Of a DNA stretch of 64,000 nucleotides, positions 1-64,000 are shown in pieces (the stretch's first letter is position 1; the number at the start of each line of letters is the position of its first letter). The DNA lies in the sequence record MZ681930.1. One strand, given 5' to 3'. Origin of the DNA: Enterobacteria phage phiC600P9. A program made the position numbers and the translations under genes. Below the pieces are notes generated by a model, which had not been told where the DNA came from, made no database searches, and was given only the letters and a program-made list of their open reading frames with translations.

Positions 1-2178
1 TTAGGCCGCAAGGGCCTTCATAGTTTTAGCGATTTGGGAAACTTCATCATCACTTAAAGAGTTGCGATAACCGATGAAGTCGGAAACAATACGGAATTTC
101 TTGGTAAACTCAGCAACCATTTTATCACTGTTTTTTGAAGCATTATTTGATAATACATCAAAAAGATTAGTTACTGTCCAGATGTCATGACCGATGGTAT
201 CTTTTCCACCATTAAAATATACACCCTGTAATGAACTAACCATATTAGCGAGTCGTGTATATTCTTCAGAAACTTCATCTACACTGAAGTACTTCATCAT
301 AAAATCTAACTCAGGATACTTAATAATTTTATCAATATATCGTTTAGCTGAACTTGAATAACCTACATACTTATCATAATCTACATCATCAAAAGCATCT
401 ACATATAAATCACGCAGAGTTTCAAAAATACATTGGCACTGACCAAGTTCTTTTACCTTTTTCTGCAAAAGCGGACGAATAACATAAAATTCATTAATGC
501 CAATAAGATTAGCCATACGAATCAAAATATTCATAGATGGATGACAAAGAGATGTAGTACCATCCATAGAGAAAATATCAGAACGATGCATATACGCTAC
601 ATAACCAGTAATTTCATCTGCTTCTGACGTAAGTGTAAACAGTTCCTCTTTTTCCCAACGCCCGTCTTTAATTTCAAACTTAAATGCTGTAGCAGCTTTA
701 GGACGAGGAGCTTTACTTTTAACTACCTTTGGAATATAGCTTTTAACTAAAGCTTCAATTTCTGACAAATAATGAATGTTAACTTCATCATTTTCAAACA
801 TTGCCATAATATCAGGAAGTAAATCAATCTGTGATTCTACTTCCGGATTAATAAACAGAAGACGTTCGTTATGATGAATATTTAAGGTGTTATTAAATTC
901 ACTATCATCTAATGCACGTGCTAATCCACGGACAATATTAACACGATTTTTAATATTATCAATAACGATATTAATTTTTGTTGTATTAATACCAAACAGA
1001 CGATAACTTGATGCAATGGCTGAAGTTTCATGACTTTGCTTAATGCGCTTCAGTCGAGGGTCAAGATTTACTTCATACACAACTCCTGCATTGCATAACT
1101 TACTGTCAGGTTCAAACATGCTCTGCATCTTTTTATATGACAGATTTTTAGTCGTGAATTTGACTGAATTGCTAATCATATAATCTCGAGCAGAATATCC
1201 CATCTTCATCAATTCACGGTATGTATGACGAGGAGATGTAGATTCTTTAAATCGTTTTACATCTTCATTAAATGCCTGCTCACTGAGCTCTTTAACTCGT
1301 TCAATGATATTTTTACGAGTACGATCATCCAGTGAAAGAGCCTCGCGAGATGGAGCAATATCAAGTGAACCCATTGGAAACTTAATGTAATTCACTTCAT
1401 TGCGAATGCTTAGCCAGTTACGGTCTCTAATAACACCATCGATAGGATAAACAATACCACCGTAGATAGCATACAATCCACCACGATCTGGCCAGTATCT
1501 TTCTGGATTTACGCCGTAGTAGTCATCAAAATCCGGAAAATAATCAATTTCACGGTCAAGACCATTAATGATAGCCAAATCTTTGAATGGTCGCATGATA
1601 TAAGAAACTTCATAAGCAAAGTTTCTAAAGTCTTTTTCTTCAACTGGAACTACGATTTCAATACCAGTTTTATCGTTTGGACCCATTTCTTTTACGAATG
1701 TAGGTTTAATCTGTGGACCATCACCATCCATGTAAGCTACATAACCACGAATTTCACCTTTATGATATGAAGTAATACTAAATGTATCAGTATAACTAAA
1801 CGGAGATTTAGAACCTAAACCAAATCCACCAATGAAATCGTTAGATTCAGCCTTAGATGAACTAAAGTATGAATTATACAACCCAGGAGAATTATCATCA
1901 CCCTGAATATCAAAATCGCTCATACCTGGACCAAAATCTCGGCAAACAAATCGCGGATCTAATCGTCCTGGAACTTGAATGATAAATTTTTCAGGATTTC
2001 CATTAAGAGCATGGGCATCAATCATGTTGGTAATCAATTCACGAACCACTGCGCGAATCTTGTTTGTATACAAATCAGATGACAGAATTTTAAATACTTT
2101 AGGATTTGCTGCGATGCTAAATGCTTTTGATTTAGAACCATTACCAAGAATTGTTTCTTTTTCAGTGGTGATAATCAT
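1..2178 (-). CDS. rIIA: rIIA protein (membrane-associated rapid-lysis/exclusion locus A), complete
   Basis: 725-aa ORF matching T4 rIIA length; N-terminal GHKL-ATPase-like region (ELITNMIDA..., GGFGLGSKS); window begins at its stop codon. Confidence 0.9.
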
Positions 2179-2188
2179 AATTTCCTCA

Positions 2189-2392
2189 TTAATTCATATT
2201 GCGTTTAATAACTTCAGCAACTTCTAGTAGTTCATCTTTAGTTGCGGTGTCGGATTGAATTTTATCTCTAATATCCTTAAAGCGGTTTTTAAACTCTTCG
2301 GCTTCTCCCATATCGAAAAAGCGTTGAATGATTCTATATTCTCGATGAACTGCTTTATCAAAAAGTTCTAAATTTACTCTATATGATTTCAT
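2189..2392 (-). CDS. small protein upstream of rIIA (rIIA.1-like)
   Basis: 67-aa ORF directly upstream of and co-oriented with rIIA. Confidence 0.6.
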
Positions 2393-2417
2393 TTCAATAT
2401 CCTCATTTGCCCAATTA

Positions 2418-2447
2418 ATTATACCACATCCTTGTGGTAAAGTAAAC
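2418..2447 (-). promoter_or_regulatory. T4-type early promoter (GTTTAC-N18-TGGTATAAT) for rIIA.1/rIIA
   Basis: minus strand reads GTTTACTTTACCACAAGGATGTGGTATAAT; near-identical copy at 46008..46036. Confidence 0.6.
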
Positions 2448-4267
2448 TACTGACTCATCCATTCTTTACGAAGGTCAGCATTATCTCCCATGAGCATTTC
2501 AAAAAGCTCTTTCCAGTTCTCAGGAAGTTTAACAACATCATATACTGGGTTTTGAATCATCTCACGATATTCAGATTTTTCCAAAGAGCCAAGTCCCTTA
2601 ATATAACGGATGCTATGTTTAGGTAGAGCATCTTTGGCACTCTCATATTCAGCGACTGTATAAAACCATTCTTGTTTTTTACCGACCTGAGCGATGATTA
2701 CAGGAGTTTTGACAAAGCGAATTCTTCCTTGTTCAAACAGTTCTGGCCAATTACTAAAAAATCCGAGCAGAGAAGGATAAATGCTTCCTAGACCATCGTG
2801 GTCAGCATCAGTCATAATAGCAATATTATGATAATTCAAGTTTTCAGCTTTTTCACCAAGAACTAATCCAGTGATTGCGCAAATATCAAACAGTTCTTTG
2901 TTTTTAAGCATATCAGCATATGACATACCCCAACTGTTAAGAACTTTACCACGCAATGGATAACCACCATGAAGTTCTTTATCACGAACATCAATAAGAT
3001 ATCCAATAGCAGAATCACCCTCAGTCAAGAAAAGAGTAGTGTCAGCATCTTTACCGCAAAGATTCGCTTTAATATGTTTATGAACCTTAGCTTTAGAAGC
3101 CTTTTTAGCTGCTTTAGTTTCCGCTGCTTTTTCTGCCGCCAATTTACGAGCCAAGGCAGCTTCAATAATTGGCATTAAAATTGCTTCATTATTTAAAATA
3201 GCACGTGAAATCTTTTTAGCATCAAGCTGAATATGACTACGAATTTCACCAAATGGAGAAGTCAAACGCTCTTTAGTTTGAGAATCAAATCGCATGTTTT
3301 TCATATCACGAACAAACATAACGATAGTCAAACATTCTTTAACACGTGCTTTAGTTACATCAATTTTGAATTTACGTTTGATTTGTGGAATAAGGTCTTC
3401 ACAAATATCATCCATAACACAGTCAATGTGATGGCCACCATTCTTAGTATGAATGTTATTGACGTATGTTAATTGACGAAAACCATCCGGCGAACGACCA
3501 ACCGCAATAGAACAGTTTTCTTGTTCTTGAACGATAGCATGCTCATCATATTGGCGTGCATATTTCTTAAAATTACCCTGAACCTTTTTACCATTAAAGG
3601 TAAATTGAATATCAGGATAAACTACTGCAAGTGTCTGGAGACGATCTAGTGTAATGTCAAGATAAACTTGAGATAGCTCATTAGTTTCAAATGACATAAA
3701 ATCAGGAATGAAAGTAACGCGAGTTCCTTTCCATTTTCCAGGAATATCTTCCCATGATTTATTTTCCATGCCATTTGAACAGCGAACTACAATATTATTT
3801 TGACCATCGCCAGTTTCACCGACAAACATCACAGAAAAAATGTTAGTTAAACTAGAACCAACACCATTCATACCGCCAGTGACGCGTTCTTTATCATCAC
3901 CGAAGTTACCACCTGCTTTTGGAATCGTCCACGCAGCAACAGGACCAGGAATTTCTTCACCGGTAGGTGTTTTAACCATCGCCTGTGGAATACCACGACC
4001 GTTATCTTCAACTGTTACTTGATTGTTTTTAATAGTAACATTAATTTTATTTGCGAATTTAAACTTAGTACGAATACCTTCATCTACTGAGTTATCGATA
4101 ATTTCATCAATAAGCTTAACAAGACCAGGTACATACTGAACACTTTCCCATTTACCAAACAGAAAGCGCTCATGCATTTCATTAGCAGAAGAACCAATGT
4201 ACATGCCGCTACGCTTTTTGATATGTTCAATATCGCTCAGAATTTTAATTTCATTCTTAATCATCAC
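2447..4267 (-). CDS. 39: DNA topoisomerase II large subunit, uninterrupted (fused 39+60 type, GyrB-like)
   Basis: 606-aa ORF with GHKL ATPase motifs (EIIDNSVDE, GMNGVGSS) and Toprim-like region; no split or bypass element. Confidence 0.9.
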   Translation of the reverse strand: MMIKNEIKILSDIEHIKKRSGMYIGSSANEMHERFLFGKWESVQYVPGLVKLIDEIIDNSVDEGIRTKFKFANKINVTIKNNQVTVEDNGRGIPQAMVKTPTGEEIPGPVAAWTIPKAGGNFGDDKERVTGGMNGVGSSLTNIFSVMFVGETGDGQNNIVVRCSNGMENKSWEDIPGKWKGTRVTFIPDFMSFETNELSQVYLDITLDRLQTLAVVYPDIQFTFNGKKVQGNFKKYARQYDEHAIVQEQENCSIAVGRSPDGFRQLTYVNNIHTKNGGHHIDCVMDDICEDLIPQIKRKFKIDVTKARVKECLTIVMFVRDMKNMRFDSQTKERLTSPFGEIRSHIQLDAKKISRAILNNEAILMPIIEAALARKLAAEKAAETKAAKKASKAKVHKHIKANLCGKDADTTLFLTEGDSAIGYLIDVRDKELHGGYPLRGKVLNSWGMSYADMLKNKELFDICAITGLVLGEKAENLNYHNIAIMTDADHDGLGSIYPSLLGFFSNWPELFEQGRIRFVKTPVIIAQVGKKQEWFYTVAEYESAKDALPKHSIRYIKGLGSLEKSEYREMIQNPVYDVVKLPENWKELFEMLMGDNADLRKEWMSQ

Positions 4268-4291
4268 TTATCCTCGTTTGGTTTCGGGAAT

Positions 4292-4320
4292 ATTATACTC
4301 CGGTAATCATAAAGCTAAAG
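4292..4320 (-). promoter_or_regulatory. middle-promoter-like element (MotA-box-like GCTTTA + TATAAT) upstream of gene 39
   Basis: minus strand TAGCTTTATGATTACCGGAGTATAAT about 25 nt before the gene 39 ATG. Confidence 0.4.
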
Positions 4321-4334
4321 GCCCGAAGGCCTTT
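4317..4334 (-). promoter_or_regulatory. GC-rich UUCG-tetraloop RNA hairpin (GGCC-UUCG-GGCC)
   Basis: inverted repeat aaaggcccgaaggccttt between the 39.1-like ORF and gene 39. Confidence 0.6.
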
Positions 4335-4603
4335 TATTTAAAACGGATAGTCGAATCCTTGAAGAATAGACCAGAACATACTGTTCCTTCTACTTTCTGC
4401 CCGGTGGGTCCAATAGCACGAAATCCAGTGTGTTGGAAATCATTTTCAGAGCAACCGAACCAATTATATCCAGTGATTTCAATATTAGTAAAACCACTTG
4501 AAGACAAAACTTTGGTTGCATTATCAGCATCAGTACATCCTACTAAAGATACTGCTAATACTAACGCCGCGATAGAACGATTAACATATTTCATAATTTT
4601 CAC
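4334..4603 (-). CDS. small secreted/lipoprotein-like protein
   Basis: 89-aa ORF with N-terminal signal peptide and Cys (LAVSLVGCTD). Confidence 0.6.
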   Translation of the reverse strand: MKIMKYVNRSIAALVLAVSLVGCTDADNATKVLSSSGFTNIEITGYNWFGCSENDFQHTGFRAIGPTGQKVEGTVCSGLFFKDSTIRFK

Positions 4604-4971
4604 TTAAATTTAATGGCTTGAAGAAGACTAATAATTCTCAAGCAACTTCTTTCATCTTTAACTGTAAAAGAAAGAGGGTCGCCAGATTTCATAGTGATGG
4701 TGCATCCAAAATCAAAATCTTCTGTAACTTCTTCGAAGAAGTCAAATTCTTCATCATAAATTAGAACATTACTCTGAAAACTGTGAAGAATTTTTCCATC
4801 ATTTCCAGATGCTGTACTAATCATTGTAACATTATGGCCTTTCATATCTTCAACGATAAATTCACTAGTCAATATTACAGCATTAATAGAACCATTCCTA
4901 TAAATAGCAGACATTAGATATTTCTTTTCTTCGCCTTCGCGAATACAATACTTCTTACCGATTTTAAACAT
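4600..4971 (-). CDS. hypothetical protein
   Basis: 123-aa ORF, start/stop-coupled with neighbours. Confidence 0.55.
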   Translation of the reverse strand: MFKIGKKYCIREGEEKKYLMSAIYRNGSINAVILTSEFIVEDMKGHNVTMISTASGNDGKILHSFQSNVLIYDEEFDFFEEVTEDFDFGCTITMKSGDPLSFTVKDERSCLRIISLLQAIKFK

Positions 4972-4973
4972 AA

Positions 4974-5150
4974 TTACCCTTTAAGTAAGTCGTAAAAACC
5001 ACCATTCACACGCTTAGGAGCAGAAGGCCGACGAGTAGACAAACGATGACATTTAGGGCAAACATCATTTTCTCGTTCAGAAATCTTTTTAATTTTTTCA
5101 TATTCATGCCCACAATCTTCGGATTGGCATTTATAATCATACATTGGCAT
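4974..5150 (-). CDS. small zinc-ribbon protein (FmdB-like, two CxxC pairs), hand-called
   Basis: 58-aa ORF MPMYDYKCQSEDCGH...CPKCH; AGGAA RBS; exactly fills the gap between flanking ORFs. Confidence 0.5.
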   Translation of the reverse strand: MPMYDYKCQSEDCGHEYEKIKKISERENDVCPKCHRLSTRRPSAPKRVNGGFYDLLKG

Positions 5151-5152
5151 AA

Positions 5153-5572
5153 TTATTCCTTAAAATGTGCTTTCAACATCTGATACAAGGACCATGCCTG
5201 TTCATTATTTTCAATAGTAACTTTCATTACCGGGAATTCTGTGAAATCTTCTATCTGTTCTTGCTCTTCCTGCTCTTGTTCTTCAGCTGCCTGGTATGGA
5301 TTTTCCACTTCATCAAAGAACCCAGCTTCGTTAGTAGAGAGCCAGATAAAGTTTTCGTCAAGGATATCAGCGCCGGCACAACGTCTGAGTACACCTGTGG
5401 ATGTCACAATTTTAGTAGGACGCCCAAGATAATCAGCATCTAAAATTTTAAAAGGTTCCATACCTAAACGTCGTGCATAGATTCCGTTATCAGTATGGTC
5501 TTTAATAAAATTTTCTTGAGCTTGTTTATTTTTAAATTGATACCATTTATTAACTTCAAATTTAATAGCCAT
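5153..5572 (-). CDS. hypothetical protein with acidic EQ-repeat segment (size matches T4 goF, unverified)
   Basis: 139-aa ORF. Confidence 0.5.
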
Positions 5573-5787
5573 TAATAAATTTCCTTCCAGTAAGTTGTAC
5601 CGTCTTCAGTAATTTCACGAAATACGCCATAAATTGGTTGTTTATCACCAACCTTTTCATACACATAAACCGAAGTCAAGTGAGTAAACTTAATGGTGTG
5701 TTCCTTTTGAACTACTACCAAATCTGGATCGAATAATACATCTTCAAATTCGTCATTAGTGCAGTTCTGAACAATTTTACGTTTCAT
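5572..5787 (-). CDS. small hypothetical protein (length matches T4 Cef, unverified)
   Basis: 71-aa ORF. Confidence 0.45.
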
Positions 5788-5800
5788 TACAATTTCCTCA

Positions 5801-6082
5801 TTAATTGAACAGTGGAGCGATGCGTTTCAGAAGAGTAGCAGCACCTTTGGCGAATTTTACATCATGAAAAACAGTTTCTTCTTCCGTTACAACACGAGCT
5901 TTAATGTTTTCACAATCCCAATTTTTACGAACAATCTTCAAAAGCTGCAGTAAATCTTTACATTCAGCAATATCGATAACACATCCACGAGAATCTTCCA
6001 TTATCGCACGATAACCATAAGCCATACCATAATCGTTGAAAGATTGCTCGATGATAATTAAGTTTTCCATTTTATTCTCCAA
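5801..6082 (-). CDS. hypothetical protein
   Basis: 93-aa ORF downstream of a promoter-like region at about 6100..6170. Confidence 0.5.
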   Translation of the reverse strand: MENKMENLIIIEQSFNDYGMAYGYRAIMEDSRGCVIDIAECKDLLQLLKIVRKNWDCENIKARVVTEEETVFHDVKFAKGAATLLKRIAPLFN

Positions 6083-6167
6083 GTTGTTTTCTGTATCAGT
6101 AGTTGATATTGATATAGTACCATAATCAACTACTGATGTATATAGTTTTATGAAAAAATTTTAAACT

Positions 6168-6656
6168 TTATGCATAGAGAGCTTTGCTATAGTGTTTAAT
6201 CCAGCTTTCAGGAATGACTTTGTATGTTCCTAAAAATACCACGTTGTACAGCTTAACACCATCTTCTACCCACTGATCGGTAATGTATGCACACATAGCA
6301 CGAGTATAAACAGCCACACCATCATCTTTGATAAATTTAAATTCACAAGGAGCAATGAACTTAATAGCCTGACCGAGTTTCCACTTAAAGTCTACACCTA
6401 CATGCGAAGTATCAATCGTTTCAATTCCTTTAGCAGGAACAGCTTTCAAAAACGCAGATTCAAGAAATTTCGCACGAACATAGCCAAACTGAGGTTTAGA
6501 TTTTCCATCTTTAGGAATGATACGCACTTTTACTTCAGAATCTTCATCTTTAACGCCGTGTTTAAGCTGAATGCTTACAATTTCGACCAATTTTCCTGCT
6601 GCTTTAGAACGGGATTTATCAGATACACGAGCTAATTCACCAATATTAATAATCAT
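6168..6656 (-). CDS. motB: MotB-like protein
   Basis: 162-aa ORF, same length and position as T4 MotB; C-terminal domain shared with the next ORF. Confidence 0.6.
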   Translation of the reverse strand: MIINIGELARVSDKSRSKAAGKLVEIVSIQLKHGVKDEDSEVKVRIIPKDGKSKPQFGYVRAKFLESAFLKAVPAKGIETIDTSHVGVDFKWKLGQAIKFIAPCEFKFIKDDGVAVYTRAMCAYITDQWVEDGVKLYNVVFLGTYKVIPESWIKHYSKALYA

Positions 6657-6700
6657 AGTTATCTCTCATTTGTTAAAAAGATTTTATACTCCACGGGACC

Positions 6701-6730
6701 ATTATACTCTGGTCCCAAGAGTTTGTAAAC
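6701..6730 (-). promoter_or_regulatory. early promoter (GTTTAC-N18-TATAAT) upstream of motB
   Basis: minus strand GTTTACAAACTCTTGGGACCAGAGTATAAT; inverted repeat gggacc/ggtccc flanks the -10. Confidence 0.55.
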
Positions 6731-6732
6731 TA

Positions 6733-7275
6733 TTAATTTAAAATAGCTACCACCGCACTACGAGGTACTACACTAAAATCACCTGCATGAACAACGTTCA
6801 GAAGTTCAACACCATCTTCAATCCACTGGTCTGTTACCCAACCACAGACCGAAATAAATGGAGTCTTGATAGCTACCGCACGAGTTAGAAGGTCTGTAGG
6901 GTCTTGTTCTTCAACTTCTTGGAACAGGATGAACTCTGCTTCATAAACCAGGATTTTCTCTATTTTGTTATTGTCTAAACGACGACCGTGGACAATATAA
7001 GATTTAGTAAACCATTTACTTTTTCCAAAGTCTTCAACAGTAAATTCGCCTTCGCCAAAAACATCAGTCAAAGTTTTATAGCCGGAAATCAAGGCATTGG
7101 TTTTAATTTCAGGTTCAACTAGTTTGTAGGTTTTGCCGATTTCAATAGCGGTAGTCATAGTAGATTCCTTAATTTCCAGTGGTTTAACAGGGCATACATA
7201 AGTGCTTACAACATCAAAATCAATCAGTTTAGCTACCGGATTTGGTGTGTATTCAGGATTATAATTAAATTTCAT
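6733..7275 (-). CDS. MotB paralog (MotB.1-like)
   Basis: 180-aa ORF; C-terminus (VTDQWIEDGVELLNVV...) paralogous to MotB (ITDQWVEDGVKLYNVV...). Confidence 0.6.
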   Translation of the reverse strand: MKFNYNPEYTPNPVAKLIDFDVVSTYVCPVKPLEIKESTMTTAIEIGKTYKLVEPEIKTNALISGYKTLTDVFGEGEFTVEDFGKSKWFTKSYIVHGRRLDNNKIEKILVYEAEFILFQEVEEQDPTDLLTRAVAIKTPFISVCGWVTDQWIEDGVELLNVVHAGDFSVVPRSAVVAILN

Positions 7276-7277
7276 AT

Positions 7278-7817
7278 TTATCTCATTTCAATAAAATCTA
7301 TGAGTTCAGCATGTGATTTGCGGAACATTACTTGGTGCCCGCCAATGATAACTTCATCTTCAGGAACTTCGTATACAGCGAGATAAAATCCTTTAGAAGA
7401 TAATTCTTCCCGCTCTTCTCGTGTGAACCATCTCATCATATCATATTCACTAGCGAAAGCAAAATGATAAAGAGCTATAAACCATCCTGGAATATGATAT
7501 TCTACTCCAACATAATCTTTCTTGAACTTAGTATTAATTACTATATTAGCGTTTTTAACTAATAGTTTATCTTCGTGTGGTAAAGGAATTCTTTTATTAT
7601 TATCGCTATGATGAATAAAATTAGGTCTGTCATAACCTACGTGTAATAGCCACTCTTCGCTCCATGAATCTATTATACTCCTGTACGGCGTTATTTGAAC
7701 ACAAAGATTTCGACGTATTGTTATAGCATCTTCATAATTAAGAATACTAAAAGATGATTCAACACGATAAATTTTCATTTTATTATCCTCAGTAGCTATG
7801 GTGTTATAATACCACAA
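7278..7817 (-). CDS. hypothetical protein
   Basis: 179-aa ORF. Confidence 0.5.
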   Translation of the reverse strand: MWYYNTIATEDNKMKIYRVESSFSILNYEDAITIRRNLCVQITPYRSIIDSWSEEWLLHVGYDRPNFIHHSDNNKRIPLPHEDKLLVKNANIVINTKFKKDYVGVEYHIPGWFIALYHFAFASEYDMMRWFTREEREELSSKGFYLAVYEVPEDEVIIGGHQVMFRKSHAELIDFIEMR

Positions 7818-7835
7818 CTAACCGAGGAAGTAAAC
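7806..7835 (-). promoter_or_regulatory. early promoter (GTTTAC-N18-TGGTATTAT)
   Basis: plus strand ataataccacaactaaccgaggaagtaaac. Confidence 0.5.
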
Positions 7836-7841
7836 AACTTT

Positions 7842-8525
7842 TTATCGTTTTGTTGGAAGAGATAGAGGATCGCACTCTTCTTCTGACGGAGCATCTTCAA
7901 GACCCATAGCATATCGCAAAGCATACTTCATCATCAGGATGTCTTTCGCACAGTCATGAATAGAATCATGCGCAACGAATCCATCTAAAGTTCCCTTTGG
8001 AAGAGGACACGTGGTCATATCACGAACAAGGAGAAGTGCTTCAATTCTGGTACGAATATCACGCTGATTCCAGAATTTACATGGTTCTAACTTAAATGTG
8101 TCAAGTTCATTCTCAGAAACGCCATTAAGACGTTGAATATCGCGAATGAGATCGACTAAAATTGGAAAATCAAACGACATTCCACGGCACCAGCCTTGAG
8201 ATTTCCAAGGATCGATGTTATGTGCATTGATGTAATCATTAAATTTTACAATACCATCGATAGTGCTTACATCTTCATCTGATGGTGCAATATTTTTTCG
8301 AGCTTCAGGAGACTGATTTTTCCACCATTCGATAGTGCTTTTAGTAAAAAGACGATGTCCTTTTTGACTTTTTAAATCAAACTTGATTTTAATGCCGCGT
8401 GAAACTAATTCATCAAATGATTCAACTACTTCTGGATTAGGGTCAAAGGCAATAACAGCCAAATCAATAACAGCTGCCTTTTCACCGCTTCCCATTGTTT
8501 CAAAATCTATAATAAAATCAAACAT
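7842..8525 (-). CDS. dexA: exonuclease A (DnaQ-like 3'-5' exonuclease)
   Basis: 227-aa ORF matching T4 DexA length; DEDD-type exonuclease fold (DFETMG...). Confidence 0.8.
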   Translation of the reverse strand: MFDFIIDFETMGSGEKAAVIDLAVIAFDPNPEVVESFDELVSRGIKIKFDLKSQKGHRLFTKSTIEWWKNQSPEARKNIAPSDEDVSTIDGIVKFNDYINAHNIDPWKSQGWCRGMSFDFPILVDLIRDIQRLNGVSENELDTFKLEPCKFWNQRDIRTRIEALLLVRDMTTCPLPKGTLDGFVAHDSIHDCAKDILMMKYALRYAMGLEDAPSEEECDPLSLPTKR

Positions 8526-8800
8526 TAAATTTTCCTCGCTAAATCGCGAATTTGACCTATAGTATAATCTTGGATATAAACTTTATTAATGGGCTCATCA
8601 ATAAATTTTGCCATAGATTCAATATCTTTTTGTATCTCTTCAAGACTGTATACTATCTTTGAAGCTTTTTCGCGAATAGTAACATTATCAGGTCCTGAAT
8701 TTTCTTGAATGACAGCTTTAACATTTGTCATAAGAGATTTAAACTGATGCAAACTTAATTCAATCATTAATAACCGCCTTATAAAGATGGCTAATTTCAC
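8525..8800 (-). CDS. small hypothetical protein
   Basis: 91-aa ORF. Confidence 0.45.
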   Translation of the reverse strand: MKLAIFIRRLLMIELSLHQFKSLMTNVKAVIQENSGPDNVTIREKASKIVYSLEEIQKDIESMAKFIDEPINKVYIQDYTIGQIRDLARKI

Positions 8801-9020
8801 CTAAAACATAATCACTGATTGTAACAGTTTTCACTTCACCACAAAAGAATTCTAACGCAATCAAATCTCGTTCAATTTCTTCCAATTGAAGCATTAACTT
8901 GCCTGATTCAATTTTCACGTTTTTGCGATTTTTACTATAAGCTATTTCATAAATTTCGCTCACTTTATCTTGAAGCAGATAAAACTGGTCTTTAGTTATT
9001 TCCACGAATAGCTTCCTCAA
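8760..9020 (-). CDS. small hypothetical protein
   Basis: 86-aa ORF; overlaps previous ORF in another frame, true start may be internal. Confidence 0.45.
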   Translation of the reverse strand: MRKLFVEITKDQFYLLQDKVSEIYEIAYSKNRKNVKIESGKLMLQLEEIERDLIALEFFCGEVKTVTISDYVLGEISHLYKAVIND

Positions 9021-9026
9021 ATTTAA

Positions 9027-10346
9027 TCATACATAAAACACATCATAACGACCACGAGTGACACCAACATAAAGAAGCTGCTGAGCTAGCTCAGCATCCG
9101 CATAATGAATACAAGGCGTATAGATAAAAGCACGATCTACAGACATGCCCTGAGCTTTATGGAATGTTGATGCAGGAAGTGCTTTCACTTTACTAAACTG
9201 TGATTTAGCATCCCAAAAATCACTCCACGGAGCTTTTCCACCTTTATTCCAATTTTTGTAAGTTTCTGCAGTTTTACCTAAAAATAAGTTAAACTTATAC
9301 AGCTCTTCATCAGATGAAATTATTTTAATCTTTTCACGATAATATTCATCATCACCGTAAGTTTCTACTGTTAAATCCCAATGACGAATTAGATATTCTC
9401 CAGGAACACCACGAGCTTTAACAAATGTTGATGTATATTCTGCTTCTATAATACGAACTAATTGCCCGTTATTAAAAATAATTTCTGACACAGGCTTTCC
9501 ATCAATTTTATATGTTTTAATTAATGGTTCCTGCATTACAATAATTTCACCAACGATAAAATCTTTATCGGTTTCAAAAATCTTTTTGCGAATAATGCTA
9601 TTTAACTTATCAACAGATTTATTCGTAAATGCCATTACGCGATTTTCAAACAAATCATCTAGTGATTTTACGATTGAAAAATAATTTACCATAAAATCGC
9701 GTAAAGCGGTATCACCAGTAAATCCACGTACTCCATGCCCGTCAACAACTTTATCATAAATCCACTTACCGTTGCGAACATCAGTAGCTACATCAATAAT
9801 AGGAGCATTACTGCGTTTAACTTCAGTGAGTTCACACTGATAAAAATCTTTGTGCGTAAAGAATGGACTGATATAAGCAGTATTTTCTCCTGGGTCAACA
9901 GGTCTAATTTGCTTATTATCACCTATTCCAATTATAGTACACCACGGCGGAATAGTTGAAAGCAGAATTTTAAATAGCTTTCTATCATACATTGACACTT
10001 CGTCGCAGATTAATACTCTGCATTTAGCCAAATCCGGTACTTCTTTTTGTTCAAAAAGAACGTTTTCTTCGTATGTTACGGGGTTAATTTTAAGAATACT
10101 GTGAATAGTACTCGCTTCTTTCCCTGACAGTTTTGAAAGAATCTTTTTAGCCGCATGTGTAGGAGCTGCTAAAATAATGCCAGTTTCGCCTGTAGATATT
10201 AAAGCTTCAATGATGAACTTAGTAAGAGTAGTCTTACCAGTACCAGCAGGTCCATTAATAGTTACATGATGTTTCTTTTCTTTAATAGCCCTCATAACGA
10301 TGTTAAAGGCATTTTTCTGGCCTTCGGTCAAATCATCAAATGTCAT
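9027..10346 (-). CDS. dda: Dda DNA helicase (SF1B)
   Basis: 439-aa ORF essentially matching T4 Dda as recalled; Walker A GPAGTGKT. Confidence 0.95.
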   Translation of the reverse strand: MTFDDLTEGQKNAFNIVMRAIKEKKHHVTINGPAGTGKTTLTKFIIEALISTGETGIILAAPTHAAKKILSKLSGKEASTIHSILKINPVTYEENVLFEQKEVPDLAKCRVLICDEVSMYDRKLFKILLSTIPPWCTIIGIGDNKQIRPVDPGENTAYISPFFTHKDFYQCELTEVKRSNAPIIDVATDVRNGKWIYDKVVDGHGVRGFTGDTALRDFMVNYFSIVKSLDDLFENRVMAFTNKSVDKLNSIIRKKIFETDKDFIVGEIIVMQEPLIKTYKIDGKPVSEIIFNNGQLVRIIEAEYTSTFVKARGVPGEYLIRHWDLTVETYGDDEYYREKIKIISSDEELYKFNLFLGKTAETYKNWNKGGKAPWSDFWDAKSQFSKVKALPASTFHKAQGMSVDRAFIYTPCIHYADAELAQQLLYVGVTRGRYDVFYV

Positions 10347-10654
10347 CGTAAATTCCCTGCAATTGGTATACTAACAATACGGCCTGTGTCCAGGATTCGT
10401 TGATACAATCTTTGCGTCTCCGCATCTAGTTTAACGTGTTTCATTTCAAGCTTATTAAACCAGAACTTACGCGGAGTTTCGACCATTCTTAGAACTCCCA
10501 TTTTTAAATCTGTTTTATACTGTGTTTTCAAAGTATCGAAAACTTTATCAGCAATCTCCCTTTCAAAAAATACAGCAGGACGATGTTCATCAAGAGGAAC
10601 AGGCACCGCAAATCCATCTTTATCTCTATAAACTATCGCATATACATAAAACAT
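10343..10654 (-). CDS. dda.1-like hypothetical protein
   Basis: 103-aa ORF. Confidence 0.5.
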   Translation of the reverse strand: MFYVYAIVYRDKDGFAVPVPLDEHRPAVFFEREIADKVFDTLKTQYKTDLKMGVLRMVETPRKFWFNKLEMKHVKLDAETQRLYQRILDTGRIVSIPIAGNLR

Positions 10655-10655
10655 A

Positions 10656-11402
10656 TTATCCTCGGATAAGTTTAAAAATTGAACAATTTAGCGGGTATCC
10701 TCTTTTCAGTTTAAATTTATCAATAAAAGACAAGTTTTGATACCGCTCTACACCTTGAATAATTTTATCACACATATCATATTGCATTTCTGCTTCTGAC
10801 AACTTTTTCACAGTTTTCCAATCCGAGCCTTTAAGAAGAACGTTCAATTTAACAACTTCAGCGCCTTCTGCTATACGAGAACCATCAATACGAGCTTTGA
10901 GTGCTATAATCGTTAGCTTAACGTCAGAAGTTTGTTTTGATTTAGAAAGCTGAGAAATGTGCTCAATTCGGTTTTCACGTTTTTTCTGTATAGCTTTAAT
11001 TTGATTATAAGTCTTTTTGATTTTAGCCCATTTCTTTTCATCTAAATTTAGTTTATGAACTTTTTTCGCAGATGAACGACCAATTCGCAAAGCAAATAAA
11101 TCACGCTTTTCAATCAACTCTTCTAAAGTATAATCAGAACGAAATGTATTATACTTTTTCTTTACTGCAATAACATTCCCTTTAATATATCCAACGTTAT
11201 TATCAAAACGTTCTAATGATAATTTCTCTCCTTCAATACGATTATCAAAAGGTTCTCCCGAGTAAGCGCAAACTTTCTGATCTAAAATGTTCTTAATGTA
11301 ATTGAAGTCTAAGTTAAAATCTTTAGAACGTCTTTTGGCAGATGCCTGAGTATGCTCTAGACGACGTGTAATTTTACGAATTTGATTTTTAGACAGTTTC
11401 AT
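10656..11402 (-). CDS. srd: Srd-like protein (putative sigma-factor-related)
   Basis: 248-aa basic ORF at the T4 srd position. Confidence 0.55.
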   Translation of the reverse strand: MKLSKNQIRKITRRLEHTQASAKRRSKDFNLDFNYIKNILDQKVCAYSGEPFDNRIEGEKLSLERFDNNVGYIKGNVIAVKKKYNTFRSDYTLEELIEKRDLFALRIGRSSAKKVHKLNLDEKKWAKIKKTYNQIKAIQKKRENRIEHISQLSKSKQTSDVKLTIIALKARIDGSRIAEGAEVVKLNVLLKGSDWKTVKKLSEAEMQYDMCDKIIQGVERYQNLSFIDKFKLKRGYPLNCSIFKLIRG

Positions 11403-11432
11403 ATTTTTCTCACGGACGGTTAACTACTTATA

Positions 11433-11461
11433 CTATAACATTTTTACTTCAGCTTGTAAAC
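11433..11461 (-). promoter_or_regulatory. early promoter (GTTTAC-N17-TTATAG) for srd
   Basis: minus strand GTTTACAAGCTGAAGTAAAAATGTTATAG. Confidence 0.45.
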
Positions 11462-11475
11462 AACTTTATGAAAAA

Positions 11476-11500
11476 TGCTTTAAAACTTTCATGGTATAAT
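11476..11500 (+). promoter_or_regulatory. plus-strand promoter-like element (MotA box TGCTTTA + 12 nt + extended -10 TGGTATAAT)
   Basis: plus strand aTGCTTTAaaactttcaTGGTATAAT; would fire antisense into modA. Confidence 0.35.
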
Positions 11501-11517
11501 GAATCTAAGTCCTTCCA

Positions 11518-12120
11518 TTATAGATTAAATCCTTCAAAGTCAAGAGTATAGATAGTGTATGTTGAATGCTTTTTATACTCATATCTATCCGCAATTCTAA
11601 ATACACTTCCAGCTGGTATCATTACTTCTTGTTCATCTGAAACTAATTCCATATTACGATAACGATGGCTATCTGGAAACTTAAAACTCGGACTATATTC
11701 TTTACAACGTAGAGCTTTTATAGCATACTCCTGGAAATTAAATACCATAGGAGCTTTGAATTCAAAAATAACTTGTGTATTGTATTCTAATCCAGAAGCA
11801 AAATGTAGAGCTATATTTTTATCATATGAAGCTGATACTACTTTATCAAATGTAATAATATCAATTCCTTGATTTAACGCCTGCTTAGTCTCAACTGGAA
11901 CACCTCTCCAAAGAGGTTTATCGTTTGGAACCAAACGATATTTGATTATTTCATTTAACCAAGAATGATCGTCTGGCTTATTAGTAATACAATGAATTAA
12001 AAGTTCAATTTCAGATAAATTAAATCCTTCAGAAAGTAATTCTTCACGAATAGAAGCACGCACCGATGCATCCATTGATTTGATTTTAAAATCTTTTAAT
12101 TGCATTGCTGAATATTTCAT
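11518..12120 (-). CDS. modA: ADP-ribosyltransferase ModA
   Basis: 200-aa ORF, same length and position as T4 ModA; paralogous to adjacent ORF. Confidence 0.65.
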   Translation of the reverse strand: MKYSAMQLKDFKIKSMDASVRASIREELLSEGFNLSEIELLIHCITNKPDDHSWLNEIIKYRLVPNDKPLWRGVPVETKQALNQGIDIITFDKVVSASYDKNIALHFASGLEYNTQVIFEFKAPMVFNFQEYAIKALRCKEYSPSFKFPDSHRYRNMELVSDEQEVMIPAGSVFRIADRYEYKKHSTYTIYTLDFEGFNL

Positions 12121-12752
12121 TCAACTACCTCAATATCATACACTTTAAATGTTCCAAATGAATCGTGTAATTTTTCTTTTGAAATAGAAGTTATTTTATA
12201 CTTTCCAATTGGAATCATCCATTCTTGTTCACGCACAATCATCATTAAGTTATCAGTACGTTCTGAATCTAATCCATCAGTATCTTCATATGTATACTTA
12301 AACTCAGTATTAGGAGAAGAAAGTATAATATCGCTGATATGGTCAGAATAATTAAAAGCTTTATCAGTTTTTAAGCGAAATATTATTTCAGTGAAATACT
12401 CAACATAAGAAAAACCACATGCTGTGTGCAAACTAGTAGTAAATGAATCTACTCTATTCGTTGAAAACACTTCTCCAACTTGTAAATCTTTAATGAGTTC
12501 TTTTGTCGATTTTGATATACCACGATATAGCTGATAAGGTGATTTAGTTAAATGCTTTTTAATGATTTTATTCAACTGCCGATGAAGAGCTTCATTCTTT
12601 TTGGCTTCCATACATTGCCAAAGAACTGATTGTTCAAAGTCAGTAAATTTTTCACAGACTTTTTTATACATATCATATTGAAAATCAACGCTTTCAGCTT
12701 TTATAGATAACTGTTCAACATCTGCAAGATTAATAATCATGATAGCCTCCAT
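12117..12752 (-). CDS. modB: ADP-ribosyltransferase ModB
   Basis: 211-aa ORF start/stop-coupled to modA. Confidence 0.65.
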   Translation of the reverse strand: MEAIMIINLADVEQLSIKAESVDFQYDMYKKVCEKFTDFEQSVLWQCMEAKKNEALHRQLNKIIKKHLTKSPYQLYRGISKSTKELIKDLQVGEVFSTNRVDSFTTSLHTACGFSYVEYFTEIIFRLKTDKAFNYSDHISDIILSSPNTEFKYTYEDTDGLDSERTDNLMMIVREQEWMIPIGKYKITSISKEKLHDSFGTFKVYDIEVVE

Positions 12753-12767
12753 ATACTTCAGAAGCTA

Positions 12768-12796
12768 TCATATCATTGTTAGGAAGGAAAGTAAAC
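12768..12796 (-). promoter_or_regulatory. early promoter (GTTTAC-N18-TATGAT) for modB/modA
   Basis: plus strand atcatatcattgttaggaaggaaagtaaac. Confidence 0.45.
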
Positions 12797-12807
12797 AACT
12801 TTTTGAA

Positions 12808-12990
12808 TTATTTTGCCCAGGGAGCCCAGGGCGGAGGGTCAAGATGGTATGAAGCTAGTTCTTCTAGAAGAGCATCTGGGGCTTCAATTCCATAATTCTG
12901 TAATACTATACGGTACTCTTTCTTATAATCACTAGAATCATTCTGGATATTCGTAGAATGATTATCTTCTAACATCTCAAATAAATCCAT
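12808..12990 (-). CDS. small acidic hypothetical protein
   Basis: 60-aa ORF. Confidence 0.4.
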   Translation of the reverse strand: MDLFEMLEDNHSTNIQNDSSDYKKEYRIVLQNYGIEAPDALLEELASYHLDPPPWAPWAK

Positions 12991-12998
12991 ATTAATTC

Positions 12999-13469
12999 CT
13001 AGCGATAAAAACCAAATTGACGATTAGCTTCAATAATCTTTCTTTCTTCTTCGGACATTCTCCAGCGTAGTCCAACATCAAAATGAGCCCAGACCATCTT
13101 AACGAATGCATTTATATCTTTAATATCTTCAATAATGAATGTTTTACTTTTAGAAGGTTGACTCGCTAATTTAACTTTATCGTCTTCAAACAGGTCAAAA
13201 AGACCATATTCATGGGCTCTTTTATAGCCTTTAATAGTTAAAGCTTCGGAAGAAGAAAACGGTGAATCAGTATTCTGCAAAATATCTTCAGTATGCTTTA
13301 TAATTAGAATAACATTTTCTGGATATTTTCTTTCTTTTATATCTTTAATTAAAATATCCGGATTTTCTGCTAAAGGAATAATTAATGAGCACTCTTTATC
13401 AAGTGTATTTACCGATTTACCTTCTTTAGACATAAATTCTATTGAATAATGTTTTGCTACTTCAATCAT
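12999..13469 (-). CDS. hypothetical protein
   Basis: 156-aa ORF. Confidence 0.5.
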
Positions 13470-13626
13470 GCGATTTCCTCTTGCCTACTAACGGGCCGTC
13501 AGGAATTTTGTTTTCCTGGATATATTTCTCATTTTCTTCCATCATTTTACTGCCAATTTTAAGAAGCAAATCCATTGCTTCATTTGCTTTAGCCTTGGCC
13601 TCTTCTAGCGTCATATCTCTGTTCAT
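13462..13626 (-). CDS. small hypothetical protein (hand-called)
   Basis: 54-aa [24 protein letters not shown]... filling the gap; ATGA-type overlaps on both sides. Confidence 0.45.
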
Positions 13627-13826
13627 GATTTATCCCCATAGATGTCTCTCATCAATTTAAGCGCTGAGCGTTCTAATTTCTTTTCTTTCTCAATGCTAAT
13701 CATTGATTTCATCCATTCTTCTGATTCGTTCTGCATTTCTTTATTTGCCTGTTCAACCCAACCATCATCAATGTACATTGAGTTTGGTCTATTGAACCAT
13801 TCAAACATTTTCTTCAGAACTTTCAT
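13623..13826 (-). CDS. small hypothetical protein
   Basis: 67-aa ORF. Confidence 0.45.
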
Positions 13827-14298
13827 TTATTTTACCTAAAACAACAGTAGGAGCATCGTCAAATTTATGAATTTTGAGTAAATTTGGATTTAAATTATTC
13901 CATACATAATAAATGAAGTATGATAAAGCATCTTCACTCGCAATTATAAATTTATTTCCTTTATCTATTTTCCAGTCATATACTGAATCGTACGAATAAA
14001 AAGATAAAGGGTTATCATTATATTGTTCTGCGCTAACATTGATGTATTCGGATTTAGTAAATGCTTCAATTGCTCTAAACGGACTATTTGGCACAGTTTC
14101 AATAATTCCGATCTTTTTAAGTTTTATTTCAACATCTTCTGGAACTGGCATTGAAATAAAATCTTCTACTAGATACATGTTATTATTATATCTTTTATCA
14201 ATCATTACTGCTACTGTAATTGGAATATCTTTAGCAAACGCCATGCTATCACTGCTAATATACATTTCAAACAAAATCGCTTCCATAATTTTCCTCAA
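13801..14298 (-). CDS. hypothetical protein (mrh-region)
   Basis: 165-aa ORF. Confidence 0.5.
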
Positions 14299-14636
14299 TC
14301 ACAAGATGTAGATGAACAACTAGAATCGCAAGAACTTCCACACGAATCGCCCGTCCATACATGAACAGGAACATTAGTGTCATATGAATCAGAACTAGAC
14401 TGTGTATTCTGTGTATTAGATGATGTAGTAGGTGTTGACCAGCGCCAAGGATTTTTATAATATTCTTGGGCTTCTTCATAAGTCATAGTAACTGCTTCTA
14501 CTGTTCCATCTCCCATATAAACATATTCAACTACAGTTAAAGGGAGGTAGTCATTTGAAATAGGAACTACACCTTCTCCGGGAGTTGTAGAGAAAAAATC
14601 CGTAAAGAAACTTTTAAACCAATTAAAGATAAACAT
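14295..14636 (-). CDS. hypothetical protein with Ser/Thr-rich linker and Cys/Ser-rich C-terminal tail
   Basis: 113-aa ORF ending ...[18 protein letters not shown]. Confidence 0.5.
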
Positions 14637-14842
14637 TACAAAAAGCCTCTCTTGAATTCAACTTGCTTCTCACCATAATCATATCGAATCTCTGCATTAA
14701 ATTCGACAGAACCATCTGCGTACATCATAAATGAATGCACAACAACTTCTGTAGACCATGGCTGTAGTTCATATTTCTTCATTACATGCCGTGAAATGAT
14801 AATATCTAAATCTTCATTTGGTTTAATCCAACGATTTAACAT
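14636..14842 (-). CDS. small hypothetical protein
   Basis: 68-aa ORF downstream of an early promoter. Confidence 0.5.
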   Translation of the reverse strand: MLNRWIKPNEDLDIIISRHVMKKYELQPWSTEVVVHSFMMYADGSVEFNAEIRYDYGEKQVEFKRGFL

Positions 14843-14868
14843 AGTGCTCTCCTCTATAAGATAATTCT

Positions 14869-14898
14869 ATTATACCATACTCATTTTAGAAAGTAAAC
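14869..14898 (-). promoter_or_regulatory. early promoter (GTTTAC-N18-TGGTATAAT)
   Basis: plus strand attataccatactcattttagaaagtaaac. Confidence 0.55.
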
Positions 14899-14911
14899 CG
14901 GTAAAATGAAA

Positions 14912-14933
14912 AAGGACTCCCGAGGGAGTCCTT
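14912..14933 (-). terminator. intrinsic terminator-like hairpin downstream of soc
   Basis: minus strand GGACUCCC-UCG-GGAGUCC followed by UUUUUCAUUUU. Confidence 0.55.
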
Positions 14934-14939
14934 GAATTA

Positions 14940-15176
14940 TTAACCACCTATTTGTGTAGGCGTAAACATTGCAGCATTCTTAGTTTTCCAATCAGCTGCA
15001 TCAGAAACTACAGTAGAATATGCTGCCTTTTCTGACGGAAAGATCTGATAATGAGAATCTGCGATACGGTGCTCGTTAGAATAAATTTCAAACGGAACAG
15101 AAACTTCCATACCTTTAACTTCTTTGCCTTCACCCGCTGGATGAGTAAAGGTCTTGATGTTAACGAAACCACCCAT
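14940..15176 (-). CDS. soc: small outer capsid protein Soc
   Basis: 78-aa ORF with T4 Soc-like motifs (YVNIKTF, HYQIFPSEKAAYSTV); late promoter just upstream. Confidence 0.85.
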   Translation of the reverse strand: MGGFVNIKTFTHPAGEGKEVKGMEVSVPFEIYSNEHRIADSHYQIFPSEKAAYSTVVSDAADWKTKNAAMFTPTQIGG

Positions 15177-15207
15177 AATAAACTCCTTTATTGTTTAATT
15201 ACAAGTG

Positions 15208-15215
15208 TATTTATA
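15208..15215 (-). promoter_or_regulatory. late promoter TATAAATA for soc
   Basis: plus strand tatttata about 30 nt upstream of the soc ATG. Confidence 0.65.
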
Positions 15216-15389
15216 TCAGTCTTCAATGAAAACTTGTGCCAGGAATTCGTGTTCATCTTGAATTTGTTTATATAAAGCCATTACAGCATTTATATTAGAG
15301 CTATCTACTTTAAGCTGATAAGCATACCACTCGTATAAATTAATTAAAGCTTTTTGTCGTCTAATAAATTCTTCTTTGGATATTTTCAT
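15216..15389 (-). CDS. small hypothetical protein (hand-called)
   Basis: 57-aa ORF MKISKEEFIRRQKALINLYEWYAYQL...; ATGA overlap with upstream ORF. Confidence 0.45.
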   Translation of the reverse strand: MKISKEEFIRRQKALINLYEWYAYQLKVDSSNINAVMALYKQIQDEHEFLAQVFIED

Positions 15390-15598
15390 TTTGAATGCTC
15401 TATAATTAATTTTAAGGCTTCTTCACTGACAAAAATTTCATCAGGACCTTCTTCTACAACCCAATCAACCCAATCAACCACACGAAGCTGATTAGATAAG
15501 AGCTCACATACGAGCTCCTTGTCATAATTTTTAAATAGCTGGTCAATACGTTTCTTGCGGGCTTTCTTAAGCTGGCGTTTATTTAAACGAGCCATCAA
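15386..15598 (-). CDS. small hypothetical protein
   Basis: 70-aa ORF coupled to gene 56. Confidence 0.5.
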   Translation of the reverse strand: MMARLNKRQLKKARKKRIDQLFKNYDKELVCELLSNQLRVVDWVDWVVEEGPDEIFVSEEALKLIIEHSK

Positions 15599-16113
15599 TA
15601 ACCTCGGTCTTGACGAGCGAAGTTTTCAGCATTTTTCAGATAATAAAGTTTAAAGATTTCTTCAGCCGTAAGACCGAGACCTTGGAACATGTTCAGAACG
15701 AAATGAAGAATATCAATCATTTCAAATTTAATTTCCAACTGGTCTTGCGGAGACAAATCAGTAATTAGAGTTTCACGACGTTCACCATGCTGTGACTTCC
15801 AAGGTTTCCATACAGCAGATGCATCTTTTTCACCATTGCTCATACCGCCAAGAGATGTCAGAAGTTCACGGAATTCATCGTCAATATAATCTTTTTGATT
15901 ACGCAGCCAATCAACAACTTCGCCTGCAGTAGCCAAATCATCAGGATGACGGTTATATTCAGGTTTATCTTTAGCTAAACGAACCTGCAAAGATTTCTGC
16001 ATATCAAGCATAACTTGCAGTGGGTCTTTTTCATCACCGAGAATATCCCAGTATTCATTTTGAGCTTTATCAGCGCCTTCGATCAGATGACTACATTCGT
16101 TGAAATGTGGCAT
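15595..16113 (-). CDS. 56: dCTP pyrophosphatase (dCTPase-dUTPase)
   Basis: 172-aa ORF closely matching T4 gp56 as recalled (NEYWDILGDEKDPLQVMLDMQ..., EEIFKLYYLKN). Confidence 0.9.
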   Translation of the reverse strand: MPHFNECSHLIEGADKAQNEYWDILGDEKDPLQVMLDMQKSLQVRLAKDKPEYNRHPDDLATAGEVVDWLRNQKDYIDDEFRELLTSLGGMSNGEKDASAVWKPWKSQHGERRETLITDLSPQDQLEIKFEMIDILHFVLNMFQGLGLTAEEIFKLYYLKNAENFARQDRGY

Positions 16114-16149
16114 GTTATTTTTCCTTTCAATTCATGGGTTAGTAGATTA

Positions 16150-16175
16150 ATTATACAATAAATATATAAAGCAAT
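16150..16175 (-). promoter_or_regulatory. middle promoter (MotA box TTGCTTTA + 11 nt + TATAAT) for gene 56
   Basis: minus strand ATTGCTTTATATATTTATTGTATAAT. Confidence 0.5.
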
Positions 16176-16186
16176 AAGGAGGACAT

Positions 16187-16387
16187 ATGGTACAAAAATT
16201 AATGGCACTTGTTAATGCCATAAAAGGTAATAAAAAACGTATAGCTTTTACTATTTCTGCTATGATAGGAATTTTACTTTGGAATTTTGTTTTATCACCA
16301 ATTGCTATTGCTCATGGTGTTAGTATTCCAGTAATTACTCTTGATACATTCGTAGATTTAGCATTTGCTTTAGTTGGGTTAATTTAA
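16187..16387 (+). CDS. candidate plus-strand small membrane protein
   Basis: 66-aa hydrophobic ORF with AAGGAGG RBS 6 nt before the ATG; may be a shadow of AT-rich intergenic DNA. Confidence 0.3.
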   Translation: MVQKLMALVNAIKGNKKRIAFTISAMIGILLWNFVLSPIAIAHGVSIPVITLDTFVDLAFALVGLI

Positions 16388-17412
16388 ATCTTAGCATATT
16401 TAGATAGCCGCATTTTAGCCATCAGCCCCTGTGCAATATTATTTTTCATATATTCCATAATTTGTTCAGGGGTTGCACCTTCCTTTCTAATCATATCATT
16501 GACATCTTTTGATTTCCAGGGAGATTTGTCCCAAAACATAACCCTTTCTCCTGCATCAACTAATTTAGTCATTCGTTTAATAGTATCAGGGTGACGAGGT
16601 TCATTATCCAAAACCCATACTCGTCTATCTTTAAATGGAACAATTTCTAGGTCTAATTGACCACCTGTAATAGCTATACCATTTTCAATAAAAAGTGAAT
16701 CTATAGGTCCTTCTAGAACATATACATCACCATCTTTAACCCGTTCGACTCCATAGATTTTTGTTGCCTCAGGATAAGCTTTGATGGTGATATATTTTTG
16801 AGGAGCATCTTTCTTTAATGCACGTCCTTGAAAAGACTCAGCTTTTCCATTAGCATTATAAATTGGAATAACAAGACGAGGCTCAGGTATTTCCTTTTTA
16901 TATGTTCCTGGTGCTATACTATTAACTAATTTAGGCCATTCGGTTGTAAACCAAAGATATTTCCATTTATCCTTTGGAATACAACGAGCTTTTACGTATT
17001 TTATAATTGGATGGTCTTCCGCCAGTTTATCTAATCTAACGCATGACGGAAGAGATTTAATTATTTTCTTCTCAGGTTGTTTAGGAAGTTCTTTAAGTTT
17101 TTCTACTGGACGACTTTTACCTTTTTCTTTTCTTATTTCAAAGATATACTCACGATATAAATCGGGTTCAAACTCCTTTAAATATATTCCGATTGGTGCA
17201 TGATAGTTACAGTTATAACAATGAATATTTCCTTCATTATTATCGCCATAATACCATCCACGGGCTTTATTTTGGTCGGTTTTTGAATCTCCACAAACAG
17301 GGCATCTAAACCGCAATTTAAAAGTTGAACTATTATTTACTTGTGTGAATTTAGGTAAATGAGCTAATGCACGATATGCAAACTCATTATCAATCCAAGG
17401 TATTGATGACAT
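16384..17412 (-). CDS. 61: DNA primase
   Basis: 342-aa ORF matching T4 gp61 length; zinc ribbon CPVCGDS...CYNCNYH plus Toprim-like region. Confidence 0.9.
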   Translation of the reverse strand: MSSIPWIDNEFAYRALAHLPKFTQVNNSSTFKLRFRCPVCGDSKTDQNKARGWYYGDNNEGNIHCYNCNYHAPIGIYLKEFEPDLYREYIFEIRKEKGKSRPVEKLKELPKQPEKKIIKSLPSCVRLDKLAEDHPIIKYVKARCIPKDKWKYLWFTTEWPKLVNSIAPGTYKKEIPEPRLVIPIYNANGKAESFQGRALKKDAPQKYITIKAYPEATKIYGVERVKDGDVYVLEGPIDSLFIENGIAITGGQLDLEIVPFKDRRVWVLDNEPRHPDTIKRMTKLVDAGERVMFWDKSPWKSKDVNDMIRKEGATPEQIMEYMKNNIAQGLMAKMRLSKYAKI

Positions 17413-17414
17413 TT

Positions 17415-17579
17415 TTACTCTTCTTTTTCTTTAGATTCCTCTTTTTTCTTTTTAGGAATCTGTTCAGGACCTTTATTTACTACAGCGCCTGATGTTGTTC
17501 CAGTGGAGATATTTTCAGGATTACCACCTGAATCTCCAGCTACCATATCTTCTTTGATAAATTCTTTATATGTTTTCAT
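17415..17579 (-). CDS. small protein with internal-protein-like capsid targeting sequence (hand-called)
   Basis: 54-aa ORF MKTYKEFIKEDMVAGDSGG...KKKKEESKEKEE; N-terminus resembles the T4 IP targeting sequence MKTYQEFIAE; AGAGG RBS. Confidence 0.45.
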   Translation of the reverse strand: MKTYKEFIKEDMVAGDSGGNPENISTGTTSGAVVNKGPEQIPKKKKEESKEKEE

Positions 17580-17591
17580 ATTAGCCTCTAA

Positions 17592-17885
17592 TTATTCACC
17601 TACCACTTCAGCGATGATATTTTTATTATTGAAGTTTTTATCACAATACAGAACGTAATTATACTGCATTACACCACCAGACTTAAGTTGTTTTTGTACT
17701 TCAGCTTTCATTTCAGGGCGATCACGCTCAACGATATTCATAATATCTGCTTCAATCTGAGTTTCAACTTCAGTCTGATCTGCAGTCATAGACCACTCAC
17801 ACAAATCTTTATCATAACCCGCCATAGCAGGCTGAGCAGCACAAGAAGCCAAAGCAAAAATTGCAGCAAAAACAAATTTTTTCAT
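17592..17885 (-). CDS. secreted/lipoprotein-like small protein
   Basis: 97-aa ORF with signal peptide MKKFVFAAIFALASCAAQPAMA. Confidence 0.55.
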   Translation of the reverse strand: MKKFVFAAIFALASCAAQPAMAGYDKDLCEWSMTADQTEVETQIEADIMNIVERDRPEMKAEVQKQLKSGGVMQYNYVLYCDKNFNNKNIIAEVVGE

Positions 17886-17913
17886 GATAATCTCCTCAGT
17901 AGTTTATGTTTAT

Positions 17914-17943
17914 ATAGTATCTCAATTTCCAACAAAAGTAAAC
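17914..17943 (-). promoter_or_regulatory. early promoter (GTTTAC-N18-TACTAT)
   Basis: plus strand atagtatctcaatttccaacaaaagtaaac. Confidence 0.45.
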
Positions 17944-18197
17944 TATTTTATTTCCTCAAGTTCGTTAATCAATAAAAGTTCTCTGACGCTAAAAACAAAG
18001 AAAAATGTGTTCCCATCAACCAGAGCATGACCGCTAATAGAACACCCTCTGCGGAATTTAGAAACTTCACAATCTAGAACTGTAAAGGGTTTTAATCCTA
18101 TGACTTTAGCTGTGCGTCTATTCAGTTCACAACCACTTGCGAATTTTTCCAAATCTTCTTCTGATTTAAACTGATATTCTCTATTAACTAGCATCAT
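17943..18197 (-). CDS. small hypothetical protein
   Basis: 84-aa ORF. Confidence 0.45.
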   Translation of the reverse strand: MMLVNREYQFKSEEDLEKFASGCELNRRTAKVIGLKPFTVLDCEVSKFRRGCSISGHALVDGNTFFFVFSVRELLLINELEEIK

Positions 18198-18229
18198 TTT
18201 CTTTTCTCCGCGATTAGCTGATAGAATTA

Positions 18230-18258
18230 CTATAACACAACTCTATCAGCTTGTAAAC
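18230..18258 (-). promoter_or_regulatory. early promoter (GTTTAC-N17-TTATAG)
   Basis: plus strand ctataacacaactctatcagcttgtaaac; resembles the srd promoter. Confidence 0.45.
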
Positions 18259-18260
18259 TA

Positions 18261-18545
18261 CTATTTTACTAGCATCAATAACTGTTTCTCTAACTTGACG
18301 ATTTTACGAAAGTATCTTTTGCATTGGCGAATCTGCCGCTTCGTAGGGCGCACAGCAAACTTAATAAATTCCACTCGACCAAATGGAGGACTTTCTTCTG
18401 CTGGAATATCTAACACCAATTCCCACGTATCTGCAACAAGTGCTTTGAATTGAGTATTTTTCCTGACGTTATACGGAGTAGGTTTAAATAAAACGATATG
18501 CATATTACCCTCGGCAATCCACTTCGCATACTTTCTTGTCATCAA
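18261..18545 (-). CDS. small basic hypothetical protein
   Basis: 94-aa ORF. Confidence 0.5.
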   Translation of the reverse strand: MMTRKYAKWIAEGNMHIVLFKPTPYNVRKNTQFKALVADTWELVLDIPAEESPPFGRVEFIKFAVRPTKRQIRQCKRYFRKIVKLEKQLLMLVK

Positions 18546-18687
18546 TGAAAGCTTTAACTAATGCTTTATTAACTTCAGCATATTGAGTAGTAGCCCATTG
18601 AACGTCATCTTTCATCATTGTGATTTCTTTAGTAAACATGCTTTCATTCTTAAACCACCCCATAAAAACTACCTTTACCAATTCCAT
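18505..18687 (-). CDS. small hypothetical protein
   Basis: 60-aa ORF. Confidence 0.4.
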   Translation of the reverse strand: MELVKVVFMGWFKNESMFTKEITMMKDDVQWATTQYAEVNKALVKAFIDDKKVCEVDCRG

Positions 18688-18716
18688 AACAATCTCCTCA
18701 TTTAACCAACAAGACT

Positions 18717-18746
18717 ACTATACCATAGTCTTGTCAGCTTGTAAAC
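18717..18746 (-). promoter_or_regulatory. early promoter (GTTTAC-N18-TGGTATAGT)
   Basis: plus strand actataccatagtcttgtcagcttgtaaac. Confidence 0.5.
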
Positions 18747-20173
18747 TAAAATTTTAATTCATTTGCCAAAGCATCTAACTGGGCTCGAGTAGATTCATTT
18801 CTTTGATAGCGATTCTGCTCAGCTTGTATCTGTTGTGAACCTGCTACTTCGTTCACTTCAGTTGGAGTAGAATCTTGTTCAATTTCTACCCATTTCTGAT
18901 TTCCTTTTTGAACACCCATCAAAAACTTATTCCATTTATTCTTATCACCATATCGTGATTTGATTTGCTTAATGAGTTGCTGTTCAGCAGCTGCTAGCTC
19001 CTCGGTTTCAATGACCGCAAGCATAAAATCAGCTGTCGCTGGAAGACCAGCAGATTCTGCAATATCGCTCATGTTAACATCGGAAGAGTCCCAAGCTTGT
19101 TTACCAACCTGTGCTGCAGTCCAAAGAACAGTTTCGGTTTCAACAGCCAGAGCACGCAATTCCTCTGCGATAGCTTTAACAGTTGTGTAACTTTTTTCTG
19201 AATAAACTCTAATGCGGCAAGATTTACAAATACCTAGATAGTCGACAATAATGATTGTTGGAACAAAATTCTTCTTGAGCTTCAATTCGTTTAAAAGTGA
19301 TCGAAATGTATTAGCGTCTGCTCCACCAGTAGGATACTGTTTAACGATTAAACGACCAAGAGTAGATTTCTCACGCCATTTTTCCATTTTTCCTTTATAT
19401 TCAGCGTAAGAAATATGCCCATCATCAATGTCATCAAGAGAAACATCGAGCATATTAGCGTCAATACGTTTAGCACAGACTTCTTCTGCCATTTCCATTG
19501 AAATGTAAAGAACATTATGACCGAGTTGTAAATAATCTGCTGCCAATGAACATAGACCTAATGACTTACCAACGTTAACACCAGCCATTAAAACGTTCAG
19601 TGTTCCAGTCTCAGCTCCGCCTTTAGTAATTTTATTTAGAATTTTGAGTTTAAATGGAACCTTACGAGCTTTATTCATATAAGATAGCCAACGTGCTTCA
19701 TAGTCATCCATCCAATCATGGCCAACGTAGCTATCAAATGAAATTGATAATGCTTGGCGCATGATGTCAGGAATAGCACCTACATCTGGCATTTTCTTAT
19801 TTCGTTTTTCTGGAGGAAGCTCAGCATTAGTTTGAATTTCAATTATTTTAGACGTGGCATTAAACATCGCCCTTTGCTGAACATATTTTTCTGTTTCTTT
19901 TACTAACCAGCTGTGGTCTTCTGGAGAATCGGTTAGTTTCGAAATAAGTGTTTTTACACCAGAATATTCTGTTTCAGTAAATGAACTATTTTCTAATGCA
20001 ACATTTAACGCATTAATAGATGGAACGCTATGGTACTCATTGACATGAGATTTAATTAATTTGAATGTATTTTTAGCTGGACCACTTTCAAAATATTCTG
20101 AATCCATATATGGCCAAACTTTTGAAAAATAAGCTTGATCAAATATAAGATGAGAAAGAATAATTTCTACCAC
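18746..20173 (-). CDS. 41: replicative DNA helicase (DnaB-like)
   Basis: 475-aa ORF matching T4 gp41 length; Walker A GVNVGKS, RecA-like core. Confidence 0.9.
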   Translation of the reverse strand: MVEIILSHLIFDQAYFSKVWPYMDSEYFESGPAKNTFKLIKSHVNEYHSVPSINALNVALENSSFTETEYSGVKTLISKLTDSPEDHSWLVKETEKYVQQRAMFNATSKIIEIQTNAELPPEKRNKKMPDVGAIPDIMRQALSISFDSYVGHDWMDDYEARWLSYMNKARKVPFKLKILNKITKGGAETGTLNVLMAGVNVGKSLGLCSLAADYLQLGHNVLYISMEMAEEVCAKRIDANMLDVSLDDIDDGHISYAEYKGKMEKWREKSTLGRLIVKQYPTGGADANTFRSLLNELKLKKNFVPTIIIVDYLGICKSCRIRVYSEKSYTTVKAIAEELRALAVETETVLWTAAQVGKQAWDSSDVNMSDIAESAGLPATADFMLAVIETEELAAAEQQLIKQIKSRYGDKNKWNKFLMGVQKGNQKWVEIEQDSTPTEVNEVAGSQQIQAEQNRYQRNESTRAQLDALANELKF

Positions 20174-20182
20174 ACTTACTCC

Positions 20183-20545
20183 TTAAAAGAATTTAAATTT
20201 TTTCTTTGACCTTTTATTAAATGCATCTTGTAGTTGCATTGTAATACATTTTTCTACATGAGGAGCTAACTCAGCTTTTCTTTCTTGGTCAAGAACAGCA
20301 AAGTCCATTACGACTTTTCCATCAACCCAATCTAATTTTGTCACATACACAATGTGTGTAGAACCGTCTTCTAGTTTAATGACAATCTCCTGGATAACAT
20401 TTTCCATGGCAGATTTAATTATCTTAAGAGATTCATTAAAAAGGCGTTCTTTTCTTTCTTCTTCCCCCTCCGAAGAGGGGGATTCGTCGATAATTTCTAG
20501 ATCTAAATCTAAATCATCTTTATTCATTAAATTCTTCCATATCAC
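20183..20545 (-). CDS. 40: gp40-like protein
   Basis: 120-aa ORF between uvsX and 41 as in T4. Confidence 0.5.
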   Translation of the reverse strand: MIWKNLMNKDDLDLDLEIIDESPSSEGEEERKERLFNESLKIIKSAMENVIQEIVIKLEDGSTHIVYVTKLDWVDGKVVMDFAVLDQERKAELAPHVEKCITMQLQDAFNKRSKKKFKFF

Positions 20546-21701
20546 TTAACTGTTCTAGGTCAGTTTCTAAATCAGCTGCTGATTTACTTTTACTTTCTGG
20601 AGATTTAAATTTTTCAACCTTTGAGTTAATTAATTCATCAACTTCAGCTTCAACAATTTCATTACTATCAATAGCACCTAACTGATAAGCACGTTTAATA
20701 GCATCTCGGAATGGTTGATGCTTAAATAAAGGACCCCAGAATGTAGTGCAATTGGTATCTTTTGCACGCCAAGATTTTTCTTCGCGAATCATCTCGCCAG
20801 TTTCTTCGTCAAGAAATTCACGAGCATACCAACCATTTTTAGGTTTTACTACAAACCCTAATTCAAGAGCCATATCTAACAATCCAGAATAAGGATCGAT
20901 GCCGCCGTCAAATTTAACATCAATAAAGAATTTACTTTTTTCTTTGACGGTACGAGATTTTTCTACATTTAGAACAAATTGATATCCCTGAAGATCGGAA
21001 CCATCTTTAATCTGGCGCTTACCGATAATGAATACAGTATCAGCCGAATACATTACGCCTGTACCACCTGTCATCACGGTTTTACTAAACATTTCAATTG
21101 TTTCAATTGTATGGTTAACCGCAACACATGGAATGTTTTTAATACTAAAATAAGGAGTAACAATACGGAATAATGACTTCAGTGATTTAGCACGAGTCAT
21201 ATCTGCCACAGATTTTTCATTCAAGGCATCTTCCGTTTCTTTCTTAGAAGCCATATTACCGATTGAGTCGATGAATACAATAACCTTTTCACCACGCTCA
21301 ATCGCTTCAAGCTGATTCACCATATCAATTTTCAGTTGTTCAACTGACTGGATTGGTGTATGAATTACTCGTTCCGGGTCAACTCCCATGGATCGCAAAT
21401 AAGCTGGAGTGATACCAAATTCGCTATCATAGAATAAACAAACCGCATCAGGATATTTGTTCAAATATGCCGCAACCATAGTCAAAGACATATTTGATTT
21501 AAAGTGTTTAGAAGGACCTGCAAAAATGGTTAAACCAGACTGCATACCACCGTCAATCGCACCTGAAATAGCGATATTAAGCATTGGAATTTTTGTACGG
21601 ATTACATCCTTTTCATTAAAGAATTTAGATGTAGTCAGTTCAGCAGTCATTTTAGAAGTGGAAGCTTTAATCAAACGGGATTTTAAATCTGCAATAGACA
21701 T
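20520..21701 (-). CDS. uvsX: UvsX recombinase (RecA/Rad51 family)
   Basis: 393-aa ORF closely matching T4 UvsX as recalled. Confidence 0.9.
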   Translation of the reverse strand: MSIADLKSRLIKASTSKMTAELTTSKFFNEKDVIRTKIPMLNIAISGAIDGGMQSGLTIFAGPSKHFKSNMSLTMVAAYLNKYPDAVCLFYDSEFGITPAYLRSMGVDPERVIHTPIQSVEQLKIDMVNQLEAIERGEKVIVFIDSIGNMASKKETEDALNEKSVADMTRAKSLKSLFRIVTPYFSIKNIPCVAVNHTIETIEMFSKTVMTGGTGVMYSADTVFIIGKRQIKDGSDLQGYQFVLNVEKSRTVKEKSKFFIDVKFDGGIDPYSGLLDMALELGFVVKPKNGWYAREFLDEETGEMIREEKSWRAKDTNCTTFWGPLFKHQPFRDAIKRAYQLGAIDSNEIVEAEVDELINSKVEKFKSPESKSKSAADLETDLEQLSDMEEFNE

Positions 21702-21778
21702 TCATTTTTTCCATAGGCATCATTATATTTTCCTCACTGGTTAAAGATAAAGTAATTATAACACAATAAATTTAGGCA

Positions 21779-22627
21779 TTAATCAACTGCTATTGGATGA
21801 ATAGCATTAAACTTATGAAACGCTTCTGACTTTTCTTTGCGTGAAACACACATGCGAAGAACCTTTAATGGCTCGTCTTCTTCACCTAATGATTTTCGTT
21901 TTTCAATATTAGAAGTTTTCCAACGAGCTTGCTCTGGAAACTCTCTATTGATTTGCTCAAGCGCTCTATTATGTTTTGAATTACTACGAATTGAACTACA
22001 TCCGCCAGGAGCTTGTGCTTTTCCAGATACAACCAGATATTTGAACAAGGCCAAATGCGGATAACCTTGATTAATTAAATTGAGAAATGCATACATATCT
22101 TCGCATAAATCAATTTTTCCATACCCAATTTGTTCTGTTGTAAGTTTTCCGAGGTCATACCAAGTATTCGTGAATCCATATGAATTTTCACGATAATTAC
22201 CCCAAGATGAAGTAATTTTAAAAATAGGTAGACGAGCATGGCCATGATAATACCCGCAATCCATGGCATCTTCAACGTATTGAATCAATTCATAGAACTG
22301 TTCACGAGTTAACTGATTAATTTTATCTACGCAGCGACGATCATCTTTCTTTCGCATTGAACTCATACGAATAGTAGTATCATCGTCAATCATCCAAATT
22401 CGTTGACCTGCATACATATCAGTAATTGCTTTACGAGTACCAGCAATTCCGTTAACATCATCAGGAATAGTTATAATTTTAGCCCTAGACCCGTAAGCGT
22501 CATAATAAGCTTTTTCTTCGTGTTCACGTACTACAATATGTGGTTCATAATCAGTCGGAAACATATCAAGGGCAGAAACTGCCCCTACGCGTTGATAGCT
22601 TGGAATTACGAATTGAATCATTTCCAC
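21779..22627 (-). CDS. GT-A fold glycosyltransferase at the beta-gt locus (likely T2/T6-type beta-glucosyl-HMC-alpha-glucosyltransferase)
   Basis: 282-aa ORF with VIPSYQR and WMIDDDT (DxD) motifs between uvsX and 42; T4 carries a 351-aa beta-gt here. Confidence 0.55.
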   Translation of the reverse strand: MEMIQFVIPSYQRVGAVSALDMFPTDYEPHIVVREHEEKAYYDAYGSRAKIITIPDDVNGIAGTRKAITDMYAGQRIWMIDDDTTIRMSSMRKKDDRRCVDKINQLTREQFYELIQYVEDAMDCGYYHGHARLPIFKITSSWGNYRENSYGFTNTWYDLGKLTTEQIGYGKIDLCEDMYAFLNLINQGYPHLALFKYLVVSGKAQAPGGCSSIRSNSKHNRALEQINREFPEQARWKTSNIEKRKSLGEEDEPLKVLRMCVSRKEKSEAFHKFNAIHPIAVD

Positions 22628-23358
22628 TCACCATTATAATCTTTTTTCGCAATATGAGTTTCGCCAGTTTTCCACCAATGGTCAACCAAATAAAAATGAC
22701 GGGAATACACATGAAGGCTTCCGACATTCCATATAATGGAACCTGCTTTATACTGGCGAGTTGAATCACCTGCGTTCAAATCAGATACTAATTTATCTAA
22801 TACATATTTTTGCCATGCATAATCATTACGGAATCCGAAGACCACGTCATTTGAACGCATATTAACCACTGCATTAATTTTCTTATCACGAATCAGGTAC
22901 TGTACTGTATTAGTACACATGAAATCTGACATGCCATCTTTATTGTAGTCAAACTGCATGGATGGACGAGTATAAATCATGATACCGCGGCGAGAATCAG
23001 GATTTTGACCAAGTTCAGCTAAACACATATCATACTGGGCATAGTTATCTTCTGACCAGATGGCCCAACCATAATTCGAGTTAATTTCGCCTTTAGAAGA
23101 TGCTACCTGCTGCCAAATCTTTGGTGTTTCACCTGGAATATCTTTAACAAACAGACTTTGAGACTTATACCATTCAAGTTCACGTTGAATGTATTCATCA
23201 TTAAGAGCGCCAAAAATAAAAGGTTCATCTGCTACAAATGATGCACCAATAATTTCAATAGTTTTAACCCCGGTTTTATCAATTACGAAATCTTTTTCCT
23301 TTAATGCAAGACCCAAATCAAGACGGATTTCTTCAACTGTCATATAATCGTTAATCAT
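22618..23358 (-). CDS. 42: dCMP hydroxymethylase
   Basis: 246-aa ORF matching T4 gp42 length; thymidylate-synthase-like fold. Confidence 0.9.
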   Translation of the reverse strand: MINDYMTVEEIRLDLGLALKEKDFVIDKTGVKTIEIIGASFVADEPFIFGALNDEYIQRELEWYKSQSLFVKDIPGETPKIWQQVASSKGEINSNYGWAIWSEDNYAQYDMCLAELGQNPDSRRGIMIYTRPSMQFDYNKDGMSDFMCTNTVQYLIRDKKINAVVNMRSNDVVFGFRNDYAWQKYVLDKLVSDLNAGDSTRQYKAGSIIWNVGSLHVYSRHFYLVDHWWKTGETHIAKKDYNGEWK

Positions 23359-23365
23359 TTAAACC

Positions 23366-23515
23366 TCAATTGATGCATTCATATTTAATTTGTAACAGTA
23401 ATAAACTCCAACCTATAATAAGTGGCGGAATCATAAGAGGAACTGTTACGCTATAGTATATACTTATTATAATCATCAAGATTAAAAGCAATACTGCTAA
23501 AATTTTGCTTTTCAT
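23366..23515 (-). CDS. small hydrophobic membrane peptide (hand-called)
   Basis: 49-aa ORF MKSKILAVLLLILMIIISIYY...; ATGA overlap with imm stop. Confidence 0.4.
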   Translation of the reverse strand: MKSKILAVLLLILMIIISIYYSVTVPLMIPPLIIGWSLLLLQIKYECIN

Positions 23516-23763
23516 TCCTTCTCTCTGATGATAATTACTTGATTTGGCTGTGTTGACTTTTTAGTTTCACCGGCAATTGACCAAATAAAAGTAATAAACC
23601 AACCAATGATTGACCAGTTAAACAGTAAAGATGTGAAAAAGATTCCTACTGTCGATTTTGACCCACGCATCAAGGCGATGAACCACGGAAGCATGTATAT
23701 AATAATAGCCAACACGCCTGAAACTAAAACCATAAAAATTGAACCTGCTACTAAAGTTTCCAT
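23512..23763 (-). CDS. imm: superinfection immunity protein Imm
   Basis: 83-aa two-TM membrane protein, T4 Imm length and position. Confidence 0.8.
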   Translation of the reverse strand: METLVAGSIFMVLVSGVLAIIIYMLPWFIALMRGSKSTVGIFFTSLLFNWSIIGWFITFIWSIAGETKKSTQPNQVIIIREKE

Positions 23764-23770
23764 ATTTTCC

Positions 23771-24151
23771 TCACTTAGTCAAATTTTTTACACATGAATT
23801 ATAAGAATTCACTACATACTCCATCGGAGCATTTTTACCTGTACGCCATTGGTAATTATTAGCCCAATTAGCCCAAAGCTCAGCGCAGTAGTTTTCAATT
23901 TTTTCTTCACGCGTAATTACATCTGAATTACGATATGCTTGCGCAGATTCATCTGGACGAATAGCTTCGTCAAAATTCGCCTGCATCTGTTCTACTGTCT
24001 GTTTTGGAGCCTCTTTATAGCACTTGACGTTAGGATTATAAAATTTGCTTGAACAGTTTACAATTTTTCCTACATCAGATTGATTTACTACCGGTCCTTG
24101 AGCTACACAGCCAGTAAGACCTAATGCAATAACCAAAATAGCGATTTTCAT
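23771..24151 (-). CDS. lipoprotein-like protein (imm.1-like)
   Basis: 126-aa ORF with lipobox-like signal MKIAILVIALGLTGC. Confidence 0.55.
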   Translation of the reverse strand: MKIAILVIALGLTGCVAQGPVVNQSDVGKIVNCSSKFYNPNVKCYKEAPKQTVEQMQANFDEAIRPDESAQAYRNSDVITREEKIENYCAELWANWANNYQWRTGKNAPMEYVVNSYNSCVKNLTK

Positions 24152-24161
24152 AACAATTTCC

Positions 24162-24398
24162 TCAAATACAAGTAGTAATTACTCCAGTAGTGCTTACACA
24201 GGTATTACCTAATTGAACACCCAACGTTCCATTAGTATTCATATGAAGATTATCATCAATTTTTGTTGATACTTTACCATTCATGTGAATAATAGTATTA
24301 GATTCAATCACATTCTGAGTGTCATTTTCAATATCAATAAATGGAACAGCTGCTAATGCAACTAAACACACTGCTAAACAACCATAAACAATTTTCAT
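24162..24398 (-). CDS. small secreted Cys-containing protein (start revised to internal Met)
   Basis: track ORF 24162..24587 runs across a promoter and the gene 43 terminator hairpin; Met64 (MKIVYGCLAVCLVALAA) begins a signal peptide. Confidence 0.5.
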   Translation of the reverse strand: MKIVYGCLAVCLVALAAVPFIDIENDTQNVIESNTIIHMNGKVSTKIDDNLHMNTNGTLGVQLGNTCVSTTGVITTCI

Positions 24399-24432
24399 TT
24401 TATTCTCCAAATCCGTATCAGTTGATAGTTGT

Positions 24433-24462
24433 ATAGTACCATGGAAGAACAGGGATGTAAAT
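24433..24462 (-). promoter_or_regulatory. early promoter (ATTTAC-N18-TGGTACTAT)
   Basis: plus strand atagtaccatggaagaacagggatgtaaat. Confidence 0.45.
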
Positions 24463-24550
24463 AGTTTTGTGAAAAAATTTTTAATGAATTTAAAGGACCT
24501 AGAATCATCTATTTTTCCTAAGTATAGATTTATATTACTTGTATGAAAAA

Positions 24551-24566
24551 GGGACCCGGAGGTCCC
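24551..24566 (-). terminator. intrinsic terminator-like hairpin downstream of gene 43
   Basis: minus strand GGGACC-UCCG-GGUCCC followed by UUUUUCAUAC. Confidence 0.55.
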
Positions 24567-24579
24567 TAGATTTATTCTA

Positions 24580-27276
24580 TCAGCCAAACAGGAAGTCTAA
24601 CGAAGCTTTTTCTTCATAGTCCATACCCGCCGATTCACACATACCCGCAAGCGGTTTAACAAACGATTTTTGGAACAAAGTTGAGTAGTCAATCCAAGAT
24701 AGTACATCAGAACGAATTTCTTTTGGAAGTTCCGTACCCGATGGCCAAGCAATGCACTTGTCACCAAATGGATTTCCCTCACGTAACGGAAGAACCATTA
24801 CCTTATTTCCATCCAAAATTGGAGCTACACCTAAACCGCTAACAGCTCGACGATAAGTTAGCACCCCACGAATATGGAACGGACATTTAAATCCTGGCCA
24901 ACCTTTATCATCATATTTCGCTATATCGTTCGCAGTTTTTACTTCAGCAATAACTTTATAGTCAAGTTGACGATATTCTTTCTCAAAGTTCTTGTAGTAT
25001 TCTTGGACAGACTCTTCGCCTTCCTGAAGAATACGACGAATACTTTCTTCGAGAGCTTCTTGTACTGCTTTTGGCGTTGAACTCTGCTGAGTTTCCATAC
25101 CCATGATTTTTAGATGTGGTTCAGCAAATCGCTTATCTTCCATATCATAAACGTTCAGAGCATAACGTTTTTTCGCTTTCCAAAATCCACCAACACCCTT
25201 TGAACCAAGTGGAGGGCAAGAAATAGCTTCACGGTCCATATGCATCAGATGCTCGCGGTTATTCATATAATCACATAACTCACGATATGCAACATCAATC
25301 ATAGGTTCCATCTTTTTCTTACCAAACTGATTCATGAATTCAACTAAATCATTTTGTTCTTTAAAGCGGTCAAGACCTACTTTTTCAATTACTTTATCTA
25401 CACAAACATATACCGAATCAGTATCACCCGCGGCGATGAAATCTTCACCATCAGTTCCACATACTTTATTCAGATATTCATTAATTTTACGAGCAATCCA
25501 CTGAATACCAACTTGACCAAAAATTGTGATAGCAGTAGCATTTCGCAAATCATAGTAACGGAAATGAATATTACCAAGAGCACCATAAAGACTATTAATA
25601 AGAATTTTACGGTTCAGCTGATTTGTGTTAGCAAGTGTAGCTGCTTTTTCACATTCTTCGATCAGACTATTAAGAACAGATTCGGTGTAATTCGATAATT
25701 CGTTTAAGAAATCATCACTGAACTTAACATATCGTTCAACTTCTGGTTTAGTTGAACAAGACCCTGCACCTTTCATAATAATCTTTTTAATAGCTTCGGC
25801 ATTCATTTCTTCAGCGAACATTTTCTTTTTCCAATCTTTACGCTGGAAAAATACTTTAGCGATTTCCTTTGGAATGATACCTTCTTGGTGCTTATCATAC
25901 ATCCATCCATTCGGAGAGCAAGAATATTCATCACTTGGCTTAGGAGCTGTTCCTGCGATATATTCATGAATTGGATGAACTTTAAATTGTCCACGAATAG
26001 TCTCAGGACTAATGTTAACCTGACGAATAATGCTAGGATACAGAGACGTCAAGTCAAAACTCATAATGTATCGACGAGCAATCGGTTTAGGTTCAAACAC
26101 AAATGCACCTGGAAAACTCTGTTTAACGTGCGAACCTTGTTGAGGAATAACCTTATGTTCACCTTTCAGTGAGTTAAAAATAATAGCGTCCCAAGTTTTA
26201 ATAGGACTCATTACACCAGAAAAAGGCATTTTAGCGTAATAAGACATACTTAAAACTAGATCGATAAACCCACGAATTTTATCAATTGCTTGAACTGATT
26301 CTACGTCAATGATGTTATAACTAATGTATCGTTGATGATTAGTCTCGCGAAGTTTATTAATAGGACCATCGTACGGCAATTTACCTTTTTTGGTTTCGTG
26401 CTGAGCAACTGATTCCAAAGAGAATGATGGCAAATTAGTAAATGCGAATTTCTTGTACAAATCTAAATAATCAAGAATAGATACGCCATCAATAGAATAA
26501 ATTTCTTTGCTACCGTACATATTTTGAATTAGTTTAGATTTTACTCGACCGATTGGAGAGAAGCGTTTCATACTACGTTCACCGAGAACCATTTTAACAC
26601 GATTCATGATATACGGAACGTCAAATCCCTCAATATTCCAACCGGTAAAAATAGCAGGTCGTTTCTGTTCCCAGAGATTAATATATTCCATGAGCATATC
26701 ACGCTCATTATCGAATGGCATATAAATTACTCGGTCAAGAATTTCTTGAGGAACTTCATCACCACCTTCACAGTCAAGCTTAGCAGCTAACTTTGCATCC
26801 CATTTTGATACTGAACCGTACATTGAATTCAACAAATCAAAGACGTAAAAACGGTCGTCAATTGAATCATAATGAGTGATAGCATCAATTTCATATTCTG
26901 CTTTCATTGGGTCAGGAAATTTATCGCCAGTAACCTCAATGTCACAGTTAGCTACACGAACAAATTTTCGGTCATAAACAATTTCTGAACCATATGTATC
27001 ACTGATATAAGCGAGTTTAAAATCGTTCATACCAAGAGCTTCGAGACCGATGTCTTCCATTCGTTTCATCCAATCTCGTGCATCTTTCATTGATGGAAAT
27101 TTTTGAGGAGCGCAATTTTTACCATAAATGTCTTTGTATTTTGATTCTTCCTTACAGTGTCTAAACATAGTCGGAAGATATTCTACTTCACGGGTACGTT
27201 CCTTTCCGTTTTCATCAATATAACGTTCAACAATGTTATTTCCGACTGTTTCAATAGAGATATAAAATTCTTTCAT
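24580..27276 (-). CDS. 43: DNA polymerase (family B, with 3'-5' exonuclease)
   Basis: 898-aa ORF matching T4 gp43 length; exo motifs and polymerase motif DTDS. Confidence 0.95.
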   Translation of the reverse strand: MKEFYISIETVGNNIVERYIDENGKERTREVEYLPTMFRHCKEESKYKDIYGKNCAPQKFPSMKDARDWMKRMEDIGLEALGMNDFKLAYISDTYGSEIVYDRKFVRVANCDIEVTGDKFPDPMKAEYEIDAITHYDSIDDRFYVFDLLNSMYGSVSKWDAKLAAKLDCEGGDEVPQEILDRVIYMPFDNERDMLMEYINLWEQKRPAIFTGWNIEGFDVPYIMNRVKMVLGERSMKRFSPIGRVKSKLIQNMYGSKEIYSIDGVSILDYLDLYKKFAFTNLPSFSLESVAQHETKKGKLPYDGPINKLRETNHQRYISYNIIDVESVQAIDKIRGFIDLVLSMSYYAKMPFSGVMSPIKTWDAIIFNSLKGEHKVIPQQGSHVKQSFPGAFVFEPKPIARRYIMSFDLTSLYPSIIRQVNISPETIRGQFKVHPIHEYIAGTAPKPSDEYSCSPNGWMYDKHQEGIIPKEIAKVFFQRKDWKKKMFAEEMNAEAIKKIIMKGAGSCSTKPEVERYVKFSDDFLNELSNYTESVLNSLIEECEKAATLANTNQLNRKILINSLYGALGNIHFRYYDLRNATAITIFGQVGIQWIARKINEYLNKVCGTDGEDFIAAGDTDSVYVCVDKVIEKVGLDRFKEQNDLVEFMNQFGKKKMEPMIDVAYRELCDYMNNREHLMHMDREAISCPPLGSKGVGGFWKAKKRYALNVYDMEDKRFAEPHLKIMGMETQQSSTPKAVQEALEESIRRILQEGEESVQEYYKNFEKEYRQLDYKVIAEVKTANDIAKYDDKGWPGFKCPFHIRGVLTYRRAVSGLGVAPILDGNKVMVLPLREGNPFGDKCIAWPSGTELPKEIRSDVLSWIDYSTLFQKSFVKPLAGMCESAGMDYEEKASLDFLFG

Positions 27277-27336
27277 AGATATTCCTTAGTTTATAGCCCG
27301 AGTTATTAGGCTCTTGATATATTATACTCCAAATAA

Positions 27337-27352
27337 GGGGCCGAAGCCCCTT
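27337..27352 (-). promoter_or_regulatory. UUCG-tetraloop RNA hairpin between regA and gene 43
   Basis: ggggccgaagcccc inverted repeat. Confidence 0.5.
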
Positions 27353-27354
27353 GC

Positions 27355-27723
27355 TTAATTACCAATCGTATATTTGGGAACGAGTTTCCATTCATGTTTT
27401 TGTTTAAAAGAAATAACTCGGAAGTTATTAGTTAAATCTTTCATAAAAGTTCTTTGACCAGGAACGATTTCAATCAGTCCCCAATCTTCTAACAGCCATG
27501 CAATCGAATCACGACGAACTTCATCTTCTTCTGTCATTTCAACCTGGCGACCATCCATACGAAGCATTTCTTTAAAATGAACGATATAGTATAGTCCTTT
27601 TTTCTGGAGAATATGACAGGATTGATACAGAACTTTATCTTTATTATTAGCAATTCCCATACGAGTCAGAGTTTCTTTAACTTTCAGAAAATCTTCAGGT
27701 TTTTTAAGAGTAATTTCAATCAT
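27355..27723 (-). CDS. regA: translational repressor RegA
   Basis: 122-aa ORF, T4 RegA length, immediately downstream of 62. Confidence 0.8.
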   Translation of the reverse strand: MIEITLKKPEDFLKVKETLTRMGIANNKDKVLYQSCHILQKKGLYYIVHFKEMLRMDGRQVEMTEEDEVRRDSIAWLLEDWGLIEIVPGQRTFMKDLTNNFRVISFKQKHEWKLVPKYTIGN

Positions 27724-27724
27724 T

Positions 27725-28288
27725 TTACCATTCCAATGCTAGTTTTTTGAGTTGTTTCTGTTCTTTTACGTTCTTAGTCACTTCTTTCAAAAAATCATCC
27801 GTGACTAAACCTTTTAGTTCCTTTAATACTAAAGGAAGTTTTCCATTTTTAGTAAGAATTGATTTATAGTTAATTGCATCATTTGTATTAACTTGATACC
27901 GCTTAGCAAGTAACTTAATAATCAATACTTCAGTAGAATCTTCAACCAGTTTTGCCCATTTACCATATCTTTTACCCCGAGGAACAGCAGCCATCAGATA
28001 ATTAAAATGGGCTTCATCGCTTAAACCTGATCCAATTAAATTCATAGCATATACAGCTGGCATGCACTCAGGAAATTGTGATAATGCATTCTCAACCATG
28101 TATTTTGAATAATCTTTTTGAGCAATAGAGCATTTAGTTTTATTATTAATAGCTCCAATTATTTCAAAAAACTCATTTTCAGCTTTTTCTTTAAAAGAAT
28201 CAGCAGCAGATTGGACAGCTGTCCAATCTTTTGAATACCAAGCAACTTGATGCTCGTTTAATTGAATATCATCTTCAAATAAGCTCAT
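27725..28288 (-). CDS. 62: clamp loader small subunit
   Basis: 187-aa ORF coupled to gene 44. Confidence 0.8.
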
Positions 28289-28289
28289 A

Positions 28290-29249
28290 TCACTTCCACT
28301 GCATTTCGCATGCCAATTGAATGAAAAGATATGCTAAATGTAATTCCGTATTAGCCGCAATTCCGTGATACTGGTTATTTTCACCAACAATTTCATACAT
28401 ACGAATAATACTTTGTGGAGTTACGCGTGTATAGATTTCTTCGGCAAGTTTACCTACGAACCACGAATAATCAGCTGCATATTTTGGTGCTAAAGCTCTG
28501 AGCTGTTTAACATCTTTATTTTTGAGAGATTCAAGAACATCATCAATAGCACCACGATCGTTAGTAACCAGTGATAAAATACCAGCATCCAAAACACCTT
28601 TAGATGAATAACTATCGAGCTCACCAATAGTTTTACGAAAATCAGGAAAATTCTTTTTAACCAAAGCTGCTACAACTTTCATATCAGCTATAGCAATTCC
28701 TTCATGCTTACAGATTTCAGTCAATCGACGAATCATCTGCTTCATCATTTCAATTTTATCTTCATCGGTCGGTTGACCGAACGTAATAACTCGGCAGCGT
28801 GACTGAAGCGGTTTAATAATACCATCAATATTGTTAGCAGTAATAATAATACTACAGTTTGAACTATAAGCTTCCATAAAGGAACGAAGATGTCGCTGAG
28901 ACTCTGCTAACCCTGAGCGGTCAAATTCATCAATAACAATTACTTTTTGACGACCATCAAATGAAGCTGCACTAGCAAAATTAGTCAAAGGACCGCGAAC
29001 GAAATCAATTTTACAATCTGACCCATTCACAAACATCATATCAGCATTTACATCATGACACAATGCTTTTGCTACGGTTGTTTTACCTGTTCCTGGAGAA
29101 GGAGAATGAAGAATAATATGTGGAATCTTACCTTTACTTGTAATAGATTTAAAGGTTTCTTTATCAAAGGCGGGAAGAATACATTCATCGATAGTAGATG
29201 GACGATATTTCTGTTCAAGAATGTGTTCTTTTTCATTTACAGTAATCAT
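28290..29249 (-). CDS. 44: clamp loader large subunit (AAA+)
   Basis: track ORF starts at TTG (29264); first ATG gives 319 aa as in T4 gp44; Walker [11 protein letters not shown], Walker B VIVIDEFD. Confidence 0.9.
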
Positions 29250-29280
29250 AATTTCCTCATTCAAGTTTTAGTGTAAATTA

Positions 29281-29300
29281 TAAAGGGCCGAAGCCCTTTA
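29281..29300 (-). promoter_or_regulatory. UUCG-tetraloop RNA hairpin between genes 45 and 44
   Basis: taaagggccgaagcccttta inverted repeat. Confidence 0.5.
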
Positions 29301-29987
29301 TTAAAAATCGTGGGTAGAATCAGCTTCAAGAGCTACTACATAATTCGCGTGTTCACCTTCAAATTTAGCAGCACCTTGTTTACCTTTTGCCCAGAGCAGA
29401 AGCTTATAATTTCCTGGTTGCATTTTCATATTTGCCATATTGATAATGAAATTAAATGTATTTTCACCATCATAATCACCAAGAGTCAAAGAATATTTAA
29501 CACGGGTCAAAGCAGAATCTTCTACTTTATTAAAACCGTTAATTACGATTTTACCTTCTTTTACTGTGATAGCAATTGTATCAATCTGCAGACCGCGAGA
29601 TACACGCAACAGCTGCTGAAGGTCTTCAGCTTTAATTTCAGTAACAACAGATGCTACCGGGAATGGAATTGGTTTATTAGGAGCAACTACTGTACTCGGA
29701 TCGGCTGCTGGCCAAAAAATTGTTGAACGGGCATCAGCAATTTTAATATTACCATCTTCTGACTGAGAAATTTCTGCATCGTCATTAACTAGAGACAGAA
29801 TACCGAGAAAACCGTTCAAATCGTAAATTGCTACATCAAAATCAATAGTGTCAGAAATATTTGCTTCCGCATAAGTTGTACCATTAACTGCGCGAGTCAT
29901 AATAAATTGACCGGATTTAAGCATAATACCAGAGTTAATAGTAGCGAAATTTTTAAGCAGAGCAGTAGTATCTTTAGACAGTTTCAT
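29301..29987 (-). CDS. 45: sliding clamp
   Basis: 228-aa ORF, T4 gp45 length and position. Confidence 0.85.
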   Translation of the reverse strand: MKLSKDTTALLKNFATINSGIMLKSGQFIMTRAVNGTTYAEANISDTIDFDVAIYDLNGFLGILSLVNDDAEISQSEDGNIKIADARSTIFWPAADPSTVVAPNKPIPFPVASVVTEIKAEDLQQLLRVSRGLQIDTIAITVKEGKIVINGFNKVEDSALTRVKYSLTLGDYDGENTFNFIINMANMKMQPGNYKLLLWAKGKQGAAKFEGEHANYVVALEADSTHDF

Positions 29988-30016
29988 GTAATTTCCTTCA
30001 ATTCAAATGAGATTTA

Positions 30017-30041
30017 ATTTTATAACTAATTTAATAAAGCA
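30017..30041 (-). promoter_or_regulatory. middle promoter (MotA box TTGCTTTA + 12 nt + TAAAAT) for gene 45
   Basis: minus strand AATTGCTTTATTAAATTAGTTATAAAAT. Confidence 0.5.
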
Positions 30042-30042
30042 A

Positions 30043-30432
30043 TTAACGATTAAAATCAGCAGCAATTGTTTCCGCAACAATTTGAGCAGCAACAATTAGA
30101 CGTTCATCTGCATTACCACAATAATCGTCTTCAAGGCGTTCACCACATGAAGTCATAATAAATTTGGCACCAGCGTTTAGAGATTCTGCCGTATGTTTGC
30201 GCATCAGTTCAATCCATTTATCACTCACTTCACGATCGATAGCTTCATAATACGCATGACGAGCAGGTGCAGATTTAATTTTATTCTGAATAACTTCCAT
30301 TGCGTTATCAGAAAGAGACAAAACCCATGCTCGACGAATTTTATTTTGGTTTTGCGGATTTGATTCAGAACGCACGTGTTTTGGCTGAATATCTTTTACA
30401 TCAACAGTATAATTCACAGTAATTTTAGTCAT
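30043..30432 (-). CDS. rpbA: RNA polymerase-binding protein RpbA
   Basis: 129-aa ORF, T4 RpbA length and position. Confidence 0.7.
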
Positions 30433-30441
30433 AATACACCT

Positions 30442-30630
30442 TTAGTCATAATAATCAGTAACAGTCCAAGCTTCATTTCTGTTGGACATTATTTTCGTAT
30501 ATTCTGATTTAAATGCATTCTTAAGCATAGATTCAGTAACTATATGCTCTTCATTAGAAAAATTATTTCTCAGAATATATCGTTTTATTTCAGGAATAGT
30601 TAATAGATGCTGTCCAGTTGAATATTCCAT
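30442..30630 (-). CDS. small hypothetical protein
   Basis: 62-aa ORF. Confidence 0.45.
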   Translation of the reverse strand: MEYSTGQHLLTIPEIKRYILRNNFSNEEHIVTESMLKNAFKSEYTKIMSNRNEAWTVTDYYD

Positions 30631-30685
30631 GTTTTTCCTCCATAGAGATTATACTCTAATAAATTAAAGCATAATCTCTTATAAA

Positions 30686-32368
30686 TTAAACCATTACAGT
30701 AAATCGACCAACTTTCTTCATTTGAAGATGCTGACCATATTCTTGCGGGTCATGGTCTTTATGCGAAATTATAAAAACATTAGTATTTTTCATTGAATTT
30801 ATAATATTAGCTACGCCTTTGATACCTTCGGCATCAAATGACCCATCAAACACTTCATCAAGAATTAATGTACTAATACTAACACCAGATACGATAGAAG
30901 CAATATCACGCCAAGTAAATAAAAGAGCAATATCGATTCGTGCTTTTTCACCTTCACTAAATGAAGCATAACTAAAATCTTCACGACCACGGGATTTAAT
31001 TGTCTCATTAAATTCTTCATCTAATGTAAACACATAATCCGCTTCCATTATTTTAAGATAATGGTTAATCTGCTTATTAAATAATGGAATGTACTTTTTA
31101 ATAATAGCACCTTTAATACCAGAATCTTTGAGCATGTCAGTCAAAATTCCTCTGTGGTATTTTTCCATTACTAAATTAGTTTTTGTCTTAACAATTTTAT
31201 CAAGTTCTTCTTGAAGCAGTGCTATTTCATCAGCATGGTCAATAAACTCAGATGATGCTTTTTCTATAGCCGCTTTAACCTTTTTAGCTTTATCTACCGT
31301 CGTGATTAAGGATTGCTTTTTATTGCGAATATCATTTGCCAACGTCTGCTGGGTTTTAATATTATCTCGGTATTCATCAACGAGAACTTTTAAATTATCA
31401 CGATGTGTTGAAAGCTGTTCAAACGAATGCGTGCATTCAGAAACTTTATCTTTAATTTTAGAAACAACTTTATCACCGGAACTTAATTGTGACAAACAGG
31501 TTGGACATAATCCACCTTCGTGATACATATTAATGACTTTATTATACGAGTCAATTTTTGATTTAATTAAAAATGCTTCTTGACCGATTTTATTAAATGC
31601 ATCAGTCGGGTCTTCATCCAAAACAATATTAACTAATCTTTCATTAGCTTCTTCTATTTCCGATTTTAGCGTTCTAGCTTCTTTTGCCAAATCGTCATAC
31701 ATATTCTGCAGACGAGTAAGGTTTTCACCAGACAATTTTTTCTGGCGTTCAACGTTATCATTATATATTTTAATTTGTTGGATAATACTATCTTTTTTAA
31801 CATCAAGCACTTGGTTTTGTGAATTTAATTCACGTATTAGTGCTTTATTAAGCTTATCCATTTCAGCTAATGTTCCTACCTCGAGCAGGTCTTCGACGAG
31901 TTTTCTTCTTGCAGGAGTGGATAGGCCCATAAAAGGGGTATATCCAGCCGTGCCGAGTACGACGATCTGTTTGAAACTGGCGTATGACATTCCGATAAGC
32001 TGTTCAAATTCTGCTTGGAAATCTTTACTGCTGGCAGATTCATTAAGACGTGTACCGTTAACGGTGATTTCGAAAACGTTTGGTTTTTGTCCTCTTTTGA
32101 TATAGTACTTTTTCTCATCATATTCCATCCACAGCTCAACTAAAAGTTCTTTCTTATTTGTGCTGTTTATTAATTGACCTTTCTTTACATCACGAAATGG
32201 CTTGCCAAAAAGCCCAAATGTGATGGCTTCTAACATAGTAGACTTACCACCGCCATTTCGTCCAGTGATAAGAGTTTTTTGAACCTTATCTAGTTGAATG
32301 TCAATAGGATTTCCGCCTACTGACATTATATTTTGATACCTAACTCGGTTTAGTTTAAAATTCTTCAC
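30686..32368 (-). CDS. 46: recombination nuclease ATPase subunit (Rad50/SbcC-like)
   Basis: 560-aa ORF; Walker A GRNGGGKST, coiled-coil with CPTC hook, signature and D-loop motifs. Confidence 0.9.
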   Translation of the reverse strand: MKNFKLNRVRYQNIMSVGGNPIDIQLDKVQKTLITGRNGGGKSTMLEAITFGLFGKPFRDVKKGQLINSTNKKELLVELWMEYDEKKYYIKRGQKPNVFEITVNGTRLNESASSKDFQAEFEQLIGMSYASFKQIVVLGTAGYTPFMGLSTPARRKLVEDLLEVGTLAEMDKLNKALIRELNSQNQVLDVKKDSIIQQIKIYNDNVERQKKLSGENLTRLQNMYDDLAKEARTLKSEIEEANERLVNIVLDEDPTDAFNKIGQEAFLIKSKIDSYNKVINMYHEGGLCPTCLSQLSSGDKVVSKIKDKVSECTHSFEQLSTHRDNLKVLVDEYRDNIKTQQTLANDIRNKKQSLITTVDKAKKVKAAIEKASSEFIDHADEIALLQEELDKIVKTKTNLVMEKYHRGILTDMLKDSGIKGAIIKKYIPLFNKQINHYLKIMEADYVFTLDEEFNETIKSRGREDFSYASFSEGEKARIDIALLFTWRDIASIVSGVSISTLILDEVFDGSFDAEGIKGVANIINSMKNTNVFIISHKDHDPQEYGQHLQMKKVGRFTVMV

Positions 32369-32628
32369 AAAAGATTCCTTTTAATGTATCTTTTAGACCA
32401 TTCTATCATATCATCATAATCTAAAAAGTATTCATCAAATTCAGCCATGCAAACAACACCTTGCGCTGCTTTTGATGTGATATAAATTATTCCAACATAT
32501 CTAGAATCTTCCTCGGTGTAATCAATATTTGCTATGAATTCATCATTAATGTCAAATGTCGAAAACTTCACAGTATGCATCCTTAATACAAGATACAGCC
32601 ATATCTTGTAATGATTTAGGTGTGTCAT
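32365..32628 (-). CDS. small hypothetical protein (46.1-like)
   Basis: 87-aa ORF; overlaps next ORF, starts uncertain. Confidence 0.45.
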   Translation of the reverse strand: MTHLNHYKIWLYLVLRMHTVKFSTFDINDEFIANIDYTEEDSRYVGIIYITSKAAQGVVCMAEFDEYFLDYDDMIEWSKRYIKRNLL

Positions 32629-32815
32629 TATCTAAAATGTTGAAGTTAAAAGATACAGCCCAGTCAGTGCAGACCGTAACCTTTTTAATACAATTATCTT
32701 CAACCTCTAACGGTTCAAACCAATATTCAATAATTTCTTTATGACCAATATCATCTTTTACTTCGCATTCAAAATGCTGACTCATCATAACATTTTTAAA
32801 TTCATCAAAAGTCAT
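32552..32815 (-). CDS. small hypothetical protein (46.2-like)
   Basis: 87-aa ORF coupled to gene 47. Confidence 0.45.
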   Translation of the reverse strand: MTFDEFKNVMMSQHFECEVKDDIGHKEIIEYWFEPLEVEDNCIKKVTVCTDWAVSFNFNILDNDTPKSLQDMAVSCIKDAYCEVFDI

Positions 32816-33831
32816 TGTGTTGCCTCTACATATAACTGATTTGCATATTGAATAAGTGCTTCGCGGTCAGAATCAGTGATGTCTGGAATTGCATTAATGT
32901 ATTCTTCCATCAACGTCTGAAGAGATTGAACTTCAACTTCTTCGCTATCATCTGACTCGACAGAGTTATCAATTTTTGACACAACTCGTAATGAATGCAC
33001 AACTTTTTCTAGTTCAGATTCGAACTTCGTTAGATTTTTGTCTACTTCAGTTACTATAACACGTACTGATAGATTTGTAAAATCTTTATAGTCAATTTTT
33101 CCCTTAAATGGATATTGAATTCGACGATGCCAGGTAGTGTTGTTTGGAATAAATTCCATTCGTTCTGTTTCTGTATCAAACATCCAGAACCCGCGAGGGT
33201 CATTCTCGTCACCTGCAGTTAATGTCCATGGTGTCCCAATATATCTAACGTTAGCAGCCTCAGAGATAGTATGGAAGTGACCAGACCACACTTCTTTGTA
33301 AGTCTTAAGGAAATCAGGTTCAAGACCGTGAGATTTCATTCCTTTATAAAAATAAAATCCATTCAGTTCCCAGTGACCAACACAAAAAGAAGCAGATGAA
33401 GTTTTGATGTGTTCAAGAATTTCACCAGTATTTTCTTCACACATCCAAGGAATTAAATCAATCAAACATCCGTCAAAATCTACTGTAGTAGGCTTATCAT
33501 ATACTTTAACATTAGGATATTTAGCCAAAAGCTCAGTAGAAGCATTTGGATGCATTACATTTTTATAGTGGAGATCGTGATTTCCTACAATAGTATGTAA
33601 TGTGATTCCAGCGTCATCAAGCATTTGAACTATTTCACGGGCAAACTCCATAGTTTTATGCGTGATCGCTTTTCGTACATCAAAAATATCACCGTATTGA
33701 ATCCATACAGTAATTCCATTTTTCTTAGAATATTCTATCGCTTGCTTAATTCCGTCAAGTTGAATACCGCGAATCCATTCATCATCAGCTTTAACGCCTA
33801 AATGCCAATCACCCAAGTTTAGTATTTTCAT
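32812..33831 (-). CDS. 47: recombination nuclease subunit (Mre11/SbcD-like phosphoesterase)
   Basis: 339-aa ORF; calcineurin-like phosphoesterase motifs (GDWHLG, GDIFD, GNHD). Confidence 0.9.
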   Translation of the reverse strand: MKILNLGDWHLGVKADDEWIRGIQLDGIKQAIEYSKKNGITVWIQYGDIFDVRKAITHKTMEFAREIVQMLDDAGITLHTIVGNHDLHYKNVMHPNASTELLAKYPNVKVYDKPTTVDFDGCLIDLIPWMCEENTGEILEHIKTSSASFCVGHWELNGFYFYKGMKSHGLEPDFLKTYKEVWSGHFHTISEAANVRYIGTPWTLTAGDENDPRGFWMFDTETERMEFIPNNTTWHRRIQYPFKGKIDYKDFTNLSVRVIVTEVDKNLTKFESELEKVVHSLRVVSKIDNSVESDDSEEVEVQSLQTLMEEYINAIPDITDSDREALIQYANQLYVEATQ

Positions 33832-34432
33832 GGTGTCTTTTCCATCCTAATTTAGCTGCTTTTGAAACTAGTTCTTTAATTTTTCCTTTTGTCCATTCAG
33901 GACCAGGAGGTTCATGACATAACATTTGCTTAACTCCGTTATTATACCATTTTTTACCTTTATTATGCGATGAAGCTTTAAATTTATTTGACCTTCCTTT
34001 TACATAGCCTTCTGGAATATACGGTAAAAAGGCAGATTTTCCTGTTAATGGGTCATGTGAATGTATGTTTCCTTTACAATTATGAGAACCATATAATGGA
34101 TGATTTTGTCCTTTAATATCTCTTCCAAATGAACCTTTTGGAGCAGCATATGACATATTAAAGAATAATGGATTTTTAACCGCATCATGCAAACGTTGAT
34201 AATATAACTCACATTTAATAGCTTCTTCGCGCGTATCAAATTCATCTAAAATGCATGAATCAAATAAATGTGGGTTATCTGAAAGTTCTTCATTATAAAT
34301 TTTCTTATACTTTTTAGATAAAACTGATCCATGATATCCGGCTAAATGCCTATCTAAAGATGTAGATCCAATATAAAAAGGAGGAAGTTTATCTCCACTA
34401 TATATTGTTAAATAAGTTATATATTTTTTCAT
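33809..34432 (-). CDS. GIY-YIG-like protein (possible Seg-type homing endonuclease or degenerate relative)
   Basis: 207-aa ORF with TIY-x9-YIGST-x2-LDRH and downstream Glu/Asn resembling the GIY-YIG core; overlaps gene 47 start by 23 nt. Confidence 0.5.
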   Translation of the reverse strand: MKKYITYLTIYSGDKLPPFYIGSTSLDRHLAGYHGSVLSKKYKKIYNEELSDNPHLFDSCILDEFDTREEAIKCELYYQRLHDAVKNPLFFNMSYAAPKGSFGRDIKGQNHPLYGSHNCKGNIHSHDPLTGKSAFLPYIPEGYVKGRSNKFKASSHNKGKKWYNNGVKQMLCHEPPGPEWTKGKIKELVSKAAKLGWKRHHENTKLG

Positions 34433-34590
34433 ATATCAAGAACCGTCATTGAAATGCAAAATAAAATTATTGAAATAAATCCATCTGGAGTGCTAAAGAA
34501 CCCAATCCAGCACGCTCTAGTGAATAGATAAAATGCAAGAAAAAGTATCACATATCCAAGAAATATCATTATATCAAACTCCGTATAAAG

Positions 34591-34608
34591 CTAAAGGGCC
34601 GAAGCCCT
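34591..34608 (-). promoter_or_regulatory. UUCG-tetraloop RNA hairpin at the alpha-gt 3' end
   Basis: aaagggccgaagcccttt inverted repeat. Confidence 0.5.
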
Positions 34609-35811
34609 TTATTTTGTAATAATGTCAAACTGTTCTTTAAAGCAGAAGCTTGAATCTTGATGTTGATACAAAAATTCATACGCTTTTTCTCGCTCACGGT
34701 CATAAAGAGCTCGGTCAGATGACAGTTCTTTAATACGTTCAAATGTTGATTCCATGTCATTTTCATCAAACCAAACGATACCGCTATCATGAGAAATTAA
34801 CGGAGTATTATCAACACGGAATTTTAAATTTTCGCCAGTAGATTTCCAAAATACTGGAATTGTTCCGCATGCACCAAGCTCGAGATGAGTATATTCTAAA
34901 GAACGCTGTAGATATTTTTTATCTAATTTACTCAGCTGATAACCAAATCCGGATTTACTCATGCGTTCAAGCATTTCGCTATTTACATAACGGTCGAGAA
35001 TTTGCGTTGGCAAATTAGGAGCAATTTTAATTTGGTCTACTTGATGAAGACGATAATACTCGTATGGAATTCCTTTTTCTTTAATAGGAATGAACGCTGG
35101 AGAACGTTCCAGACCTTCCATAATAGTACTTAGTCCTGCAGGTTTAAGATGTTTTTCATGAAAATCAAACATCTGATAAAAGCCTTTCCATGTAGTAGTA
35201 CGACCAATCCAACGGTTGATATTCATGTTAATTTCAGAAACATCTTTCCAGTAGGTTGATCGAACCTTCGCAATATCCATAGGAGGCTGAAAGTTATATA
35301 CGGTCGGTGCTTCTTCAATATCATCAAACAGAGAAACTGTTTCTGGATACCATTCTTTCATTAAAACTTTATTAAAATCGCCATTATCAGAATGGCTAAA
35401 AATAACATCAGCTCGACGAACAGTTTCTTCTAATCCCAAATTTCGACGCAAAGAAAGAGAAGAATGGTCATGCTGATAAACTACAACACGAACCGAAGGT
35501 TTAATGTTATCAATAATTTTTTTATAGTTATTAATTGTGTCTTCTTCGACTGAAGTAGCAGGAACTGAATTGATAACTAGAATATCACAATCATTTACCA
35601 GCTTAAGTGTTTTATCGTATTCTTTTGCCAATAAAACCGGAATTGAAAATGACTTATAATCATGTGCGCAATTACGAGTAAATGATTTATCTTTAGCATA
35701 AACCAAAGTTACTTCATGACCATTTTTAATAAACCAATCACGTTGCTCAAGAGAAAATTTAGTTACACCGCAACCTTCAAGACCTCGAGCCATAAAAATA
35801 CATACTTTCAT
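34609..35811 (-). CDS. a-gt: DNA alpha-glucosyltransferase
   Basis: 400-aa ORF, N-terminus near-identical to T4 alpha-gt as recalled. Confidence 0.9.
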   Translation of the reverse strand: MKVCIFMARGLEGCGVTKFSLEQRDWFIKNGHEVTLVYAKDKSFTRNCAHDYKSFSIPVLLAKEYDKTLKLVNDCDILVINSVPATSVEEDTINNYKKIIDNIKPSVRVVVYQHDHSSLSLRRNLGLEETVRRADVIFSHSDNGDFNKVLMKEWYPETVSLFDDIEEAPTVYNFQPPMDIAKVRSTYWKDVSEINMNINRWIGRTTTWKGFYQMFDFHEKHLKPAGLSTIMEGLERSPAFIPIKEKGIPYEYYRLHQVDQIKIAPNLPTQILDRYVNSEMLERMSKSGFGYQLSKLDKKYLQRSLEYTHLELGACGTIPVFWKSTGENLKFRVDNTPLISHDSGIVWFDENDMESTFERIKELSSDRALYDREREKAYEFLYQHQDSSFCFKEQFDIITK

Positions 35812-35826
35812 TTAATATCCTCATTG

Positions 35827-35850
35827 TTTTGGTTTATTTTACCAAAAATT
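35827..35850 (-). promoter_or_regulatory. middle promoter (MotA box TTGCTTTA + 11 nt + TAAAAT) for alpha-gt
   Basis: minus strand TATTGCTTTATAAATTTTTGGTAAAAT. Confidence 0.5.
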
Positions 35851-35852
35851 TA

Positions 35853-35872
35853 TAAAGCAATATAGGAGCCGA
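35853..35872 (-). promoter_or_regulatory. UUCG-tetraloop RNA hairpin
   Basis: ataggagccgaagctcctat inverted repeat. Confidence 0.5.
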
Positions 35873-36054
35873 AGCTCCTATCCGCATAATACGCCATACA
35901 GAGGCTCATTAGAGCTTCTAAATTTTATACGCTTATATGTTATAGTTCCTTCTGCTTTAGCTTTATCATGAGACTCTTTAAAGCGTCTCATCATTTCTAC
36001 TTTAGAGGAACGAATTTTATTATAATCTATTTCACAAGTCTGGGCGTTCATCTT

Positions 36055-36261
36055 TCACAGTTGCCACCATTTTTTGACTTGATAAGAATCAACCCACACT
36101 TTCATATTAGGGTCTGCTCTTACAATAGGAGGATTAACTTCTTTGATTGAACTATCATGGTATTCTTTTTCAGAAATTTTCACGCAAAGATGACCATTCA
36201 AAGATTCAGTAAATCCTGCATTAATTTTAAGACGCTTGAATTTTACGTGTGTAAGCATCAA
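36055..36261 (-). CDS. small hypothetical protein
   Basis: 68-aa ORF. Confidence 0.4.
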   Translation of the reverse strand: MMLTHVKFKRLKINAGFTESLNGHLCVKISEKEYHDSSIKEVNPPIVRADPNMKVWVDSYQVKKWWQL

Positions 36262-36544
36262 TCATATCCTCAATCTGCGATCTAGTAGTCTTCCAAAGAA
36301 TACTAATAAGTTCATCGTTATATGGCTGTTTTAGAATATCCCGACTTTTCTTGATAGCATATTCGTATTGAGCAAAATTATTGTTTTCAGCTGCAATCTG
36401 AGCGTGTTTATAAAGACGGTTCAGTTCGCGTTTGTTTTTAGACAATAACTTATTTGCTTTTCTTTCTGCTTCAAGACGGTTCTTTTCTTCAATAGAAGAA
36501 ATAAGCTTTTCCACTTCATCATTAATTTCGGGTTTATCAGTCAT
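36227..36544 (-). CDS. hypothetical protein
   Basis: 105-aa ORF. Confidence 0.5.
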   Translation of the reverse strand: MTDKPEINDEVEKLISSIEEKNRLEAERKANKLLSKNKRELNRLYKHAQIAAENNNFAQYEYAIKKSRDILKQPYNDELISILWKTTRSQIEDMIDAYTRKIQAS

Positions 36545-36545
36545 A

Positions 36546-36764
36546 TTATTTCTCTAATATAAAATAAAAATCATCATCTGTTAAATGATACCGATAGTTT
36601 AATTCTACACCATTAGATTTAAAAGCGGTATCATACGGATTTTCTGGATCAATATCAATGTCAAGAGCTAAAACTTCCCTGAGATACATTTTAAGTAAAT
36701 AGGGAATAGCTTCAACTTCAGGTATTTCTTCCAAGAATCCGGAGAGGTTAATCGTTAGCCTCAT
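36546..36764 (-). CDS. small hypothetical protein
   Basis: 72-aa ORF coupled to gene 55. Confidence 0.5.
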
Positions 36765-37311
36765 ATAAAAAATCCAAACTAGGAGAATCGTCTACAACAC
36801 TTTTCTTTTCAGCCCCCGGTGTTCTATAGGTTGATTCTTCGTAATGCGTCATTTTATCGTAGATGTCTTGAATAAAAGTTTCATCTACTAACGCAACCAT
36901 ATCGTCGTCACGACTGTCATAGACATTGTGAACGAAGTAACTATATTTCTTTGCAACTTCCTTACGTTCTTTTTTAATACGTTGGACGAATGCATTAAAA
37001 CAAGCTTGAGTTATATATGCATGTGGGTTTTTATATTTCGTTTCATCAAAATTATGAAGCCCCTTAATAGAAGCTTCTATACCATCTGCAATCATTTCTT
37101 GTTTCCAAGATTGGGTGTATCCTGAAAAGTTGAAACGTTTAGATAAGCCTTCTGCAATAAGCATAATGGCTAATCCGATAGTATCATTCTGACGAACTAC
37201 TTTATTTGGGTCTTTATTATTTGCTAATTCTGTTTTCCAATCAATAATAGCTTGTAAAAGCTCTTTATTGTTTACGTAATTATATTTAGGCTTAGTTTCT
37301 GACATTTTCAC
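36748..37311 (-). CDS. 55: late-transcription sigma factor gp55
   Basis: 187-aa ORF closely matching T4 gp55 length and position. Confidence 0.85.
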
Positions 37312-37329
37312 CTCTTAGCTCAATTCATA

Positions 37330-37375
37330 GATCTATTATATCATAATATTTGAAGATCTATCTTAAAGCATAGAG
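37330..37375 (-). promoter_or_regulatory. promoter region for gene 55 (MotA-box-like TGCTTTA and extended -10 TGATATAAT) inside an imperfect palindrome
   Basis: minus strand TATGCTTTAAGATAGATCTTCAAATATTATGATATAATAGATCTATG. Confidence 0.35.
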
Positions 37376-37383
37376 GATATCAG

Positions 37384-37653
37384 TTATCTAAGTAAACAGT
37401 ATGCTTGGAATACTTTCTCCATCATCTTTTTAAATTCATGAATATCTATATAATGACTAGTTAAATCAGCATGATATAAAAAGTCTAAAAACTTTTCATG
37501 TGTGCTAACATATTCGCTTTCATTTAATTCAGAAACATGGCTTTCCCAATATCCAACACCAGTCTTATTTGGGAAAAATGAAATTTTCATGTATTGGTCA
37601 ACATAGAAAATGCCATAATTTTCAATAGTAATAGAAATATTAATAAATTTCAT
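37384..37653 (-). CDS. hypothetical protein
   Basis: 89-aa ORF. Confidence 0.5.
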   Translation of the reverse strand: MKFINISITIENYGIFYVDQYMKISFFPNKTGVGYWESHVSELNESEYVSTHEKFLDFLYHADLTSHYIDIHEFKKMMEKVFQAYCLLR

Positions 37654-37865
37654 ACATTCATCAACTTAGCCGCTTCGAGAGCTGCATCTAGTGAATCAAA
37701 TTGGTCAACGTATTCAATCAATTCGCCGTAATTAGCGTATAACCACCATTGGCTAAATTCATACTCAAGGATGAATCCATTTCCTTCAATTTGAGTTAAA
37801 CCAATGCCGTTTGTATTTACTTCATATCCGGCAAGACGCAAATCGTTAATAAGAGCTTCATTCAT
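37650..37865 (-). CDS. small hypothetical protein
   Basis: 71-aa ORF. Confidence 0.5.
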   Translation of the reverse strand: MNEALINDLRLAGYEVNTNGIGLTQIEGNGFILEYEFSQWWLYANYGELIEYVDQFDSLDAALEAAKLMNV

Positions 37866-37867
37866 AA

Positions 37868-38194
37868 TTATGCCTTAGTAATTTTCAGATCAGCAAATTT
37901 TTTCTTGCGTTGATTTTTCATACGACGAATAGTTTTATCAGAAATTTCATGCTTTTGATAAGCTTTAGATTCTACACCAAAAGCTTTAACATCAAATTCT
38001 GACAAGATATATTGAACCAACAATTCACGGACAGTATTGCGTCCAATTTTCTGATCATTCTGTTTCATCGTCTGATGAAGCTCTTTTTCCCATTTATCCA
38101 AAATTTGAGGAGTTACAATATCGCCTTTTTCTAGCAGAGAAACTACTTTATCATATGCGTAAGAATTGATGGCGTTTTTAATTTGAATAGTCAT
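37868..38194 (-). CDS. hypothetical protein
   Basis: 108-aa ORF. Confidence 0.5.
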   Translation of the reverse strand: MTIQIKNAINSYAYDKVVSLLEKGDIVTPQILDKWEKELHQTMKQNDQKIGRNTVRELLVQYILSEFDVKAFGVESKAYQKHEISDKTIRRMKNQRKKKFADLKITKA

Positions 38195-38246
38195 ACATTA
38201 TCCTCAATTACGTTAAAATTTTATTATCCAAAAAGGGCCGAAGCCC

Positions 38247-38447
38247 TTAGCTAAACTGTTTGGCACCCTTCCAGCCTTCATACATCATTGCGGCTGATAT
38301 TAATATTGCTCCTGCGCATTTTGAATATTTGTGATTCCAAAACCAGTTCAGAAAAACTTCGTCATCAATACCTTGGGCTATCATATTTTCAAAGAACTGA
38401 CGACGAGCTTCGGCAATTCGTTGCGATAATTTAGATTCAGGATTCAT
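38247..38447 (-). CDS. small hypothetical protein
   Basis: 66-aa ORF; UUCG hairpin just downstream (about 38229..38250). Confidence 0.45.
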   Translation of the reverse strand: MNPESKLSQRIAEARRQFFENMIAQGIDDEVFLNWFWNHKYSKCAGAILISAAMMYEGWKGAKQFS

Positions 38448-38663
38448 TTAAATTTTCCAATTGCCATTTTCATCAATGAATTTAATCCAGTCATTTACTG
38501 ACCACTTGGTCGTATCGCCTTTTGGAGCAACATTTAAAGTGTATAATCCTTGTTTAAAAAGCATGCGTTTGATATTCATATTTTCCTCAGCTGTAACGAT
38601 AGCACTCGTTTGATTTACGTTTAGCAACTCGTTGAGAAGTATTATAATCAAAATCGTCATCAA
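38448..38663 (-). CDS. small hypothetical protein
   Basis: 71-aa ORF. Confidence 0.45.
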   Translation of the reverse strand: MMTILIIILLNELLNVNQTSAIVTAEENMNIKRMLFKQGLYTLNVAPKGDTTKWSVNDWIKFIDENGNWKI

Positions 38664-38925
38664 TGTAAACTGATTTTTTCAACTTTCTTACTTCACTACG
38701 TAATTGACGATTTAACTCATCTTTAACTTCTGAATCAATGCCTTTCATTCTACGCCATTTATCAGAGCGAAAAATGTTTTCAACCATATCTTTATGACTT
38801 ACGCCATCAGGAGCTTTACGCTTTCCGAAATAGTCATAATCACGTACTTTTAAATCTTTACGACGATACGTTTTACCCATGGAGTTTAATTTCCTTAGCA
38901 ACTGAACTAAATACAGCACGATCAC
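38587..38925 (-). CDS. basic hypothetical protein
   Basis: 112-aa ORF. Confidence 0.45.
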   Translation of the reverse strand: MIVLYLVQLLRKLNSMGKTYRRKDLKVRDYDYFGKRKAPDGVSHKDMVENIFRSDKWRRMKGIDSEVKDELNRQLRSEVRKLKKSVYIDDDFDYNTSQRVAKRKSNECYRYS

Positions 38926-39055
38926 AAATCATCTGTTTATGTAACTTGAGTATAAGATAATAAACTTCAAAACCGTTTACATAAGTAACACGAACAACAT
39001 TACCATTAATAAAATAATATTGTCCCTTTTTAATTTCTTTATCAACCACAACCAT
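38873..39055 (-). CDS. small hypothetical protein
   Basis: 60-aa ORF. Confidence 0.4.
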   Translation of the reverse strand: MVVVDKEIKKGQYYFINGNVVRVTYVNGFEVYYLILKLHKQMICDRAVFSSVAKEIKLHG

Positions 39056-39085
39056 ATCAAATCCTCAAAGGCAATTCATATGTTA

Positions 39086-39115
39086 ATAATACCACAGTTT
39101 GAACTTCTTGTAAAC
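39086..39115 (-). promoter_or_regulatory. early promoter (GTTTAC-N18-TGGTATTAT)
   Basis: plus strand ataataccacagtttgaacttcttgtaaac. Confidence 0.45.
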
Positions 39116-39194
39116 AACTTTGTGAAAATTATTTTAGGGAACGATAAGAAGGGAACGATAGCTTAGAATGGTAATATACAGAATGCGAGAAAGA

Positions 39195-39212
39195 AAGGCC
39201 CAGAGGGCCCGT
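39195..39212 (-). terminator. terminator-like hairpin downstream of nrdH
   Basis: minus strand GGGCCC-UCUG-GGCCU followed by UUCUUUCU. Confidence 0.45.
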
Positions 39213-39213
39213 C

Positions 39214-39540
39214 TTAGTCTTCTATGATATCTCTATCATATCCAAGTGAAATGAGAGTTTCTTTGAAGTGTTTAATGTTCTTTTGTCTAGAATCATTGAT
39301 GAAAATGACTGGATAACGAATGTTAAGAGATGTGAATCCAGCTCGTTTAGCAAGAGATACAATCAGTGGGCGATCATACTCAATCTTACCATTATTTGTA
39401 AGAACTTTATAGAAAGTAAAAGGAGCATTGAGCTCCTTTAGAAGTTTTGTAACTGATTGACATCCAGGACAACGACCTACTTCATCTGGAATTCCATAGA
39501 CTTCAATCTTATTCTTTAAGTTCGAGTTTTGTTCCACGAG
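39214..39540 (-). CDS. nrdH: glutaredoxin-like protein NrdH
   Basis: CPGC redox motif after KIEVYGIP; track ORF (39214..39666) is over-extended; true start uncertain, possibly GTG near 39540. Confidence 0.6.
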   Translation of the reverse strand, partial: LVEQNSNLKNKIEVYGIPDEVGRCPGCQSVTKLLKELNAPFTFYKVLTNNGKIEYDRPLIVSLAKRAGFTSLNIRYPVIFINDSRQKNIKHFKETLISLGYDRDIIED

Positions 39541-39820
39541 AAATAATTCCTTGATAAGCCCAGTATGGCGGGTTAACAGAATCATCGCCAGAATTTTCTT
39601 CAGGAAAATAAACCTGGATAACAAATCCAGATGCATCAAAGGTAAAATAAACCGTAGGCAGTTCACCTAACAATTCAGCACGAGCATTAATTTCTTCGAG
39701 ATCTCGTTCACGTCCAGCCCAAAAACTAGGATTTAGACTACATTCATAGAAATAATAGTCATTACCGAACATATCAAACCCCTTCCAACTCTCTACCACA
39801 TACTGCTCAAAACTAATCAT
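39509..39820 (-). CDS. hypothetical protein
   Basis: 103-aa ORF. Confidence 0.5.
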   Translation of the reverse strand: MISFEQYVVESWKGFDMFGNDYYFYECSLNPSFWAGRERDLEEINARAELLGELPTVYFTFDASGFVIQVYFPEENSGDDSVNPPYWAYQGIISRGTKLELKE

Positions 39821-39822
39821 AA

Positions 39823-40038
39823 TTAAGCCTTTTTATCAAGAACAGCATTCAGTTTGTTAGTAATTTTATCCAGACGCTCATTAAACTCGCTAGAAGATAA
39901 GCCTTTTTCTGGAGAAATTAAGCTAATCACGAAAAATATAGCAATAAAAGGAATAAGGAAAATAGCTCCAACTGCCATAAACAGAAAGAACGTTACAGTT
40001 GTAAGAAAATCAGCTAAACCTTTACGAAATTTATACAT
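39823..40038 (-). CDS. small membrane protein
   Basis: 71-aa ORF with a long hydrophobic segment. Confidence 0.5.
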   Translation of the reverse strand: MYKFRKGLADFLTTVTFFLFMAVGAIFLIPFIAIFFVISLISPEKGLSSSEFNERLDKITNKLNAVLDKKA

Positions 40039-40153
40039 ATTTTACCCTTAATTGATTAACCAAGCATTGATAAGCACTAAACTATATTGCGAATAAAATT
40101 CTGGACCAAAATGAAAAATCATATCATTTATAGTGTCCATAATATAATTCAAT

Positions 40154-40624
40154 TTAATCATGTTTCCACACCCCATCGGTATTTGACCAAAGTCGCTGAT
40201 TATCTGATCCTCGCCACAGCTTTTTGGTCGGAAGATTTTTCTCATACTTCCCATCAATAATAACATCAACATATTTAAGCATTTCTAGTTGTTTAATATC
40301 CTCAAACTTATATCCGGTCCACAACCAAATGCTTTTATTGGGATAAAGATTTTTTACTGTTTGAACAATGCAATGAATCACGTCTCTGTTATCAGGATAA
40401 AGAGGGTCACCTCCGGTTATAGTTAATCCTTCTATATAATCATTATTCAAACATTCAATCAATTGTTCTAATGTTTCACCAGTGAATGGAATACCATTTC
40501 TAGCATTCCATGTTGATTTATTATAACACCCTTCGCATTTATGCAAACACCCTGTAACGAAAAGAACGACCCTGCATCCAGGGCCATTCACAAAATCACA
40601 GGGATAAAATCTATCGTAATTCAT
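40154..40624 (-). CDS. nrdG: anaerobic ribonucleotide reductase activating protein (radical SAM)
   Basis: 156-aa ORF with Cys cluster CLHKCEGC. Confidence 0.85.
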   Translation of the reverse strand: MNYDRFYPCDFVNGPGCRVVLFVTGCLHKCEGCYNKSTWNARNGIPFTGETLEQLIECLNNDYIEGLTITGGDPLYPDNRDVIHCIVQTVKNLYPNKSIWLWTGYKFEDIKQLEMLKYVDVIIDGKYEKNLPTKKLWRGSDNQRLWSNTDGVWKHD

Positions 40625-42438
40625 TGGTGTTTAACCCTATGCATGATTTCTTTATTTTTGCCGAGATTAAATCCGCGTTCGTTCGGATTTCCAAGATAAC
40701 CGCATGTTCTTCTTATTGTGTTCATCTTTTTAGGATCAGTTTCTCCACAAATAGAACAAACAAATCCGTTTTCAGTAGGAGTCATTTCATGGGTACTTCC
40801 ACATGTAAAACATTTATCTACTGGCATATTAACACCGAAATAATCTAAATGTTGTGCAGCATAATCCCATACAGCCTCAAGACCTTTTAGGTTATTTTTC
40901 ATATCAGGAAGTTCAACATAAGAAATGTGACCACCTGTCGCAATGAAATGATACGGAGCTTCGCGAGAAATCTTTTCAAACGGTGTAATATTTTCTTCTA
41001 CTGAAACGTGGAAACTGTTAGTATACCAGCCTTTATCGGTAACATCTTTTACACTTCCATATTTTTCGGTATCAAGTTTACAGAAGCGATAGCACAGGTT
41101 TTCAGCAGGAGTAGAATACAAACTAAAAGCAAAACCAGTTCTTTCAGTCCACTGCTTAAGACGAGCATTCATTTTAGTCAAAATTTCTTGCCCAATATCA
41201 CGACCGACAAGAATATTCAATTCGTGAATACCAATGTATCCTAAGGACACTGAACTTCTACCGTTTTTAAATAACTCAATTATATCGTCATCAGGTTTAA
41301 GACGAACCCCGAATGCACCTTCTTGATAAAGAATAGGAGCAACAGTCGCTTTAACTCCTTTTAAGGAACTGATTCTACACATCAAAGCTTCAAAACATAA
41401 ATCCATTCGTTCATTGAACAATTCGGCAAATTTCTGTTCATTGAACTGTGTTCCAATATAAGAATCTAACGCAATTCGAGGAAGATTCAGTGTTACAACA
41501 CCAAGATTATTACGTCCATCAAGAATTTCATTACCAGTCGAATCTTTCCATACGCCCAAGAAACTACGACAACCCATTGGAGAAACAGGAATAGATGAAC
41601 CAGTGATAGCTTTATTGTTCTTAGCCGAAATGATGTCAGGATACATTCTTTTGCTTGCACACTCTAGAGCAAGCTGCTTAATATCATAGTTCGGATCGTC
41701 TTTATAAAGATTAACACCTTCTTCAACGAACATAACAAGTTTAGGGAAAATAGGAGTTATCCCGTCACGACCGAGACCTTTAATACGATTTTTCAGAATT
41801 GCTTTCTGAATCATTCGTTCAGTCCAGTCAGTTCCCGTACCAAATGTAATTGTTACAAAAGGCGTTTGCCCGTTTGAACTAAAGAGAGTATTTACTTCAT
41901 ATTCATAAGCTTGAAATGCATCGTATACGTCTTTTTCTGTTTTAGATTGAGCATAATTCAACGCATCGGCGATTTGCCATTTTTCTGCATCTTCAATATG
42001 TTTTGCATAGGTGCGTTTAACATAAGGAGAAAGTACTTTATCTACATTAGCAAAAGTCGTTCCGCCATATTGATGGGAAGCAACTTGCGCAGTAATTTGT
42101 GCCATAATTGCAGTAGCAACGCCAATTGATTTAGGAGTTTCAATCTGTGCATTACCAAGCTTAAATCCGTTCTCAAGCATTCCTTTTAAATCTACTAAAC
42201 AACAATTAGTAAATGGAAGAGCAGGGGAATAATCAATATCATGGAAATGAATAATTCCGCTTTCATGCGCTTTCATAATAAAAGACGGGACCATATTTTT
42301 GGCAATGTGTTTAGACACAATACCAGCCATAAGGTCCCGTTGAGTTGGAAAAACACGAGAATCTTTATTAGCATTCTCGTTTAAAAGGTCTTTATTAGTT
42401 TTATGAATCAATCCTTCAATTTCTTTTTCAATTGTCAT
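40621..42438 (-). CDS. nrdD: anaerobic ribonucleoside-triphosphate reductase, uninterrupted
   Basis: 605-aa ORF with C-terminal glycyl-radical region and zinc ribbon (CFTCGS...CSICG); no intron. Confidence 0.9.
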   Translation of the reverse strand: MTIEKEIEGLIHKTNKDLLNENANKDSRVFPTQRDLMAGIVSKHIAKNMVPSFIMKAHESGIIHFHDIDYSPALPFTNCCLVDLKGMLENGFKLGNAQIETPKSIGVATAIMAQITAQVASHQYGGTTFANVDKVLSPYVKRTYAKHIEDAEKWQIADALNYAQSKTEKDVYDAFQAYEYEVNTLFSSNGQTPFVTITFGTGTDWTERMIQKAILKNRIKGLGRDGITPIFPKLVMFVEEGVNLYKDDPNYDIKQLALECASKRMYPDIISAKNNKAITGSSIPVSPMGCRSFLGVWKDSTGNEILDGRNNLGVVTLNLPRIALDSYIGTQFNEQKFAELFNERMDLCFEALMCRISSLKGVKATVAPILYQEGAFGVRLKPDDDIIELFKNGRSSVSLGYIGIHELNILVGRDIGQEILTKMNARLKQWTERTGFAFSLYSTPAENLCYRFCKLDTEKYGSVKDVTDKGWYTNSFHVSVEENITPFEKISREAPYHFIATGGHISYVELPDMKNNLKGLEAVWDYAAQHLDYFGVNMPVDKCFTCGSTHEMTPTENGFVCSICGETDPKKMNTIRRTCGYLGNPNERGFNLGKNKEIMHRVKHQ

Positions 42439-42908
42439 TTTAAACTCTTTCTAAGCTGCTTCTTAAATGAAGCTATTAATTGTGTTTTGGTGTCAGATTC
42501 ATTATATTCAAATCCTCTTTGAAGCATCTCAGCCATCATTTCCTCTTTTCCTAAACGAGAAAATTCCTTTGATTTATCTCCAACGAAGTTAGGGTGAATA
42601 TTATTTTGGGTGTAATCGGATTTTAAATAAGTAAGTAAATTTTCTAACCATTCAAGATAATCAACACCTTGTCCCTTTAAGCCAGAACGATTAAATTTAT
42701 GCTTCATTTGACCTTCTGCAGCATTACAGAGATTACACAGCAACCCACGTACCTTTCCTGCTTTCGGTCCATTTAATTCATGGTCATGGTCAAGATGATT
42801 AGCTTGAACATCAGGATTTAATTCTCGTTGGCAAATTAAGCATTTACCGTTTTGTGCATCATAAAATTTTTGTTTTTCTTCTTTGTACAATTTGCCAGTC
42901 AATAACAT
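42435..42908 (-). CDS. 49: recombination endonuclease VII (Holliday junction resolvase)
   Basis: 157-aa ORF essentially matching T4 endo VII as recalled (CLICQRELNPD...HLDHDHELNG). Confidence 0.95.
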   Translation of the reverse strand: MLLTGKLYKEEKQKFYDAQNGKCLICQRELNPDVQANHLDHDHELNGPKAGKVRGLLCNLCNAAEGQMKHKFNRSGLKGQGVDYLEWLENLLTYLKSDYTQNNIHPNFVGDKSKEFSRLGKEEMMAEMLQRGFEYNESDTKTQLIASFKKQLRKSLK

Positions 42909-42914
42909 AATAAA

Positions 42915-42945
42915 ACCCTTACCTTGAATAGATAAGGGTATTTAT
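42915..42945 (-). promoter_or_regulatory. RNA hairpin over the gene 49 ribosome-binding region
   Basis: inverted repeat cccttac...gataaggg immediately upstream of the gene 49 ATG. Confidence 0.4.
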
Positions 42946-42957
42946 TATTTTCAAGTA

Positions 42958-43422
42958 TTAAAACGCTCGGTCAGAAAAAGAAATTTGAGTTTCAAGCCAT
43001 TCAATATATTCTGCCGCAGCTTGCATTAAATTTCCTTCATAGCCATCGTTGTTTTCTTGCGCAGCTAATTTAGCTAATGCATATGAAATGCGTTCACCTT
43101 GAAAAGCGGCTTTAGGTTTATGAATAGCTTGATCAACTCGTTCTACAACTTCTTCAATCTCGCCATTTTCTACTGATTCATTATTCCACAAGCACCAATA
43201 CGTAATTGGCTTATCATAGATGTTAATAATCTTTCCATCAGAAAGTTCAATTTCAATAATTCCAGTATCAGGTTCTATATCATCTTCGCATTCTTTTGCG
43301 AGTTCACGAACTTTAAAGACAGTACCTGCACTAAGTTCTGGCCAATAATTACATAGCCCTTTATCAGCACGATTAATTCTAAACCACTTATCTACTGTAA
43401 TCATGTCCCATCTCCATATCAA
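42958..43422 (-). CDS. hypothetical protein at the pin locus (possible protease inhibitor Pin)
   Basis: 154-aa ORF; true start may be the internal MITVDKW. Confidence 0.4.
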   Translation of the reverse strand: MIWRWDMITVDKWFRINRADKGLCNYWPELSAGTVFKVRELAKECEDDIEPDTGIIEIELSDGKIINIYDKPITYWCLWNNESVENGEIEEVVERVDQAIHKPKAAFQGERISYALAKLAAQENNDGYEGNLMQAAAEYIEWLETQISFSDRAF

Positions 43423-43527
43423 TTAAGTCATTTATCGTAGGTTCATTATATACTGTTTCTTCATCAGTGTAAACCGGTTCTTCCGGCTCTGGCTCTACTG
43501 TTTCCCATCTAGCCGCCCACCAAGGTT

Positions 43528-43848
43528 TTATAGCGTAATCCATTCTCGTATTGTCTGAGTTACTACACGTTCACGGGGCTCGACTAGTTCAACAGTCGGA
43601 ACTGCATAATACCAGTCAGAATGGTAAGAACCTGAGCGAGATTCATTTACAGACACATGAACGTTATGTTTTGGACTAAAATAAACGCACTGCCGATATT
43701 GGCATTTGCCATCTTGTACCCAATCTTCTATTTCGACAGGTTTAAGATAATCCGAAAAATCGAAATCATAATTTTCTGAAAATGCATCATGGTCTTCGAT
43801 GATTTCACTCAGAACTGCATCAACATCTAATTTATTTTCAATAGTCAT
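43528..43848 (-). CDS. hypothetical protein
   Basis: 106-aa ORF. Confidence 0.5.
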   Translation of the reverse strand: MTIENKLDVDAVLSEIIEDHDAFSENYDFDFSDYLKPVEIEDWVQDGKCQYRQCVYFSPKHNVHVSVNESRSGSYHSDWYYAVPTVELVEPRERVVTQTIREWITL

Positions 43849-43858
43849 TTGTCACCAA

Positions 43859-44068
43859 TTAATTTCGCAATTTATTAAGTTCTTCATAATCAATCCAGGA
43901 TTCTAATCCTGATGGCAAATCAGATTCAATTTCCCAAAGAAGCTCTTCAATTTTCTGAAGACGATCTAATTCTTCGGCTGGAATAGTAACCATTGACGGA
44001 GTTCTTGATACACTAATATCGTAAATCATATTTACCCCAGTTTGACCATGCAATCGCCATATTTCCAT
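43859..44068 (-). CDS. small hypothetical protein
   Basis: 69-aa ORF. Confidence 0.45.
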   Translation of the reverse strand: MEIWRLHGQTGVNMIYDISVSRTPSMVTIPAEELDRLQKIEELLWEIESDLPSGLESWIDYEELNKLRN

Positions 44069-44247
44069 TTAGAAATAGACTTTTCACCGTTAGAATAATA
44101 AACTTCGAGTTTAGCACGATTATTTTTAATTTGAATAACCTTTGCTGTCATCAAAGTTCCATACCCGTAATAAACTGCAACCTCATCACCCACATATACC
44201 GCGCTTCCGCGGTAGTCATGGATATAATCAGTTCCTTCGAGCATCAT
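44032..44247 (-). CDS. small hypothetical protein
   Basis: 71-aa ORF coupled to nrdC. Confidence 0.45.
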   Translation of the reverse strand: MMLEGTDYIHDYRGSAVYVGDEVAVYYGYGTLMTAKVIQIKNNRAKLEVYYSNGEKSISKWKYGDCMVKLG

Positions 44248-44507
44248 TTAAAGTATTCCCGCAATTGGTCAAATCCACCAATATGACTTCCATCAGGAGC
44301 AAATACTTGTGGCATCGTCAGTCCAATTTGAGTATCACGACCCAGTTTAGTTAGAAGCTCAGCGATTTTCTCATCATCAAAAACACCTTTTTCCGGCATA
44401 ATGTTGATAAATTCAAACGGCTGTTTCTTCACAGTCAAGAGACGTTTTGCATTATCGCAATACACGCATTTATGGATGCTGCTATCATAACCATATACTT
44501 TAAACAT
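44244..44507 (-). CDS. nrdC: thioredoxin/glutaredoxin NrdC
   Basis: 87-aa ORF with CVYC active site, T4 NrdC length. Confidence 0.85.
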   Translation of the reverse strand: MFKVYGYDSSIHKCVYCDNAKRLLTVKKQPFEFINIMPEKGVFDDEKIAELLTKLGRDTQIGLTMPQVFAPDGSHIGGFDQLREYFK

Positions 44508-44508
44508 A

Positions 44509-44799
44509 TTATTCCTTAATTCCTAGTACTTGTTTAAAAGTCTCGTCATAATCAAGACTTTGGCCAGTTTGTTCTTTATGTTTGTATATAATATCACTTA
44601 CTTCTGATAGCATATTTTTATATGAACGAGTTAAAGCAGATTTAAGCACGCTGTATCTATCAGGAAATTTACCATGTTCATTATAATAAGCTATTGCTAA
44701 TTCACGGACTGCCTTTTCAGCAGTCTCCATATATTCTTTACGCTTGGTCATTTTCTTCTCGGTTAAATCGGTGTTTGCAATGACGACATTTATATTCAA
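44509..44799 (-). CDS. hypothetical protein
   Basis: 96-aa ORF. Confidence 0.5.
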
Positions 44800-45055
44800 G
44801 CTCTGGTTTACGCCAGTTAATCAATTGGACCTGTTCAGTACCACATTTTGGGCAGTTCGGAACATTCTTAGAAGCCCTTTCGCGGCGTTCAACCATAACC
44901 ATAATGGCATCCCAAGCAGGAGGTTTAAAGTCTAGATCGTCACAGCCATGAATCTTTCCACGCATTTCCAGATCGTCTTCTTCACCAGCCATAATGATTT
45001 TAATTAGACTGGAATTACTTGAAGCTGCAATATCTTCTAATAGACGCTTTTTCAT
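44738..45055 (-). CDS. zinc-ribbon protein
   Basis: 105-aa ORF with CPKCG...CRHCKH. Confidence 0.5.
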
Positions 45056-45978
45056 TTCAATACCTCAATAGCATTACGTAAACCATTTGCTTTTGCATTA
45101 AGAGCTTTTAACAATTTGGTATGTTCGGCAATCTGGACTTCAACTTCAATCAAACGAGCATTGAGATATTCACGTTCTTCGCTCAAGTTATCAATCTTTT
45201 CTACTTTAGGTTCTTTTACAACTGGCTTATATGTATTAGGGTTCTTCAGTTTAATTAGAATGCGTGAACTGTATAACATTGAACCATTATCTTCGGTTTC
45301 GTCATACATTTCCACTACGTCCATCATCTCCACCATCGTGCAGAGTTTATAAGACAACGAACGAATAGTTTTGTTGTGCTTATTAATTTCTCTAGCTGTC
45401 ATGGTGCCGAGATTACGTGAGTAATAATAAGGAACCTGGATATTAATTAATACTGATGAACCACCCGGCTTGTGTGTTACTTCATCGGCAATAACCCAGT
45501 CCTTAACATGAACTGTATTTGTACGGTCATCGCCCGCGGTAAATAGTTTACGAGCATGCTTAAAAAGCATATTCACTTGGTCATTGAATTGACAAGCGAA
45601 TTTATCAGCAAATTTAGTTTCAGGAATGGTAGATAACCAATCAGCCAAATGAGTCTTTTTAACATCGTTAACAATAGTAAATTCAACCAAATCGGTTATA
45701 GATGTCGCAGATTTAATGAAGCTCGGCTTCATAAAGTTTTTAATGTTATCACTAGCTACAGTAGAAGATAACAGACGAGAACGTTTAAACCATTCAAGCA
45801 AATTGCCTAACGAATGAGAATAAGCGTTTTGAGTATCTTTACAGATATGATTTTCCTGGCCAACATATTGAAGGAAATCGCGAAGAATATTATTGATTAC
45901 TGCTCTGTGCCCGATCTGATAATTACGATGTTTAGTAATAAGACTGTCAAAATAATCAATATAATGTTTACGAGTCAT
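45052..45978 (-). CDS. hypothetical protein with C-terminal coiled coil
   Basis: track ORF 45052..46008 extends into the promoter; MTRKHYIDYF is the likely start. Confidence 0.5.
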   Translation of the reverse strand: MTRKHYIDYFDSLITKHRNYQIGHRAVINNILRDFLQYVGQENHICKDTQNAYSHSLGNLLEWFKRSRLLSSTVASDNIKNFMKPSFIKSATSITDLVEFTIVNDVKKTHLADWLSTIPETKFADKFACQFNDQVNMLFKHARKLFTAGDDRTNTVHVKDWVIADEVTHKPGGSSVLINIQVPYYYSRNLGTMTAREINKHNKTIRSLSYKLCTMVEMMDVVEMYDETEDNGSMLYSSRILIKLKNPNTYKPVVKEPKVEKIDNLSEEREYLNARLIEVEVQIAEHTKLLKALNAKANGLRNAIEVLK

Positions 45979-46007
45979 ATTAATCTCCTCAGTAGAAAGT
46001 AAGAACA

Positions 46008-46036
46008 TTATACCACATCCTTGTGGTAAAGTAAAC
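46008..46036 (-). promoter_or_regulatory. early promoter (GTTTAC-N18-TGGTATAAT), near-identical copy of the rIIA.1 promoter
   Basis: plus strand attataccacatccttgtggtaaagtaaac. Confidence 0.55.
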
Positions 46037-46494
46037 TAGTTCAGTGCATTTAGTGCATTGTTCAGTTTAGAACGTTGTTTCATAAGATTTTTGACTTTTT
46101 CTTGAGCTTTTTCTAGCATCTTTTCAGCTTCTAACACTTCATTAGTTGCTTTAACCAGTTCATCATCTACTGCTTTAAGAGAATTCTCAATCGCATCTGC
46201 ATGCCATTTTTCAACAGGTTTAAGACTCGGATTTTCAACAGGAAGAAAATTCACTTTATTGAATTTCCATGCATCCTTATTACCTGAACTATACATCCAA
46301 AATTTAGGATCGTTTGATGAGTAATTGGATAAATTTAAATTTAAGTTATCTTGCACTTCTTGCTTTTTCTCTTGCGCGACTTCATCCTTTCTCAAAAAAT
46401 CGTATTTAAATGAAACGATCATATCAAGTTCATATGTTGTTGTGTCTAATAAACGAGGTAAAATCTTAGACTGAACAGCGGCAACAACAGTCAA
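46036..46494 (-). CDS. hypothetical protein with C-terminal coiled coil
   Basis: 152-aa ORF. Confidence 0.5.
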   Translation of the reverse strand: MTVVAAVQSKILPRLLDTTTYELDMIVSFKYDFLRKDEVAQEKKQEVQDNLNLNLSNYSSNDPKFWMYSSGNKDAWKFNKVNFLPVENPSLKPVEKWHADAIENSLKAVDDELVKATNEVLEAEKMLEKAQEKVKNLMKQRSKLNNALNALN

Positions 46495-46501
46495 CTGCGA
46501 T

Positions 46502-47032
46502 TTAAGGCATTCGCAAATTGAAAGAGAATTTTTTTGTATTAGGTTTAAAGCTAATTCGTGCAGTTCTGTTATTTTCTTTTAATGGTCTTACTTCCATCTG
46601 AAGAGTATAACCATCAAATTTCAAGTTCTTTAAGTTAATATCAGAACCTTTTAATCGACTCGCAGTTGATAAAATTTGCTTTAATTGTCTACGGAACAGA
46701 GCAATAAATCTCCATTCAATACGATAATGATTTGGATTGAAAAATCCAGATGATAAATCGACCTTACTTTGACCAACGCCTTGAACAAATAAAGGATTTT
46801 TATAATCAATAGTTTTACAGAAATCGGTGAGCTGCTCACGAGCCGTCATTTGTGTAATATACCCTGCTTTACTAAAATTACGCACCCATTCACTGCTATT
46901 CGTATACTTAAAGTGATGAATAACACGATTAACTTTATCAGGGTCTAAATTATTTTCACACAAAAATGTCATAACATCACGAGTATAACTGGCATTACGA
47001 ACCATATCTTCAATTTGAGAACGAGTTTTCAT
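46502..47032 (-). CDS. hypothetical protein
   Basis: 176-aa ORF. Confidence 0.5.
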   Translation of the reverse strand: MKTRSQIEDMVRNASYTRDVMTFLCENNLDPDKVNRVIHHFKYTNSSEWVRNFSKAGYITQMTAREQLTDFCKTIDYKNPLFVQGVGQSKVDLSSGFFNPNHYRIEWRFIALFRRQLKQILSTASRLKGSDINLKNLKFDGYTLQMEVRPLKENNRTARISFKPNTKKFSFNLRMP

Positions 47033-47040
47033 GGTGTTCC

Positions 47041-47967
47041 TTAAGATTTAAGTAAATCAACAATTTTAATTAACTTTTCACGCTCAGATTTAGCTTTACT
47101 ATTCAGTCCAGATAGTCTGAAAATTTCATCATCATATTGTTGAATAGAAATATTCAGCTCTTCAATTTGCTTATTAAAATAATCAATTTGTTCAGAATGT
47201 TTTTCGTTACTACGAACTGGTACAGGTTTCGTAGGCAATGTAGTTGAACTGGATTCATCCGGGCGATAAATCAAAATGCAATTTGAACCAATCGGGCATT
47301 TAGCACCAGACGTATATTCTAATGTTCCAGCTTCTTTTAAAACTTCAAAAGCTAAACAGAGATGATGCCCCATATTAACATAATATGTAGAGTGAGCTCT
47401 GATGTAATAATCATCTCCACGAATACTAAATTTAAAGCATTTAAGGTCTTCTGTATTATTGGTCTTAAAAATCATTTGTTTATCTAGACCTTTAGCTAAT
47501 CGAGCGCCCAATGCTAATAATCGTCGTTGATTTTCCCACAAATCCGCTATCATTTGATCGAATGATAATTTTGGCATCAGTCGACCATAAAGGTCATATC
47601 CTTTATTATAATTACGAAGGATTTCACTCGCGTTAATACGAGACAATGCTCCAATTTTATTAAGGGCTTTCATAATGCGATTAGATAAACTCATTCCAGA
47701 CCCATTTGTTCGATGTAGATGTTTTTCTAATCCAAATCCAATATCAACTTTAAACTTATCTAAAATTTCGGCATGAACATCTCTGTCAATAACATTCAAA
47801 TTCAGAGTTGAGTTAAATCTATGAAAAAATTTATCTGGCTCTCCACGGCGAAATACAGTCCATTCATTCATCATTTTTTTATTAACTAAAGATTTAATTA
47901 CTGCATTGACATTATTAATTACTACTGACATATTTTCCTCACTCAATTTCAATTTTACTAAATACAC
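47041..47967 (-). CDS. hypothetical protein with C-terminal coiled coil
   Basis: 308-aa ORF. Confidence 0.5.
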   Translation of the reverse strand: MYLVKLKLSEENMSVVINNVNAVIKSLVNKKMMNEWTVFRRGEPDKFFHRFNSTLNLNVIDRDVHAEILDKFKVDIGFGLEKHLHRTNGSGMSLSNRIMKALNKIGALSRINASEILRNYNKGYDLYGRLMPKLSFDQMIADLWENQRRLLALGARLAKGLDKQMIFKTNNTEDLKCFKFSIRGDDYYIRAHSTYYVNMGHHLCLAFEVLKEAGTLEYTSGAKCPIGSNCILIYRPDESSSTTLPTKPVPVRSNEKHSEQIDYFNKQIEELNISIQQYDDEIFRLSGLNSKAKSEREKLIKIVDLLKS

Positions 47968-48346
47968 AGAATATGATTGAACAGACTACATAAGCGCCAC
48001 ACACGGATTGAACTAATACCATCCCAAAGAACCAAACAATATTATCAAACAGTGTCTGTTTTACGTCGAAAGGACGTAAACTTACAGTAATATTATCACC
48101 TTTTTCTATTGAAGAATACATCTCTGGGGAAATATATTCACTAAATCTATAACCGTCTTTAAGTTCATATACGGCAATAAACGATAAACTAGACCCTTTT
48201 CCTTGTGTTCCTGTAATGGTATTAACTACAGTAACATCATAATCTTTATAATGCATATAATCATTAATTGCGTAATAACCGTATGCAACTACTACACATA
48301 AACAACATATCAATAAATTCAATCTTTTAATTATCAACTGTTTCAT
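47939..48346 (-). CDS. membrane protein
   Basis: 135-aa ORF with TM segments at both ends. Confidence 0.5.
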   Translation of the reverse strand: MKQLIIKRLNLLICCLCVVVAYGYYAINDYMHYKDYDVTVVNTITGTQGKGSSLSFIAVYELKDGYRFSEYISPEMYSSIEKGDNITVSLRPFDVKQTLFDNIVWFFGMVLVQSVCGAYVVCSIIFCVFSKIEIE

Positions 48347-48401
48347 AATAATCTCAATTAAAAGGGCTTAGAACCATTATACCATCCTTGGTATAAAGCG
48401 G

Positions 48402-48929
48402 TTATGCGAGTACCGTCTTTAACCGTTCTTCAAACTTCCGAAGAGTATTTTGGCGTTCAGCTCTTTGCTTTTTGTAAGTTTCAATACGCTCTGAAATGAG
48501 AGTGTATCGTTCATTTACTGATTCTTTCATAAAATCAGGAATTTCACGAGAAGCTTTAATCTCGTCAAATTTATCAATAACAGCTTGCTCTTCAGCAATT
48601 AAGTTATCATACATTAAAATATCTTTCTTGATGAACTCAATATCTTCTCGAGTTACACGAGATAATTTAGATGCTTTATCCTTTTTGTACTGTTCGTTAG
48701 TATCACGAGACCAGTGTAATGTACGATTTTTATTCGTATTTTTGTAAATTTCGACAATACCAATCTCATCAATAATAACGATCCAATTCCAACGGGATTT
48801 GTAAATTTGTCCTCCATCAACTGTGATTTCACCTCCGATTGAGATGTCATTAAAGAACTTGCTTTGTGCTTCAGATTTAAATTTACCATCGTTGTAATTT
48901 ACCAAGTTGAAAATATCTTTAGCATTCAT
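48402..48929 (-). CDS. hypothetical protein with C-terminal coiled coil
   Basis: 175-aa ORF. Confidence 0.5.
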   Translation of the reverse strand: MNAKDIFNLVNYNDGKFKSEAQSKFFNDISIGGEITVDGGQIYKSRWNWIVIIDEIGIVEIYKNTNKNRTLHWSRDTNEQYKKDKASKLSRVTREDIEFIKKDILMYDNLIAEEQAVIDKFDEIKASREIPDFMKESVNERYTLISERIETYKKQRAERQNTLRKFEERLKTVLA

Positions 48930-48957
48930 TTTGTGTTCCTCCGTAGTTGATAGTTGT

Positions 48958-48987
48958 ATAGTACCACAGAGGAACAGTCTTGTAAAC
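48958..48987 (-). promoter_or_regulatory. early promoter (GTTTAC-N18-TGGTACTAT)
   Basis: plus strand atagtaccacagaggaacagtcttgtaaac. Confidence 0.5.
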
Positions 48988-48989
48988 CA

Positions 48990-49304
48990 CTAAAAGAAAC
49001 TTCTTTCACAATTTTTTCCACTGAACCATGCGCTTACTGCTTTCTTAGTCTCAGGAGCAGTGTTATCCATAAACCATTCAAAGGCAGCCTTTTTATGATT
49101 CTGGAGGGCTTCTCGGGCTTTAATCTGCTCACGGTCTATTAACACTAACATATGAGCCTTTCTTGTCACCAGGGGCTTCTTATGATTTTTTGAATATTCC
49201 CAATCATTTGTCCATCGCATCGTTGTTGCGAACTGAAATACTGCTTCTTTAATTTTAGTTTCGTAAATTTCACGAGCCTTTGAGTATAACATCATTACCT
49301 CCAT
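48990..49304 (-). CDS. hypothetical protein
   Basis: 104-aa ORF. Confidence 0.5.
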   Translation of the reverse strand: MEVMMLYSKAREIYETKIKEAVFQFATTMRWTNDWEYSKNHKKPLVTRKAHMLVLIDREQIKAREALQNHKKAAFEWFMDNTAPETKKAVSAWFSGKNCERSFF

Positions 49305-49394
49305 TTACCAGTTTAATTCTAGTCATCTTTTTAACGGCAGTCCATATAATCTATTTCTGAACTGCCTTTTTGTCTTAGAAGGCCTCTTATGAAT

Positions 49395-50375
49395 TTATTT
49401 CAGAAGAGTAACCTCAGCGATTTCTTGCCAACCGTTTTTGTCGGTCATAATAAAGTCAGCAAGATACAGAGCAGTACGCAGTGAAACATTGCGTAAACGA
49501 TTAACATTGACTTTCATCCATGATAATGCTTTATAAGTTTCTTCATCAGAAAGACCGCGCTTTTGCATCATGTCGGTTGAAAGAATAACATCTTCAACCC
49601 TGACCATAATTTCTTCATTAGTGTGAACACCCAAATCCAAATAAACTGAGCGGGACACTAATGCTTGTAAATGTGGAGCAAGTTTAGTACCACGGTCTAA
49701 TTCGCGGTCAATGTCAACGTTTGTGATAAAAACAATCGTTCCTTTAAATTCAAACTCACGCTCAATGCCTTTTTCTTCTAAGTAAGAAGATGCGGTGCTC
49801 CAGCAGACTTTACGGGTCTCTCCAGTGTCCAGAGCAGCTTTCAGAAGATTAAGAATGTCCATATCAGAGAAAACATCCACATCATCAATCAAAAGGACAG
49901 AATTCTCTTCACGATTATTCCAAAGCTGTTCATAAAGACCGATACCAGAGATTTTACCATTAATGCTTTTATATTCAATGTATCCATTATCATTTGCTTT
50001 ATTCAAAGCTTTATCTAAAGAATACGTTTTACCAATACCCGCCGCACCAGAGATAATTAATGAACGAATATTTCCGTTAATAATACCATTCGTCATCATT
50101 CCCATAACATTAAATCTTTTATTAATGCGGGTTTTCATATCTTCATATGATTCTTTAACTTCTTCAACTTTTACACCATCATATGAAATGTCTGATTTGT
50201 AAACCCAAACACCGCGACGCTTACCGTCAATTTCAACAAAAACTTTACCATCTCCTTGTGCATCTACCGGAGCATTATCTGGGAACCATTCACCTAAGAG
50301 CTCAAAAGTTCCAGAGATTTCTTTACCGAAGTAGATACCCTTATTGATAGTTACAGTTTTCATTTTATTCTCCAA
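49395..50375 (-). CDS. P-loop AAA-type ATPase
   Basis: 326-aa ORF; Walker A GAAGIGKT, Walker B LLIDDVD. Confidence 0.6.
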   Translation of the reverse strand: MENKMKTVTINKGIYFGKEISGTFELLGEWFPDNAPVDAQGDGKVFVEIDGKRRGVWVYKSDISYDGVKVEEVKESYEDMKTRINKRFNVMGMMTNGIINGNIRSLIISGAAGIGKTYSLDKALNKANDNGYIEYKSINGKISGIGLYEQLWNNREENSVLLIDDVDVFSDMDILNLLKAALDTGETRKVCWSTASSYLEEKGIEREFEFKGTIVFITNVDIDRELDRGTKLAPHLQALVSRSVYLDLGVHTNEEIMVRVEDVILSTDMMQKRGLSDEETYKALSWMKVNVNRLRNVSLRTALYLADFIMTDKNGWQEIAEVTLLK

Positions 50376-50399
50376 TTTTACATTTGTTTTGATAGGGTA

Positions 50400-50429
50400 A
50401 TAGTATCACACTACTACCCTGCTGTAAAC
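50400..50429 (-). promoter_or_regulatory. early promoter (GTTTAC-N18-TACTAT) with overlapping inverted repeat
   Basis: plus strand atagtatcacactactaccctgctgtaaac; agggta...taccct flanks the -10. Confidence 0.45.
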
Positions 50430-50432
50430 AAT

Positions 50433-50696
50433 TTATTTTAATGTTTGCCAAATTTTTACTGCTTCGCGACGAGATACTTCTACGGCGCCAAGTTCTATAG
50501 CTTTTTGGCGTCGCCGAGCGTGTAAGTCATAATGTTTAATGCGTTTATCTTGAAACCAAGAACGTTTCATTCCTATTGCTTCTGCCATTTCGTGAAGCTC
50601 TTCAATATCTCCATCAGTGAACATATGACAATTTTTAGTTGGATGACCGCGAAGTTTCCATCCATGATTCATTAAAACATCTACGTAAACTGTCAT
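50433..50696 (-). CDS. small hypothetical protein
   Basis: 87-aa ORF. Confidence 0.5.
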   Translation of the reverse strand: MTVYVDVLMNHGWKLRGHPTKNCHMFTDGDIEELHEMAEAIGMKRSWFQDKRIKHYDLHARRRQKAIELGAVEVSRREAVKIWQTLK

Positions 50697-50888
50697 TGAT
50701 TCTTCTCCAAATAAGTTTCGATAATTTTCTGGGCGAGATAAACCGCGTTATCTTCAGTTGCGTCTTCTAAGAAACTTTCAAAACACTCTGAAATTTCTTC
50801 TGTATCAATCAACTTTTTTACTTCAATTGGTGTAATTTTCATTTTGTTTTCCGTTTAAGTGTTTGTTTTGATAGTTGTATAGTACCAT

Positions 50889-50913
50889 AAGGGAGCCCGA
50901 AGGCTCCCTATCA
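50889..50913 (-). promoter_or_regulatory. UUCG-tetraloop RNA hairpin at the 3' end of the nucleotidyltransferase gene, abutting a TGGTACTAT -10
   Basis: taagggagcccgaaggctccctta-like inverted repeat. Confidence 0.5.
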
Positions 50914-51924
50914 TTTATAATAACTTCGGTGGTTTTCAAGATAGACCTTCTCAAGGAAGTCATCCCAGAAACCCATGTCCACTTTTTGCTGCATACCGTT
51001 CTTAGAAGCTTCAGTAGATGCTGCTTCTACTTGATCGACCACATCTTCCAAAAACTCTTGAACCGTTTTAAATGGATGTTTACCAAGCTTCACGTCGAGA
51101 ATAAATGGAGCGTCTTGGAGTGGATAGACTAAGTCACCAGTTTTGTAAATTTCCAATAGTTGGAGTCCACCACGACAAGCATGACTCAGAGCTTTCCAGT
51201 CAATACCCTCATTCGCTTCAGCCTTACGAGCACGTTCGCCGTATTCAGCATCTAATTTGTTCAGTGACTGCTTAAGCTCAATAAGAGAAAGTGTTGTCTG
51301 ATATTTACGACCCAACACGGTATAAAACGTTTGTGGGCCTGTTTTCTCATGATTATGGAACACCCATTCACAGAATTCGTTTTCTGGAAGACGATGCTTA
51401 ATATCTTCAACTTTAGTACGACGCTGCTTAATGGAACCGTCTTCTTGGTAATCAACCCATTGCTCAGGGATTTGATTAACTACTTTCAATACATCACGTA
51501 ATGCAGCCAAACGAGAACCCTTGACACCGTATTTAGAAGCTTGCTTACGGACATATCCTAAATAGGATTTCATGTTAGTCGTATAAAAACGAGAACGGTT
51601 GTCTTGAACAAACTTCCACACATCAGGCAAATCAGATTTAACCACTAGTTCAGGTGGAGTGTGAAGCATATCCAATGCTACAGTTTCACCATCTGCTGCT
51701 AATTTAAAGAAATACTTAAGACTATACAATTCGTGGTCAATATCATCTTTAGTGTTTTTAGATGATGTGTTGTTAGTGTTTTTACTCATATGCTCTTTAA
51801 CATTTCCAATAAGAATATCACGAGCAGGAGGAACAAAGATTTCTTTAAAATCTACATCAGATTCTGGAGTAGAAGTTCCATAAAGATGACTACCAAAATA
51901 GCTTTTCATTACTGTTTTCATCAT
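50911..51924 (-). CDS. predicted nucleotidyltransferase (Pol-beta superfamily)
   Basis: 337-aa ORF with N-terminal hG[GS]-x10-DxD signature (FGSHLYGTSTPESDVDF). Confidence 0.55.
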   Translation of the reverse strand: MMKTVMKSYFGSHLYGTSTPESDVDFKEIFVPPARDILIGNVKEHMSKNTNNTSSKNTKDDIDHELYSLKYFFKLAADGETVALDMLHTPPELVVKSDLPDVWKFVQDNRSRFYTTNMKSYLGYVRKQASKYGVKGSRLAALRDVLKVVNQIPEQWVDYQEDGSIKQRRTKVEDIKHRLPENEFCEWVFHNHEKTGPQTFYTVLGRKYQTTLSLIELKQSLNKLDAEYGERARKAEANEGIDWKALSHACRGGLQLLEIYKTGDLVYPLQDAPFILDVKLGKHPFKTVQEFLEDVVDQVEAASTEASKNGMQQKVDMGFWDDFLEKVYLENHRSYYK

Positions 51925-52382
51925 TCAGCCTTATATTCAATAACAGGACATACTTTAGCTTTACGCGCTTTTAAAAATTCGACGATAATAGATTTCTTGG
52001 GTTGAATAGGAGGTAAACCTTTATACGCCCTATCAATATTTTCTGCGTGTAAAGCATAATCCTTTTTCCATTTATAATCTTTATATTTTTCACGCAGTTG
52101 TGCAGGAATAACAAATGAACCGATAATAAGTAAAACAAGCAAAATGGCAAGTATAAATGCTGATGGAATAAGAGTCCATAAACTACCAAAAATAAGCCAT
52201 TTCTGTATGATTTCTGCGCAGATGATAGTTAGACCTACGAGTATAGTACATCCGAAAAAAGAAACGAAAAATGTAGGGATAACAATAGACCAAAAGTATG
52301 CGCACAGCGTCTTAGGTCGTTGCCATTCATCGTTAAACAATTTGAATAATTTATAGTGCCAAGAGTTTTCATTAATAATCAT
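51921..52382 (-). CDS. membrane protein
   Basis: 153-aa ORF with three or more hydrophobic segments. Confidence 0.5.
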   Translation of the reverse strand: MIINENSWHYKLFKLFNDEWQRPKTLCAYFWSIVIPTFFVSFFGCTILVGLTIICAEIIQKWLIFGSLWTLIPSAFILAILLVLLIIGSFVIPAQLREKYKDYKWKKDYALHAENIDRAYKGLPPIQPKKSIIVEFLKARKAKVCPVIEYKAE

Positions 52383-52384
52383 AA

Positions 52385-52906
52385 TTATCCTTTCATTGAA
52401 GGCGTAACGGTTGTTAAATACTTAATCATAGCTTCAGCTTCTGATTTTGATAATGAAATTTCTCCATTGTTTTGACGAATAGAAATAAAATCCGGATGAC
52501 GGTCACCACCAGCTTTTAAAACACACATATAAGTATCAGATTCGTCTTCGATATTTGAAATGATTGAAGCAGTTCCACATGAATGCGGTTTTTGATAAAT
52601 CAATACAGCTTTTCTTCCACCGTTTGACTGTTCATAAACTTTTAACACATCAAACAAATCACTTCTTTTATCAATAGCTAAGATGTTGTTTTCATCTTCA
52701 ATATTAAATCCTTCGGATACTTCATAAAGTGTCACCCATAAATCACCTATATCGATAGTAGCATTTTCCTTTCCATGACTTTCAAGAGCATGACAAATTT
52801 TCTTAATTTCGTCATAACTCATTTTAATAATATCATCTCCTTGAATAAGGAAGATGTCATTTTTAAATTCAACACGAATTAAACCGCTTCCACTTGAAAT
52901 AAACAT
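52385..52906 (-). CDS. hypothetical protein (paralog of next ORF)
   Basis: 173-aa ORF; C-terminus ...EAEAMIKYLTTVTPSMKG resembles ...EAIALKTYLDSVIPTMTSK. Confidence 0.5.
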   Translation of the reverse strand: MFISSGSGLIRVEFKNDIFLIQGDDIIKMSYDEIKKICHALESHGKENATIDIGDLWVTLYEVSEGFNIEDENNILAIDKRSDLFDVLKVYEQSNGGRKAVLIYQKPHSCGTASIISNIEDESDTYMCVLKAGGDRHPDFISIRQNNGEISLSKSEAEAMIKYLTTVTPSMKG

Positions 52907-52912
52907 ATTTCC

Positions 52913-53470
52913 TCACTTTGAAGTCATAGTTGGAATAACAGAATCGAGATAAGTCTTTAACGCAATAGCTTCGTCTTTGGTAAATGTGACAATATGCGAT
53001 CGAAAATCATCAATTTGACGAATAGTTAAGACATCTCCATCTTCATAACATTTTGATACGTTTAAAACAGTTTCATCATTCTGATTGCAAGCGTTAGTAA
53101 TAATAGCATTGCAATTTTTAAACCATTTTAAACTATGTTTTCTTTCATTAGAATAATAAAAATATTTAATCTTATCTATAAAACTATCCCAATGGATAAC
53201 TGATAAGCATATTGACTCGCTTTCAATATTAAATCCTGGGCATGAAGAATAAAAATGAATTTTATGCTCATCATTGATGCTTACTATTTTATCAGTATAA
53301 GGATATTCAATTTGGGTTAAATGAATGATTTCACTAGGCGTAAAATACAGCATATCGTCTTCTTGCGTCAAACGATACATGTTATTTACTTTTTCTATAG
53401 CCAATTCACCAAAAAGCGGACTAACTTCTAATACTAATCGTTTCATATTGATTCTCTTCGACTCACTCAC
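52913..53470 (-). CDS. hypothetical protein (paralog of previous ORF)
   Basis: 185-aa ORF (track start is GTG; true start may be the internal MKRLV). Confidence 0.5.
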   Translation of the reverse strand: MSESKRINMKRLVLEVSPLFGELAIEKVNNMYRLTQEDDMLYFTPSEIIHLTQIEYPYTDKIVSINDEHKIHFYSSCPGFNIESESICLSVIHWDSFIDKIKYFYYSNERKHSLKWFKNCNAIITNACNQNDETVLNVSKCYEDGDVLTIRQIDDFRSHIVTFTKDEAIALKTYLDSVIPTMTSK

Positions 53471-53605
53471 AATTACATACTCCTTTGAATAATATCAATA
53501 ATGTTGTTCACCAGATTATAAGTAAACATTGGGTAATTATATTGAATCATCACATACACAACAAACAAAATTTTCATTCTCTTCTCCTTGACAGTTGACA
53601 AGATT

Positions 53606-53635
53606 ACTATACCATAACCTTGCCAACTTGTAAAC
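53606..53635 (-). promoter_or_regulatory. early promoter (GTTTAC-N18-TGGTATAGT)
   Basis: plus strand actataccataaccttgccaacttgtaaac. Confidence 0.45.
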
Positions 53636-53637
53636 CA

Positions 53638-53811
53638 TTAAATGACGTTTTCAATAAAATTCTGAAGCTTTGTGTGAGCATCAACCATGATTTTCATTTC
53701 TTCCTTTGCGAAAGCTGTACCTCTTTCACGAGAAGAATACTCATAGTCAGAAACTGCATTAGCATATTCTTCAATTAGCTTCATTAAAATCATCTGCTTT
53801 TCAGTTTTCAT
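53638..53811 (-). CDS. small hypothetical protein (hand-called)
   Basis: 57-aa ORF MKTEKQMILMKLIEEYANAVSDYEY...; -35 of the promoter follows its stop. Confidence 0.4.
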   Translation of the reverse strand: MKTEKQMILMKLIEEYANAVSDYEYSSRERGTAFAKEEMKIMVDAHTKLQNFIENVI

Positions 53812-53995
53812 TATTCCACCTAATCATTTCAAGATATTGAACTAACTTAGCTTTGGATTTATCCAAATCCTTTTTAGCTGCTTCTATACCATCGTACGAA
53901 TATCCTTCACAATGCTCAACTGCCAATTGGTATGAATCTATTTCAATATCACGTGCTAATTTAATGATTTTTTCAAACTGTTCACGTGTTAGCAT
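53801..53995 (-). CDS. small hypothetical protein
   Basis: 64-aa ORF. Confidence 0.45.
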   Translation of the reverse strand: MLTREQFEKIIKLARDIEIDSYQLAVEHCEGYSYDGIEAAKKDLDKSKAKLVQYLEMIRWNNEN

Positions 53996-53997
53996 AC

Positions 53998-54237
53998 TTA
54001 AACTCTCGTATTGTGATCGATAATTTCATCAAGAAACATATCTAAAGCTTCTACAGCATTATCAACTTTAGCTTCAAGTTCTTCAGCGCCTTTATTTGCA
54101 ATGCCTGCCGAAAACCAAGCAAAGTCACTAAGTTCCTCATCTGCTTTACGAATTAAAGCTACCAATTCCTTAATTTTATCAGCTTGTTCGATACTAATCA
54201 TTATTCCACCACATATGAAAGAGAGAATATTGCACAC
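53998..54237 (-). CDS. small hypothetical protein
   Basis: 79-aa ORF. Confidence 0.45.
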
Positions 54238-54434
54238 GCCATGTGAGTTGCAACTTCATCACACATATTATAACGTTTCTTAAGAAGTTCTACAAGTTCT
54301 TCACTAGTAACTTCATCCATGTCGACGAAAAAATCACCATTAATAATGACGTAGATATTTCCTTCTTGATTGAGTGCTTCAATTTTCATGATGTTCTCCT
54401 CTTTATCCGATAGTTGTATAGTACCACAGCTCAA
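54201..54434 (-). CDS. small hypothetical protein
   Basis: 77-aa ORF. Confidence 0.45.
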
Positions 54435-54447
54435 ACGGAAAGTAAAC
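54418..54447 (-). promoter_or_regulatory. early promoter (GTTTAC-N18-TGGTACTAT)
   Basis: plus strand atagtaccacagctcaaacggaaagtaaac; part of a repeated cassette (see 14869..14933). Confidence 0.5.
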
Positions 54448-54462
54448 CGGTAAAATGAAAAA

Positions 54463-54480
54463 AGTCTCCCGAAGGAGACT
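54463..54480 (-). promoter_or_regulatory. UUCG-tetraloop hairpin (AGUCUCC-UUCG-GGAGACU)
   Basis: agtctcccgaaggagact inverted repeat. Confidence 0.5.
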
Positions 54481-54484
54481 AATG

Positions 54485-54871
54485 TTATTCGAGGGAAAGA
54501 AGATACTTACTCTGGTAAAACATTCCAGTAATATCATCTATCGTGCTTTGGATGGCTGGAGGCATTTCTTTATAAATGCTGTTAGATTGGTCTAGTATGC
54601 GATCAATCATTTTAATTGTGTCGGTAGGAAGTTTACTAGCATCTGGAATTGAAGGTGTGTATTTTCTACCAGAATACCCCAAATATTGCTCACCAAATTT
54701 ATCAATCAAATCTGGCAACTCGGAGAAAATAAAATCGTATGCTTTGTGTCTAGCATAACTTTTAGTTTCAAAATGTGCAGAATGAAAATAAGCTTGTGCA
54801 GCCATTAATAAACCTAAGTATTCATCTGCCTTTGAAGGTTTTCCACTTTGTGAAAAGTCGCTGAATTTCAT
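54485..54871 (-). CDS. hypothetical protein (rI.-1-like)
   Basis: 128-aa ORF coupled to rI. Confidence 0.5.
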
Positions 54872-55161
54872 TCAGTCTCCAATTTAATGTTCATAATTCT
54901 AGCGTATGATTGTGCCATCTCCGCGCCTCGTTCTATACATTCAAAATCAGAAGAGCACGGGTCATTTTTATAGGTCGTTCTCATAAAACTATAGAATTGT
55001 TCAGACGATTCTACGCTTTTATTTTCAAAAAGCATATAAACGTGTCTAATACCAGATTCCATAAATTTATCAAAATGAGGATCGACATTCGCTTCAATCG
55101 ATGGAGATAAAACAAATGACAATCCTAGCATGGCAAATAGTGCCGTTGCTTTTAAGGCCAT
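54868..55161 (-). CDS. rI: lysis inhibition regulator RI
   Basis: 97-aa ORF with N-terminal signal-anchor, T4 RI length and position. Confidence 0.8.
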   Translation of the reverse strand: MALKATALFAMLGLSFVLSPSIEANVDPHFDKFMESGIRHVYMLFENKSVESSEQFYSFMRTTYKNDPCSSDFECIERGAEMAQSYARIMNIKLETE

Positions 55162-55173
55162 AAAGGCCTCCTA

Positions 55174-55386
55174 TCATTTTTGCCCTGTATTTACTTTATG
55201 CCGATGCACGGCCTTAACTTTATCAAGGTATTTTTCAAAATTTCGCAATCTAGTATAGTCTGCCGGAGATTGGTTGAGTGATACTTCTCGACGCAAAGCT
55301 GAAATGATATTTCCAACTTCCCTACGAATTTCATCTAATTGAAGAACGGTAAGATTGCGAAGTTGCTTTTCAGTTAATTGTAGCAT
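55174..55386 (-). CDS. small hypothetical protein (rI.1-like)
   Basis: 70-aa ORF. Confidence 0.5.
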
Positions 55387-55411
55387 ATATACCCCTTTAG
55401 TTAGATAAACC

Positions 55412-55419
55412 TATTTATA
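55412..55419 (-). promoter_or_regulatory. late promoter TATAAATA upstream of rI.1/rI
   Basis: plus strand tatttata between tk stop and rI.1 start. Confidence 0.45.
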
Positions 55420-55428
55420 ACTTTTGCA

Positions 55429-56010
55429 CTAACCAAGCTTTTTAGTTAATTCATTCCAATGTTTTCTACACAAAGAAACATAAATTTCATCACCAATACA
55501 GATTTGATTACCTTCTTTAACTGGTGTTCCATCTTCCATTAATCGAGCTGTCATAACCGCTTTTTTACCGCAATGACAAACTGCCTTTAGTTCAATAAGT
55601 TTATCTGCAATCGCTAAAAGTTCTTTAGAACCTTCAAACAATTTTCCAGCGAAATCAGTCCTTAATCCATAAGCCATAACAGGAACATTATATGTATCAA
55701 CAATTCGGCTCAATTGATGCACCTGTTCAGTTTTTAAAAACTGAGCTTCATCTACAAATACGCAATGAATATCTTTTTGTGCTTCAGCCCATTTATAGAA
55801 CTCGAAAATATCCATATCATCTGTAATAATATTTGCTTCCTGCCTAATTCCAATGCGAGAAACGACTTCACAAACAGAATCGCGAGTATCAATAGCAGGT
55901 TTAAGAACTAATACACCCATTCCACGTTCTTTATAATTATGTGCAGCAGTCAAAAGAGAAGCAGATTTTCCAGCATTCATTGCTGCATAAGTAAAAATTA
56001 AACTCGCCAT
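55429..56010 (-). CDS. tk: thymidine kinase
   Basis: 193-aa ORF; P-loop AAMNAGKS and C-terminal zinc-binding Cys pairs. Confidence 0.9.
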   Translation of the reverse strand: MASLIFTYAAMNAGKSASLLTAAHNYKERGMGVLVLKPAIDTRDSVCEVVSRIGIRQEANIITDDMDIFEFYKWAEAQKDIHCVFVDEAQFLKTEQVHQLSRIVDTYNVPVMAYGLRTDFAGKLFEGSKELLAIADKLIELKAVCHCGKKAVMTARLMEDGTPVKEGNQICIGDEIYVSLCRKHWNELTKKLG

Positions 56011-56011
56011 T

Positions 56012-56200
56012 TTAATCCTTAGTTAAATTTTCTAAATATGTTTTTAAATCATTTTCAGCTTTATCGATAGATTTTACTAATTCGTAATATGTTTCGGCAT
56101 CTCCATATTCAGAAGATATTTCAAAAGACAAATCCTTTTCTAAACTAATAATTTCACCAACTAAAAATAATATTTCGTTCTTTTGTTCGCGAGTAATCAT
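56012..56200 (-). CDS. small hypothetical protein
   Basis: 62-aa ORF. Confidence 0.45.
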   Translation of the reverse strand: MITREQKNEILFLVGEIISLEKDLSFEISSEYGDAETYYELVKSIDKAENDLKTYLENLTKD

Positions 56201-56382
56201 AAGGAATTTATATAATCAATAAGTTCTTGCTCTTTATCGTCAAAATCTTTACACAGTTCTTCGTATTCGTCAGTATTAAAAGGACCGCATTCATTACAAA
56301 CTTTTTCCAATTCACTATTTTTATCCATAACTTCGTGGATAAGAGAAAAGAGTCTGTCTTTTTGTTCTTTGCTTAGGCTCAT
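56197..56382 (-). CDS. small hypothetical protein
   Basis: 61-aa ORF. Confidence 0.45.
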   Translation of the reverse strand: MSLSKEQKDRLFSLIHEVMDKNSELEKVCNECGPFNTDEYEELCKDFDDKEQELIDYINSL

Positions 56383-56552
56383 ATATTAATTTCCAGAAGT
56401 TTTAAAATAATTCGCTTTTGCTTAAATATTTCCATAGTTAAATGATCAGTATCTTTTTGACCAATTCCAATGGCAAAACCTTTATTAACAGCGAGTTCAA
56501 TTAAATTATCAAGTTCACGTAACACTTCATATTGTAACTCAGAACTATTCAT
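56379..56552 (-). CDS. small hypothetical protein (hand-called)
   Basis: 57-aa ORF MNSSELQYEVLRELDNLIELAVNKG...; ATGA overlaps on both sides. Confidence 0.4.
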   Translation of the reverse strand: MNSSELQYEVLRELDNLIELAVNKGFAIGIGQKDTDHLTMEIFKQKRIILKLLEINI

Positions 56553-56761
56553 TTCGGTTTACCTTCTTTAACGAAATCTGGATAAGGATAAAATCCCGAA
56601 TAAAATCCTTCACCTTTATGATTGATGCATCCTTTATTAGAACAATAGCACCAATAATCGAAATCACAAGCCATTTCATCGTTGCATAAAGCAAAAACAA
56701 CCGGCCATTTACACTTTTCACAGTGGGCATTTTTAAGAATACTAGTTTGGCTCATAACCAT
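56549..56761 (-). CDS. small Cys-rich (zinc-binding-like) protein
   Basis: 70-aa ORF with CEKC...CYC...C. Confidence 0.45.
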   Translation of the reverse strand: MVMSQTSILKNAHCEKCKWPVVFALCNDEMACDFDYWCYCSNKGCINHKGEGFYSGFYPYPDFVKEGKPK

Positions 56762-56979
56762 GTCACCTTTAAGCAGTATTCTTCTACATGCTGTTTACGA
56801 CCTTTCTTATCAATAAAGGTATATTCAACGAATGTTCCAATGTAGTCTTTATCTACGTCATGTGGACTATTAATTGGGCATTTAGTACGGCAAATGCGTT
56901 CCCATTGACGAATAATTACTGCCTTATTCTTTGGGTCATATGGATGTGGATAATGTATATTCATAATAATGGTTCCCAA
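56752..56979 (-). CDS. small hypothetical protein
   Basis: 75-aa ORF. Confidence 0.45.
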   Translation of the reverse strand: MGTIIMNIHYPHPYDPKNKAVIIRQWERICRTKCPINSPHDVDKDYIGTFVEYTFIDKKGRKQHVEEYCLKVTWL

Positions 56980-57428
56980 TCAACAATCACAATTTCTAAT
57001 TTAGAGGAATATGTATCTAAAATCCCCTCAATAATATCCCAGTTCCCTTTACCTATGCCTGCACCAATCCTAGGCATATAGATTGTAGGTTTAATCAGTT
57101 TATTTTCACCAAACTCATTTAATTCTAACATACAATTCATTAAAGCGGAATACTCAAAATTTGGCCCTGGTTGAAATTGAGTATAAAGGTTGAAGCAATA
57201 CGCTTTATGAGTCCTAAAGTATTTTTCATAGACTGAGTAAGAACCGAGTTTAGTTACATCACCCCATTCAGTCTGTAATTTATCAGCTTCCAAAATTTTA
57301 GGGAAAGCTTTGGTTAATTGACCCGCTACTCCTGAACCCATAGTATGAAAACAATTGCATCCATGCGCAATATTTTTACCTTCAGCGAAAAGGGCGACAA
57401 TATCGCCCTTGATATATTTTACAATCAT
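56961..57428 (-). CDS. macro-domain protein (predicted ADP-ribose binding/processing)
   Basis: 155-aa ORF with macro-domain-like motifs (HGCNCFHTMGSGVAGQL, then RIGAGIGKG). Confidence 0.55.
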   Translation of the reverse strand: MIVKYIKGDIVALFAEGKNIAHGCNCFHTMGSGVAGQLTKAFPKILEADKLQTEWGDVTKLGSYSVYEKYFRTHKAYCFNLYTQFQPGPNFEYSALMNCMLELNEFGENKLIKPTIYMPRIGAGIGKGNWDIIEGILDTYSSKLEIVIVDWEPLL

Positions 57429-57772
57429 CTAGTACTCAATCCTCGATTATAAGAATCTACCAAACGGTCAACCATTGAATGACAAGCGGCTTTATCTTTC
57501 TCCTCCGCAACTGAACATTCTAAAGTATTCCACTTTTTAGCATATCGTTTTAATAATGTATCGTTTTTGTATCTGCTTGATTTATCTCTTTCTCCGTCTT
57601 TATATGCATATATTAATTTCTGCGCAAATTCAGCTTGGCATGCTTTATTTTTCCCACAATAATCTGCCGCAGTGCGATTTACATATTCTCTAATTTCAGT
57701 ATATGATGTATCTGCTGACGCAGAAGCAGAAAATGAAATTAATCCTATACATAAAACCAAAATTTTAGTCAT
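57425..57772 (-). CDS. vs: Vs-like protein (T4 valyl-tRNA synthetase modifier position), secreted
   Basis: 115-aa ORF, T4 Vs length, with N-terminal signal peptide. Confidence 0.5.
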   Translation of the reverse strand: MTKILVLCIGLISFSASASADTSYTEIREYVNRTAADYCGKNKACQAEFAQKLIYAYKDGERDKSSRYKNDTLLKRYAKKWNTLECSVAEEKDKAACHSMVDRLVDSYNRGLSTR

Positions 57773-58310
57773 TTACTATTTCCAAAAGTTTATTATTTTT
57801 AAGGTAATTAGCCTTTTCTAGGACTTCAGAAGCATATTTAGAACCAGCTTTAACATTCCATCCCGAATTATAAGAGGATATTGCTTTTCTTATATCGCCC
57901 TTATGTATATTTAACCAATAAGAAAGTTCAATGTACGCCCAGGAAGCTGAATTGGATCGTTTATTCAACATTCTTTTTATTTCAGCATCGGTCATATTAT
58001 AACCAAGTTCCTTAACTCTCGCTCGCATAGTAGGCAAATAATTTTGGAACATTCCGTAGGCGTGATGCTTTGGTTTAGATTTTAAATTAACTCCGGCAGA
58101 GCTTTCTTGCCATAAAATAGCAGCCATTATATGACCTAATCCGCTTTTGTGGATATTTTTATGTGTTTTATATTTTCCATCCTTAGAAAATTGTTCCCCG
58201 AATTGATACGCGTAACGCATGTTATCGAGTTGGACATTACTGAAAGTATGCTCGGAGCTATGTGCCATCATAGAAATGGCCAATAGACCAGCGAGTAGTG
58301 CTTTTCTCAT
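57765..58310 (-). CDS. secreted lytic-transglycosylase-like protein (SLT domain)
   Basis: 181-aa ORF with signal peptide and SLT motifs (ILWQESSAG, YGMFQ, SYNSG). Confidence 0.55.
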   Translation of the reverse strand: MRKALLAGLLAISMMAHSSEHTFSNVQLDNMRYAYQFGEQFSKDGKYKTHKNIHKSGLGHIMAAILWQESSAGVNLKSKPKHHAYGMFQNYLPTMRARVKELGYNMTDAEIKRMLNKRSNSASWAYIELSYWLNIHKGDIRKAISSYNSGWNVKAGSKYASEVLEKANYLKNNKLLEIVND

Positions 58311-58317
58311 GCTTACC

Positions 58318-58779
58318 TCATTGAGTTTTAATTACTGCTTTAGAAGCCTTTCCAGGTAAACGACGACTGTTGATAATTGCCATCCTGCATTGAAGCGACG
58401 GGTCTTTGAACTTCGCATTAGGTTTACAAACTGTAAATCCAAGCCAAAGATTTCCATCTGTGATTTCTAAACGCCCAGGACGATATTCAACCCCATCAAT
58501 AAAATCCTCATCAATGTCAGGACGCGGAGGCATACTCAGGAATTCATTAACTTCTAAAACATGGTCTTTTATTTTATGGAATAATTCAAAAACATATGTC
58601 TCATCAATCTCCCGTTGAATTGCACGATCAAGAAGATGCTGAGAATATTTTAGATGAAACGATGAGACCCCTGCTGCTTTTGATGCCTCACGAATCTCAT
58701 TGTTAATTTGACGAAACTCCGACTCAAAGTGACGACGAAGCTTATTTCGTCGGATAAAAACTTCTGTGTTGATAGTCAT
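58318..58779 (-). CDS. regB: site-specific endoribonuclease RegB
   Basis: 153-aa ORF, T4 RegB length and position. Confidence 0.75.
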   Translation of the reverse strand: MTINTEVFIRRNKLRRHFESEFRQINNEIREASKAAGVSSFHLKYSQHLLDRAIQREIDETYVFELFHKIKDHVLEVNEFLSMPPRPDIDEDFIDGVEYRPGRLEITDGNLWLGFTVCKPNAKFKDPSLQCRMAIINSRRLPGKASKAVIKTQ

Positions 58780-58806
58780 GTTATTCTCCTCTTAACTGAT
58801 AGAAAA

Positions 58807-58836
58807 ATTATACCACAGTCAAGAGGAAAAGTAAAC
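58807..58836 (-). promoter_or_regulatory. early promoter (GTTTAC-N18-TGGTATAAT) for regB
   Basis: plus strand attataccacagtcaagaggaaaagtaaac. Confidence 0.55.
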
Positions 58837-58838
58837 AA

Positions 58839-59159
58839 TTATTCTTTAAATCTAATCAATTTATTCATAGACTTTGAAACTTCTGCACGAACCTCATGTA
58901 GGTTTTTGAGCTGTTCAAGACGCTGCTCATAGTAAGCAATTTCATCTTCTTCGAGACAGTCCTGCGAATCTTCTTTAAGATAACGTGCATAGTCCTGGAA
59001 AGCTTTACGGACTACTTCCTGGAAGTCATCAAGACTTTGAATTTTCTTAGGAGCAACAGATACACGACGAGGGGCAGTATAATACTCATAACCAAACCCT
59101 GCGCTTAATTGAGCCATTAATATTTTTCCTCTGGTTGGAACACAGCACGACAAGCCCAC
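58839..59159 (-). CDS. hypothetical protein
   Basis: 106-aa ORF. Confidence 0.5.
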
Positions 59160-59419
59160 ATACTGGCTTCTTTGAGTTTCGTTTTAGCAATAGTTAACTG
59201 ATCGAGGCTTTCAGCATAATTCTTCGCGAATTCACAGTCTTCACAATTATCTAGTGCTTCCCAAAATTCATCGTATAAAGCATCAAAGATAAGTCCTAAA
59301 CGAACTTCAGCGTCTTTGATAGCATTCACTTTACCGATTTTCTCTTCAGTGTGCGGCTTATAACCCTTAATATCTTCAATCATATTTGACTTCCTCACCA
59401 GTACATAAATCATATTCAA
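59117..59419 (-). CDS. hypothetical protein
   Basis: 100-aa ORF. Confidence 0.5.
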
Positions 59420-59597
59420 CTAAACGAATAGGTTCATGAATGCCATATCCCTGAACAGAAATTTCTGTCGTGGGATAAATTCCATCAATATCGCCCATAT
59501 TCCACGCTTCATTAAATTGCTGTTCGCCTGAATTACTAAACCATTCGGCGAAAGCATTTAGCACATCTTCAGAACCTTCAATAATTATCTTTGCCAT
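59376..59597 (-). CDS. small hypothetical protein
   Basis: 73-aa ORF coupled to the GrcA-like gene. Confidence 0.45.
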   Translation of the reverse strand: MAKIIIEGSEDVLNAFAEWFSNSGEQQFNEAWNMGDIDGIYPTTEISVQGYGIHEPIRLVEYDLCTGEEVKYD

Positions 59598-59971
59598 TAC
59601 AAACTCTCGGTAAAGGTACGAGCGATAACGTCGCGCTGCTGTTCCGGAGTCAGAGAGTTAAAGCGAACTGCATAACCGGATACACGGATGGTCAGCTGCG
59701 GATATTTTTCCGGATGCTTAACTGCATCTTCCAGAGTTTCGCGACGCAGAACGTTAACGTTCAGGTGTTGACCACCTTCAATTTTAACTGTAGGCTGTTG
59801 CTCAATTTCAATTTCACGGGCATGCAAACCATAGAAAATTTCTGGGTCTACAAAAGAGTCCTCTTTAAAGGTTTTAGATACAATAATTCGTGCTTGAATA
59901 CCATCTTCAAAATAAATAGTACCTTTATGTGTGCCTTCAAGAATTTGATATGCTTTCATATAACCTCTCAA
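59597..59971 (-). CDS. autonomous glycyl radical cofactor (GrcA/YfiD-like)
   Basis: 124-aa ORF; C-terminal ~60 aa near-identical to E. coli GrcA including glycyl-radical motif RVSGYAV; this DNA is markedly GC-richer than its surroundings. Confidence 0.85.
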
Positions 59972-60297
59972 TTAGAAAATAAATTTATCCAAGATTGTTC
60001 TTTAATTAAAAATGGCTCAGAATCATATGCCATTAAACTCTGTGTGATTAGTCCTTTAAAAGGCCCATCAATAAATTCCATGGTAAAATATGGAATTTTA
60101 TTCATTAGCCGTGCATTAGGAGCAGTGCACAAAACTCTGCATCCTTTGAATACGCCTTTTTGTAATTTGTATTGCTTAGGATAAAATTCGCTTAAAATGT
60201 TATTTTTTGCCAAAATTTCAAAATGATTCACCAATTTATTTTTAATAGTTTTTGGTGAAAAATAAAGATATTCGAAAAGCTGAGTGTCTGTCATCAT
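59968..60297 (-). CDS. hypothetical protein (start revised to the Met overlapping the upstream stop)
   Basis: track ORF 59968..60348; ATGA-coupled start [10 protein letters not shown] at about 60297 is more likely. Confidence 0.45.
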
Positions 60298-60833
60298 TGC
60301 ATTCCGATTACGAAAAACTGTGGACGAGTAATACCACCAATACAACATTTAATATTACAGCAGCAGTGTACAGTGTCAATATGGACACTATAAATCTTAT
60401 CCATATCAGGAGATTTGACAGGCTCATCAATTATATACAAAATTCGCGAAAGCTTTAAACCTCTGAACTTGCTTCCTTTATTACCGATAAAACTGCGCAC
60501 AGAATCAGTAAATAAACGAAAACGTATATCATCATTAGAATAACGCGAAAATTCCTTTTTGATGCTATTTGCAGAAATTTTAGCGTAAGCTGAAGTATTA
60601 GAAAGAACAATAACTGTTCCACCGTCATACAACCAATTAGCGGCAAAATTAGTTACTGCAGTTGATTTACCGGATTGACGTCCACCATCTAGTCGAAGTG
60701 TGCAATACTGCTTAAGTAAGTCTTCAAATGGTGGGATATAATCGTTTTTACAAATTTCTTCTACTCTAGCATCAGAATAGTGTGTAAAAGCATTCATCAG
60801 GGATAGATAAGGACCAGTTAAAAATGTTCTCAT
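60294..60833 (-). CDS. P-loop NTPase with Cys-rich C-terminus
   Basis: 179-aa ORF; Walker A GGRQSGKST, Walker B-like ILYIIDE, tail HCCCNIKCC. Confidence 0.5.
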   Translation of the reverse strand: MRTFLTGPYLSLMNAFTHYSDARVEEICKNDYIPPFEDLLKQYCTLRLDGGRQSGKSTAVTNFAANWLYDGGTVIVLSNTSAYAKISANSIKKEFSRYSNDDIRFRLFTDSVRSFIGNKGSKFRGLKLSRILYIIDEPVKSPDMDKIYSVHIDTVHCCCNIKCCIGGITRPQFFVIGMQ

Positions 60834-60972
60834 TTCTTCTCTCTAAGTTTGGGCCATTCCGTGGCGCATGAATTGTCCATTTCTGTATTTACCCATTACC
60901 GCACTTGGGCTCGACCTTATTACAGTTGGCGGGAATCCCTCACAGAATCATGAGGTCCAGGTTGTTCCCATA

Positions 60973-61446
60973 TTATTTGAACGATTTAACGTACTGAATA
61001 GAACCTTTACTATTCACGAAAGCGATTTTACCATTTTTATTATACATGGTAGCAGTACGCTGATAGCCATAAGTTTGCTTACCAGATTGATAACCAACTA
61101 ATGCAAAATTATCTTCACCCATTTTATTCTGTTTAGCGCGAATGCGTTCATGACCATGTGCCATAAGAACCTTAGCATCACCAGTTGCAATGGATCGACG
61201 AGTTTTTTCATCTTCAACTGTATTAACAAAGTCGTCAAATGAATCAAATTTAGCATGAGATTTATTATACAGTTTTCCATCTACTGCATAATTATATCCC
61301 TGTACATCCATCTCAACTTCTGTACCATCATCCAATACAGCAGTGATTTTCTGTCCTTTTTTAAATTTCAAAAGATCAGTAAAAGATTCAGCAATAATTT
61401 GAGAATTAATAGCTGCTTCAGTAATAAATTCTTGATATGTTTTCAT
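60973..61446 (-). CDS. internal (capsid-packaged) protein with capsid targeting sequence
   Basis: 157-aa ORF beginning MKTYQEFITE, the T4 IP targeting-sequence signature; at the ipII/ipIII locus next to e. Confidence 0.7.
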   Translation of the reverse strand: MKTYQEFITEAAINSQIIAESFTDLLKFKKGQKITAVLDDGTEVEMDVQGYNYAVDGKLYNKSHAKFDSFDDFVNTVEDEKTRRSIATGDAKVLMAHGHERIRAKQNKMGEDNFALVGYQSGKQTYGYQRTATMYNKNGKIAFVNSKGSIQYVKSFK

Positions 61447-61462
61447 GTGTATCCTTTAATTT

Positions 61463-61780
61463 TTATTCTTTAGGGAAGTTTTTAGAATATGCATCATAAA
61501 GCTTATTTCCAATACGGCGGAAAACTCTAGCCGCAAAACGATTTTCTGGGTTTTTAATCATGATTTGCATCATATAAGTACCCGCGTCAGAAAGAGCTTC
61601 TTCATAGTACCCGTTAATTTCTTTAAGAGTCCTACGTTTACCACCAGGACCATCAACAGTGATTTTCCATTTACCTGTAGAAGTGCGACTTGGCGGCTCA
61701 ACTTGTTCAATCCAGATATAACCGCCTTCTACACGTTGTCCTGCAGCAGATTCTGCAATAAATTCTTTATAGGTTTTCAT
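61463..61780 (-). CDS. internal (capsid-packaged) protein with capsid targeting sequence
   Basis: 105-aa ORF beginning MKTYKEFIAE. Confidence 0.7.
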   Translation of the reverse strand: MKTYKEFIAESAAGQRVEGGYIWIEQVEPPSRTSTGKWKITVDGPGGKRRTLKEINGYYEEALSDAGTYMMQIMIKNPENRFAARVFRRIGNKLYDAYSKNFPKE

Positions 61781-61851
61781 GTGTTTCCTTTAAATATTTT
61801 AATTAGTAATTGTGAATATACTATCACAGTTTTAGGAGAAAGTAAACAACT

Positions 61852-62382
<531 letters not shown>

Positions 62383-62838
62383 TTAAAAGAGGTTGTTCAT
62401 TATTCGGTAAAGTGAAGGACCCATCACATATTGCCACTGAGTACGAGGAATAAGAGCAAAAGCGTCCATCTCTGGAATCATAACACCATCTTTATTTTCA
62501 AAATAAGACTCACAATGGCAATTTCTAAACATCTCATGCTCTACTGGAATCGTATAATAAAATAACTGTAAGTCTTTATTACTAGAATATTTAAATACAC
62601 CTAGGTCTTCTAGAAGGTCTGGATTATAATTGCTAAAACCGGTCTCTTCTAAACATTCTCTTCGTGCTGCATCTAGTGCGCTTAAATCAGAATTTTCTAC
62701 ACGCCCCTTTGGAATATCCCAGCGATGTGCCATCATTCCATGCTTACGAGAACCAGTAACCCGACCCATAAATAAATCTTTATCTTCTGTCATGAAGATA
62801 ATACCAGCTGATAATGTTTTCATTTTAATTTCCTGCAT
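62383..62838 (-). CDS. nudE: Nudix hydrolase NudE (e.1)
   Basis: 151-aa ORF with Nudix box GRVENSDLSALDAARRECLEETG. Confidence 0.85.
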   Translation of the reverse strand: MQEIKMKTLSAGIIFMTEDKDLFMGRVTGSRKHGMMAHRWDIPKGRVENSDLSALDAARRECLEETGFSNYNPDLLEDLGVFKYSSNKDLQLFYYTIPVEHEMFRNCHCESYFENKDGVMIPEMDAFALIPRTQWQYVMGPSLYRIMNNLF

Positions 62839-63308
62839 TCAGTGATAAAGTTATTTAAATTTTGAGTATATTTCTTTTCATCATAAATCTTTTGCTGTCT
62901 GCGTAAACGCCATGGCATTTCAATGAACATGCGCCATATTCCTGATAATACTGCTGCTGTAAAAATATTAACAAGTATAGTTAAAAGAACCCAATCTCCT
63001 ATTCTGTCCATTGGATTTTTTATAAAAAAGTAAAATACTAACGATGATATAGGAAGACTAATGATATACCACAGAAGAACCTTCTTATCTGTGAACCAAT
63101 CAGCATTCGTTAACTTAGCGCGACCATTTTGAATACACACGAATTTATCATCTGTTACAGTAAATGGCTTAGCTGCTTGATATCCCATTCTAAACTCCCT
63201 AATCAACAAATTTTTCATATCTTCGGAACAACCATTCCAGTCAACTCTATCAACTGGAATGCCATCATCCCCATCGTCTAAGTCATACCAGCGAGTTTTT
63301 AAAATCAT
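62820..63308 (-). CDS. membrane-associated hypothetical protein (e.2-like)
   Basis: 162-aa ORF with hydrophobic segments. Confidence 0.5.
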   Translation of the reverse strand: MILKTRWYDLDDGDDGIPVDRVDWNGCSEDMKNLLIREFRMGYQAAKPFTVTDDKFVCIQNGRAKLTNADWFTDKKVLLWYIISLPISSLVFYFFIKNPMDRIGDWVLLTILVNIFTAAVLSGIWRMFIEMPWRLRRQQKIYDEKKYTQNLNNFITECRKLK

Positions 63309-63667
63309 TTAATTTTCCTACAATCACTCACAAACTCTTTCACTGATTCATTTTCAATATAAGACATGTAGTTGTTATATTCTTTTAATTGTATTTTGTA
63401 ATCATTTTTTCTTTGCCAATTTATTTTAAAATTATCATAATGAAAATATAAAATGATACCAAAGAATGAAAATAATGAAATAATTTTAGTATAACAAAGC
63501 TCACTCCAAACTTCTGTTATATTTACTGTGCCGTTGATGTTTAAAATAAGACAGTCAATTAACAATCCAAAAAGACTACCCGCAAGAGCTGCAGCCAACG
63601 CCACAGCAAAAATTAAAAATGACTCAGAAAACGAATATTTGACTTTATTTAGTTTTGGCTTTTGCAT
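63305..63667 (-). CDS. membrane protein (e.3-like)
   Basis: 120-aa ORF with two TM segments. Confidence 0.5.
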   Translation of the reverse strand: MQKPKLNKVKYSFSESFLIFAVALAAALAGSLFGLLIDCLILNINGTVNITEVWSELCYTKIISLFSFFGIILYFHYDNFKINWQRKNDYKIQLKEYNNYMSYIENESVKEFVSDCRKIK

Positions 63668-63966
63668 CGTGATTCCTTAACAAATTTCATAATTTCATCA
63701 AATTCATACGCGGCAAGTTTAAGCTGATGTTCCTTTTTAATCTTTTTACACTGTGCTTTCCAATCACGTACGCGTTTACGATAATGCCTTCCTTGATACC
63801 AGTATCCTACCCAATTTACAGGTACTAATAAAAATGGAACTATTAATGGAAGAATTAGCATTAACACAAGTATTTCGCCAGAATCAATATCAGTCATAAC
63901 ATCTAAAACACCTCCAATAATCAATAGAATTACAAATGATATGAGTATAACAGGACCTATTAACAC
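63649..63966 (-). CDS. membrane protein (e.4-like)
   Basis: 105-aa ORF with two TM segments. Confidence 0.5.
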   Translation of the reverse strand: MLIGPVILISFVILLIIGGVLDVMTDIDSGEILVLMLILPLIVPFLLVPVNWVGYWYQGRHYRKRVRDWKAQCKKIKKEHQLKLAAYEFDEIMKFVKESRCKSQN

Positions 63967-64000
63967 ATCAGTAGGAATTATCTGGCGCTTTAATTCATAC

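Follow-up and report, generated by a model that had tools for sequence, protein, structure and literature searches.

Among the closest described systems for the locus analyzed here are the internal head proteins of phage T4. Each of the T4 proteins Ip1, Ip2, and Ip3 inhibits a distinct GmrSD type IV restriction enzyme, and none protects against the enzyme of another (PMC12373910). The first 10 residues of IPIII are sufficient to send this protein, and foreign proteins fused to it, into the T4 head (PMC9026906; PMC3012670). Within this targeting sequence Y4 and F7 matter for targeting and I8 and E10 for cleavage by the prohead protease gp21, the cleavage motif of which is (L/I)-x-E (PMC9026906). 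IPIII that lacks its targeting sequence is active in the cytoplasm (PMC9391042). The T4 protein IPI*, an inhibitor of GmrS/GmrD from E. coli CT596, is small and injected, and its propeptide (MKTFKEF..ITE), which is related to the N-termini described below, is cut after residue 19. IPI is encoded next to 57B; ipII and ipIII are found at another locus, in the order vs.8 - denV - ipII - ipIII - e.

In this report, we describe the e-proximal internal-protein locus in a stretch of 64,000 nucleotides, referred to here as the window. Two open reading frames beginning with MKTYQEFI and MKTYKEFI had been predicted at positions 60973-61780, and both were confirmed, on the minus strand. The gene order in the window is vs.8 - ip4 - ip10 - e, which is the same as that of phage PP01, where the two genes are annotated as ipIV and ip10. 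Both genes are located between e and vs.8, in the slot that holds denV, ipII, and ipIII in T4, and the flanking DNA is 92-97% identical to that of the T4 ipII/ipIII locus. The coordinates of the features are presented in Table 1.

Table 1. Features of the e-proximal internal-protein locus, and of one gene outside the window
Feature	Position	Strand	Remark
vs.8	60294..60833		ip10 and ip4 lie upstream of it
ip4 (IpIV) precursor, 157 aa, start MKTYQEFITEAAIN (MKTYQEFITE...)	60973..61446	-	open reading frame and translation; DUF7412; phrog_3155
ip10 precursor, 105 aa, start MKTYKEFIAESAAG (MKTYKEFIAE...)	61463..61780	-	open reading frame and translation; phrog_3966
lysozyme gene e	61852..62346		ip10 and ip4 lie directly downstream
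Ip4 capsid targeting sequence MKTYQEFITE, codons 1-10	61417..61446	-	Y4, F7, I8, and E10 present; I-T-E motif at 8-10
Second predicted gp21 site in Ip4, I-A-E followed by Ser21, codons 18-20	61387..61395	-
Ip10 capsid targeting sequence MKTYKEFIAE, codons 1-10	61751..61780	-	Y4, F7, I8, and E10 present; I-A-E motif at 8-10
Variable cassette, 768 bp (ip4 and ip10 body)	60974..61741		replaces 1433 bp of T4 (denV, ipII, ipIII body)
54-nt direct repeat, copy 1: ip10 ribosome-binding site and first 12 codons	61745..61798	-	shared with T4 ipIII
54-nt direct repeat, copy 2: ip4 ribosome-binding site and first 12 codons	61411..61464	-
e-ip10 intergenic leader with GTTTAC...TATATT promoter-like element	61781..61851	-	conserved with the T4 e-ipIII leader
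Two exact T4 late-promoter motifs TATAAATA	62360..62380	-	just upstream of e; an identical pair is found there in T4
85-aa internal head protein	L007 5834..6091 = MT630408.1 69833..70090 (outside the window)	-

Over this locus, the window was found to be 100% identical to the Tequatrovirus phiC600P9 record MT630408.1. The coordinates of the window and of MT630408.1 are equal at 17.4 kb and one base apart at 61 kb, which reflects either a 1-nt indel between approximately 17.6 and 60.8 kb or a near-identical isolate.

The gap between vs.8 and ip4 (60834..60972), where the GC content rises slightly to about 0.42, was considered as a possible RNA gene of about 140 nt. This candidate was rejected, since the stretch is a degraded 5' part of vs.8; scans of the window for tRNAs and with Rfam gave no matches. 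The sequence between the two genes aligns at 92% identity, interrupted by about 10 nt, with the 5' end of the T4 vs.8 coding region, and vs.8 is thus N-terminally shortened here (179 aa versus 219 aa in T4).

On the basis of their sequences, the two open reading frames are the known T-even internal head proteins Ip10 and Ip4. The 157-aa protein is exactly T2 IpIV, and the same sequence was found on 459 contigs. It matches Pfam DUF7412 (PF24183) with 319.4 bits, against a cut-off of 27, over residues 1-157 of a 158-position profile, and phrog_3155 ("internal virion protein") with an E value of 6e-102. A fold search of BFVD returned Ip4 of phage K3 (UniProt Q38388) at 99% identity. The mature body of Ip4 is present in 470 phage records, 291 of them at 99% identity or higher and a further 159 at 60-80%; the latter include phages of Klebsiella and Salmonella. 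There is no difference of substance between Ip4 of the window and Ip4/IpIV of T2, K3, and RB32, which have the same length and the same position near e. In T2, Ip4 stands alone after e, whereas in the window ip10 lies between e and ip4.

Ip10 matches phrog_3966 over residues 1-105 (E value of 5.8e-34) and falls into the same 90%-identity cluster as "Ip10 [Enterobacteria phage Pol]" (CAA84455/Q38382) and ORF124c of RB69. Its mature body is 100% identical to PP01 ip10, and the protein is 70% identical to Ip10 of SP18; no difference of substance was seen from Ip10 of Pol, SP18, PP01, and VR20. The Ip10 body was found in 189 phage records with a lowest identity of about 48% (Enterobacter phages), and the distant relatives, at 48-53% identity, are phages of Enterobacter and Cronobacter such as CC31, PG7, and Pet-CM3-4. 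A second homologue search seeded with SP18 Ip10 returned no further members. When the Ip10 body was searched exhaustively with phmmer against 1.84 billion representatives, one true relative emerged (52% identity). Five other phmmer matches were large multi-repeat proteins of unrelated beta-sandwich families, carrying filamin, SdrD-B, Calx-beta/CBM60, and RTX protein matches, and were regarded as non-specific.

The names K3 Ip4 and Pol Ip10, which belong to old accessions, presumably stem from Repoila et al. 1994, reportedly a study of T-even polymorphism. Both families were already named in the 1990s and are present in hundreds of sequenced phages, so the finding of these genes is correct but ordinary and already known. 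Position, targeting sequence, gp21 motif, basic charge, and database families all support the reading of the two as internal-protein genes. We consider it highly probable that they are ip10 and ip4 of a T2/T4-like Tequatrovirus at the e-proximal locus, with the steps carried over from T4 that are described below.

The lengths of 157 and 105 aa had been expected to differ from those of T4 IPIII and IPII, and this is borne out by the T4 proteins of 193 and 100 aa. Ip4 and Ip10 share with IPII and IPIII the locus, the 10-residue targeting sequence, the gp21 motif, the leader DNA, and the basic charge. In BLASTP comparisons of Ip4 and Ip10 with IPII and IPIII, the clear match was limited to the first 12-14 residues. 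The one longer alignment, of Ip4 with IPII over residues 1-70, was gapped, had an identity of 31%, and was anchored on the targeting N-terminus. A full-length alignment of high identity to IPII or IPIII would have spoken against the original prediction; when it was looked for, no alignment extended past the targeting sequence, and neither Ip4 nor Ip10 has body homology to the T4 proteins. When the bodies were compared, including Ip4 with Ip10, the clear match covered the first 12-17 residues only. Beyond approximately residue 13, then, the bodies of Ip4 and Ip10 are, as judged by these alignments, unrelated to each other and to IPI, IPII, and IPIII of T4. The predicted divergence of the bodies therefore holds in that they are unlike IPII and IPIII; it does not hold in the sense of drifted versions of IPII and IPIII, since Ip4 and Ip10 are rather separate conserved families.

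Since ip4 and ip10 sit where T4 has ipII and ipIII, it could be argued that they are alleles (true orthologues) of the T4 genes, altered past recognition in an arms race. An initial hhalign comparison of Ip4, using a profile of 15 Ip4 sequences, with IPIII gave a probability of 63-77% and seemed to agree with such a history. This candidate distant homology vanished after the targeting sequence had been trimmed. With the ten targeting columns removed, the score was 15.9, which is within the range of 100 column shuffles (13.5 ± 2.7 sd, maximum of 21.5) and equal to that of the reversed alignment (15.8). A Foldseek search with the Ip4 model against BFVD, a set of predicted structures of viral proteins, placed only K3 Ip4 below an E value of 0.001, and there was no IPIII model among the 50 matches listed. 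In addition, each family is highly conserved in itself, and the Klebsiella phage SmallBear_ER8 encodes an Ip4-like protein and IPIII side by side, so the two are separate genes and not alleles. Such an allelic relationship is therefore regarded as very improbable, and Ip4 and Ip10 are treated below as families of their own.

The edges of the variable segment were determined with blastn, using positions 58000-64000 of the window and 60000-78000 of T4. T4 homology stops at 60973 and is picked up again at 61741, in codons 11-13 of ip10, which correspond to the start of T4 ipIII; hence the cassette listed in Table 1 replaces the longer T4 segment. One edge of the cassette falls exactly where the DNA of the targeting sequence ends. 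The two copies of the 54-nt direct repeat are 83% identical, and the start of ip4 (61415-61459) is 91% identical to the matching segments of both T4 ipII and T4 ipIII. This arrangement fits a model in which recombination within the conserved leader and targeting DNA swaps whole cassettes, and the conserved DNA of the ribosome-binding site and targeting sequence is probably the recombination site. Because most records with the Ip4 body (291 of 470) carry it at 99% identity or higher, the locus varies by cassette exchange and not by sequence drift.

The e-proximal locus behaves as an expandable cassette array. In SmallBear_ER8 it holds e, the Ip4-like gene, and IPIII (L010 905..2043). In Escherichia phage UGJNEcP3 it holds e, a 132-aa open reading frame, IPIII, IPII, denV, and another internal head protein (L011 990..3231).

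The gene denV, which encodes endonuclease V for the repair of UV damage, is absent from its T4 position at 60973/60974, and PP01 and T2 are the same at this locus. Classically, T2 has been observed to be without v gene function and to be more UV-sensitive than T4, which fits the absence of denV from this locus.

Both proteins carry the pattern MKT(Y/F)xEF at the N-terminus, as MKTYQEF in Ip4 and MKTYKEF in Ip10. The four residues mapped in T4 for targeting and processing are kept across both the Ip4 and the Ip10 families. A gp21 motif is present in Ip10 as I-A-E(10) and in Ip4 as both I-T-E(10) and I-A-E(20). Across the Ip4 family, Glu20 is near-invariant and position 18 is I, L, or M in all 14 members that cover the region, within a segment (residues 11-24) that is otherwise variable. 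An AlphaFold2 model of Ip4 puts the site at codons 18-20 in an N-terminal helix, formed by residues 4-25, that precedes the globular body. The conserved (I/L/M)-x-E in a variable linker, together with its position in the helix, leads us to predict a propeptide of 20 residues for Ip4. Judged by conservation and the model, cleavage after Glu20, giving a mature protein of 137 aa from Ser21, appears to be more likely than a mature protein of 147 aa from Ala11. T4 IPI loses a propeptide of 19 residues, and Ip4 may comparably lose 20.

The predicted mature form of Ip10 starts at Ser11 and has 95 aa, a mass of 10.8 kDa, and a pI of 9.6. For Ip4, cleavage at Glu10 would give 16.5 kDa with a pI of 9.1, and cleavage at Glu20 would give 15.5 kDa with a pI of 9.3. 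The predicted mature proteins are small and basic, with a net charge of +4 to +5 and a pI of 9.1-9.6, like IPII* (pI of 9.56) and IPIII* (9.65) of T4. We found no virion proteomics or N-terminal sequence for Ip4 or Ip10 in the searchable literature, so that packaging and cleavage of both are predictions.

A degenerate DNA pattern for MKT[YF][QK]EF, with one mismatch allowed, was found at three sites in the 64-kb window, versus 0.00 expected from 100 shuffles. These sites are ip4, ip10, and a homologue of gp61.1, a 54-aa open reading frame on the minus strand (17415..17579), just upstream of the primase gene 61. This protein starts with MKTYKEFIKE/DMVAG... and has Y4, F7, I8, and E10; T4 gp61.1 starts with MKTFKEFIKE. 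The remainder is of low complexity (Gly/Ser/Thr) and ends with KKKKEESKEKEE. The protein was assigned to phrog_1823 (unknown function); in addition, its residues 8-53 match the C-terminus of phrog_2086, a longer family. No paper discussing the targeting-like start of gp61.1 was found.

Since the gp61.1 homologue is set among early replication genes, its packaging is doubtful, and the motif alone may not guarantee that a protein is packaged. By the same reasoning, the N-termini of Ip4 and Ip10 might be relics on ordinary cytoplasmic phage proteins that are never packaged, as the same N-terminus on a product of an early replication-gene cluster, where packaging seems unlikely, could suggest. We find this scarcely credible for Ip4 and Ip10: both proteins and their families retain every one of the four residues with mapped functions, the late-transcribed e immediately precedes the genes, and the first 10 residues alone suffice for head targeting in T4, as described above.

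T4 biology suggests the following course of events for Ip4 and Ip10. The two late promoters ahead of e would give late transcription of e, ip10, and ip4 together. Through their targeting sequence, the precursors would bind to the scaffolding core in the prohead. The prohead protease gp21 would cleave both on the C-terminal side of Glu10, and a further cleavage following Glu20 is probable in Ip4. The basic mature forms (approximately 10.8 and 15.5-16.5 kDa) would remain with the packaged DNA and be injected together with it. As for the expression signals, the paired late promoter motifs probably drive late transcription through e, ip10, and ip4, and no terminator-like site was found on the minus strand from e to the end of ip4. 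A generic sigma-70 scan made no call on the promoter-like element in the e-ip10 leader. In T4, ipII and ipIII each have a promoter-like spacer of their own, whereas ip10 and ip4 of the window are only 16 nt apart.

The original prediction also held that injected internal proteins are anti-restriction effectors. This is true of Ip1-Ip3 of T4, where Ip2 and Ip3 have known GmrSD targets (ECOR21/BrxU and ECOR17, respectively); no such target is known for Ip4 and Ip10, and the corresponding role for these two is only an analogy. When ip4-10 were assayed against the common enterobacterial GmrSD groups, there was no reproducible inhibition (PMC12373910, Supplementary Fig. 9); the ip4 and ip10 of that work are equated with the families described here by the shared nomenclature of Repoila et al. 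1994. Phage T2, which has an identical Ip4, is still restricted by the GmrSD enzymes from CT596, ECOR21, and ECOR17, which are the three characterised. If Ip4 and Ip10 are anti-restriction proteins, their targets therefore lie elsewhere. The 2026 paper on BrxU makes no mention of internal proteins.

The source phage has a second internal-protein locus, next to 57B, which encodes an 85-aa protein (MKTFKEFATKTTITE/SSHG...; phrog_3499, "internal head protein"). This protein is unrelated to T4 IPI, which is encoded at the corresponding T4 locus and is itself unrelated in sequence to Ip4 and Ip10. No homologues of IPI, IPII, or IPIII were found at either internal-protein locus of the source phage, and from its gene content we predict that this phage is sensitive to GmrSD from CT596, ECOR21, and ECOR17.

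Searches for a fold or family match that would hint at a mechanism were negative for both proteins. The predicted fold of Ip4 has no close solved relative. Profile searches of the PDB gave nothing below an E value of 0.2, NCBIfam gave nothing near its cut-offs, and in Pfam the DUF7412 match of Ip4 was the sole significant one, with only sub-threshold matches to CsgH and Rbx_binding for Ip10. A function for Ip10 based on its fold was rejected; the model is poor (pLDDT of 48) and unreliable, and the BFVD search returned just a member of its own family, from Pet-CM3-4. In Ip4, the invariant non-basic residues include D47, H64, D90, H99, E111, and D112, which suggests a specific folded surface.

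Ip4 and Ip10 may alternatively be mainly structural, as basic, DNA-associated parts of the core that aid prohead assembly or neutralize packaged DNA and have no specific host target. The basic charge of the predicted mature proteins and the lack of a GmrSD target for ip4-10 would agree with such a role, as would the abundance of the T4 internal proteins, at about 300 copies each per head, and the slower building of heads by IPIII mutants, with a burst of about 40% of normal (PMC9026906). However, all three T4 internal proteins, long described as "mysterious", proved to have specific anti-restriction targets. Generic neutralization of charge fails to explain why discrete, conserved families come and go between close relatives, and the many invariant non-basic residues of Ip4 also argue against it. 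A mainly structural role is thus considered to be unlikely.

A role in counter-defense may take either of two forms. By analogy with the T4 proteins, Ip4 and Ip10 could each block, stoichiometrically, a single first-line host nuclease that is directed against glucosyl-hydroxymethylcytosine DNA and lies outside the tested GmrSD variants; we regard this as plausible, at slightly less than an even chance. More tentatively, and with some doubt, Ip4 and/or Ip10 might neutralize a first-line defense beyond the tested GmrSD variants, such as another class of modification-dependent nuclease or a system that is not a nuclease. Ip4 might do so through a fold that has no close solved relative and through its invariant Asp/His/Glu residues, which could even point to catalysis instead of mere binding.

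No new biology emerges from the present sequence analysis. What it provides is confirmation of which genes these are, the boundaries of the exchanged cassette, and a proposed second processing site in Ip4. Host immunity encounters injected internal proteins before any other phage product. Since Ip4 (470 records) and Ip10 (189 records) are common in T-even phages of the therapeutic type, knowledge of their targets would help to predict host range.
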